Below are positions 1 to 40,325 of a stretch of 40,325 nucleotides of DNA, one piece after another. The notes under the pieces are model-generated. The model did no database searches and was not told the origin of the DNA. It saw only the letters and a list, made by a program, of their open reading frames with translations. Origin of the DNA: Deferrisomatales bacterium (GTDB lineage: Bacteria; Desulfobacterota; Deferrisomatia; Deferrisomatales; JACRMM01); the NCBI GenBank assembly GCA_033551855.1, contig JAWSUI010000008.1, positions 51,064 through 91,388 of the forward strand. Direction: 5' to 3'. How positions within the stretch are numbered: position 1 is the stretch's first letter; each line of letters begins with the position of its first letter. The translations under genes and the position numbers were made by a program.

Positions 1-1257
1 GTGGGGGGGGGATTGGCCCTCCTGGGCCTGCGGGGTGTGGCCGCGGCGGTCTGCGCGGGCGTGCCCGCCCTCCTGCTCTCCGCGGTCGTCGTCGCCTATC
101 CGGAGCCCTGGTATCCGGGGGTAGGGGTCGCGGTTTTGACCGCGGTGCTGGCGTCGGTGAGCCTGGGGGGAGGCCGCCGGTGCGGTTGGCTCCCTTGGGT
201 GGGGCTGGCCGCGACCGTCGGCCTGTGGCTCGGTTGGGGGGACCGGCTGGCTCGGGCCGTCTCGGGGCAAGGGGAGACCACCTGGTATCTGCCGCTGCTC
301 GGCGCGTTCGTGGGGCTTCATCTCGCCGCGGCCCTGCGGCGGGCACGGCGCGGGCCGCCGGGGCGCCCGGAGGTCCTGGGGGCGCTGCTCCCGGCCGTGA
401 CCGTGGGATGGGCCTTTCCGGCGGCCGCCGTGCAGGCGGCCGGCTCTCCCTGGCTGGGGGCCGTCGGATTAGGCGGAGCCGGGGGCCTCTTGCTCCTGGC
501 CGGGCTCGTGGGGCGAAGGGGTCCCCAAGGGGGGTGGGGGGTCGGGGCGTTCGCCTTCGGCGGGGCGCTCCTGGGGGCGGCGGCCCTCACGAAGGGGCTC
601 GCTCTGGGCGCTGCGGCAGTGCCCCTTCTCTCGGCGGCGGCCCTTGGGCTGGGCGTGCTCTCCCGGCGCTGGGAGAGTGGGGGAACGCGGGTGGCTTCCT
701 ACGTGCTCCAGATCGGGGCAGCGGTGTGGGCGGCCGTCTCCGGCGCGGTCGCTGTGGGCGGGGCCGTGGCCGGACCCGCCGCCGCAGCCGGAGGCGGTGC
801 GCTGCTCGCGTGGGGGCACTACCGCTGGTGCCGCTCCAGTCCCCCGTCCGCCGGCTCGTGGTTCTTCACGCGGGTCGACCGCACCGACGACGGGGCGGTG
901 GTGCTGCTCCTCTCCTGTCTGGTCCTGGCCTTTGCCGCCCTGCGGGTGCTGGTTTTCCCCTGGGTGGCGGCCGTCTTCCTCGACGTGGGGGGGGCCTTCC
1001 AGGGTGCGCAGTCGGTGATCCTGCACCTCTCGGCGGTGGCCCTCGTCGTGGGAGCCCTGCGCCGGCGCAGTGCGGAGTTGCGTGCCGTCGGCCTGCTCGT
1101 GACCGGGATCGCCGGCGCCAAGGCGTTCCTGTACGACCTGCTCGCCGTCCGGGGGGTGCCTCTCGTTGTCAGTGTCTTGGTCTTCGGGGCTTGCGCGGGC
1201 GTGATCGCGATGCTCCTGCGGCGATGGCCGAGCCGAGGGGAGGACCCGGGGGACTGA
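1..1257 (+). CDS. DUF2339-like polytopic membrane protein (5'-truncated by window edge)
   Basis: Open frame from base 1 with many hydrophobic helices. C-terminal 'LRAVGLLVTGIAGAKAFLYDL...VSVLVFG' resembles the DUF2339 C-terminus. Stop TGA at 1255-1257. Confidence 0.65.
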   Translation: MGGGLALLGLRGVAAAVCAGVPALLLSAVVVAYPEPWYPGVGVAVLTAVLASVSLGGGRRCGWLPWVGLAATVGLWLGWGDRLARAVSGQGETTWYLPLLGAFVGLHLAAALRRARRGPPGRPEVLGALLPAVTVGWAFPAAAVQAAGSPWLGAVGLGGAGGLLLLAGLVGRRGPQGGWGVGAFAFGGALLGAAALTKGLALGAAAVPLLSAAALGLGVLSRRWESGGTRVASYVLQIGAAVWAAVSGAVAVGGAVAGPAAAAGGGALLAWGHYRWCRSSPPSAGSWFFTRVDRTDDGAVVLLLSCLVLAFAALRVLVFPWVAAVFLDVGGAFQGAQSVILHLSAVALVVGALRRRSAELRAVGLLVTGIAGAKAFLYDLLAVRGVPLVVSVLVFGACAGVIAMLLRRWPSRGEDPGD

Positions 1258-1632
1258 CCCTCTCAAGCGGGTGAAGCCCGGCGTACGGGGGCCTGCGGGG
1301 GCACCCCGTCCAATCGCTGCGGCTTGCGGGACAAGCCGTAGGGGCTCCCGGGCCCCGCTTGCCGAGCAGGCGGCGAACTTGGGCCTTGGTTTTGTCTTGC
1401 GAAATCCAGTGGTTCTTGATATTGGACACGGGTTCTGCTTGCGGAGGCCTTTTGCGTCTCGGATCCGCGGGCGGGTGGGGCTCCGTGGGTTCCCATGTGA
1501 AATGTTCTACAGGATTTTGCTCTGCAACAGAGAGGAGGAAAACCCATCGGCGTAGTCGTAAACGAAACCCGAGAATGCATTTGATGCCTTGCGTTGTCTC
1601 TATCTTTTTCCCATCTGCCATGGGGGAGTTCC

Positions 1633-3471
1633 ATGACGGAAAGATTCGGTCCTGCCTCGCGCCTCGCCCTGTTCCTCGCCGGCCTGCTCCTGATCCCCCT
1701 GTGGGGGGCGCCCGCCCAGGGGAGCATCGATGACAGCCAGTGTCTCGAGTGCCACGACGAGATAGACTACGAGGCCTACAACCTCTCGGCCCACGGGCGC
1801 CACGCCTGCAACAGCTGTCACTTCGACGTCATCGACATCGCGGACCACGAGACCTGCGGGTCGGCGACCCAGCAGAAGGCGGAGACGTGCCACCGGTGCC
1901 ACCCCCTGGAGGGGCGGGACCACTTCGCCTCGGTCCACATGATCAACGACATCAAGTGCGCCGACTGTCACTCCGATATCCACTCGATTCAGAAGTGGGA
2001 GGGAGACAAGCAGATGAGCGTGGACAAGTGCCTGGGCTGCCACGACGGCAGCGATTACCAGGCCAGCGTCCACGGCCAGGCCGTGGCCCGGGGCTCGCCC
2101 GACGCCCCCTCCTGTGCCGACTGTCACGGCCTGCACCGGATCGAGCCCCTGGGGGAGCCCGGCACCCACGAGTACCGCGCGTTCCACACCGAGACCTGCC
2201 AGCGCTGTCACGCCGATGCCGAGATGATGGCGCGAAACGGCGTGCTCCCCATCGCGGTGACGACCTACGAGGACAGCTACCACGGCAAGGTCGTGCGACT
2301 GGGCTCGGTCTTGGGGGCTGGGTGCTCCGACTGCCACGGGGCGCACGGGGTTTTCGCCCAGGACGACCCGCGGTCCGCCATCCACCTGGACAACCTGACG
2401 GAGACCTGCGGCGCCTGCCATCCCGGGAGCACGGACCGGTTCGCACAGTTCCTGGCCCACGCCGACTACATGGACCGCGAGAACTACCCGCTCCTCTTCT
2501 ACACCTTCGTGGTCATGACGAGTCTTCTCGTCACGGTCTTCTCGGTCTTCTGGATCCACACCTTGCTTTGGTGGCGCAAGGCCTATTGGTCTCGGCGGGA
2601 ACACCTCATGGCCGGCCACTTCGGCCACCCCCACGTCGATGAGCCCCTGCGGCCCTACCGGCGGTTCAGCTGGTTCGACAAGCTCCTACACCTCTTGATG
2701 GTGGTGAGCTTCCTCGGGCTCGTAGTCACCGGCCTCCCGCTCAAGTTCCACCGGGCGCCCTGGGCCGGCGCCCTCATGGACCTGATGGGCGGCCCCCACA
2801 TGGCCGGGGCCATCCACCGGATCTGCGCCCTGATCACGTTCCTCTACTTCGGCCTGTGCATGGCCTACATCGTGTACTTCCTGTTCTTCAAGAAGACCGG
2901 CGGGACGCCGCTCCAGAAGCTCTTCGGGCCCGACTCGCTCTTCCCCAACCTCCGCGACGTGGCCGACATCACCGCCATGTTCCGGTGGTTCTTCGGAACC
3001 GGGAAGGAGCCCCGTTTCGAGCGGTGGACCTACTGGGAGAAGTTCGACTTCCTCGCGGTCTTCTGGGGCATGTTCGCCATCGGCGGGTCCGGCCTCCTGC
3101 TGTGGTTCCCGGAGTTCTTCGGGCGCTTCATGCCGGGGTGGATCTTCAACGTGGCCATCATCGTGCACAGTGACGAGGCCCTTCTGGCGTCGGGCTTCAT
3201 CTTCACCGTGCACTTCTTCAACACCCACTTCCGCCCCGGCAAGTTCCCCATGGACATGGTGATCTTCCGGGGGCGCATGCCCAAATGGGAGCTCTACGAG
3301 GAGCGGGCGGACTGGGTGGAGCGCCTGAAGAGCGAAGGGCGGCTGGAGGCCATGGAATCCCGTCCGTCTCACCCCCTGGAGGATCTGTTCGGCCACCTCT
3401 TCGGGTTTGTCGCCCTGGGGGTGGGGCTTCTGTGCATCGTGCTGATCGTGTGGGGCTTCCTGGCCCACTGA
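1633..3471 (+). CDS. cbcL: CbcL-like inner-membrane protein: periplasmic nonaheme c-type domain plus cytochrome b (FdnI/HydC-like) membrane domain
   Basis: ATG 1633 with GGGGAG RBS and a signal peptide. Nine CXXCH motifs (CLECH, CNSCH, CHRCH, CADCH, CLGCH, CADCH, CQRCH, CSDCH, CGACH). TM domain with His ligands (LLHLL, AIHRI, IVHSDEA, TVHFFNTH) and 'RWTYWEKFDFLAVFWG'. Same architecture as Geobacter CbcL. Confidence 0.85.
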   Translation: MTERFGPASRLALFLAGLLLIPLWGAPAQGSIDDSQCLECHDEIDYEAYNLSAHGRHACNSCHFDVIDIADHETCGSATQQKAETCHRCHPLEGRDHFASVHMINDIKCADCHSDIHSIQKWEGDKQMSVDKCLGCHDGSDYQASVHGQAVARGSPDAPSCADCHGLHRIEPLGEPGTHEYRAFHTETCQRCHADAEMMARNGVLPIAVTTYEDSYHGKVVRLGSVLGAGCSDCHGAHGVFAQDDPRSAIHLDNLTETCGACHPGSTDRFAQFLAHADYMDRENYPLLFYTFVVMTSLLVTVFSVFWIHTLLWWRKAYWSRREHLMAGHFGHPHVDEPLRPYRRFSWFDKLLHLLMVVSFLGLVVTGLPLKFHRAPWAGALMDLMGGPHMAGAIHRICALITFLYFGLCMAYIVYFLFFKKTGGTPLQKLFGPDSLFPNLRDVADITAMFRWFFGTGKEPRFERWTYWEKFDFLAVFWGMFAIGGSGLLLWFPEFFGRFMPGWIFNVAIIVHSDEALLASGFIFTVHFFNTHFRPGKFPMDMVIFRGRMPKWELYEERADWVERLKSEGRLEAMESRPSHPLEDLFGHLFGFVALGVGLLCIVLIVWGFLAH

Positions 3472-3494
3472 GGCCGGCTTTCCGGGAAGCTGTG

Positions 3495-3534
3495 CAAAGG
3501 CCCAGGCCGCTTCTGCGGCCTGGGCCTTTGTTTC
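3495..3534. terminator. Intrinsic, probably bidirectional, terminator between convergent genes
   Basis: Perfect 16-bp stem caaaggcccaggccgc-ttct-gcggcctgggcctttg followed by tttc. Confidence 0.8.
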
Positions 3535-3742
3535 TGTAGCGCCCGGGGCGGCACCGCATGGGTCGCTCGTGCCCCGGACCTTGGGGACGTGGGGTTCGGC
3601 GTGGTTGGGACGCGTTGCCGAGATGTCCGCCGAGGGTCGGGACGCCTGCCTCGTTCTCGGGGAGGTGCCCCGAGGCCTGCTGCCCAGGTCGATGCCGGGG
3701 ACCCCCGCTTCCCTGCGAAGAGTGCCGACGGATCCCTGGTGG

Positions 3743-5143
3743 TCAGTCCCCCTCGATGCACACCTCGCGCAGCCGGGACGCCAGGTCCGTGACGCCGCTG
3801 CGCTCGGCCGTGTGGCAGCGGCGGCAGGACGCGAGGGTCCCCCTCCCGGTGACCAGCTTCTCCTCACCCCCGGACGCCACGTGGAGGGAGCCCGGCCCGT
3901 GGCACGCCTCGCACTGGACGTTGGTGAACCCCTCCAGGGCCTTCCAGTCGATCGTCTCTTCCTCACACTCGAAGGCCACCGCGTGGCAGGCGATGCACTC
4001 GGCGTCGAACTGCCGCTTGCGCTCCACCAGGGTCTGGTAGGCGCGGGCGTGGCGGGTCTGGGCCCAGCCCTGGTATCGCCCGGCGTGGCACTGGCGGCAG
4101 GCGGCGAGCCCCACGTACTCGCTTCCGCAGTCGGGGTCGCCCGGCGTCGAGACCGCCTTGGCCAGCTCTTCCTGGAGGGTCGAGAGCTCCTTCAGGGCCC
4201 GCTCGACCATGGGGCCCACCTTCGGGTGGTCGGGCATCTCCACCAGGAGTTGCACGAAGCTGTGGCGGAAGAGAAACTCCCCCACCGCCGGCCCCCCCCG
4301 CGCCCCCCCGCCCGCGGCCTCGGTTCCGGCCCTGCTCACCTCGAGGCGCCCGACGGACCGGCCCCCACGGTCCAGGTGGGTGATGAAGGAGTCTTGCACC
4401 ACCAGGGGGAGGGTGATCTGGTTGCGCTGGTCGCTGCCGACGATGAGGTGGATGGGCTCGCCCACCATGGCCAGCCGCCTCTTGGCCCGGCTCGTCATGT
4501 CGGTGAGCAGGACGATCAGCTCCGCGCCTTGGGCGCGCATCTCGGCCACGGCGGACAGGGCCGCCTCGGCGGGGTCCGTGACGGAAAACTTGTGGCTGGC
4601 CGGAATCTTGTCCCGCTTGAGGTCCGCGTCCACCAGCCCGAAGATGCCGACCTTGATGCCCCCGAGCTCCTTGAGCACGTAGCGCTGGAAGAGGTGGCGG
4701 CCGTGGGGGTCCACGAGGTTCGCCGAGACGAAGGGAAACCGGGCCTTGGCCTGCTTGTCGAGCAGATAGTCCATGCCCAGGGAGAGATCGTAGGCGCCTA
4801 TATTGAAGGCGTCGCAGCCCATCTCGTCGTAGGCGGCGAGGATCAGGTCCGCGGTCATGCGGGCGGGGGGCACGCGGTCCCGGGGAAGCTGCTCCCTCCG
4901 GAAGAGGGAGTTCCCGGCGTTGACGAAGAGGACCGGCTGCCCCTCTTGCCGCACCGTGTCGAGGTAGGTTGCTCGCTTGGCCAGACCGCCACGCGGGTTC
5001 TTCAGTCACCCGCAGGGGCTGATCTCGCCCCGCTCATCCACCGTGTAGACGACGGTCAGGCCCGGCGTGGGCGGTTGCGCCAGCGTCCCGGAAGGGGCGA
5101 CCAAGCCCACCAGGGCGAGCAGGGAAGGGAGTAGGCGCCGCAT
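3743..5143 (-). CDS. UshA-like (5'-nucleotidase fold) selenoprotein with C-terminal tetraheme c554-like domain; UGA codon 46 read as Sec
   Basis: ATG 5143 (GGAGGA RBS upstream) gives signal peptide MRRLLPSLLALVGLVAPSGTLA, then 'LTVVYTVDERGEISPCG-UGA-LKNPRGGLAKRAT', in frame with the 3743..4954 ORF. Four CXXCH (CRQCH, CIACH, CEACH, CRRCH). 466 aa with readthrough. Confidence 0.85.
4972..5008 (-). promoter_or_regulatory. Candidate bacterial SECIS element directly 3' of the UGA (5006-5008)
   Basis: mRNA UGA CUG AAG AAC CCG CGU GGC GGU CUG GCC AAG. Stem UGGC/GCCA closes a GGUCUG loop. GGUCU lies at +19..+23 from the UGA, as in the E. coli fdhF SECIS. Confidence 0.7.
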
Positions 5144-5294
5144 GGGTGTTCCTCCGGTTCCGGGAGTCGGGAGCGGGGCCGTTCCGGCCTTCTACCCGCG
5201 CCCTTCGAACTCTAGCAGACCCGCGCGCTGACGCACAACCGGGGCCGACACCCAGCGGCACCTCCCCGCCCGCTCGTGCTTCAGCGCTGCCCGG

Positions 5295-5324
5295 TTGATC
5301 GGCGCGGGTCCACTTGGGTACACT
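5295..5324 (+). promoter_or_regulatory. Putative sigma70 promoter for the def-fmt operon
   Basis: TTGATC-N18-TACACT about 50 nt upstream of the def start. Confidence 0.45.
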
Positions 5325-5373
5325 GCGTCTCCCGTGGACTCCCCTGCAGGCCCTCCGCCGCGAGCCGAACGCC

Positions 5374-5883
5374 ATGGCCGTACTCGAAATCCTTCAGTTC
5401 CCCCACCCGGTCCTCCGGAAGCGCGCAGAGGAGATCCTCCGGGTCGACGACCAGATCCACCGCCTCGCGCGCAGCATGACGGAGACCATGCACCGGGCCC
5501 CGGGGATCGGTTTGGCGGCCAACCAGGTCGGCGTGCCCGCGCGCCTCATCGTGGTGGACCTCTCGGCGGGGGAGCGCCCCGAGGAGACCCTCGTGGTCGT
5601 CAACCCGGAGATCCTGTGCAAGGAGGGGACCCTGCGGATGGAGGAGGGGTGCCTCTCGGTGCCGGACCTCCGGGAGAACGTGACCCGCTGCCAGAGGGTG
5701 GTGGTGCGGGGGCTCGACCTGGAGGGCCGCAGGGTGGAGGTGGAGGGAGAGGACTTGTTGGCCGTGGCGCTGCAGCACGAGATCGATCACCTGGATGGCG
5801 TGCTCTTCCTGGACCACTTGAGCCAGCTCAAGCGGAGTCGGTACGTCGCACGCCAGAAGAAGGCGGGGGCGACGGACGGGTGA
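5374..5883 (+). CDS. def: Peptide deformylase
   Basis: Motifs GIGLAANQVG, EGCLS and QHEIDHLDG. ATG at 5374. Confidence 0.97.
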   Translation: MAVLEILQFPHPVLRKRAEEILRVDDQIHRLARSMTETMHRAPGIGLAANQVGVPARLIVVDLSAGERPEETLVVVNPEILCKEGTLRMEEGCLSVPDLRENVTRCQRVVVRGLDLEGRRVEVEGEDLLAVALQHEIDHLDGVLFLDHLSQLKRSRYVARQKKAGATDG

Positions 5884-5888
5884 GGGAG

Positions 5889-6839
5889 GTGTCCCGCCCC
5901 GGCCCCGTGATCTTCCTCGGCACCGCACCCTTCGCGGTGCCGAGCCTCGAGGCTCTGATCGCCGCCGGAGAGGCCGTGGCCCTCGTGGTCACCCAGCCCG
6001 ACCGCCCCAGGGGCCGGGGGCAGCGCACCGAGGCGACCCCCGTCAAGGCCGCCGCCGAGCGCCTGGGCCTGCGAGTGGCCCAGCCGGAGCAGGTCAACGC
6101 CCCGGAGACCCTGGAGGAGCTCCGGGGCCTCGCGCCGGAGCTCCTGGTGGTCGTGGCCTACGGCCAGCTCCTGCGGCGGCCCCTCCTGGACCTGGCGCGG
6201 CGGGGGGCGGTGAACTTGCACCCCAGCCTGCTCCCCCGGCACCGAGGCCCTTCCCCCGTGGCCTCGGCGATCCTCGCGGGGGACGACCTTGTGGGGAACA
6301 CCACCATGCTCCTGGACGAGGGAATGGATTCGGGACCGGTCCTGCTCCAGGAGTCGATGCCCCTCGATCCCGAGGCCACCCGGGGGGAAGTGGAGGAGCA
6401 CCTGGCGGGCGCCGGGGGGGTGCTGCTGGCGCGGACCCTCCGGGGCCTGAGAGAGGGCGCCGTGCGCCCGGTGCCCCAGGACGAGACCCGGGTGACCGTG
6501 AGCCGGCTCCTGACGCGGCAGATGCGGCCGATCCCCTGGGACCGATCCGCCGGAGAGGTTCGCCGCCTGGTGCATGCCCTCTCTCCGCACCCGGGGGCCC
6601 TGACGCTCCTGGGGGGGCGGTTGGTCAAGATCCTGAGGGTGCGCGAGGTCGAGGGGGCTGGCCCGCCGGGACGGGTGCTCGAGCTCCGGCGGGAAGGACC
6701 GGTCGTCGGGTGCGGCGCCGGCTCGCTCCTGTGGCTCGAGGTCCAACCCGAGGGACGCCGGCCCATGCGGGGAGCGGACTTTGCTCGAGGTGGGGGCGTG
6801 GCTGTGGGGCAGGTACTGGAGGTTCCCTGGGATGACTGA
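5889..6839 (+). CDS. fmt: Methionyl-tRNA formyltransferase
   Basis: IFLGTAPFA, VVTQPDRPRGRG, VAYGQLL, NLHPSLLPRHRG, MDSGP, EVQPEGRRPM. Follows def. GTG start at 5889 is approximate. Confidence 0.96.
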   Translation: MSRPGPVIFLGTAPFAVPSLEALIAAGEAVALVVTQPDRPRGRGQRTEATPVKAAAERLGLRVAQPEQVNAPETLEELRGLAPELLVVVAYGQLLRRPLLDLARRGAVNLHPSLLPRHRGPSPVASAILAGDDLVGNTTMLLDEGMDSGPVLLQESMPLDPEATRGEVEEHLAGAGGVLLARTLRGLREGAVRPVPQDETRVTVSRLLTRQMRPIPWDRSAGEVRRLVHALSPHPGALTLLGGRLVKILRVREVEGAGPPGRVLELRREGPVVGCGAGSLLWLEVQPEGRRPMRGADFARGGGVAVGQVLEVPWDD

Positions 6840-7644
6840 GGGAGAGCGGGCGGAAGGAGGCGGCAAGCGGCTGTTTCTCGGGCTGCTGCTGGTCACCGGT
6901 TTCCTGTTGGGGGGGGTGGGCCTGGCGACGTGGCTCGTCCCCCGCGCGTACGCGGCGGGCGGCTCGTGGCTGGCCGCCCTGCTGGGGGCCGCGTTCGGGG
7001 CCGGGGCGCTCCTCATCTGGGCAGGGATCGGCATCCTGGTTTTTGCGACCCTCTTCGAGCGGGACCTGCCCGGGACGCGGCGCGTGAGGGGTCTGCTCAT
7101 CCGCGGCTTCTTCCCTCCCCTGGTGGGGATCGCCCGTCTCCTGGGGATCCCCAAGGAGCGAGTGGAGCGCTCGTTCATCGCCGTCAACAATCAACTGGTG
7201 CTGCGCTCCGGGCGTCGGTCCCGACCGGAGCGCATGCTCATCCTCCTCCCCCACTGCCTCCAGATCGACGCCTGCGACATCCGCATCACCGGCGACATCG
7301 GCAACTGTCGGGGATGCGGCCGCTGCCCGATCGCGGGCCTCGTGGAGCTGGGGGAGCGGTACGGCGTGCAACTGAGCGTCGCCACGGGGGGAACCATCGC
7401 CCGCCGCATCATCGTGGAGCAGAGGCCGGAGATCATCATCGCGGTGGCCTGCGAGAGGGACCTCACCAGCGGCATCCAGGACGCCCACCCCTTGCCGGTC
7501 TACGGCATCCTCAACGAGCGGCCCGAGGGGCCGTGCTTCAACACCCTGGTCGACCTCGGGGAGGTGGAGCGCGCCCTGGCGCGGTTCGTCTCCCAGCCGG
7601 CCCCTCGCCGGGCGAAAGCTTTTGACACCGCCGCGGGCGGCTGA
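6832..7644 (+). CDS. DUF116 family Cys-rich membrane-anchored protein
   Basis: Two N-terminal TM helices. LLPHCLQ, CRGCGRC, ATGGTIAR, AVACERDL, GPCFNT motifs. Overlaps fmt end. Confidence 0.85.
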   Translation: MTEGERAEGGGKRLFLGLLLVTGFLLGGVGLATWLVPRAYAAGGSWLAALLGAAFGAGALLIWAGIGILVFATLFERDLPGTRRVRGLLIRGFFPPLVGIARLLGIPKERVERSFIAVNNQLVLRSGRRSRPERMLILLPHCLQIDACDIRITGDIGNCRGCGRCPIAGLVELGERYGVQLSVATGGTIARRIIVEQRPEIIIAVACERDLTSGIQDAHPLPVYGILNERPEGPCFNTLVDLGEVERALARFVSQPAPRRAKAFDTAAGG

Positions 7645-7686
7645 GTAGATTCACGCACCGGCCCCCTCACCTGCGCGGGAGACCCC

Positions 7687-8661
7687 ATGGACATGCCCTC
7701 CGTGCTGCAGCTCATGGACGAGGACCTGAAGAAGGTCGAGCTGCAGTTCCAGGAAAACCTCCGCTCCGAGGTGAGCCTCATCCCGACGGTCGGGCGGTAT
7801 GTGCTGCGCAGCGGGGGCAAGCGGGTGAGGCCGCTCCTGGTGCTGTTGACGGCTCGGCTGTGCGGTTACCGAGGAGAGCGGGCCGTTCCCCTCGCCTCCA
7901 TCGTGGAATTCATCCACACCGCCACGCTCCTGCACGACGACGTGGTGGACAACGCCGACCTGAGGCGAGGGCAGGAGTCGGCCAACGCGGTGTGGGGCAA
8001 CGAGGCCAGCGTCTTGGTGGGCGACTTTCTGTTCAGCAAGTCGTTCTCTCTCCTGGTGGCCGACGGGGACCTGCGCATCCTGCGGGCCATGAGCGACGCC
8101 ACCACTCGGATGGCCGAGGGGGAGGTCCTCGAGCTCCTGAAGACCTCGGATCTGGAGACCCTCGAGCAGGAGTATCTGGAGGTCGTCGTCAACAAGACCG
8201 CCGTACTCCTGGCCGCAGCCTGCGAGATCGGGGCGCTCCTGGGGGACGCCCCCGAGAGGGAGGTGGCAGCCCTGCGCGGCTACGGCATGGAGGTGGGGAT
8301 CGCCTTTCAGCTCATGGACGACTGCCTGGACTACGTCGCCGACGAGAGCGCTTTCGGCAAGGAGGTGGGAACCGACCTCGCGGAGGGGAAGATCACCTTG
8401 CCCCTCATCCACGCCCTGCGTCAGTGCGAGCGCGGGGAGCGCGAAGCGGTCCGTGCGGTGCTGGACAAAGACGCCGTCGCCCCGGAGGACCTCGTGGCGG
8501 TGACCCGGCTCATCGAGAAGTTCGGCGGGATCGCGTTTACCCGGGCCCAAGCCCAGGGGCGGGTCGCCAGGGCGAAGGAGCTCCTCGGAGGCTTCCCCCC
8601 GAGCCCGGAGCGGGAGGCCCTGGAGGCGGTGGCGGACTACGTGGTGACCCGGGACCGGTAG
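7687..8661 (+). CDS. ispB: Long-chain trans-polyprenyl (octaprenyl-type) diphosphate synthase
   Basis: GGKRVRP, FARM 'LLHDDVVD..LRRG', KTA, SARM 'FQLMDDCLD', 'GTDLAEGKITLP'. Confidence 0.9.
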   Translation: MDMPSVLQLMDEDLKKVELQFQENLRSEVSLIPTVGRYVLRSGGKRVRPLLVLLTARLCGYRGERAVPLASIVEFIHTATLLHDDVVDNADLRRGQESANAVWGNEASVLVGDFLFSKSFSLLVADGDLRILRAMSDATTRMAEGEVLELLKTSDLETLEQEYLEVVVNKTAVLLAAACEIGALLGDAPEREVAALRGYGMEVGIAFQLMDDCLDYVADESAFGKEVGTDLAEGKITLPLIHALRQCERGEREAVRAVLDKDAVAPEDLVAVTRLIEKFGGIAFTRAQAQGRVARAKELLGGFPPSPEREALEAVADYVVTRDR

Positions 8662-8708
8662 GAGACCCGACGGGCGGTCGGCTATAAAGAAACGCACCTT
8701 CCTTGAAT

Positions 8709-8744
8709 CCCCTCTCCCCCCGGGAGAGGGGCCTGGGGTGAGGG
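8709..8744. repeat. CCCTCTCCC/GGGAGAGGG-type REP-like palindrome
   Basis: cccctctccc-ccc-gggagaggggcctggggtgaggg between convergent ispB and yhaM. Confidence 0.6.
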
Positions 8745-8805
8745 CGACCGGCCCGCGACCGGTCGGCGTTTCATCCCTTGGGGTGACCCGAAGGTCATGG
8801 GCAAC

Positions 8806-9966
8806 TCAGAAGAGCTCCCGTTGCCCCCTCCGGGATTCCTGGGTCGGCCGGCGCCGGGGCGCTCCGGGCTCCGGGTCGGGAGTCGAGCCCGCGGGAATCG
8901 TCTCCTCCAGGCGCAGCAGGGCCGCTTCCACATCGTCCAGGCTTTCCGCCGCTCTGGCAGACGCCCCGTCGGCCGGGCCCAGGCTGGGCGTGCGCAGCAG
9001 GGAGCGCCCCATGCCCCGCCAGAAGGAGGACCAGGAGCCCGGGCCCACGTTCTCCCGGTCGAGCCACTGGACAGCCCCGGCGAGCTTCGCGTCCAGGTTG
9101 TCGAGGTAGTGGAGGGCGATGGCCTCCAGGGTCTGGGGCTGCACCGGGGCCCCCCACTCCTTCTCCCCGTGGTGGCTGAGGATCAGGTGCTCCACCTGGA
9201 GCAGGAGCGATGGGGGAAAACCGGGCAGCCGGCCCGCCGCCTCCCGCACCATGTGGGCCCCCGCGACGATGTGCCCCAGAAGTGCCCCTTCGTCGGTGTA
9301 GTCGAACCCCGGCCGTCGCGAGAGCTCGCGCACCTTGCCGACGTCATGGAAGAGGGCTCCGACCAGGAGCAGGTCCCGGTTGAGCCGAGAGCCGTACAGG
9401 CCCCCCAGGGCCCGGGCGAGTCGAAGCACCCCCACCGTGTGCTCCAGCAGGCCCCCCAGATATGCGTGGTGGAAGCCCTTTGCGGCGGGTGCGTCCAGGA
9501 AGACCGCCCGGAACTTGGGGTCATCGAGGAACACCCTCACGAGTCGGGTGAGCTCCGGGTTCGAGACCTCTTCGAGGACGGTTGCGAGCTCGTCCCACAG
9601 CGTGCGGCACACCTCTAGGTCCAGACCGGGCAGGAAGTCCCGGCGGTCGATCCCTTCCAGGTCCCGGTCCGGTACCAGATCAATGGAATCCAGGCGCAAC
9701 TGGGGCTCGTCGTTGCGGATCTGGAGGCGGGCCGCCACGACCACCAGGTCTCCGGCCTCGAACCGGGATGCAAAGAGCTCCGCGTCTTCCCAGAGGAAGC
9801 CCTCGATCTCGCCCGTGCGGTCCGAGAGGGTGACGCGCAGGTAGGGCTTGTCCCGGGAGGAGGTGAGCACGCTCTTCTTCGAGACGGCGAACACGTCCTC
9901 GAAGGCCCGACCCTCGGCGCCGCGCTCTTGCAACCCCTTCACGTAGTGGGACTTTCGGGTGGGCAT
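8806..9966 (-). CDS. yhaM: YhaM/Cbf1-family 3'-5' exoribonuclease (OB fold plus HD domain)
   Basis: 'KPYLRVTLSDRTGEIEG' OB domain, 'APAAKGFHHAYLGGLLEHT', 'FHDVGKVRE', 'LSHHG..EWGAP', 'HYLDNLDAK'. Confidence 0.9.
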   Translation of the reverse strand: MPTRKSHYVKGLQERGAEGRAFEDVFAVSKKSVLTSSRDKPYLRVTLSDRTGEIEGFLWEDAELFASRFEAGDLVVVAARLQIRNDEPQLRLDSIDLVPDRDLEGIDRRDFLPGLDLEVCRTLWDELATVLEEVSNPELTRLVRVFLDDPKFRAVFLDAPAAKGFHHAYLGGLLEHTVGVLRLARALGGLYGSRLNRDLLLVGALFHDVGKVRELSRRPGFDYTDEGALLGHIVAGAHMVREAAGRLPGFPPSLLLQVEHLILSHHGEKEWGAPVQPQTLEAIALHYLDNLDAKLAGAVQWLDRENVGPGSWSSFWRGMGRSLLRTPSLGPADGASARAAESLDDVEAALLRLEETIPAGSTPDPEPGAPRRRPTQESRRGQRELF

Positions 9967-10047
9967 GGGGAACTCCGTGCCCCGGCGGGGGGCGTGGGGG
10001 AGTGGGGAGGGGCCGGCTCGCTCCGGTGCCCCCGAGGCTCGGCGGGC

Positions 10048-10077
10048 AAGCTACCCAAGGGATCGACGCCCTGTCAA
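10048..10077 (-). promoter_or_regulatory. Putative sigma70 promoter for yhaM
   Basis: TTGACA-N18-TAGCTT on the minus strand. Confidence 0.5.
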
Positions 10078-10110
10078 TCCGACAGGCTCCCCTGGAGCCC
10101 TGCCGCGACT

Positions 10111-10301
10111 CTGGTCGGCAAGCGGAGTCCGGGAGCCCCTGCGTTTCGCCCCGCAATCCGCGGCCATTCGAAGAAGTGTCCCAGCAGCCCCCGGTGCGCC
10201 GGGCTGCACCCGCTTGCGCCGGTTTCGTCGAGTCGGTGGGTGCGGTGCGGGGCTGCACTCCTGGGCTCCCGGACTCCGCCCCACAATGTGGTGGTGGATT
10301 C
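10111..10301. repeat. ~190-bp long-hairpin intergenic element, copy 1
   Basis: 17-bp inverted repeat gcggagtccgggagccc/gggctcccggactccgc with nested gccccgca/tgcggggc. Near-identical to 22870-23060. Confidence 0.85.
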
Positions 10302-10697
10302 CTGCCGCGCCCGCCCGCCGCGGTACATCCCACGGGGAATGCCGGACTGGCCAGGGCCGGGAGGCCCGCTGGACAAGGGGCCTCGAAATGGGGCACAGTG
10401 CCGCGCCTCCCCGGGCCGAGCGCCCGGAGGCGATGCCGAGGCGTATCCAGCCCCTCCGGGTCAGGATGTGGCGCGGCGGCTCAAGTGGGGCCGCGTGGCG
10501 ACCGATCCGTGGCGGAGTCCCGGGGGTGAGGCCCGTGGCGCGGTGGTCGAGCGCGCGGCGGGCGTCCGGACTTCGGTCGGGCGAAAACGGAGGAGCCCCG
10601 ACGACCCGGCCGCGGGAGCCGTGGCAGGGCACCGCCGCCAGGGGTTCTCCCGGGGGGGAGTGGTGGCCCCCCGGGGGCGATCGCGACATCTTGGACG

Positions 10698-11510
10698 ATG
10701 GGAGGAGTCGTTGCCGTGCTGACCCGTTGCTCCCTTCCTTCCGTCGAGGACGGTGAAGAGCCTCTCGGACGGCGCCCCCTCTCCGAAAACGGCGCCCGGT
10801 CCTCCGCCGTGGTCGCCTTCCTCCAGATCGACAAGGCGCCGAGGCTCCTGGCCTCCCTGGCTTCCAAGGTCCCCTCGGATGTCATTCCCATGCCGATTGC
10901 GAGGCTGGCGGGTTTTTGCGGGCCGACGACGGGCCGTCCGGTAGCCTTCAGCGGCGTGGTGCTGTGCGTGCCCGAACAAGCCCTGCCAGAGGAGGACGCA
11001 CGGATCCTGCGGGATCTCGGGAGGCTCATCCCGGTCTACCGCATTATGGACGACCCCAGGGAGGTGGGCCTGACCTTCTTCGAGCGGTGTCGGGGGACGA
11101 TCCCCCGCGTCCCGAGGTCGGAGGCCAGGTTCCACTTCGGGCGTCCCGTCGTCGTCGCCCGGTTGGGGAAGCCCGACCACGAGTGGCTCCTGGTCGCCAC
11201 AAACCTGTCCCAGGGGGGCCTGTTCATCAAGGACCCGCACCTCGGTTGTGACCCGGAGGAGCCCCTGGAGCTGCGCTTCCCCGGGCTCACCGAGGTTCCG
11301 ACTCTGCTCGGGCGGGTGCGTTGGGTGCGCGGGCGGGGTCAAGGGGGGGTGGCGCCGGGGTACGGGTGTGCCTTCGAGAGCCCTTCCGATCCGGCCGTGC
11401 GCCGCCTTCTGACCGGGGCCCGGGCGGCCTTGCAGGGACGCTGTGAGCCCCCACAGCCAGGGACGGGCGCTTTCCCTGCAAGATCCGCCGTGGAGCGGTT
11501 CCGGCGCTGA
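10698..11510 (+). CDS. PilZ-domain protein
   Basis: RxxxR ('RSEAR') and N-x-S-x-x-G ('NLSQGGLFI') motifs, then 'GRVRWVR...GYGCAF'. Start uncertain. Confidence 0.75.
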   Translation: MGGVVAVLTRCSLPSVEDGEEPLGRRPLSENGARSSAVVAFLQIDKAPRLLASLASKVPSDVIPMPIARLAGFCGPTTGRPVAFSGVVLCVPEQALPEEDARILRDLGRLIPVYRIMDDPREVGLTFFERCRGTIPRVPRSEARFHFGRPVVVARLGKPDHEWLLVATNLSQGGLFIKDPHLGCDPEEPLELRFPGLTEVPTLLGRVRWVRGRGQGGVAPGYGCAFESPSDPAVRRLLTGARAALQGRCEPPQPGTGAFPARSAVERFRR

Positions 11511-11533
11511 GGGGCCGAAAGACGGCCCCACCC

Positions 11534-12295
11534 TCAGGCGACGGAGGGGGGTGTGTGCACGCGGCCCACGGCCGCCAGGTAGTAGGCGAACTCGTCCGCG
11601 CCATCCACCCCGAGAACTTGGTTCATCTCCTCGTCGAAGAAAGCCGCCACCGGGCAGCACCCCAGGCCCAAGGCGGAAGCCGCCAAGGCGAGGTTCTGGC
11701 ACACGTGCCCCAGATCCAGGCCGAGGTACCGCAGGGCACGGTCCCCGTACTTCCATGCGCAGCGAGGAAGCACGGCGGTCCACAGGAAGACTGCGGCGCT
11801 CCGGGCGAGGAACCCTTGGCCCAAGGCCGCCCTGGCCAGACGGCTGCCGTGGTCCCCCGGCTCGAGGACCTCGAGGGAGAAGCTCGATACGTGGAAGTGG
11901 GTCAGGCACGGCTCCCACCCGTCGACCCCCTGCACCGAGACGTAGGTCTCGAAGGGGAAGAGCGCCCCTGCTGAGGGCGCCGTGCGCAGGAGGTAGGGCC
12001 CCTGGCGGGCCGTCACCCCCTGGCAGGCCCACAGCAGGGCGGCGAGGTGCTCCGGGGGGATCGGGGCTGCCTCGAGGTCCCGGCGGGAGCGGCGGTCGGC
12101 GAGGGCCCGCCACAGGGGTGTCGGGGGAAGGCGCAGGGCGGAGGGGCCGGGGAGGGTCCGGCGCGGCGCCTCCGGGTATTCCTTGCGTGGGGCCGGCATC
12201 CGGTCCCAGTCCAGCGTCCGGCCCCGGACACCGGCCGGGTCGAGGTCGGTGCCCTCGCGCCAGCGGCGGTAGAGGGCGTCGGTCGGTTGGGGCAT
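11534..12295 (-). CDS. SagB/ThcOx-family nitroreductase-like dehydrogenase
   Basis: 'RRSRRD', 'RTAPSAGALFP', 'WKYGDRALRY..LDLGHVCQN..LAA.ALGLG'. Confidence 0.9.
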   Translation of the reverse strand: MPQPTDALYRRWREGTDLDPAGVRGRTLDWDRMPAPRKEYPEAPRRTLPGPSALRLPPTPLWRALADRRSRRDLEAAPIPPEHLAALLWACQGVTARQGPYLLRTAPSAGALFPFETYVSVQGVDGWEPCLTHFHVSSFSLEVLEPGDHGSRLARAALGQGFLARSAAVFLWTAVLPRCAWKYGDRALRYLGLDLGHVCQNLALAASALGLGCCPVAAFFDEEMNQVLGVDGADEFAYYLAAVGRVHTPPSVA

Positions 12296-12327
12296 GGGGC
12301 TCTCCAGGGGTGTGGGGGATGCCCGGG

Positions 12328-12356
12328 ACCCTACCCGGCAGGGTGCGGCGCGTCAA
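12328..12356 (-). promoter_or_regulatory. Putative sigma70 promoter for the SagB-family gene
   Basis: TTGACG-N17-TAGGGT on the minus strand. Confidence 0.5.
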
Positions 12357-12459
12357 ACCGGGTGGCCGGTCACGGCAGCCTGCCGCCCTTCCCGGTCCCC
12401 TGCGGGGAAATCCGAGGGACCGGTGGCGGGCCCGGCCCGGGGTGTACTAGACTGTTCCC

Positions 12460-13998
12460 ATGGCGCGCTTGTCTGCCGTCCTGCTCCTGACCCTTGCCGT
12501 TCTGTTCGGGTGCTCCGGCACCGGCACGAGGGACCCGGGGGAGTTCCGTGTGGGGATCGAGGGCACTCCCCCCACCCTCGATCCCCGATACGCGGCGGAC
12601 GCCCACGGCGTGCGCATCCTCCCTCTGCTCTTCCAAGGTCTCCTCGCCAAGGCGCCCTCCGGGGAGCTCCACCCGGATTTGGCCGAGTCCTGGGAGGCCC
12701 CGGACCCCTTGACTCATCGGTTCCGCCTCCGGGAGGGAGTGCGTTTCCACGACGGCTCCCTCCTGACCGCCCGGGACGTGGTGGAGACCTACCGCTACGT
12801 CCTCGAGCCGGCCCACGGCTGCCCCGCGGCCGGCTCCCTGTCCTCTGTGGAGGCCGTGGAGGCGCCCGACGACCGCACCGTGGTCTTCCGCCTCGGCCGT
12901 CCCCAGGTCTCCTTGCCCTTCCAGCTCACCCTGGGGATCCTGCCCCGGAGGCTCGCGGCCCGCCCAGACCTGGGAGCCGAGGTGGTGGGCACCGGCCCCT
13001 ATCGCCTCGCGGCCTTTCGGCCCGGGGAGGAGATTCTCCTGGAGGCCTTTCCGGACCACTTCCGGGGGCGGCCCGAGCTGGACCGGCTCCGGTTTCGGAT
13101 CGTCGGCAACGCCACGACCCGCCTCCTGGAGATTCGGTCGGGCGGCCTCGATCTGCTCCAGAACGCGGTGCCGCCCTATGCGGTCAAGTTTCTCCGCCGG
13201 CAGGAGGGCCTGGAGGTCGCCGTGAGCCCCGGGGCCTCCTACCAGTATCTGGGGTACAACCTGGAGGACCCCATCCTGTCCGACCTGCGGGTGCGCCAGG
13301 CCCTGTCCCACGCGGTGAATCGGGAGGAGCTCATCACCTACGCCCTGCAGGGTCTGGCGCGGCCGGCCACCGGGGTGCTGCCGCCGGAGCACTGGGCCCA
13401 CGCCGAAGCGGCGGTCGGGTTTGCTTACGACCCCGCCCGGGCCAAGGAGCTCCTGGACGCGGCCGGCTACCCCGACCCGGACGGGGACGGGCCGGGCCTG
13501 CGGTTCACCCTGAGCTACAAGACCAGCACGGACAAGACGGCCCTGGAGGTGGCCCGGATCGTCGCCGAACACTTCCGCCGGGTGGGAGTCGGCGTGGAGG
13601 TGCGCAGCTTCGAGTGGGGCACCTTCTTCTCCGACGTCCAGAAGGGGAACTTCCAGGTCATGAGCCTGCGCTGGATCGGGCTCTCGGACCCGGATGCCCT
13701 CCACTACCTCTTCCACTCCGCGTCGGTGCCCCCGAACGGGGCCAACCGCGGCCGGTACCGCAACCCCGAGGTGGACGCCTGGCTGGACGAGAGCCGTGGG
13801 GAGCCGGATCCGGCAAGGCGCCGGAAGCTCTATGGGAAGGTGCAGGCCCAGGTGGCCCGGGACTGCGTGTACCTCAGCCTGTGGTGGCTCGATGACGTGG
13901 TGGTGCTGCGGCGGGGCTACGAGGGGTACGAGCCCTTCCCGGGCGGCGAGTACACGAGCCTGGCCCGGGTTCGGCCGCGGCCGGAGGGGGGCTTGTGA
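12460..13998 (+). CDS. Opp/Dpp/Nik-type (SBP family 5) ABC substrate-binding lipoprotein
   Basis: Lipobox LFGC, 'PDLAESWE', 'FRLREGVRFHDG', 'GTGPYRL', 'RVRQALSHAVNR', 'YDPARAKELL'. Confidence 0.93.
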   Translation: MARLSAVLLLTLAVLFGCSGTGTRDPGEFRVGIEGTPPTLDPRYAADAHGVRILPLLFQGLLAKAPSGELHPDLAESWEAPDPLTHRFRLREGVRFHDGSLLTARDVVETYRYVLEPAHGCPAAGSLSSVEAVEAPDDRTVVFRLGRPQVSLPFQLTLGILPRRLAARPDLGAEVVGTGPYRLAAFRPGEEILLEAFPDHFRGRPELDRLRFRIVGNATTRLLEIRSGGLDLLQNAVPPYAVKFLRRQEGLEVAVSPGASYQYLGYNLEDPILSDLRVRQALSHAVNREELITYALQGLARPATGVLPPEHWAHAEAAVGFAYDPARAKELLDAAGYPDPDGDGPGLRFTLSYKTSTDKTALEVARIVAEHFRRVGVGVEVRSFEWGTFFSDVQKGNFQVMSLRWIGLSDPDALHYLFHSASVPPNGANRGRYRNPEVDAWLDESRGEPDPARRRKLYGKVQAQVARDCVYLSLWWLDDVVVLRRGYEGYEPFPGGEYTSLARVRPRPEGGL

Positions 13999-14900
13999 TC
14001 CGCCGCCGGCTTCTCACGACCGTGCCGACCCTCCTGGGGGTCGTGACCCTGGTGTTCGCGTTCCTGCACCTGGTTCCCGGGGACCCGGTGGACGTGATGC
14101 TGGGGGAGACCGCCCGGGCGGCCGACAAGCAGGCCTTGGCCGCCGAGCTGGGACTGGATCGGCCGGTGCTCGAACAGTACGGGGCCTACCTGGCGGGGCT
14201 GGCCCGGGCGGACCTGGGCCGGAGCTTCACCTATCGAAAGCCGGTCCGGGAGGTGATCGCGGGGCGCTTGCCCGCCACCCTCCAGCTTGCCGGGTGCGCC
14301 CTCGCGGTTGCCCTGCTGGTGGCGGTGCCCCTAGGAGTCCTGGCCGCGGTGCGCAAAGACTCTGCCCTCGACCGGGGCAGCCTGGTTGCGAGCCTGCTCG
14401 GTGTCTCCATGCCGAACTTCTGGCTGGGGCCTCTCCTGATCCTCCTGTTCGCCGTCCATCTGGGTTGGTTCCCGGTCTCGGGCCGCGAGGGCTGGCGGAG
14501 CGTCGTGCTGCCGGCGATCACTCTGGGCACGGGGCTCGCCGCGATCCTCTCGCGCATGCTCCGGTCGAGCCTCGTCGAGGTCCTGCGCAGCGACTACCTG
14601 GCGGCGGCCCGCGCCCGGGGGGTGCGGGAGAGTCGAGTCATCTGGGTCCATGCGCTGCGAAACGCCTGCCTCCCGGTCATCACCCTCCTGGGCCTCCAAC
14701 TCGGCAACCTGCTGTCGGGAGCGGTCATCACCGAGGCCGTCTTCGCGTGGCCCGGGATCGGCACCCTCCTGCTCCAGGCGCTCCAAGGTCGGGACTACCC
14801 CCTGGCCCAGGGGTGCGTCCTCGTCATCAGCCTCGGATACGTGGGCGCCAACCTCCTCGCCGACCTTTTGTACCGGGCGGCGGACCCGAGGGTGCGGTGA
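13995..14900 (+). CDS. Peptide ABC transporter permease (OppB/DppB-like)
   Basis: 'PGDPV', 'SMPNFWLG', EAA-like 'AARARGV..SRVIWVHALRNA', 'ITEAVFAWPGIG'. GTGA overlap with the SBP stop. Confidence 0.93.
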   Translation: MIRRRLLTTVPTLLGVVTLVFAFLHLVPGDPVDVMLGETARAADKQALAAELGLDRPVLEQYGAYLAGLARADLGRSFTYRKPVREVIAGRLPATLQLAGCALAVALLVAVPLGVLAAVRKDSALDRGSLVASLLGVSMPNFWLGPLLILLFAVHLGWFPVSGREGWRSVVLPAITLGTGLAAILSRMLRSSLVEVLRSDYLAAARARGVRESRVIWVHALRNACLPVITLLGLQLGNLLSGAVITEAVFAWPGIGTLLLQALQGRDYPLAQGCVLVISLGYVGANLLADLLYRAADPRVR

Positions 14901-15775
14901 GCCGCCCGGCTCGGGTGTCGGACGTGGGGCGCGCGGGGGCCCTGGGCAGGCTCCCGCGGATTGCCGGAGGGAGGGTCTTCCTCCTGGGCTCCGCCGGGTT
15001 CCTCGCACTTCTGATGGTCGGGGCCCTCCTGGCCCCGGTGCTGAGCCCTGCGCCGGTCGACCTCCTCGACCTGGCGGGGGGGCTGGAGGGGCCGAGCCTG
15101 GCCCATCCCCTGGGGCAGGACCGCCTGGGCCGGGACGTGCTGGCGGGCATCCTGCACGGGGGCAGGGTGAGCCTCACGGTCGGGTTCCTGGTGGTGGGCG
15201 TGAGCCTCGTCGTCGGGACCCTCGTGGGATTCGCCTCGGGGTACTTCGGGGGGTGGCTGGACGAGGCGGTCATGCGGGTGGTGGACGTGCTCCTGGCCTT
15301 CCCGGGGATCCTGCTGGCCATCGCCCTGGCCGGGGTACTGGGGCCCAGCCTCGGGAACGTGGTCCTTGCCCTGAGCCTCCTGGGCTGGGTGGGATTCGCC
15401 CGCCTGGTCCGGGGGGAGGTCCTCTCCCTCAAGACCCGCGAGTTCGTGACGGCCGCCCGGGTGCTGGGAGCGGGGGTGCCCCGCATCGCGTGGCGCCACG
15501 TCCTGCCCAACCTGGCGGGGCCCCTGGCGGTGCAGGCCACCTTCTCCGTTGCCGGCACCATCCTGGCCGAGTCGAGCCTGTCCTTCCTGGGTCTCGGCCC
15601 CCAGGGGGTCCCCACTTGGGGCGCCCTCCTGAGCCAAGGGGTGGACTACCTCCTCTTCGCCCCCCACCTGGCCCTGTTCCCGGGGCTGGCCATCATGGGC
15701 ACCGTCCTCGGCATGAATGTCCTCGGGGACGCCTTGGCCGACCGCCTGGATCCTCGCGCAGGGGGTCGGACGTGA
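14897..15775 (+). CDS. Peptide ABC transporter permease (OppC/DppC-like)
   Basis: 'HPLGQDRLGRD', 'EFVTAARVLGA', 'ESSLSFLGLG', 'GDALADRLDPR'. GTGA overlap. Start approximate. Confidence 0.92.
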   Translation: MSRPARVSDVGRAGALGRLPRIAGGRVFLLGSAGFLALLMVGALLAPVLSPAPVDLLDLAGGLEGPSLAHPLGQDRLGRDVLAGILHGGRVSLTVGFLVVGVSLVVGTLVGFASGYFGGWLDEAVMRVVDVLLAFPGILLAIALAGVLGPSLGNVVLALSLLGWVGFARLVRGEVLSLKTREFVTAARVLGAGVPRIAWRHVLPNLAGPLAVQATFSVAGTILAESSLSFLGLGPQGVPTWGALLSQGVDYLLFAPHLALFPGLAIMGTVLGMNVLGDALADRLDPRAGGRT

Positions 15776-16317
15776 TCCTCCCCTGGGTCCGGTACCTCCC
15801 CAGCGACAACTGCTCCTCCCGGGAGGGGTGCGAGGTGGACGCGGTGGTGATCCACCACATCAGCCTGCCCCCGGGGCGGTTCGGGGGGGGGTACGTCGAG
15901 GACTTCTTCTGCAACCGCCTCGACCCGTCCCTCGACCCCTTCTTCGAGGGGATCCGCGGGCTCCGGGTCTCGGCCCACTTCTTCGTGGCGCGGGGCGGCG
16001 AGGTCACCCAGTTCGTGGACACCGACCTCAAGGCCTGGCACGCGGGGGAGAGCTGCTTGGGGGGCGCGGCGGACGTGAACCGTTTCTCGGTGGGGGTCGA
16101 GCTCGAGGGGGACGGGTGTACGCCCTTTACCGAGGCCCAGTACGAGGCCCTCGGCCGGCTCCTGGCGGAGGTGCGGCGGGCCCACCCCCGGGTCGTGCCC
16201 CAGCGGGTCGTCGGCCACGAGCACGTGGCCCCCGGGAGGAAGGAGGACCCCGGTCCGCTGTTCGCGTGGGATCGGGTCCTTCGGGAGCTGCACCGGCAGG
16301 TCGTGGAAAGCGCGTAG
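15772..16317 (+). CDS. ampD: 1,6-anhydro-N-acetylmuramyl-L-alanine amidase AmpD
   Basis: 'VVIHHISLPPGRFGG', 'LRVSAHF', 'AWHAGES', 'NRFSVGVELEG', 'GHEHVAPGRKEDPG'. GTGA overlap with the permease. Confidence 0.92.
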   Translation: MILPWVRYLPSDNCSSREGCEVDAVVIHHISLPPGRFGGGYVEDFFCNRLDPSLDPFFEGIRGLRVSAHFFVARGGEVTQFVDTDLKAWHAGESCLGGAADVNRFSVGVELEGDGCTPFTEAQYEALGRLLAEVRRAHPRVVPQRVVGHEHVAPGRKEDPGPLFAWDRVLRELHRQVVESA

Positions 16318-16346
16318 GAACCCCCAGGGCGCCACTTCTCAGAATC

Positions 16347-16535
16347 TGGATCGCCATCGGGATCGGAATCGGGGTCGCCATCGGGATCGGAATCGGGGTC
16401 GCCATCGGGATCGATGTGGTCCCTGGGGGTCCCGAACCCCCTAACCCCCGAATCCCCAACCCCCGATCCTGAAACCCGAAACCCTGACCCCTGAACCCTG
16501 AACCCTGAACCCTGAACCCGATACCGAGTCCGATC
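16347..16535. repeat. Composite hexamer (ATCGGG-type) and heptamer (CCTGAAC) tandem repeat tract
   Basis: 24-bp unit gccatcgggatcggaatcggggtc repeated ~2.5 times, then cccgaac/cctgaac 7-mers, closed by a complementary arm cccgataccgagtccgatc. Confidence 0.8.
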
Positions 16536-16567
16536 AGCGCTCCTTCTCCCTTCACCGGGGCCGCAGA

Positions 16568-17650
16568 TCAGGGGTTCGGGTCCGTCGCCTCCCGGCTCTG
16601 CAGGTACTCCGCCACGGCGAGGACGGCCTTGGCCCCTTCCCCCGCGGCGATCAGGATGCGCTTGCCTGCCGTGTTGGTCACGTCGCCCGCCGCGAAGAGC
16701 CCCGGCAGGCCCGTGCGGCAGTTCCGGTCCACCTCCACCTCCCCGCGGGCGTTGAGGTGCACCAGGTCCCGGACCAACTCACTGCTCGGCACCAGGCCGA
16801 TCTCCACGAACACGGCCTCCACGGGGAGCACCTCCTCGGCCCCGGTGTCGAGGTTCTTCACCACCAGCACTTCCACGCGGTGGGACCCCTCGATCCGTGC
16901 CGGGTCCCGGTTGCGCAGGAGCACGATCCGCTCGGACGCGGCCGCCTGGGCCTGCAGGTACTGGTCTGCCCGGAAGGACCGGCTTGCCACGGCCACCCGG
17001 GCGCCCTTCCCGGCGAGGCCCAGCGCGGCCTGGAGCGCCGAGTTGCCGCCCCCCACGACCGCTACCTCCTTGTCCGCGAAGCGCTCGGCGAGCAGGGCGT
17101 GGAACTCCATGACGCCCTTGCCCCGGAACTCCTCCTCCCCGGGGATTCCCATCCGCCGGCGTTTCATGCCGGTGGTGAGGAGCACGGCCCGGGCGCGGTA
17201 GGTCTGCCCGGAGTCCGTGGTCAGGGTGAACACGTCCCGGACCTTCTCCAAGCCCGTGACGCCGCAGATCTGGTGCGCCAGGTGGAGGTTCTCGAAGAGT
17301 TGTCTCTGGAAGAGGTCTACCAGGTCCGGCCCGGAGATGATCTCGAAACCGGGGTAGTTCACCACCGCCGTGGAGTCCCATGCCTGGCCCCCGAGGCTCT
17401 TGGTCAGGAACAGCGTGTCGAGGCCGGACAGGGCGGCGTAGATGCCGGCCGAGATGCCCGCGGGCCCCCCGCCCACGATGACCACGTCGTAGAGATAGTC
17501 CTCGAGGGTCTTGTCGGGGTCGCAGAGGAACTTGGCGCGGCACGCCTCGGAACAGAAGTAGGAAATCTCCCCGCGGCACTCGGCCGAAGGTGTCCCCTCG
17601 GCCACGGTGACGGGCTTCCCGCAGACCGGGTCCGCCTGGCGGGTCTCCAT
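16568..17650 (-). CDS. YHS-domain-fused thioredoxin-reductase-like FAD oxidoreductase lacking the catalytic CxxC
   Basis: N-terminal 'DPVCG...YFCSEAC' (YHS/TRASH), GGGPAG FAD motif, VGGGNSA NAD(P)H motif, 'GLFAAGDVT'. The CATC position reads FHAL. Confidence 0.85.
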   Translation of the reverse strand: METRQADPVCGKPVTVAEGTPSAECRGEISYFCSEACRAKFLCDPDKTLEDYLYDVVIVGGGPAGISAGIYAALSGLDTLFLTKSLGGQAWDSTAVVNYPGFEIISGPDLVDLFQRQLFENLHLAHQICGVTGLEKVRDVFTLTTDSGQTYRARAVLLTTGMKRRRMGIPGEEEFRGKGVMEFHALLAERFADKEVAVVGGGNSALQAALGLAGKGARVAVASRSFRADQYLQAQAAASERIVLLRNRDPARIEGSHRVEVLVVKNLDTGAEEVLPVEAVFVEIGLVPSSELVRDLVHLNARGEVEVDRNCRTGLPGLFAAGDVTNTAGKRILIAAGEGAKAVLAVAEYLQSREATDPNP

Positions 17651-17741
17651 GGCACTTGCCTCCTGGTTCGTGTCCGAGGCAGTCTACCGTCGGGCCGTGG
17701 CCCCGCAAGGGGGACCGGACACGCTCTCCCGCGGCCGTCCC

Positions 17742-17790
17742 GGCCCCCGACCCCTGACTCCCGTCCCCCGACCCCTGATCCCTGTTCCCT
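17742..17790. repeat. Degenerate heptamer tandem repeat
   Basis: ccccgac/ccctgac/ccctgat/ccctgtt 7-mers upstream of the HD gene. Confidence 0.55.
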
Positions 17791-17804
17791 GAGGAGGCCT
17801 TCCC

Positions 17805-18386
17805 ATGAACCGACCCACGCGAGCCGAAGCCTGGACGATCCTCACCGAGAACGTGAAGAGCGAGCACCTCCTGCGCCACGCCCTGGCCGTGGAGGCGGTG
17901 ATGCGCTACGCGGCCCGCAGGCGGGGTGAGGACGAGGAGCTCTGGGGTGCCGTCGGGCTCGTCCACGACGTGGACTACGAGCGGTTCCCGGAGGAGCACC
18001 TCCGGCACGCCCCGGAGATCCTCCGCGCGGCCGGATGGGGAGAGGAGCCCATCCGAGCGGTCCTCGCCCACGGCTGGGGTCTGTGCTCCGACGTGGAACC
18101 CCTCACCCCCCTCGAGAAGACGCTCTACGCCGTGGACGAGCTCACCGGCCTCGTGGCCGCCGCCGCCCTGGTGCGGCCCTCAAAGAGCGTGCTCGACCTG
18201 CCGGTGAAGAGCGTGAAGAAGAAGTGGAAGGACAAGGCCTTCGCCGCGGGGGTCGACCGCTCGGTGATCGAGAAGGGGGCGGAGCTCCTCGGGGTAGAGC
18301 TCTCCGACCTCATCGCCGACACTATCGAGGGGATGCGGGCCGTGGCCGCGGAGCTCGGGCTGGAGGGGACCCCGAAGGTGTCGTGA
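17805..18386 (+). CDS. HD/HDIG-domain hydrolase (COG2316-like)
   Basis: 'LLRHALAVEAVM', 'GLVHDVDYE', 'AVDELTGL', 'KKKWKDKAFAAGVDR'. GAGGAGG RBS. Confidence 0.88.
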   Translation: MNRPTRAEAWTILTENVKSEHLLRHALAVEAVMRYAARRRGEDEELWGAVGLVHDVDYERFPEEHLRHAPEILRAAGWGEEPIRAVLAHGWGLCSDVEPLTPLEKTLYAVDELTGLVAAAALVRPSKSVLDLPVKSVKKKWKDKAFAAGVDRSVIEKGAELLGVELSDLIADTIEGMRAVAAELGLEGTPKVS

Positions 18387-18555
18387 AGCAAGGGTCGGAC
18401 ACGGTGATTCCGTGTCAGACCCTGCGCCGTGGCGTCGCCCTTCCGAGCGATAGCGCCACCGGCATCGCTATCGGGGTCAGCATCTTCGCCGGGATCGACC
18501 TCGCCCCGCCCCGAACCCGATGCCGATGAAAGAGGGCGCTTGCGGAGCTGCATTC

Positions 18556-20172
18556 TCAGGAGGGCATCTGACACACCCCCGGGAGGACGCCTTTTTCCAG
18601 GGCCGTCTCGTAGACATGCTCGGCGAAGCCCGCCCCGGCCTCCCCGAAGATGTTGTAGGCCGCGTGCACCCCCGCTCGGAGCAGCTCGTCCCGCTGGTCG
18701 TCGTACATCGCGATGGCCGCGATCCCCCCCCGGAACCCGGCCCGCTGGAGTTGCTCCACCGCGAACAGGTTCGCCTGGTGCTTGGGCATGGCCAAGAGGA
18801 TCAGCTCCAGGCGCTCGAACGCACCCTGCGCCTTGAGCAGCTCCCAGAAGTCCGGGTCCGCCGCGTCCCCTAAGATCACCTCCCGGCCGGCATCTCGGTG
18901 GGCGGCCACCGCCGCGGAGTTGTAGTCCACGCCGATCACGGTCGCACCGCAGCGCTGCCGCATCAGATCGTAGGCGCCGGTCCCGATGCGCCCCATGCCC
19001 AGGATCGCCACGTTCGATGTCAGCGGGTGGATCATGTCGTCCGGGTGGCGTCCCCCCGTCTCGAAGGTCTGCAGGCGGCGCTGGAAGCGGGCATACAGGG
19101 CGTTGGCGCGGGCGTTCAGGGGTGCCCCCAGGAGGAAGGTGAGGGACAGGGCCAGGGCAAACACCGTGAGCCACTCCCGCCCCAGCCAGCCGTTGGCGAC
19201 GGCAACGGCGCCCACGATGAGGCCGAACTCGCTGTAGTTGGCGAGGCTGAGGGAGGCCAGCAGCGAAGAGCGCGCGCGCAGGCGGAATCGGCACAGTAGC
19301 AGGAAGAAGAGCCCGGCCTTGAGGGGCACCAGAAGGGTCAGACCGACTGCCAGCAGGAAGGTCTCCAGGGTGGGCAGCCCCGCCAGGCCGACGCTCAGGA
19401 AGAAGCCTACCAGGAAGATCTCCTTGAAGCCCAAGAGGCCCTTGGCGATCTCCTTGGCCTTGGGGTGCTCGGCCACCAGCATGCCGATGAGCAGCGCCCC
19501 CAGGTCGGCCTTCATGGCCACCGCGTCGAAGCTCTTCGCCCCGACCACCAGGGCCAGGAAGAACCCGTAGAGGATCGTGAGCTCTCCGCGCTCGCAGCGG
19601 TCCATGATGCGGTACAGGAGCGGGCGGGAGAGGAACAGGAGCGCGAGCACGGCCAGGGCCCAAGGGGACGGGACCTTTCCCGTGGAAGCGGTCAGGAAGA
19701 TGACCGCCAGCACGTCCTGCATGATCAGGATCCCGATGGAGACTCGGCCGTGCATGGAGGACATCTCCCCCTTGCCCTCGAGGACCTTGACCGCGAAGAC
19801 CGTGCTCGAGAAGCTCAGGGCGAAGGCCACCACCAGGATGTCCCCCCAGCCGAGGTCGGTGAAGGGCGCGAGGCCGGCGTACAGCCCCCCGGAGAACAGC
19901 GCTCCGAAGACCAGGACCGTCGCGAGCATGTGCAGGCTCGTGCCGGCCCAGATTTCCGGCCTGAGGAGGCTCTTGACCTTGAGCTTGAGACCGATGGTGA
20001 ACAGGAGCAGGGTGACGCCGAGGTCCGCCACCTTCTGGAGCGTGTCGCCCCCCTCGGCCCCAAGCGCGTTGAGCAGGAACCCGGCGACGAGGAACCCCAC
20101 GAGGGGGGGGAGGCCGACCTGACGGGCCAGGAGGCCGCAGAGGAAGGCGACGGTGATCCAGAGCGGGTCCAT
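18556..20172 (-). CDS. CPA2 cation:proton antiporter with TrkA_N/KTN domain (Kef-like)
   Basis: 'LPPLVGFL', 'LLLFTIGL', 'FSSTVFAVK', 'LIMQD', 'ANYSEFGLI', C-terminal 'GMGRIG'. Confidence 0.9.
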   Translation of the reverse strand: MDPLWITVAFLCGLLARQVGLPPLVGFLVAGFLLNALGAEGGDTLQKVADLGVTLLLFTIGLKLKVKSLLRPEIWAGTSLHMLATVLVFGALFSGGLYAGLAPFTDLGWGDILVVAFALSFSSTVFAVKVLEGKGEMSSMHGRVSIGILIMQDVLAVIFLTASTGKVPSPWALAVLALLFLSRPLLYRIMDRCERGELTILYGFFLALVVGAKSFDAVAMKADLGALLIGMLVAEHPKAKEIAKGLLGFKEIFLVGFFLSVGLAGLPTLETFLLAVGLTLLVPLKAGLFFLLLCRFRLRARSSLLASLSLANYSEFGLIVGAVAVANGWLGREWLTVFALALSLTFLLGAPLNARANALYARFQRRLQTFETGGRHPDDMIHPLTSNVAILGMGRIGTGAYDLMRQRCGATVIGVDYNSAAVAAHRDAGREVILGDAADPDFWELLKAQGAFERLELILLAMPKHQANLFAVEQLQRAGFRGGIAAIAMYDDQRDELLRAGVHAAYNIFGEAGAGFAEHVYETALEKGVLPGVCQMPS

Positions 20173-20334
20173 GACGGAGCTCCTCGGTATCCTCAGCCCG
20201 TGGAGGGCGAGGCAGTGCCGGGGCGGTCGAGTCGGAAGGCTACCGCCGCCGATCGGGCGGGCACAACCCCCCGACCGAGTCGGGTAGCGATCTCGCCCTT
20301 CGGGCGGCGGTCAGGATCCGGGCCGAATCCCTCC

Positions 20335-22503
20335 TCACGGAATATCGCCGAGCCGTCCGCAGGCGTTGCCGCCGCCGCACAGCCCTTCCAGGTCCCGCAT
20401 GGCCCCCGCGACCACCAGGCGGTCCCCGGGGCGGATCACCTCCCCGGGGTCCGGGGCGGTGATCCGCTGGTCGCCCCGCTGGATCCCGATCACGTTGAGC
20501 CCGTGGAGGCCGCGCAGATCGATGTCTTCCAGGGAGCGCCCGGCCCAGGGGGAGCTCTTCCCGACCGCGATCTCGCCGATCCGGAAGGGTACGGGCTCGG
20601 CCTCCTCGAAGGCCGGCGTCTGCAGCATCTCCCGGGCTCGATCGAGGGCCTGCTCGGGGCCCACGAGCACGAGCCGGTCCCGGGGGAAGATCTGGAACTC
20701 CGGCCCCAGGTCGAAGAGGCTGCGGCCCCCTCGATCCACTGCGATCACCGACGCCCCGGTGCGGGAGCGCAGGGCCAGCTCCCGCAACCGCCGGCCCGCG
20801 GCCAGGGAGTCGCTCGTCACCCGCACCTCGGCCAGGGTCACCCCCCAGGGGTGCTCCTCGTGGATGCGCTCCGCCGCCCCGCCCAAGGCGTCCACGGCCT
20901 GCTCCGCGGCGTCCTCGAAGGGAAAGAGCACCTTGTCGGCACCCACTTTCTGGAAGAAGGCGACCTCGTCCTTGCTGTGGGCCGTAAGGACCACCTTTCC
21001 CCGGTAGCCGTGGGCCCGCAGGGACCGCAAGAGCGTGAGGTTGGCCTCGCGCCCGGGGGCGGCGCTCACCACCCAGCGGGCCTGGGCCAGGGGCAGGTGT
21101 TCCAGGATGTCCGGGTCCTCGGCGTCCCCGTAGCGGACCGCAAGGCCCTCCGCCTGGCACTCGACCACCGCTTGGGGGTCGAAGTCGACCCCGAGCACCC
21201 GCTTCCCCACCCGGCGCAGGTTCTTGGCGATGCTGCGCCCGTAGCGGCCGAGGCCGAAGAGGATCACCTCCGACCCGGCGTCGCCGAGACTGTCCTCCGC
21301 GTGCTCCCGGTGGGGGATGCGGCGTTCGAAGAGCCCCAGGGCCGGGGAGAGCCGGTGGTAGATCGGGTGGGAGTAGAGGATGAGGTAGGTGGAGAGGCCG
21401 ATGGTCACGAGCCCCACGAGGGTGAGGAGGCCCATTGCCTCGTCGCTCAGGTGGCCGAGGCTGACGCCCATGGCGCCAAGGATGAGGGAGAACTCGCTGA
21501 TCTGGGCCACGGTGAGACCAGCCAGGAAGCCCGTGCGCTTGCGGTACCCCATGAAGCCCATGATCCCCATCACGATCAGCGGGTTGCCCACCAGCACGAA
21601 GACCGAGAAGACCGCGGCCGGTCCCACCTGGGCGCCCAGAAGGGAGAGGTCCAGCCCCGCCCCGAGGTCGATGAAGAAGAAGAGCAGCAGGAAGTCCCGC
21701 AGGCTCACCAGCCGGGAGGCAATCGCCTCCCGGTAGGGTGTGGAGGCCAGGGAGATCCCCGCCAGGAAGGCGCCGACCTCCTTGCTGAAGCCCAGCGTAT
21801 CCCCCAGGGCGGCCAGCAGCACGGCCCAGGCAATGGCCGAGAGGACAAGGAGCTCCGGGGACCGGGCGATGCGGTCCAGCAGGGGCGGGAGCACGTAGCG
21901 CATCAGCAGGCCCACGGCGCCGAGGAACCCGAGACCCACGGCCACCACCCGCAGCCCCTCCCGTACCAGGTCTCCCTCGCCGGGGGCCGCCCCAAGGGCC
22001 GTGAGGCCGATGAGCGCGAGCACAGCCGCCACGTCCTGCACGATGAGGAAACCGAGGGCGATGCGGCCGTGTAGGGCGTCGATCTCCCGTTTGTCGGAGA
22101 GCAGCTTCACGATGATGATGGTGCTGGAGAAGGTGAGTCCCACGGCCAGGTACAGGGCTTCCACGGTGCCGATACCGAACCCGAGGGCGATGAGGAAGCC
22201 GAAGACCGACGTGAAGAGCACCTGCCCCATGCCCGTGGCGAGCGCAACCGGGCCGGTGGTGCGGATCAGGTGCAGGTCGAGCTTGAGGCCGACCACGAAG
22301 AGCAGGAGCGCGATCCCCAACTCGGCCAGGAGCTCGATCTGCTCGTGGGCCGAGACCATGTCGAGGCCTGCCGGACCCACCAGCACCCCCACGCCGATGA
22401 AGGCCACGATCAGGGGCTGGCGGAGTTGGGTCGCCAGGGCCCCGATCACGGCGCTGATCACCAGAATCGCGGTCACCTCGAGGAACATGTTCTCGAACAG
22501 CAT
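20335..22503 (-). CDS. CPA2 cation:proton antiporter with TrkA_N and two TrkA_C domains
   Basis: 'QPLIVAFI', 'FSSTIIIVK', 'FLIVQD', 'AQISEFSLI', 'GLGRYG', and two 'LAAGRRL/WAGRSL...LR..G..VIA/G' TrkA_C repeats. Confidence 0.9.
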   Translation of the reverse strand: MLFENMFLEVTAILVISAVIGALATQLRQPLIVAFIGVGVLVGPAGLDMVSAHEQIELLAELGIALLLFVVGLKLDLHLIRTTGPVALATGMGQVLFTSVFGFLIALGFGIGTVEALYLAVGLTFSSTIIIVKLLSDKREIDALHGRIALGFLIVQDVAAVLALIGLTALGAAPGEGDLVREGLRVVAVGLGFLGAVGLLMRYVLPPLLDRIARSPELLVLSAIAWAVLLAALGDTLGFSKEVGAFLAGISLASTPYREAIASRLVSLRDFLLLFFFIDLGAGLDLSLLGAQVGPAAVFSVFVLVGNPLIVMGIMGFMGYRKRTGFLAGLTVAQISEFSLILGAMGVSLGHLSDEAMGLLTLVGLVTIGLSTYLILYSHPIYHRLSPALGLFERRIPHREHAEDSLGDAGSEVILFGLGRYGRSIAKNLRRVGKRVLGVDFDPQAVVECQAEGLAVRYGDAEDPDILEHLPLAQARWVVSAAPGREANLTLLRSLRAHGYRGKVVLTAHSKDEVAFFQKVGADKVLFPFEDAAEQAVDALGGAAERIHEEHPWGVTLAEVRVTSDSLAAGRRLRELALRSRTGASVIAVDRGGRSLFDLGPEFQIFPRDRLVLVGPEQALDRAREMLQTPAFEEAEPVPFRIGEIAVGKSSPWAGRSLEDIDLRGLHGLNVIGIQRGDQRITAPDPGEVIRPGDRLVVAGAMRDLEGLCGGGNACGRLGDIP

Positions 22504-22574
22504 GGTCGCGAATCCTGCCGGAGCGGGTGCAGGAAGGGCTGCGCCCTCGAGGAAGCCGTCGCCGGCGGTCTAGA

Positions 22575-22797
22575 CAGGCTGCTGAAAAAGCAGCCTGTGT
22601 GCGCCCCATGGAGGGGGCGATGAATCACGGCGCTTGAAAAGCGCAGGATTCGTGAGGGCTCGAAGGGGCCTTCCCCGAGACGATTCTCCAGGACAGGGGA
22701 ATCGGACGCGCCGTCGGCGCGCCCGGAGGGCGAGCCCCGAGACGGGGCGAGTCAACCCGTAGCTGAAAACCCCAGGGAGGGGGGTTTCAGTGCCCTG
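22575..22797. mobile_element. Putative MITE with IS5/IS1182-like ends, copy A
   Basis: Left end caggctgctgaaa and right end tttcagtgccctg (10/13 inverted match), flanked by ctag/gtag. Internal sequence is homologous to 39023-39222. No transposase. Confidence 0.55.
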
Positions 22798-22858
22798 GTA
22801 GTGCGTCCGCGCTTGTATGACATTCCCCCGACCAAACGCAACCCCTCGCCGGAAACCT

Positions 22859-23060
22859 GGATCCGCCGGCTGGTCGGCGAGCGGAGTCCGGGAGCCCCTG
22901 CGTTTCGCCCCGCAATCCGCGGTAATTCGAAGAGGCGTCCCAGCAGTCCCCGGTGCGTCGGGCTTCACCCGGTTGCGCCGGCCTCGTCGACTCGGTGGAT
23001 GCGGTGCGGGGCTGCACTCCTGGGCTCCCGGACTCCGCCCCGCAGTGTGGTGGTGGATTC
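22859..23060. repeat. ~190-200-bp long-hairpin intergenic element, copy 2
   Basis: Near-identical to 10111-10301. Outer ggatccgcc...ggtggattc and inner 17-bp inverted repeats. Confidence 0.85.
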
Positions 23061-23276
23061 TGGGTAAAGGCGCCCTGCCCGGCGGGAACCGCCTGTCCCG
23101 GGGGTCGCCCCCTTCGGTGGTCTCCCGTTGGGATCGCCGTCGATATCGGGATCGGAGTCGCCTTCGACGGGGGTCTCGATCCCGAAAGGGAGGCCTGGCC
23201 TGACGGTGTGAGACGTCCCGTGCGCTCCCACGCCGCGCCGTTTCGTCCCCCGGAGCGACAGTAGGTCGAAGGCAGC

Positions 23277-23666
23277 TCACACGGCCCGGATGTCGAATTC
23301 CGGGGGCGCGAGGATGTGGCGCTTCACCGAGCACTGGTCCACGGCCCGCAGGATCGCGGCGCGGTACTTCTCGGGGAAGCCGGGGGGCAGGCGGACCTGT
23401 ATTGCCATCCGCGCCACCCGCTTGGTCTCCGGGTCCCAGGGGGCATCCAGGGTGACCCGCAGGCCCGAGGTGTCGATCTTCCGCTCCTGGCAGAAGCGAA
23501 GGGCGAAGAGCCCGGCGCAGGTGCCGATCGATGCCAGGAAGAGCTCGAAGGGCGTCGGTGCCGCACCGCCGCCCCCGTGATCCCCGGGCTGGTCGGTCGT
23601 GACCGTGAAGCCGTCGAAGTGGGCGGATACTGCCACCCCTCCGGGAAACGTGATCTCCATGCCCAT
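23277..23666 (-). CDS. OsmC/Ohr-family protein
   Basis: ATG 23666 with GGAGG RBS. 'TDQP..HGG...APTPFELFLASIGTCAG' and 'AVDQCSVKRHI'. Confidence 0.9.
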   Translation of the reverse strand: MGMEITFPGGVAVSAHFDGFTVTTDQPGDHGGGGAAPTPFELFLASIGTCAGLFALRFCQERKIDTSGLRVTLDAPWDPETKRVARMAIQVRLPPGFPEKYRAAILRAVDQCSVKRHILAPPEFDIRAV

Positions 23667-23748
23667 GGAATCCTCCGTAGGTCCGACGTCACAGGTGACC
23701 CTCAGATGCGCCGATTCGGCAAAGGTTTCGGGTGGGGTGCCCTCCATG

Positions 23749-23773
23749 GGGGTGACGCGTGCGTCGCCCCTGC
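23749..23773. repeat. Solo copy of the GTAG-type REP
   Basis: ggggtgacgcgtgcgtcgcccctgc matches the REPs at 31590-31727. Confidence 0.65.
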
Positions 23774-23796
23774 AGAAGGTGGTCACGGGCCTCCCA

Positions 23797-23905
23797 CATG
23801 ATTTGTGTGCATACTTATGTGCAGTGTCATTTTCACGATATGATGCATATATTGGCGTAATTATACGGCGGTTTGACCAGAAAGTCATTCGTGTGCTAAG
23901 GTTCT
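23797..23905 (+). promoter_or_regulatory. AT-rich divergent promoter region with putative sigma70 promoter and overlapping MarR operator
   Basis: Strongly AT-rich patch. TTGACC(23873)-N18-TAAGGT(23897) with TGn extension. Pseudo-palindrome TTCG-tgtg-CTAA overlaps the -10. Confidence 0.5.
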
Positions 23906-23929
23906 GCGCTTCGAAGAAGAGGAGAGTGC

Positions 23930-24475
23930 ATGGGAACCCTGGGAGAGCGGGTCGAGGAAGAGGTGGTCGTCGCCCTGCGGCGCATCGCCCGGGCCGCGAG
24001 CCTCCACTCGCGGCACATCCAGCAGACCTACGGCCTGACCTCCCCCCAGCTCTTCGTGCTCCGGGAGCTCGCCCGGCGCGAGGGCGCGACGGGGGCGGAG
24101 CTCGCCCGGGCCGCCTCCCTGAGCCCCGCCACGGTGACGGGCATCCTGGACCGCCTGGAGCGGCGGGGGTTGATCGACCGCGTCCGGTCCGAGGAGGACC
24201 GCCGGCGAGTGTTGACCCGAGTGACCCAGGCGGGCAGGGCCCTCCTGGCCGCGGCGCCCCCGCCGCTGCAGGCCCGCTTCCTCGCCGGGTTTCGGACGCT
24301 GCCGGACTGGGAGCAGTCCTTCCTGCTGGGGGCCCTCCAGAGGCTGGCCTCCCTGATGGGGGGCGCCGGGGAGCCGGACGACGACGGCGAGGAGGCCGAG
24401 CCGGCCGAGGCGGCCTCGGGGGTGGGGGGCGAAGACTTGGAGAGAGCGGCGCCGGACCCCCGGCGCGCGGCGTGA
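23930..24475 (+). CDS. MarR-family regulator, EctR/CosR-like
   Basis: 'VALRRIARAASLHSR...GLTSPQL', 'SPATVTGILDRLE', 'DRRRV', 'APPPLQARF...LPDWEQSFLLGALQR', as recalled for the CosR/EctR subfamily. Confidence 0.85.
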   Translation: MGTLGERVEEEVVVALRRIARAASLHSRHIQQTYGLTSPQLFVLRELARREGATGAELARAASLSPATVTGILDRLERRGLIDRVRSEEDRRRVLTRVTQAGRALLAAAPPPLQARFLAGFRTLPDWEQSFLLGALQRLASLMGGAGEPDDDGEEAEPAEAASGVGGEDLERAAPDPRRAA

Positions 24476-24505
24476 ACCACGAACCGGAAAAGGAGGCACC
24501 ACGAC

Positions 24506-26131
24506 ATGTGTACCATCTGCGGGCACTTCGCCAGGAGCGGCCCGATCCCCTCGGCAGACGTCTACGACATGCTCCGGAAGATGGAACACCGCGGACCCGA
24601 CACCAACGGCGTGTGCCTGGACGGCGACGTGCTCCGGGTGGAAGACCTGGACCGGCTGCGGGCGCCCCTGATGCGCACCAGCCGCATCGCCCTGGGCCAC
24701 TCGCGGCTGCGGATCGTGGGCCGGGAGGCAACGACCCAGCCCTTCACGGCGTGCGACGGGTCGCTGGTGCTCATCCACAACGGCGAGATCTACAACTACG
24801 AGAAGCTCAAGACCCTGCTCCGGCACCAGCACCGGTGGCAGACCACCAGTGACAGCGAGGTGCTCGTGCACCTGCTCGAGGAGACCTACCAGGGGGACCT
24901 GCTGGGGGCGGTTCGAAAGGTCGTGGGGCTCCTGGACGGGATGTACGCCCTGGCGGTCACCGACGGGAAGAGCGTCGTGGCGGCGCGGGACCCCATCGGC
25001 AAGAAGCCCCTCTACTACATCGAGAACGGGCCGGTCACCTATTTCGCCTCGGAGCGCAAGGCCCTCTGGAACGGCCGGGACGAGCCCCGGCGGCTCGACC
25101 CGGGCGACATCCTGGTGCTGGACGGGGAGGGCACCCGGGTGGCGGAGGGCTACCACCTACAGCTTCCCCCCATCGACGTGGTGGATTTCGGTGAGGCCGT
25201 GGCGCTCTACAAGGACGTCCTCCTCAAGGCGGTGAAGAAGCGCCTGGTGGGCCTCCAGGAGTCGGTGCTGGGGGTGATCTTCTCCGGGGGGATCGACTCG
25301 GTGCTCATCGCCAAGCTCCTTCAGCAGGAAGGCAAGAACGTCATCTGCTACTGCACGGGAACCGAAGACTCCGGCGACATCGCGGCGGCCCGGTCCGTGG
25401 CCGAGGACCTGGGCCTGGAGCTCAAGACCACGATCATCGACGAGGCGGCCGTGGAGAGCCTCCTGCCCGAAGTCATCCGGAACGTGGAGGAGAGCGGGCT
25501 CCTCCAGGTGGAGGTGGCGATCCCCATGTACCTGGCGGCCAAGCTGGCCTCGGAGGACGGCCTGCGGGTCATGTACACCGGTCAGGCCGCGGACGAGCTG
25601 TGGGCCGGCTACCCGTGGTACTCCGACGTCCTGGAGCAGGACGGCTACCTGCGGCTCCACGAGAAGCTCTGGGAGGACCTCAACTACCTCTACTCCGACA
25701 CCCTGGAGCGGGAGGACAAACTCACCATGGCCCACTCCATCGAGCTGCGGGCACCCTACCTGGACCGGGACGTGATCCACGCCGCCATGCGGGTGTCCCC
25801 CCGCCTGAAGATCCAGGGTGTGGAAGACCGGCTCCGGAAGCGCGTGCACCGTCAGGCTGCCGTCGAGCTCGGGGTGCCCCCCTATCTCGCCTTCCGCATC
25901 AAGGACCCGGCCCAGTCCGGCTCCGGGATCCACGGAATCGTGGAGCGCATCGCCGCCCGCTCCGCGACCCGCTGTGACCCCGGCCTCGCCGACGAGAACC
26001 TCCGGCGGGACAAGGGCAGCCTCTACCGCTACGGGGACGCGGTCTACGGCGAGGAGGCGACCCGGGCCTTCCTGCAGGAGATCGAGGGCCGGATTCGCGA
26101 GCAATACATCCCGGCCTTCCTGGCGGCCTGA
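24506..26131 (+). CDS. asnB: AsnB-family glutamine-dependent amidotransferase (asparagine synthetase B-like)
   Basis: N-terminal Cys (MCTICG), HRGPD, HNGEIYN, SDSEV, RDPIGKKPLYY, PP-loop SGGIDS, 'GQAADELWAGY', 'ELRAPYLD'. AGGAGG RBS. Substrate not certain. Confidence 0.88.
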   Translation: MCTICGHFARSGPIPSADVYDMLRKMEHRGPDTNGVCLDGDVLRVEDLDRLRAPLMRTSRIALGHSRLRIVGREATTQPFTACDGSLVLIHNGEIYNYEKLKTLLRHQHRWQTTSDSEVLVHLLEETYQGDLLGAVRKVVGLLDGMYALAVTDGKSVVAARDPIGKKPLYYIENGPVTYFASERKALWNGRDEPRRLDPGDILVLDGEGTRVAEGYHLQLPPIDVVDFGEAVALYKDVLLKAVKKRLVGLQESVLGVIFSGGIDSVLIAKLLQQEGKNVICYCTGTEDSGDIAAARSVAEDLGLELKTTIIDEAAVESLLPEVIRNVEESGLLQVEVAIPMYLAAKLASEDGLRVMYTGQAADELWAGYPWYSDVLEQDGYLRLHEKLWEDLNYLYSDTLEREDKLTMAHSIELRAPYLDRDVIHAAMRVSPRLKIQGVEDRLRKRVHRQAAVELGVPPYLAFRIKDPAQSGSGIHGIVERIAARSATRCDPGLADENLRRDKGSLYRYGDAVYGEEATRAFLQEIEGRIREQYIPAFLAA

Positions 26132-26994
26132 TGGGGCGGTCGCTGGACGTACGGGTCCTCCAGGTGGGGTACGACGCCCGGGACATCCGGCACCACGTGG
26201 AGAAGCTCAAGACTCTCGTTTCCGAGCACCGGGGGGCGGACCTCCTGGTGTTTCCGGAGCTGTGTCTGCACGGGCACCCTTCTCTGGAGCGGCCCGAGGG
26301 GTTCCTGTACCGCAGGATGCGCATCGCCTACGGGCCGATCTCCTCGGACCTGTACCGCTTCGTCCGGGACGTGGGGGCGCGGGTCGTGATCGGGGAGATG
26401 CACCGCCGGGGCGACGAGCTCTTCAACGTGGCCACCTACCTGGACGACGAGCGGGCCCCGCAGCACTACGTGAAGACCCACGTCCACTGGACGGAGCACT
26501 TCGTGCCCGGACGGTCCCTGAAGACCTTCGACACGGCCTTCGGCCCCCTGGGGATCAACATCTGTTTCGATGCGGCGTTTCCCGAGGTCTGGCGGACGCT
26601 CGCCCTCCTGGGCGCCGAGGTCCTGGTGAACATATCGGCCGTGCCGGCGTCGTTCCCCTCGCGGTATGTGCACCGGCGGATGAGCGCCGCCGCGCTCAAC
26701 AACCAGGTCTTCGTCGTCTACGTCAACCGGCCCGGGCCGGTGTTCTCGGGGGAGAGCGCCGTGTTCGACCCCCGGGGGGAGACCGTGGCCGCCCTCGGGC
26801 CCGACGAGGGGACCCTGGGTGTGCGCCTGGACCGCGAGCTGGTGGCCCGGTGGCGGGAGGAGGAGCCCCTGTGGCCTCACCGCCGCCCCCAGCTCTACCG
26901 CGCGGTCACCGGGTCCCACAGGCACCGCCGCCGGGAGCTCTCGGGCGAAGGGCAGGTGGAAGACCCCCGGGTCGCGGCAGGGGGAGGGCCGTGA
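26131..26994 (+). CDS. Carbon-nitrogen hydrolase (nitrilase superfamily amidase)
   Basis: Catalytic triad E (FPELCL), K (YVKTH), C (ICFDAAFPE). TGATG coupling to asnB. Confidence 0.92.
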   Translation: MGRSLDVRVLQVGYDARDIRHHVEKLKTLVSEHRGADLLVFPELCLHGHPSLERPEGFLYRRMRIAYGPISSDLYRFVRDVGARVVIGEMHRRGDELFNVATYLDDERAPQHYVKTHVHWTEHFVPGRSLKTFDTAFGPLGINICFDAAFPEVWRTLALLGAEVLVNISAVPASFPSRYVHRRMSAAALNNQVFVVYVNRPGPVFSGESAVFDPRGETVAALGPDEGTLGVRLDRELVARWREEEPLWPHRRPQLYRAVTGSHRHRRRELSGEGQVEDPRVAAGGGP

Positions 26995-27311
26995 CGGGGC
27001 GGCGCCGGTCCTCACGGGAGAGCGGTGCCGCGGCCGAGCGGCTGGACCTGGCTCAGCGACGGTATCATGGCCGGGAGGTCAACCCCCACGTCACCAACGC
27101 CCTCCTTCACCTCGGATTGGCCCGCCGGGCGGCCCGGCGGCGCGACCGTGAGAACGCCCGCCGGGAGTATTCCCGCAGCCTGACCTGTTGGCAGAAAGCC
27201 GACCTCCAGGAGGGGGGGCGGTGGGAACGGGAGGTGTCGCTGGTGCGGCGTGAGCGGGGCGAGGTGGTCCCCAAAGGCCCAGCCAAGACCGGAAATCGCG
27301 GCGGGCCTTGA
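26991..27311 (+). CDS. Small hypothetical helical (TPR-like) protein, 106 aa
   Basis: GTG overlaps the nitrilase stop (GTGA) with GGGGAGG upstream. 'TNALLHLGLARRAA...ARREYSRSLTCWQKA' resembles a single TPR. Confidence 0.5.
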   Translation: MTGRRRSSRESGAAAERLDLAQRRYHGREVNPHVTNALLHLGLARRAARRRDRENARREYSRSLTCWQKADLQEGGRWEREVSLVRRERGEVVPKGPAKTGNRGGP

Positions 27312-27397
27312 AGTTCGGAGGGGCTCCGGTACGGTGTCCCGTGAGCCGGGTGGGGCCGGGGAGGGGGCCGACTGAAGAGCGGCCGAGGAGGTGGCAC

Positions 27398-28738
27398 ATG
27401 GGAGACCGCAGCGCGCCGGCAGGGGACCGGAGATCCGTCGAGCACCCGCTGTTGCGGTGGCTGGCCCTGGCGGCTACGGGGCTCCTCGCCGCCGGAGCCG
27501 TGGGGTGCAGCGGGAAGCCCAGCGCCCCGGACGAGGCGACCTCTGTGCGCCTGGTGACCTGGCGGCCCAACCAGCCCGAGGTATGGGACGAGGTGTTCGC
27601 CCGCTTCGAGGCCGAGAACCCGGACCTCAAGGTCGTTCGCGAGATCGGCCCCCACTCCTCTACGGCCTTCCACGCCCTTCTCACCCAGAAGCTCAAGAAC
27701 CAGAGCGCGGACGTGGACGTCTTCCTCATGGACGTCATCTGGCCGCCGGAGTTCGGCTCCGCCGGCTGGGCCCTGGCCCTGGACGAGCGGTTCTCCCCCG
27801 AGGAGCGCGAGGCGTTCCTCCCCGGGGCGATCCTCGCGAATACGTACGAGGCCCGCGTGTACGGTGTGCCGCTCTTTCTGGCGAGCGGCATGCTCTACTA
27901 TCGGAAGGACCTCCTCGCGCAGCACGGGTTCGAGCCCCCGGAGACCTGGGCGGAGATGGTCGAGCAGGCGGCGGTCATCGTGGCCCGGGCTACCGAAGCC
28001 GGGGAGGAGCTCCACGGCTTCTCGGGGCAGTTCAAGCAGTACGAGGGTCTGGTCTGCGACATGCTGGAGTTCATCTTGAGCCGGGGCGGGCACGCGGTGG
28101 ACCCGCGCACGGGGCGAAGCGCCCTCGCGGAGGAGCCCGCCCTGGAGGCCGTGCGGTTCGTCCGGGACCGGATCATCGGGGGATCCGCCCCCCGGGGAGT
28201 GCTCACCTACGCCGAGCCCGAGTCCCTGGACCTCTTCGTCCAGGGCAAGGCGGTCTTCCACCGCAACTGGCCCTACGCGTGGGAGGTGGCCAACGACCCG
28301 GAGAAGTCCCGGGTGGCGGGGCGGGTGGGACTCTCCGTGCTCCCCCGGTTTCCCGAGGGGGAGAGCACGGCGATCCTGGGCGGATGGCAGGTGGGGGTGA
28401 GCCCCTTCTCCCGGAACCCCGACGCCGCCTGGCGCCTGGTCTCGTATCTCACGGGCTTCGAGACGCAGAAGCTCCTCGCGATCCGTGCGGGGCTCGCGCC
28501 CACCCGGCGGGCCGTGTACGAGGATCCGGAGGTGCTGGCCGCCCAACCCCACCTGGGCGCCATGGCGGAGGTCTTCGCCACGGCCCACCCGAGGCCCCGC
28601 ACTCCCCTGTACCCGGCGGTCTCCAACGTGCTCCAGCGCTACTTCAGCACGGCCATCGCCGACCGGTCTTCCGACCTGGAGCGCCTGGCGCGGGAGGCCT
28701 CCGCGGAGGTGGACCGCTTGTTGGACCTGGCCCGCTGA
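27398..28738 (+). CDS. Trehalose/maltose-type (TMBP-like) ABC substrate-binding lipoprotein
   Basis: GAGGAGG RBS, lipobox AVGC, 'MDVIWPPEF', 'LYYRKDLL', 'KQYEGLVCD', 'RNWPYAW', 'LGGWQVG'. Confidence 0.88.
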   Translation: MGDRSAPAGDRRSVEHPLLRWLALAATGLLAAGAVGCSGKPSAPDEATSVRLVTWRPNQPEVWDEVFARFEAENPDLKVVREIGPHSSTAFHALLTQKLKNQSADVDVFLMDVIWPPEFGSAGWALALDERFSPEEREAFLPGAILANTYEARVYGVPLFLASGMLYYRKDLLAQHGFEPPETWAEMVEQAAVIVARATEAGEELHGFSGQFKQYEGLVCDMLEFILSRGGHAVDPRTGRSALAEEPALEAVRFVRDRIIGGSAPRGVLTYAEPESLDLFVQGKAVFHRNWPYAWEVANDPEKSRVAGRVGLSVLPRFPEGESTAILGGWQVGVSPFSRNPDAAWRLVSYLTGFETQKLLAIRAGLAPTRRAVYEDPEVLAAQPHLGAMAEVFATAHPRPRTPLYPAVSNVLQRYFSTAIADRSSDLERLAREASAEVDRLLDLAR

Positions 28739-28748
28739 GGCGGGGGTC

Positions 28749-29657
28749 GTGAAGCTCCGGTTCCGCACGCCGGAGGGCAGAGAGCGGGCCTTCGCCGCGT
28801 GTCTGCTCGCCCCGTGCTTCCTGTTCGTGGCGGTCTTCGCCTTCTACCCCATCGTCTACTCCTTCTACCTGAGTCTCCACCGGATCGTCCTGGGCCTGCC
28901 CCACCTGGGGGAGGCGTTCGTGGGGTTCCAGAACTACCGGGACCTCGCCGCCGACGGGGTGGCCCTGCGCTCGCTTCGCAACACCCTGGTCTTCGTCTTC
29001 TCCAGCACCGCGCTGGAGCTCCTCCTGGGGCTGGGGATCGCCCTGGTGATCAACCGCCGCTTCCCGGGTCGGGGGGCGGTGCGGGCGGCGGTCCTGGTGC
29101 CCTGGGCGATTCCGACCGTGGTCTCCTCCCAGCTCTGGCGGTTTCTCTGCCACGACCAGTACGGGCTGGTGAACTTCGCCCTCTTCGGCACCCAGACGGC
29201 CCGCTACCACGCCTGGCTCGCCGAGCCCGTGTACGCCTTCGCCGCGATCGTGGCGGCGGACGTGTGGAAGACCTCGTCCTTTGCGGCCCTCCTGATCCTG
29301 GCCGGTCTCCAGACCATTCCCGACCACCTCTACGAAGCGGCCCGAATCGACGGGGCCGGCCCGTGGACCCGGTTCCGCCGCATCACCTTGCCCCTGATCC
29401 GGCCGGCCCTGCTCGTCGCCCTCCTGTTTCGTACCATGGACGCCTTCCGGGTCTTCGACCTGGTCTTCGTGATGACCCAGGGAGGGCCCGCCGACTCCAC
29501 CAACGTCCTCCAGTTCTACGGGTACAAGAAGATGTTCGCCGAGGGGCTTCTGGGGTACGGGTCGGCGGTCTCGGTGCTGGTCTTCCTGGTCACCCTGGGC
29601 GTCTCGGTGGCCTATCTCGCCGCCGTGGGCCGGCGAGGGGCGGGGGGGCACGCGTGA
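28749..29657 (+). CDS. Carbohydrate ABC permease (MalF/SugA-like)
   Basis: 'FVGFQNY', 'VPWAIPTVV', 'LYEAARIDGA', 'TQGGPADST'. Confidence 0.92.
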   Translation: MKLRFRTPEGRERAFAACLLAPCFLFVAVFAFYPIVYSFYLSLHRIVLGLPHLGEAFVGFQNYRDLAADGVALRSLRNTLVFVFSSTALELLLGLGIALVINRRFPGRGAVRAAVLVPWAIPTVVSSQLWRFLCHDQYGLVNFALFGTQTARYHAWLAEPVYAFAAIVAADVWKTSSFAALLILAGLQTIPDHLYEAARIDGAGPWTRFRRITLPLIRPALLVALLFRTMDAFRVFDLVFVMTQGGPADSTNVLQFYGYKKMFAEGLLGYGSAVSVLVFLVTLGVSVAYLAAVGRRGAGGHA

Positions 29658-30481
29658 GGCGCACCCTGGGCCCGGCCGCGCTCTTCGGGGGGATCACCGC
29701 CCTGGTGGTGGTGGCCAGCCTGGGACCCTTCCTGTGGTTCGTGGGCACCTCTCTGAAGACGCCCCTGGAAGTGACCGCCATCCCCCCGGTGGTGTGGCCG
29801 AGCGGGTCGCTGGCGTTCTACCGCTCGGCCGTGGAGCGCTACGACCTCCTGGGGTACGTCGCCAACAGCGCCGTGGTGGCGGGCACCACCACGGCGGTGA
29901 CGGTCTTCCTGTCGGTCCTGGCCGGCTACCCCCTGGCCCGCCTCCGCGTGCCCCGCAAGGAGTGGCTCCTGGGGAGCCTGCTGCTGGTCTCCATGTTCCC
30001 CCAGATCTCCATCGCCGGCCCCGTCTGGCGCATCCTGCACGGGGTGGGGTGGCTCAACACGTATCAGGGCGTCATCCTCCCCTACGTCACGCTCACCCTG
30101 CCCCTGGGGGTCTGGATCCTCGCGAGCTTTTTCCGGGAGCTTCCCCGGGACCTGGAGGACGCGGCCCGGGTGGACGGTTGGGGGCACCTCCAGACCCTCT
30201 TCCGGGTCGTCGTTCCCCTCGCTGCCCCGGGGGTCTTCACCGCCTCGATCCTGGTCTTCATCTATGCCTGGAACGAGTTCTTCTTCGCCCTCCTGATCCT
30301 GACAGACCAGAGCCTCCAAACCCTGCCGGTGGGGATCGCCCTCTTTCAGGGGGAGTACACCATTCCCTGGGGGGAAATTGCCGCCGCATCCACGGTGGCG
30401 ACCGTGCCCCTGGTTCTCCTCGTGCTTCTCTTCCAGCGGCGGATCGTCCGGGGGCTCTCGGCGGGCGCCGTAAAGGAGTGA
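29654..30481 (+). CDS. Carbohydrate ABC permease (MalG/SugB-like)
   Basis: 'SMFPQISI', 'LPRDLEDAARVDG', 'AWNEFFFA', 'GLSAGAVKE'. GTGA overlap. Confidence 0.92.
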   Translation: MRRTLGPAALFGGITALVVVASLGPFLWFVGTSLKTPLEVTAIPPVVWPSGSLAFYRSAVERYDLLGYVANSAVVAGTTTAVTVFLSVLAGYPLARLRVPRKEWLLGSLLLVSMFPQISIAGPVWRILHGVGWLNTYQGVILPYVTLTLPLGVWILASFFRELPRDLEDAARVDGWGHLQTLFRVVVPLAAPGVFTASILVFIYAWNEFFFALLILTDQSLQTLPVGIALFQGEYTIPWGEIAAASTVATVPLVLLVLLFQRRIVRGLSAGAVKE

Positions 30482-30483
30482 CC

Positions 30484-31593
30484 GTGTCGGGAGTTCGCAT
30501 CCGCAACCTGCGAAAATCCTTCGGTGCCGTGGAGGTGCTCGGCGGGGTGGACGTCGATGTCCGGGAGGGGGAGTTCTGCATCCTCCTGGGACCCTCGGGG
30601 TGCGGGAAGACCACGCTCCTGCGGATCGTGGCCGGCCTGGAGGGGCACGACGGCGGGGAGGTGTGGATCGGCGACCGGGAGGTGAGCCTCCTCACCCCGG
30701 CGGAGCGCGATGTGGCCATGGTGTTTCAGAGCTACGCCCTCTACCCCCACATGACCGTCTACGAGAACCTCGCCTTCCCCCTCAAGGCGAGACGAGCCCC
30801 GAAAGCCGAGATCCGGGAGAAGGTCGAGGAGGCAGCACGCCTCCTGGAGCTCCAGGACCTCCTGGGGCGAAGGCCCCGGGAGCTCTCGGGGGGACAGCGG
30901 CAGCGGGTGGCCATCGGCCGGGCCATCGTCCGGACCCCCGCGGTCTTTCTCTTCGACGAGCCGCTCTCGAACCTGGACGCCAAGCTGCGCAGCGCCATGC
31001 GGGTGGAGCTCGCAAAGCTCCACCGCCGGCTCGGGGCTACCATGGTCTACGTGACCCACGACCAGGTGGAGGCCATGACCCTGGGGCAGAGGATCGTCCT
31101 CCTCCACGAGGGGACGGTGCAGCAGGTGGGTGCGCCCCGGGACCTCTACGAACGCCCCGCCAACCTCTTCGTCGCCACCTTCGTGGGCACACCGGCCATG
31201 AACGTCCTGGGGGGGGTGCTGCGCTCCGGTGCCGGGGGTCTCGTCTTCGAGGCGCCGGGGGTGCGGCTCTCCCTCGGACAGCGGGAGGACCTGGCGGCGC
31301 ACGCCGGGGAGGCGGTGCACCTGGGTGTTCGGCCCGAAGCCCTCGTCCCGGTTGCCGGGGGAGGGGAGGGCGAGGTGGAAGGGCGGCTGGAGCTCGTCGA
31401 GTCCCTCGGCGCCGAGTGCCTGCTGCACGTGGCCGTGGGCGACGTCCGGGTGGTGGCCAGGGCGGGGCCGGACTGGACGGGGGAGAGGGACGCCCCGGTG
31501 GCCCTGTCGGTGCGGGGGCCGGGCGTGCATGTGTTTCACGACGGACGCAGGATCGGCGGGGGCGGCGCCCCCGCCGCCCCGCCCACGCCGTAG
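30484..31593 (+). CDS. Carbohydrate ABC ATP-binding protein (MalK/UgpC-like)
   Basis: Walker A GPSGCGKT, 'FQSYALYPHM', LSGGQRQR, 'DEPLSNLDAKLR', 'VTHDQVEAM'. GTG start at 30484 (or 30478). Confidence 0.95.
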   Translation: MSGVRIRNLRKSFGAVEVLGGVDVDVREGEFCILLGPSGCGKTTLLRIVAGLEGHDGGEVWIGDREVSLLTPAERDVAMVFQSYALYPHMTVYENLAFPLKARRAPKAEIREKVEEAARLLELQDLLGRRPRELSGGQRQRVAIGRAIVRTPAVFLFDEPLSNLDAKLRSAMRVELAKLHRRLGATMVYVTHDQVEAMTLGQRIVLLHEGTVQQVGAPRDLYERPANLFVATFVGTPAMNVLGGVLRSGAGGLVFEAPGVRLSLGQREDLAAHAGEAVHLGVRPEALVPVAGGGEGEVEGRLELVESLGAECLLHVAVGDVRVVARAGPDWTGERDAPVALSVRGPGVHVFHDGRRIGGGGAPAAPPTP

Positions 31594-31727
31594 GGGCGAC
31601 GCATGCGTCGCCCCTGCCTGGGGTGCATCGCCCATGCCGATGACGCAAGGGCGACGCATGCGTCGCCCCTACCCGTGGCGCATCACCCATGCCGATGGCG
31701 CAAGGGCGACGCGTGCGTCGCCCCTAC
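31590..31727. repeat. Cluster of three GTAG-family REP palindromes (BIME-like)
   Basis: gtaggggcgacgcatgcgtcgcccct (31590) plus two inverted copies agggcgacgc(a/g)tgcgtcgcccctac (31648, 31703), separated by near-identical linkers gcatc(g/a)cccatgccgatg(a/g)cgca. Confidence 0.88.
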
Positions 31728-31792
31728 CGACGACGCGCCGGGCCTTGACCTGGGACAGGGTTTTGGCCGGTCCGTCGGCGTAGAATCCCGCC

Positions 31793-33349
31793 ATGTCCCG
31801 ACGCGCCCCCTCCGCCCTCCTGCGCCGCTCCCGCGCCCTCCACCGCTGGCTGGGGCTCCTGGGCCTGCTCTACTTCGCCGCCATGGCGGTCTCCGGGGTG
31901 CTTCTCAACCACGCGGGACTCCTCGCCGGGCTGGACCTCCCACGGGCGTGGCTCCCGGGGGACTACGCCTACCGCGATTGGAACCGCAACAGCTTGCGGG
32001 GCACGGTGCCGGGGCCGGGGGGGGTGCTCCACCTCTACGGCGAGGCGGGGGTTTGGCGGTGGGAGCCCGGCGCGGCCGAGCCCGTGCCGGACGCCGAGGG
32101 GTTCGAGCGCTCGGTGTACTACCGCGACACCCGGGCGGTCCTCCGGGTAGACGGCTCCCAGCCCTACCTTCTGGCAGGCACGCGGGGAGGGCTGTGGGGA
32201 AGGCCAGCGGCCGGTGGGCCCTGGCGGCCCGTGCCGCTGGCCCCGGGGAACGGCCGCGAGACCGTGGTGGACCTCCTGGAAGCGGACGGCGCCCTGCTCG
32301 CGGTCACTCGGGACCGGGTGTACCGGGGGGACACCGCGTGGCCCCCCGCGTTCGTTGACGCGACCCCGGCCCGGGCAGCGGACCCCGAGCGGCGGCTGCC
32401 TCTCTTCCGGCTCATCTTCGAGCTGCACAGCGGCGGAGTCTGGGGCCTTCCGGGCCGCCTGGGGATGGACGCCCTGGGGGTGCTACTCGCCTTTCTCTGC
32501 CTGACGGGGGCCTGGTTCTGGTGGCGCAAACGCCGCCGCACCCTGGCCCGGGGGGTCGGGGGGCGCTGGGCCCGGAAGGGCCTCGGCTGGCACCTGCGCC
32601 TGGGCCTGTGGGTGTCGCCCCTGCTCCTCCTCGTCGCCGCGACCGGGTTCTTCCAGCGCCCCCCGTTCCTCATCGCCGTCGCCTTTACCGAGTACCCGGA
32701 GCGGTTCCACCCGGCACCCTCCGACCCCAACCCCTGGCACGACCTCCTGCGCAAGGCCGCCTACGACCCGGTGCGCCGGACCTTGCTCCTCGCGACCGCC
32801 GACGGGTTCTACTCCGGCCCCGCGGACGGCTCCCGCCCGTTCGAGCGGGCGTGGGGCGGCCCGCCCGTGAGCGTCATGGGCGCCACGGTGCTCCGCCGGG
32901 CTCCGGACGGCCTCTTGTGGGTGGGGTCCATGAGCGGGCTCTACGTGTGGGACCGGGCCTCGGGGTGGGTGACCGACGCGTTCACCGGCCGCCCGCCGCG
33001 CCCCGGCCAGGGCGGCCCGGTGGGGCAGCAGCAGGTGGTCGGGTGGGTGGGGGTGCCGGACGGCCGGGTGCTGGTGGCGGACTACGGCCTGGGGCTCGTG
33101 GACGGAGAGGGGCAGCCGCAAGCCGCCGCCCGGGTCCTCCCCATGCCCCGGGAGCTCCGGGAAGGGGGGCGCATCTCCCTCTGGCACGCCCTCTTCGAGC
33201 TCCACAATGGCCGGCTCTTCAGCTTCCTCCTGGGGTGGTGGACGTGGGTCGTGGTCCCCGTGGGAGGCCTCGCCCTCGTGACCCAGGTCGCCACCGGGGT
33301 CCTCGACCGCTGGGTCCCGAGGCGGCGCTCCCGCCGGCAGGCCGCCTGA
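31793..33349 (+). CDS. PepSY-associated TM helix domain membrane protein
   Basis: 'LHRWLGL..SGVLLNH', 'ELHSG', 'WHLRLG', 'ELHNGR': His-containing TM motifs in two repeats with periplasmic beta-rich inserts. Confidence 0.8.
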   Translation: MSRRAPSALLRRSRALHRWLGLLGLLYFAAMAVSGVLLNHAGLLAGLDLPRAWLPGDYAYRDWNRNSLRGTVPGPGGVLHLYGEAGVWRWEPGAAEPVPDAEGFERSVYYRDTRAVLRVDGSQPYLLAGTRGGLWGRPAAGGPWRPVPLAPGNGRETVVDLLEADGALLAVTRDRVYRGDTAWPPAFVDATPARAADPERRLPLFRLIFELHSGGVWGLPGRLGMDALGVLLAFLCLTGAWFWWRKRRRTLARGVGGRWARKGLGWHLRLGLWVSPLLLLVAATGFFQRPPFLIAVAFTEYPERFHPAPSDPNPWHDLLRKAAYDPVRRTLLLATADGFYSGPADGSRPFERAWGGPPVSVMGATVLRRAPDGLLWVGSMSGLYVWDRASGWVTDAFTGRPPRPGQGGPVGQQQVVGWVGVPDGRVLVADYGLGLVDGEGQPQAAARVLPMPRELREGGRISLWHALFELHNGRLFSFLLGWWTWVVVPVGGLALVTQVATGVLDRWVPRRRSRRQAA

Positions 33350-33382
33350 CCGGAGGGATCCCCGCACGCCGTTCCCCGTTCG

Positions 33383-33421
33383 GGGCTCCCGGACTCCGCT
33401 TGCCGACCAGCCGGTGGATTC
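33383..33421. repeat. Partial (one arm) inverted copy of the ~190-bp hairpin element
   Basis: gggctcccggactccgcttgccgaccagccggtggattc is the reverse complement of the element's left arm. Confidence 0.75.
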
Positions 33422-33437
33422 AGGCCGCCTCACCGCG

Positions 33438-33469
33438 TTGCGAGCCCGCGGCGCCGCGTGCTATAAGCT
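33438..33469 (+). promoter_or_regulatory. Putative promoter for the polysaccharide export operon
   Basis: TTGCGA-N18-TATAAG with TGn extended -10. Confidence 0.4.
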
Positions 33470-33717
33470 TTTCTCGCGGCCGTGCGGCTCCCCGAGAACC
33501 CCTACCCACCCGGATCGCGCATGTACACCGGACGCACCCCCGTCCTCGCCCGCGCCCTCGCGGCTGCCCTGGGCCTGGCCGCGGAGCCGGCCCGGGCCGT
33601 GCTCCACATCCCGCCCTCGGACCAGCGGGCCCTATGCCGGCCTGACCCTGCAAACCGCCCTGTGGTCCGTGCGCACGGCGCAGGCTCGCCCTTCGCCCTT
33701 GTGACCGAGGCCATCCC

Positions 33718-36700
33718 ATGACCCGACGCCCGAGAACGATCCTCGCCGCCCTGCTCCTGTTGGCCGCGCCCGCCCTGGCGCCCGGGCAGACGCGGACGGA
33801 CGGGAGCACTCAGCGACTCGGGACGGGGACGCAGGGACTCCCGATCCCGCCCGGGATGGACGTGAACAAGCTCTTGGAGGAGTACACCCGATCGCGAGCC
33901 CGGCCGCAGGAAGGCGTCACGCCCTTCCCGCCCCGGGACGTGGAGGCCGAGGAGGTGCGCGTCCCCCCCCCGGACCGGGAGGCCCTCACCGCCCGCGGAC
34001 TGTTCGAGAAAGCTGCCAAGACCCTGCTCCAGGACGGCCGCCTCGACGAGGAGAAGCGGCGGTTCCTGCTCGGGAAGGCCTCGGAGCTGGGGATGGACCG
34101 GCGGGAGGCCATGGACCTGGCGGAGAAGATCGCCGAAGAGCGCCGGAAGATCGCGGACTTCTTTCTGGCCCAGGTCAAGGCGCGGGAGGGCAAGCTCACC
34201 GCCGAGGACAAACGGTATCTGGAGCAACAGGGCCGGGACCTGGGGCTGGACCCCTGGGAGACCGGGGACATGATCGGCCTGGCCCTGGAGCGGTATCGGA
34301 AGCGGGAGGTCTACCGGTCCATCGTCAAGGAGTTCCTCGACGACGGCATCCTGATCGCGTCCGAGGAGCAGCACCTGGAGGAGAAGAGAAAGGAGCTGGG
34401 CCTCACCCGGGAGGAGCACCGGGAGATCCTGGACGCCGAGAGGGAAAAGCGCCTGGAGCGGGCCCGGGACGTGTTCTCCGACATCCGAGAGGAGGGCCGC
34501 GCTCGGGCCCTCCCGGAACGGGAGCTCGACCTGTACGGGAGGAACCTCTTCCGATCCTCCGGTCCTGGGGCCTTCCGGCCCGTCACCGGGCTGGCCCCCC
34601 CGGACAACTACCGGGTGGGGCCGGGTGACACCTTCGAGGTCTTCCTGTGGGGGCGGCTGGAGGCCAGTTACTACCTCCCGGTCGACTCCGAGGGCAGGGT
34701 GCAGTTCCCCCAGGTGGGCTCGGTGAAGGTCGGGGGCCTCACCTACGCCGAGGCCAAGGGGATACTGAAGCAGAGAGCCGAGGCGATCACGGGGGTCAAC
34801 GCCGCGGTCACCATGGCCGAGACGCGCTCCGTGCAGGTCTTCGTGGTCGGGGAGGTCGAGCGGCCCGGGGCGATGATCCTGACCCCCTTGTCCACCGTGG
34901 TCCACGCCCTCATGGCCGCCGGCGGACCCACCCCCATCGGGTCCCTGCGGGGGGTCGCCCTGCGCAGGGGGGGGAGCCCGGCCGCGTCCCTGGACCTCTA
35001 CGACTTCCTCCGGGAGGGGCAGACCCGGGGCGACCGCCCCCTCGAGAACGGGGACGTGATCGTTGTGCCCAGGGCCCAGCGCCTCGTGCACCTCCACGGC
35101 CAGGTGAAGAGCCCGGCCGTCTACGAGCTGCGCGAGGGGGAGGGCCTGCGGGTCCTCCTGGAGTACGCGGGGGGGTTGGCGGCCGAAGCCAACGCCGGCC
35201 GCGTCCAGGTGGAGCGGGCGGTCCGAAACGAGCAGCGCGTCGTGCTGGACGTGGCCCTGGGGGAGCTCCCCGGGGACGTGCCGCTCCAGGACGGCGACCG
35301 GGTGCGGGTGTTCCCGCTGGCACCGGAGATCCGCAACGAGGTGGGGCTCTTCGGCCACGTCCACCGCCCGGGAACGTACGCCCACGAAGAGGGGATGCGG
35401 GTCGCCGATCTCATCCGCGGGACCGAGGCGCTCAAGCCCGAGGTGGATCTCTCCTATGCGGCGGTGCTCCGGGAAGACCCGGAGAGCCGGGAGAGGGTGG
35501 TCATCCCTTTCCACCTCGGGGGCGCTCTCCGCAACGACCCGGGGCAGAACCTGCCTCTCCGGCCCAGGGACGAAGTATATGTGTTCCAGTCCTCCCGGTT
35601 CCGCCCGCCCCTGCGCGCCCAGGCCAGCGGCGAGGTTCGAAAGCCCGGGTTGTACCGCATCGAGAAAGGGGCCCGGGTGTCCGACCTCGTGCGGCTTGCG
35701 GGAGGGCTCACGCCGGAAGCCTTCCTGCCCCGGGCCGAGGTGCTGCGCTACCACCCGGACCGCAGCCGCAAGACCCTGTACGTGGACCTCGGCAGGGCCA
35801 TGGAGGCAGACCCGCACCACGACCTGGAGCTCGCCGACGAGGACCAGCTGGTGGTGCATCCGGCGTGGGCCCAGCGCCCGCGGGAGATCGTCCTCATCGA
35901 GGGCGAGGTCCAGGGGGCCCGTGCGGAGGTTCTGCGGCGGGGCAGGACGGTGCGCCAACGCCTGGCGGATCTCCTGGGCGCCGGGGCGCCGGCAGGGGGG
36001 GCCGCGGGCGAGACCGCGGGCGCCTCCGAAGAGGACCCGGGATCGGGGGATGTCCTGGAGGGGGTGACCCGCACCCAGGTGGCGAGTGAGCAGGGGCCGG
36101 TGGCGGTGGAGGTTCCCCTCACCCGGGGGATGACCGTCCGAGACCTGGTGTTCAAGGCCGGAGGTCTCACCAAGGATGCCTACCTGCCGGTGGCGACCCT
36201 TTACCGGACCGATCCGTTTTCCAAAGAGACCATCATCCGAACCTTCGATCTCGGAAGGGCGCTGGAGGGCGACCCCGCGGAAGACACGGTGCTCCAGGAC
36301 CTGGACCACGTCGTGGTCCACTCGGCGTATGAATTCGCGCCGGTGCGCAGGGTCCACGTCTCGGGGATGGTCAGCCGGCCGGGACCGTACCCGTACGCGG
36401 GGAACATGAGGGTTCGCGACCTGATCCTGGCCTCGGGCGGCCTCACCGAGGAGGCCTATCAGGAGGAGGCCGAGGTCGTCCGTGCGGAGGTGGTGGACGG
36501 CGAAGTGGTGCAGACGCGCACCATCCCGTTCTCGCTGGTGCGGGCCATGGCCGGCGACGAGGATGCCAACCTGCCCCTCGAACCCCGGGACCGGGTGTTC
36601 GTAAAGACCATCCCGGATTGGCGGGAGACCCGGCAGGTCGTCCTCGCGGGAGAGGTGCTGTTCCCGGGCGTCTACCACGTCGCGAAGGGAGAATCCCTGT

Positions 36701-37407
36701 CGAGTGTCTTGAACCGGGCCGGTGGATTCACGTCGGAGGCATACCTCCGCGGCGCGGTCTTCACCCGGGAGAGCGCCCGCCAGCTCCAGCAGCAGCGGCT
36801 CGACGAGCTGCGGGAGCGCCTGCAGCAGCAGATCCTCCGGGTGGCCTCCCAGGAGGTGCAGGGGGCCCTCAGCGCCGAAGACGTGGAGGCGCAGAAGCAG
36901 TACCTGATCGGGCAGCAGGCGCTGGTCCAGAAGCTTCGGGAGACCCGCGCCACGGGCCGCGTCGTGGTGAGCCTCCTCCCGCTGGAGAAGATGGAAGGCA
37001 CGGAGTGGGACATCCCCCTGGAGGACGGCGACAAACTGACGGTGCCCAGCGTCCCGCAGACGGTGTCCGTGGTGGGGCAGGTCTACAATCCGACCAGCCT
37101 GCTATGGGAGACGAACAGGCGCTCGGTGCAAAACTACCTCTTCAAGACCGGCGGCCCGACGCCCGATGCCGACGCCAAGGACATCTATGTGGTGCGCGCG
37201 GACGGCACGGTCGTGAGCTCCAAGAGCCTGGGGGAGGGGAACTGGTGGAACCGGGGGGGGATTCACGACCTGGAGCTGTACCCGGGAGACACCGTGCTCG
37301 TGCCGGAGAAAGTCTTACGTGTCAACTACCTCAGGGGAATTCGGGACATCTCTCAGGTCCTGTACCAGATCGCCGTCACCGCCGGGGTGGCCGTGGCGTT
37401 GTTCTGA
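33718..37407 (+). CDS. Large multi-SLBB polysaccharide export protein (Wza/KpsD/OtnA-like) with extra N-terminal helical repeats
   Basis: Signal peptide, 'PDNYRVGPGD' Poly_export domain, many 'V.GEV..PG.Y' SLBB repeats, C-terminal amphipathic 'IRDISQVLYQIAVTAGV'. Confidence 0.9.
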   Translation: MTRRPRTILAALLLLAAPALAPGQTRTDGSTQRLGTGTQGLPIPPGMDVNKLLEEYTRSRARPQEGVTPFPPRDVEAEEVRVPPPDREALTARGLFEKAAKTLLQDGRLDEEKRRFLLGKASELGMDRREAMDLAEKIAEERRKIADFFLAQVKAREGKLTAEDKRYLEQQGRDLGLDPWETGDMIGLALERYRKREVYRSIVKEFLDDGILIASEEQHLEEKRKELGLTREEHREILDAEREKRLERARDVFSDIREEGRARALPERELDLYGRNLFRSSGPGAFRPVTGLAPPDNYRVGPGDTFEVFLWGRLEASYYLPVDSEGRVQFPQVGSVKVGGLTYAEAKGILKQRAEAITGVNAAVTMAETRSVQVFVVGEVERPGAMILTPLSTVVHALMAAGGPTPIGSLRGVALRRGGSPAASLDLYDFLREGQTRGDRPLENGDVIVVPRAQRLVHLHGQVKSPAVYELREGEGLRVLLEYAGGLAAEANAGRVQVERAVRNEQRVVLDVALGELPGDVPLQDGDRVRVFPLAPEIRNEVGLFGHVHRPGTYAHEEGMRVADLIRGTEALKPEVDLSYAAVLREDPESRERVVIPFHLGGALRNDPGQNLPLRPRDEVYVFQSSRFRPPLRAQASGEVRKPGLYRIEKGARVSDLVRLAGGLTPEAFLPRAEVLRYHPDRSRKTLYVDLGRAMEADPHHDLELADEDQLVVHPAWAQRPREIVLIEGEVQGARAEVLRRGRTVRQRLADLLGAGAPAGGAAGETAGASEEDPGSGDVLEGVTRTQVASEQGPVAVEVPLTRGMTVRDLVFKAGGLTKDAYLPVATLYRTDPFSKETIIRTFDLGRALEGDPAEDTVLQDLDHVVVHSAYEFAPVRRVHVSGMVSRPGPYPYAGNMRVRDLILASGGLTEEAYQEEAEVVRAEVVDGEVVQTRTIPFSLVRAMAGDEDANLPLEPRDRVFVKTIPDWRETRQVVLAGEVLFPGVYHVAKGESLSSVLNRAGGFTSEAYLRGAVFTRESARQLQQQRLDELRERLQQQILRVASQEVQGALSAEDVEAQKQYLIGQQALVQKLRETRATGRVVVSLLPLEKMEGTEWDIPLEDGDKLTVPSVPQTVSVVGQVYNPTSLLWETNRRSVQNYLFKTGGPTPDADAKDIYVVRADGTVVSSKSLGEGNWWNRGGIHDLELYPGDTVLVPEKVLRVNYLRGIRDISQVLYQIAVTAGVAVALF

Positions 37408-37487
37408 CCTCTCGGGGCCGGGCGGCCCAGCGCTCGAGGAGGAAGGCCGTACAAACCACCAGCATCCCCGCCGCCCGACCTGGACCT

Positions 37488-37862
37488 GGGTTCAGGGTTC
37501 GGGGTTCGGGGTTCAGGGTTCGGGGTTCAGGGGTTGGGGTTTGGGGGGTGGGGGGTGGGGGGTTGGGAGGTTGGGAGGTTCAGCTTCCAGCTCCCCGCTT
37601 CCCGCGTGACGATCCTCCCTCACATCCCTTCCTCACCCTCTCCACATCGTCCTCCGCCCTCCGTCCTCCGCCCTCCGCCCTCCGTCCTCCGCCCTCTGCC
37701 CTCGGTCCTCCGCCCTCGGTCCTCCCCCCTCGGTCCTCTGCCCTCTGTCCTCGGTCCTCCCCCCTCGGTCCTCTGCCCTCTGTCCTCGGTCCTCTGCCCT
37801 CTGTCCTCGGTCCTCTGCCCCTGGTCTCCCGACCCCCGACACTCCCGACCCCCGACCCTTGA
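37488..37862. repeat. Heptamer tandem repeat tracts (GGGTTCA/G, then CCTCYGY, CCCGACC)
   Basis: G-rich 7-mers at 37488-37580, pyrimidine-rich cctccgc/cctctgc/cctcggt 7-mers at 37652-37820, cccgac tract to 37862. Confidence 0.85.
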
Positions 37863-37924
37863 CCCCGGGGGCCCTGGTTCCCTAAGATGCGTCCTCCGAA
37901 TCCCGACCGAGAGGCTTTCCCTTT

Positions 37925-38914
37925 ATGCCCGAGCACCCGAACGCACCCTCCGGCACCGGCCCCGGGATCCCGGCCGAACCCGGTCAGGCTCCTCCCGGCG
38001 GCTATCCCCTGTACCCCCCCTACTGGGTCCCCCCGCCGGAAGACGAGATCAGTCTGCTCGACCTCCTGGCGGTGCTGCGCCGCCGATGGCTCCTCATCGC
38101 CGTCGTCACCCTCCTGGGCACCGGGGCCGCGGTAGCCTATGCCCTCCTGGCCACCCCCATCTACCGCGCCCAGGCCGTCATCGCGCCGCCCGAGCAGAAG
38201 AAGGGGGGCGCAGCCTCCATGGCCCTGGCCGCCTTCGGGGGCCTGGGAGCCGAGCTCGCGGGCAGCCTGGGCGTCAACCTCGGCGGCACCGACGCCAACC
38301 GGCTGGAGGCGCTCCTGAAGAGCCGTCGGCTCCTGGAGCGCACGGTCACCAAGTACGGCCTTCTGCCCGTGCTCTTCGAGAAAGACTGGGACGCCGAGAA
38401 AGAGACCTGGGCTGTCAAGAACCCGAAAGACGCCCCCACCTTCTGGGACGCCGAGAAGAAGCTCGAGAAGATCTACAGCGTCCGAAACGACGCCAAGGCC
38501 GGGGTGCTCCGGGTCTCCTTCGACTGGAAGGAGACCGCCCGGGCGCGTCAGGTGCTCGAGGCCTTCCTGACCGAGCTCGCCCTCTCCATGCAGGAAGACG
38601 AGCTTCGCAAGATCGAGGCCAACCGGACCTTCGCCGAGACGCAGCTCGCCCAGGCCACCGACCCCGTGATCGTGGCCAAGCTCCAGGGCCTCCTCTCCGA
38701 GCAGGTGGAAAAAGCGATGATGGCCCAGAACGTGGAGCACTTCGCCTTCGAGCTCATCGACCCGGCGGCGGTCTCGGACCGCAAGGTCAAGCCGAAGCGC
38801 GCCCTGGTCGCCGCCGTCGGGCTCACCACGAGCGCGTTCTTGGGGATCTTTCTTTCCTTCTTGGCCGAGTGGTTGCACCGCGTAAGCGCCGCGAGCACAG
38901 CCCGCGGGAGGTGA
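37925..38914 (+). CDS. wzz: Wzz/FepE-family polysaccharide chain-length determinant
   Basis: 'EDEISLLDLLAVL', TM1, 'PIYRAQAVI', 'IDPA...KVKPKRALV', TM2. Confidence 0.88.
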   Translation: MPEHPNAPSGTGPGIPAEPGQAPPGGYPLYPPYWVPPPEDEISLLDLLAVLRRRWLLIAVVTLLGTGAAVAYALLATPIYRAQAVIAPPEQKKGGAASMALAAFGGLGAELAGSLGVNLGGTDANRLEALLKSRRLLERTVTKYGLLPVLFEKDWDAEKETWAVKNPKDAPTFWDAEKKLEKIYSVRNDAKAGVLRVSFDWKETARARQVLEAFLTELALSMQEDELRKIEANRTFAETQLAQATDPVIVAKLQGLLSEQVEKAMMAQNVEHFAFELIDPAAVSDRKVKPKRALVAAVGLTTSAFLGIFLSFLAEWLHRVSAASTARGR

Positions 38915-39022
38915 TGGTCGGCGCTTTGTCCCGCCGGGGATTTCTCCGAGCGCCCTCCTTGATCCGCAGGTCCTTGGCCCCCGGCCACCATGCCCAGCAC
39001 CCAACGTCACGCTACTGCCTGG

Positions 39023-39222
39023 CAGGCCGATGGAAACAGGCTTGCGGGCGCCCCAAGGAAGGGCCGCCGAATCTCCGAGCTTGAAAAGCGCAGCGATTCG
39101 TGAGGGTCCGAAGGGGCCGCCCCCGAGGCGATTCCCCAGGAACAGGAAGTCGGGCTGGCCCCATGACGGGGCGAGTCGATCCGTCGTAAAGAAAACCACA
39201 GAAGACATTGTGCAACTGGCTG
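39023..39222. mobile_element. Degenerate copy B of the IS-end-like MITE
   Basis: Shares gcttgaaaagcgcag..gattcgtgaggg..cgaaggggcc..ccccgag.cgatt and gcccc..gacggggcgagtc with 22575-22797. Confidence 0.55.
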
Positions 39223-39546
39223 ATTGGACCGGCGGGGCCCGATTGTAAGGCCCCGCCCGGCTCGACGTGAAACCGCGCAGGGAGGCTCCGGGAGGGGAGC
39301 CGGGAAAACCGGACCGGAGGGCGCCACCGGCGATCGGAGGAGTGCCCTGCTGAGTTCCACCATGGGCGCGGAGGAGGGTGGGTGTTGCCCTCTCGGCTTG
39401 GCTGGTTCTGTCCGCCCCCCGGTACAACGGTCCACCTTGCGGCCACTTCCGCCAGACCTGCCGCGCAGGCGGGAGAAACCAGGACTCTCCGGGGACGACG
39501 CATTGAGCGACCGGCCTCTACGCCGAGGGATGGTGACTTCGTGAAA

Positions 39547-40221
39547 ATGACGTCCAGAATCTATCTGACAGTCAACAAAATTCTCGCTCGTGCGACAGGT
39601 TTCGTCTTGCATCCCGCCCTGGACCCTCTATCCACCTTCGATTGTCCAATCGATCTCATCATCGATATCGGGGTAGCTTCCGGGACTCCTGACGTCTATG
39701 CGCTGGCACCTGATGCCAATCTGATCTTGATTGAGCCATTGCAAAAGTACTGGCCCGATTGCGAACGGATTCTAAAAGGTAGGAGCGGTATGCTATTCAA
39801 GTGCGCCGCCGGAAAAGATAAGGCGGTATCGAGGTTATTTGAATACGGCCTCTCGTCATCTTTGCTTCCTAGGACCGACAAAGATATTGGCCAACGCACG
39901 ACAACAGTTGACGTTCAGCCATTGGATTCTTTACTACGAAGTTGTATTTACTGGGAGGCATCGGAAAACTGTCTTCTAAAAATAGACACAGAGGGCTATG
40001 AACTCGAATGTCTGAAGGGCAGCCTGACGGCTCTGCGGTCTAAAAAAATCAAATACATTTTTGCCGAATGCCGCATACATGGAATCGATACGTACGGTTT
40101 TTCAGAGTTGGTTTGCTTTCTCCACAGCCATCACTACAACCTGCTGGACCTGAGGGAGGTCGGGTACGGTCGGCGCAGGGTGAATTACCTGGATTGCATT
40201 TTTGAGCTACAGAGTCCTTGA
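39547..40221 (+). CDS. FkbM-family SAM-dependent methyltransferase (low-GC)
   Basis: 'IIDIGVASG', 'LIEPL', 'LLKIDTEGYELECLKG'. Markedly lower GC than the rest of the window. Start 39547 or 39541. Confidence 0.85.
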   Translation: MTSRIYLTVNKILARATGFVLHPALDPLSTFDCPIDLIIDIGVASGTPDVYALAPDANLILIEPLQKYWPDCERILKGRSGMLFKCAAGKDKAVSRLFEYGLSSSLLPRTDKDIGQRTTTVDVQPLDSLLRSCIYWEASENCLLKIDTEGYELECLKGSLTALRSKKIKYIFAECRIHGIDTYGFSELVCFLHSHHYNLLDLREVGYGRRRVNYLDCIFELQSP

Positions 40222-40325
40222 ACACTCTCCGCAGAATCCTGTCAACGACAGAGCCACGAGTCCGTTGCCGACCAGCAATTCCCGGGTAGGCCACCAAATG
40301 GCCGTGTGAAGGTTGCGGTGAGGCA

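Follow-up and report, generated by a model that had tools for sequence, protein, structure and literature searches.

MccSep of G. sulfurreducens, a periplasmic selenoenzyme with five hemes, is required for S0 respiration and reduces polysulfide as well as selenite; its selenocysteine (Sec) sits on a second domain, 3.6 Å away from the Cys that ligates the His/Cys heme 2 (PMC13510729, available text). In UshA a helix joins the catalytic and lid domains, and on a 96 degree rotation the C-terminal domain comes to cover the metal site (PMC8475336, available text). Heme 2 is the open active site in OcwA and cytochrome c554 (bioRxiv 10.1101/641308, available text). A selenoprotein family is tabulated as "COG0737, UshA-like, CxU" in the available text of PMC13188914, PMC9312934 and PMC2398784. 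It has been on selenoprotein lists since at least 2008 and, with 76 marine sequences, is one of the 20 major marine selenoprotein families, no function being given in the available text of that source (PMC2398784). Here we compare these systems with a gene in a window of 40,325 nucleotides (the whole stretch of DNA that was analysed) from a Deferrisomatales bacterium. The gene and its leading parts are the following.

3743..5143, minus strand: whole gene, 466 aa, from ATG 5143 to the stop codon at 3745-3743, with one internal TGA.
5150..5155, minus strand: ribosome-binding site GGAGGA, 6 nt upstream of ATG 5143, read from the sequence.
5078..5143, minus strand: putative export signal peptide, residues 1-22, from its pattern by eye and the similar leaders of homologues.
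5006..5014, minus strand: C44-G45-U46 motif, from the reading frame and the codons of homologous loci.

A mechanical list of open reading frames begins this protein at GTG 4954 and gives it 403 aa, without the leader and the C-G-U loop. An earlier note on this DNA had placed the start at the upstream ATG, behind GGAGGA and ahead of a leader and an in-frame TGA, and on re-reading all of its coordinates were correct. The internal TGA (5008-5006) is codon 46, and the frame is open from there to 3743. The leader is hydrophobic and, judged by eye, ends in A-x-A at residue 22; it is followed by YTVDERGEISPCG and then by the TGA. Four CXXCH motifs were found where the note had put them, after the UshA-like part (residues 349, 383, 411 and 440). 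A contig from sequencing run X1, which is possibly the source data of the assembly, is identical over 4310-5300, and run X2 contains diverged relatives only.

The genome, 100% complete by markers, carries selA, selB and selD above their profile cut-offs and a tRNA-Sec gene on contig C4; its selD itself contains one TGA. A second tRNA-Sec call by ARAGORN, at about 14191-14280 (+) of the window, lies inside an ABC permease frame and was judged spurious. Codon 46 was surveyed in 94 distinct motif-bearing genes, counted after duplicate loci had been taken out and with exclusion of five loci that yielded no motif (L074, L077, L119, L120 and L121). It is TGA in 83 of these homologous loci and a Cys codon (TGC or TGT) in 11, and since the sequences were selected by the motif, the invariance of C44, G45 and U46 is partly built in. 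The best 18 full-length matches, the gene included, have one TGA each. That 83 loci share a TGA at this codon while 11 have a Cys aligned with it argues against a true stop, a sequencing error or a recent nonsense mutation, as do the complete Sec machinery and the agreement of the X1 contig, be it possibly source data. The point in favour of such a reading is that the hairpin behind the codon is not unusually stable, and we consider it effectively refuted.

4974..4995, minus strand: bacterial SECIS-type hairpin, +11..+32, with GGUCU at 4987-4983, from folding and comparative counts.

In this hairpin UGGC (+15..+18) pairs with GCCA (+25..+28) around the loop GGUCUG. The stem and the position of GGUCU at +19..+23 had been described in the earlier note and both stand, with conservation to support them, but the predicted stability equals that of shuffled sequences (z 0.06, -0.62 and 0.63). 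Hairpin energy was consequently dropped as evidence, and since it is unremarkable next to the shuffles our case for the insertion signal is a comparative one. GGTCT occurs at +19..+23 in 74 of the 83 Sec loci and in 0 of the 11 Cys loci, the three upper stem pairs are intact in 65/83 against 0/11, and the spacing from U to GG is constant in 81/83 Sec genes and 6/11 Cys genes; the genomes are related, hence these are not independent events, and the contrast with the Cys genes is still clear. Of the 83 Sec genes, 78 have GGT as their second Gly codon; among the remaining 2791 Gly codons of these genes GGT accounts for 418, and this gene itself uses GGT for only 2 of its 45 Gly codons. The Sec codon of the genome's own formate dehydrogenase is followed by GGTCT at the same offset (+19..+23), and both paralogues of the gene (contigs C9 and C80) likewise have it after their TGA; genome-wide, 60 out of 72,299 TGA triplets do. 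The loop of the E. coli fdhF SECIS reportedly has an offset equal to that of this gene. In all, UGA 46 is almost certainly read as Sec, and the refuting findings foreseen in the earlier note were not encountered: the machinery is present, homologues keep Sec or Cys, and the TGA is conserved. Two further TGA codons with GGTCT at +19 lie in long open frames (G000:C3:41872 (-) and G000:C3:108065 (-)) and mark possible selenoproteins.

The protein is a new member of an already catalogued family. Its score for NCBIfam NF041198, "UshA-like (seleno)protein" (UshA_like_PCGU), is 355.8 bits, or 348 when the whole genome is searched, where the cut-off is 275, and it has the P-C-G-U/C motif ahead of G-G that this family requires. 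Model positions 15-266 (nucleotidase-like) and 349-513 (cytochrome) both match, which indicates that the fusion of UshA-like and cytochrome parts belongs to the curated family. The novelty of the fusion implied in the earlier note was thus overstated, as the model spans both domains and the family is in selenoproteome reviews; that UshA-like CxU proteins are reported selenoproteins without a function agrees with the available text of the three lists cited above. A term search of the available text of PMC11492766 and PMC10454023 returned no mention of selenocysteine. Nothing excludes membership in NF041198, and the cut-off of the second family of UshA-like (seleno)proteins, NF049981, is not reached (41.5 bits against 140). 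Matches above the NF041198 cut-off were obtained in 69 out of 301 sampled genomes of the phylum, and three copies are present in this genome (contigs C8, C9 and C80). The paralogues (G000:C9:6067-7536 (-) and G000:C80:7883-9244 (+)) both have the TGA and the same SECIS-type signal, and the last ligand position of the heme domain is Cys in the C9 copy and His in the C80 copy. Close homologues that bear names are labelled Thermodesulfobacteriota or Deferrisomatales. The best 30 database hits span 76-86% of the protein because gene callers cut such genes behind the UGA, and the signal peptide and active loop are thereby lost from annotation.

4154..5059, minus strand: UshA/5'-nucleotidase N-terminal fold with metal and catalytic residues missing and a linker helix at its end, from alignment and a predicted model.

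Alignment with the solved nucleotidase 2Z1A confirmed the altered metallophosphoesterase ligands reported in the earlier note (DAGD to NAGN, GNHE to GAYD, LSH to LTD, GGH to GSD), to which HTNDTH to YTVDER can be added. The protein lacks the DxH His, two residues of GNHE (its Asn and its catalytic His) and the two later His. Across 154 aligned sequences the positions corresponding to UshA H43, N116 and H117 are not conserved, and roughly one third of the family has His at the equivalents of H217 and H252. Since N78, D215, D238 and A117 co-vary strongly across the family alignment, the metal site appears to be retained or lost as one unit, and by the alignment it is lost in this protein. The UshA profile is not reached (42 bits against a cut-off of 600), nor is that of SoxB (TIGR04486, 33.3 bits against 550). 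The C-terminal 5'-nucleotidase domain PF02872 gave no Pfam match, and PF13435 stands there instead.

A model predicted for the mature chain places both domains together with pLDDT 92.7 and pTM 0.92, the confidence of the ten-residue block that holds C-G-U being 80. Its best structural match is UshA (Z 32.2, rmsd 2.4, 288 residues aligned), and SoxB gives Z 30.9. The predicted likeness to E. coli UshA, CD73 and SoxB thus covers the N-terminal fold and the linker helix (Z 30-32, rmsd 2.4-2.8); unlike them, this protein has neither the dimetal nor the catalytic residues, and a tetraheme domain replaces the C-terminal substrate-binding domain. A nucleotidase-like or SoxB-like hydrolase with an altered metal site, in which the hemes do a separate job, would be compatible with the intact predicted fold, with a D36 that is invariant in the clade and acidic residues at D215 and D238, and with the Asp/His/His set that about a third of the family keeps at one metal site. 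We nevertheless regard it as very unlikely, given the missing His and Asn residues, the replaced substrate-binding domain and the SoxB score of 33 bits against 550.

In the predicted model the linker helix leads to the heme domain as it leads to the lid in UshA. The superposition continues into the heme domain by some 30-50 residues, to 312-332 in total, in 7 of 14 rows titled "closed" and 0 of 4 titled "open", half of the closed-form rows being without it, and it was seen in three further structure rows, including SoxB 2wdd. As the extension occurs in closed and not in open rows, it hints that the cytochrome probably takes the closed-lid position of the UshA-like fold. Covariation between the domains is weak (the best pair, S237-F406, at rank 18 and R82-Q378 at rank 42, effective number 251) and cannot probe C44 and U46, which are both invariant.

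3746..4126, minus strand: cytochrome c554/OcwA-type tetraheme domain with candidate ligands H365, H421 and C462, and with C339/C393, from Pfam and alignment.

This domain matches PF13435 with 43.5 bits (gathering score 20.8), and its heme motifs align in order with hemes 1-4 of OcwA and with cytochrome c554, with two distal His aligned. It differs from c554 and OcwA in being fused to a Sec domain and in having Cys as its last candidate ligand. Outside the CXXCH motifs the heme domain contains three Cys and two His (365 and 421). Of 145 sequences, 16 have both C339 and C393 and 129 have neither; as these two occur jointly or not at all they likely form a disulfide, which leaves C462 as the free candidate. 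The corresponding C-terminal position, with three labels corrected by hand, is Cys in 58, His in 9 and another residue in 7 of 74 Sec loci, and His in 45, Cys in 14 and another residue in one of 60 Cys-type proteins. From this distribution C462 probably ligates a heme. With four hemes and three candidate distal ligands, heme 2 would be left open, the allotment of individual ligands to individual hemes being one that we presume by analogy.

A co-evolution of Sec with the C-terminal Cys was considered and rejected because both fall in one large clade (unrooted FastTree with midpoint root, 142 sequences). In the Sec-type loci L080-L087 and L050 the last ligand position is neither Cys nor His (Met in L050). 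The C-G-U loop can exist without a fused heme: members without the heme domain keep it (for example L053, L056, L083, L127 and L128), and a heme-less UshA-like paralogue stands in tandem with a full-length gene in L140, L146, L147 and L148. Residues invariant in the clade cluster in the C-G-U loop and the heme motifs.

Together with the absence of any evident replacement for the hydrolase residues, this clustering favours an electron-carrier or regulatory cytochrome in which the C-G-U loop is a redox switch or a metal or heme ligand without turnover, and the heme-less C-G-U forms point the same way. Conserved Sec is typical of catalytic residues. We hold such a role to be distinctly unlikely, as Sec is kept in 83/94 loci with a conserved insertion signal and heme 2 of c554-type domains is catalytic in relatives (bioRxiv 10.1101/641308, available text).

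Two cytochrome genes are neighbours of the gene.

1633..3471, plus strand: gene with nine CXXCH and a cytochrome-b-like membrane domain, CbcL-like in architecture, a convergent conserved neighbour, from motifs and neighbourhood comparison.
G000:C8:47910-50141, plus strand: 743-aa protein with 16 CXXCH and a NapC/NrfH-type head, a conserved neighbour that ends about 0.9 kb before the window.

CbcL of Geobacter has nine c-hemes (PMC13591261, available text), and the nine-heme neighbour resembles it in these motifs and in the b-type membrane domain, by architecture and not by alignment. Like the NapC/NrfH quinol oxidases, the 16-heme protein has an N-terminal NapC/NirT domain, which exceeds the Pfam cut-off; it is far longer than NrfH and reached no NCBIfam cut-off. 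From these NapC/NrfH and CbcL architectures we infer that both neighbours would be quinol-oxidising donors.

The linkage to these cytochromes is conserved. Among 21 loci (20 orthologue loci and the first 14 kb of the window) the 16-heme NapC/NrfH-headed gene is present in 17 and the nine-heme/cytochrome-b gene in 15. In the 301-genome sample of the phylum the orthologue (E at most 2.1e-79) occurs in 23 genomes and a close 16-heme homologue (at least 47% identity) in 22, all 22 within the 23, both thresholds having been set after the rankings were known. A wide score gap sets the 16-heme group off from what follows; for the orthologue the gap is narrow, and the next group is a separate tree branch. 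The co-occurrence covers six families, in genomes that are related and thus not independent. Out of 22 cases the two genes lie less than 1 kb apart in 17, less than 5 kb apart in 18 and 39 kb apart in one, and three have them on different contigs. The orientation of the three genes varies and is mostly divergent; usually they are divergent or convergent and do not form a single operon. Another 28 genomes of the sample have more distant 16-heme homologues, in some cases adjoining family members (G255 and G138), and the paralogues on C9 and C80 have no such cytochrome neighbours. Proteins with three or more CXXCH number at least 30 in the genome, and one of 660 aa has 26 (G000:C24:50676-52658 (-)).

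Neither a functional study of the family nor a description of the three-gene module was found in a non-exhaustive literature search with supplements outside its scope. To the catalogued family we add the linkage of this clade to the 16-heme protein, the ligand count with Cys462, and the predicted UshA-like fold with its probable closed-lid cytochrome. Within NF041198, with which it shares P-C-G-U and both domains, the clade is set apart by the loss of all metal-site His, a heme domain ending in Cys and two membrane-cytochrome neighbours.

Our main reading, to which we give a probability of roughly 45%, is that of a periplasmic Sec/heme oxidoreductase that is fed by quinol and cleaves S-S or S-Se bonds, with polysulfide as the likeliest substrate and selenite as a possible side substrate. 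Its parts differ in strength: the protein is quite probably a redox enzyme coupled to its own hemes and, given that, polysulfide or related sulfur would somewhat probably be the main substrate. Once the UGA is decoded as Sec, the protein would be exported and loaded with heme. The 16-heme and nine-heme/cytochrome-b neighbours would oxidise quinol and donate electrons to hemes 1, 3 and 4 (His/His, His/His and His/Cys462), which would serve as a wire, heme 2 having no distal ligand from its own domain. The heme domain would close on the former active-site cleft so that C44 and U46 work beside heme 2, where Sec could attack the substrate and heme electrons free the product, as proposed for MccSep. 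The earlier note had proposed a phosphatase fold repurposed to wire Cys/Sec to hemes. Its Sec, its metal-site loss and its tetraheme fusion stand, and the redox role, which we still infer, is strengthened by the conserved cytochrome neighbours and by the Sec/heme precedent of MccSep (PMC13510729, available text). Heme-less C-G-U members, the weak inter-domain covariation and a C-terminal ligand that is not fixed count against the main reading, as do the usual lack of a common operon, the paralogues without cytochrome neighbours and the closed-form rows without an extended superposition.

The same anatomy and neighbours would also suit a quinol-fed Sec/heme reductase of protein or small-molecule disulfides, sulfoxides, peroxides or metalloid oxyanions that serves repair or detoxification and not sulfur respiration. 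C-G-C forms of the Cys type are found widely in other lineages, the presence of three paralogues in this genome suggests several substrates, and membership in a major marine selenoprotein family (PMC2398784, available text) fits a general redox job. The dedicated 16-heme and nine-heme/cytochrome-b partners, which suggest high-flux respiration, and the candidate His/Cys heme, a feature of sulfur enzymes (PMC13510729, available text), argue in the other direction, and we find such a role somewhat unlikely.

The main reading, an oxidoreductase of S-S or S-Se bonds, makes the protein a proposed functional analogue of MccSep and not a member of its family. Like MccSep/ExtKL (NF040886) it is a multiheme selenoprotein, by prediction periplasmic, with Sec in a second domain and a predicted His/Cys heme (PMC13510729, available text). 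It has four heme motifs and MccSep five; its Sec is residue 46, in an N-terminal C-G-U loop on a nucleotidase fold, whereas that of MccSep is in a C-terminal Ig-like domain; and the Cys ligand would belong to heme 4 here and belongs to heme 2 in MccSep (PMC13510729, available text). The main text of PMC13510729 does not mention UshA. A search of the genome with NF040886 gave three weak matches, the best with 51.5 bits against a cut-off of 250, and this gene is none of them. The best match, G000:C43:22442-23713 (+), is a 423-aa five-heme protein without an in-frame stop, adjoins a 4-heme gene and lies near a 5-heme gene. The NF040886 cut-off was not reached in this genome and the five module-bearing genomes checked, and dsrA was not found in this genome; the role is therefore not visibly filled by MccSep or dsr enzymes.

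A bolder form of the main reading, which we judge unlikely, sees in the family a Sec/heme chalcogen reductase that was built a second time, independently, with a three-gene module for sulfur respiration, in bacteria without MccSep. A hinge would then close the cytochrome over the dead site, Cys44 would ligate heme 2 on its open face, and polysulfide would be attacked by Sec46, the Cys/Sec pair of MccSep being packed into one tripeptide. If the main reading is true, it would add a second route to sulfur or selenium respiration. With the conserved cytochrome neighbours and the MccSep work, a long-listed family gains a specific candidate function that can be tested through its donors, residues C44, U46 and C462, and heme 2.

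Elsewhere in the window, 33718-37407 (+) encodes a protein of 1229 aa whose repeated segments look like a polysaccharide export protein, and behind it, at 37925-38914, comes a chain-length-determinant-like gene; both were labelled by eye.
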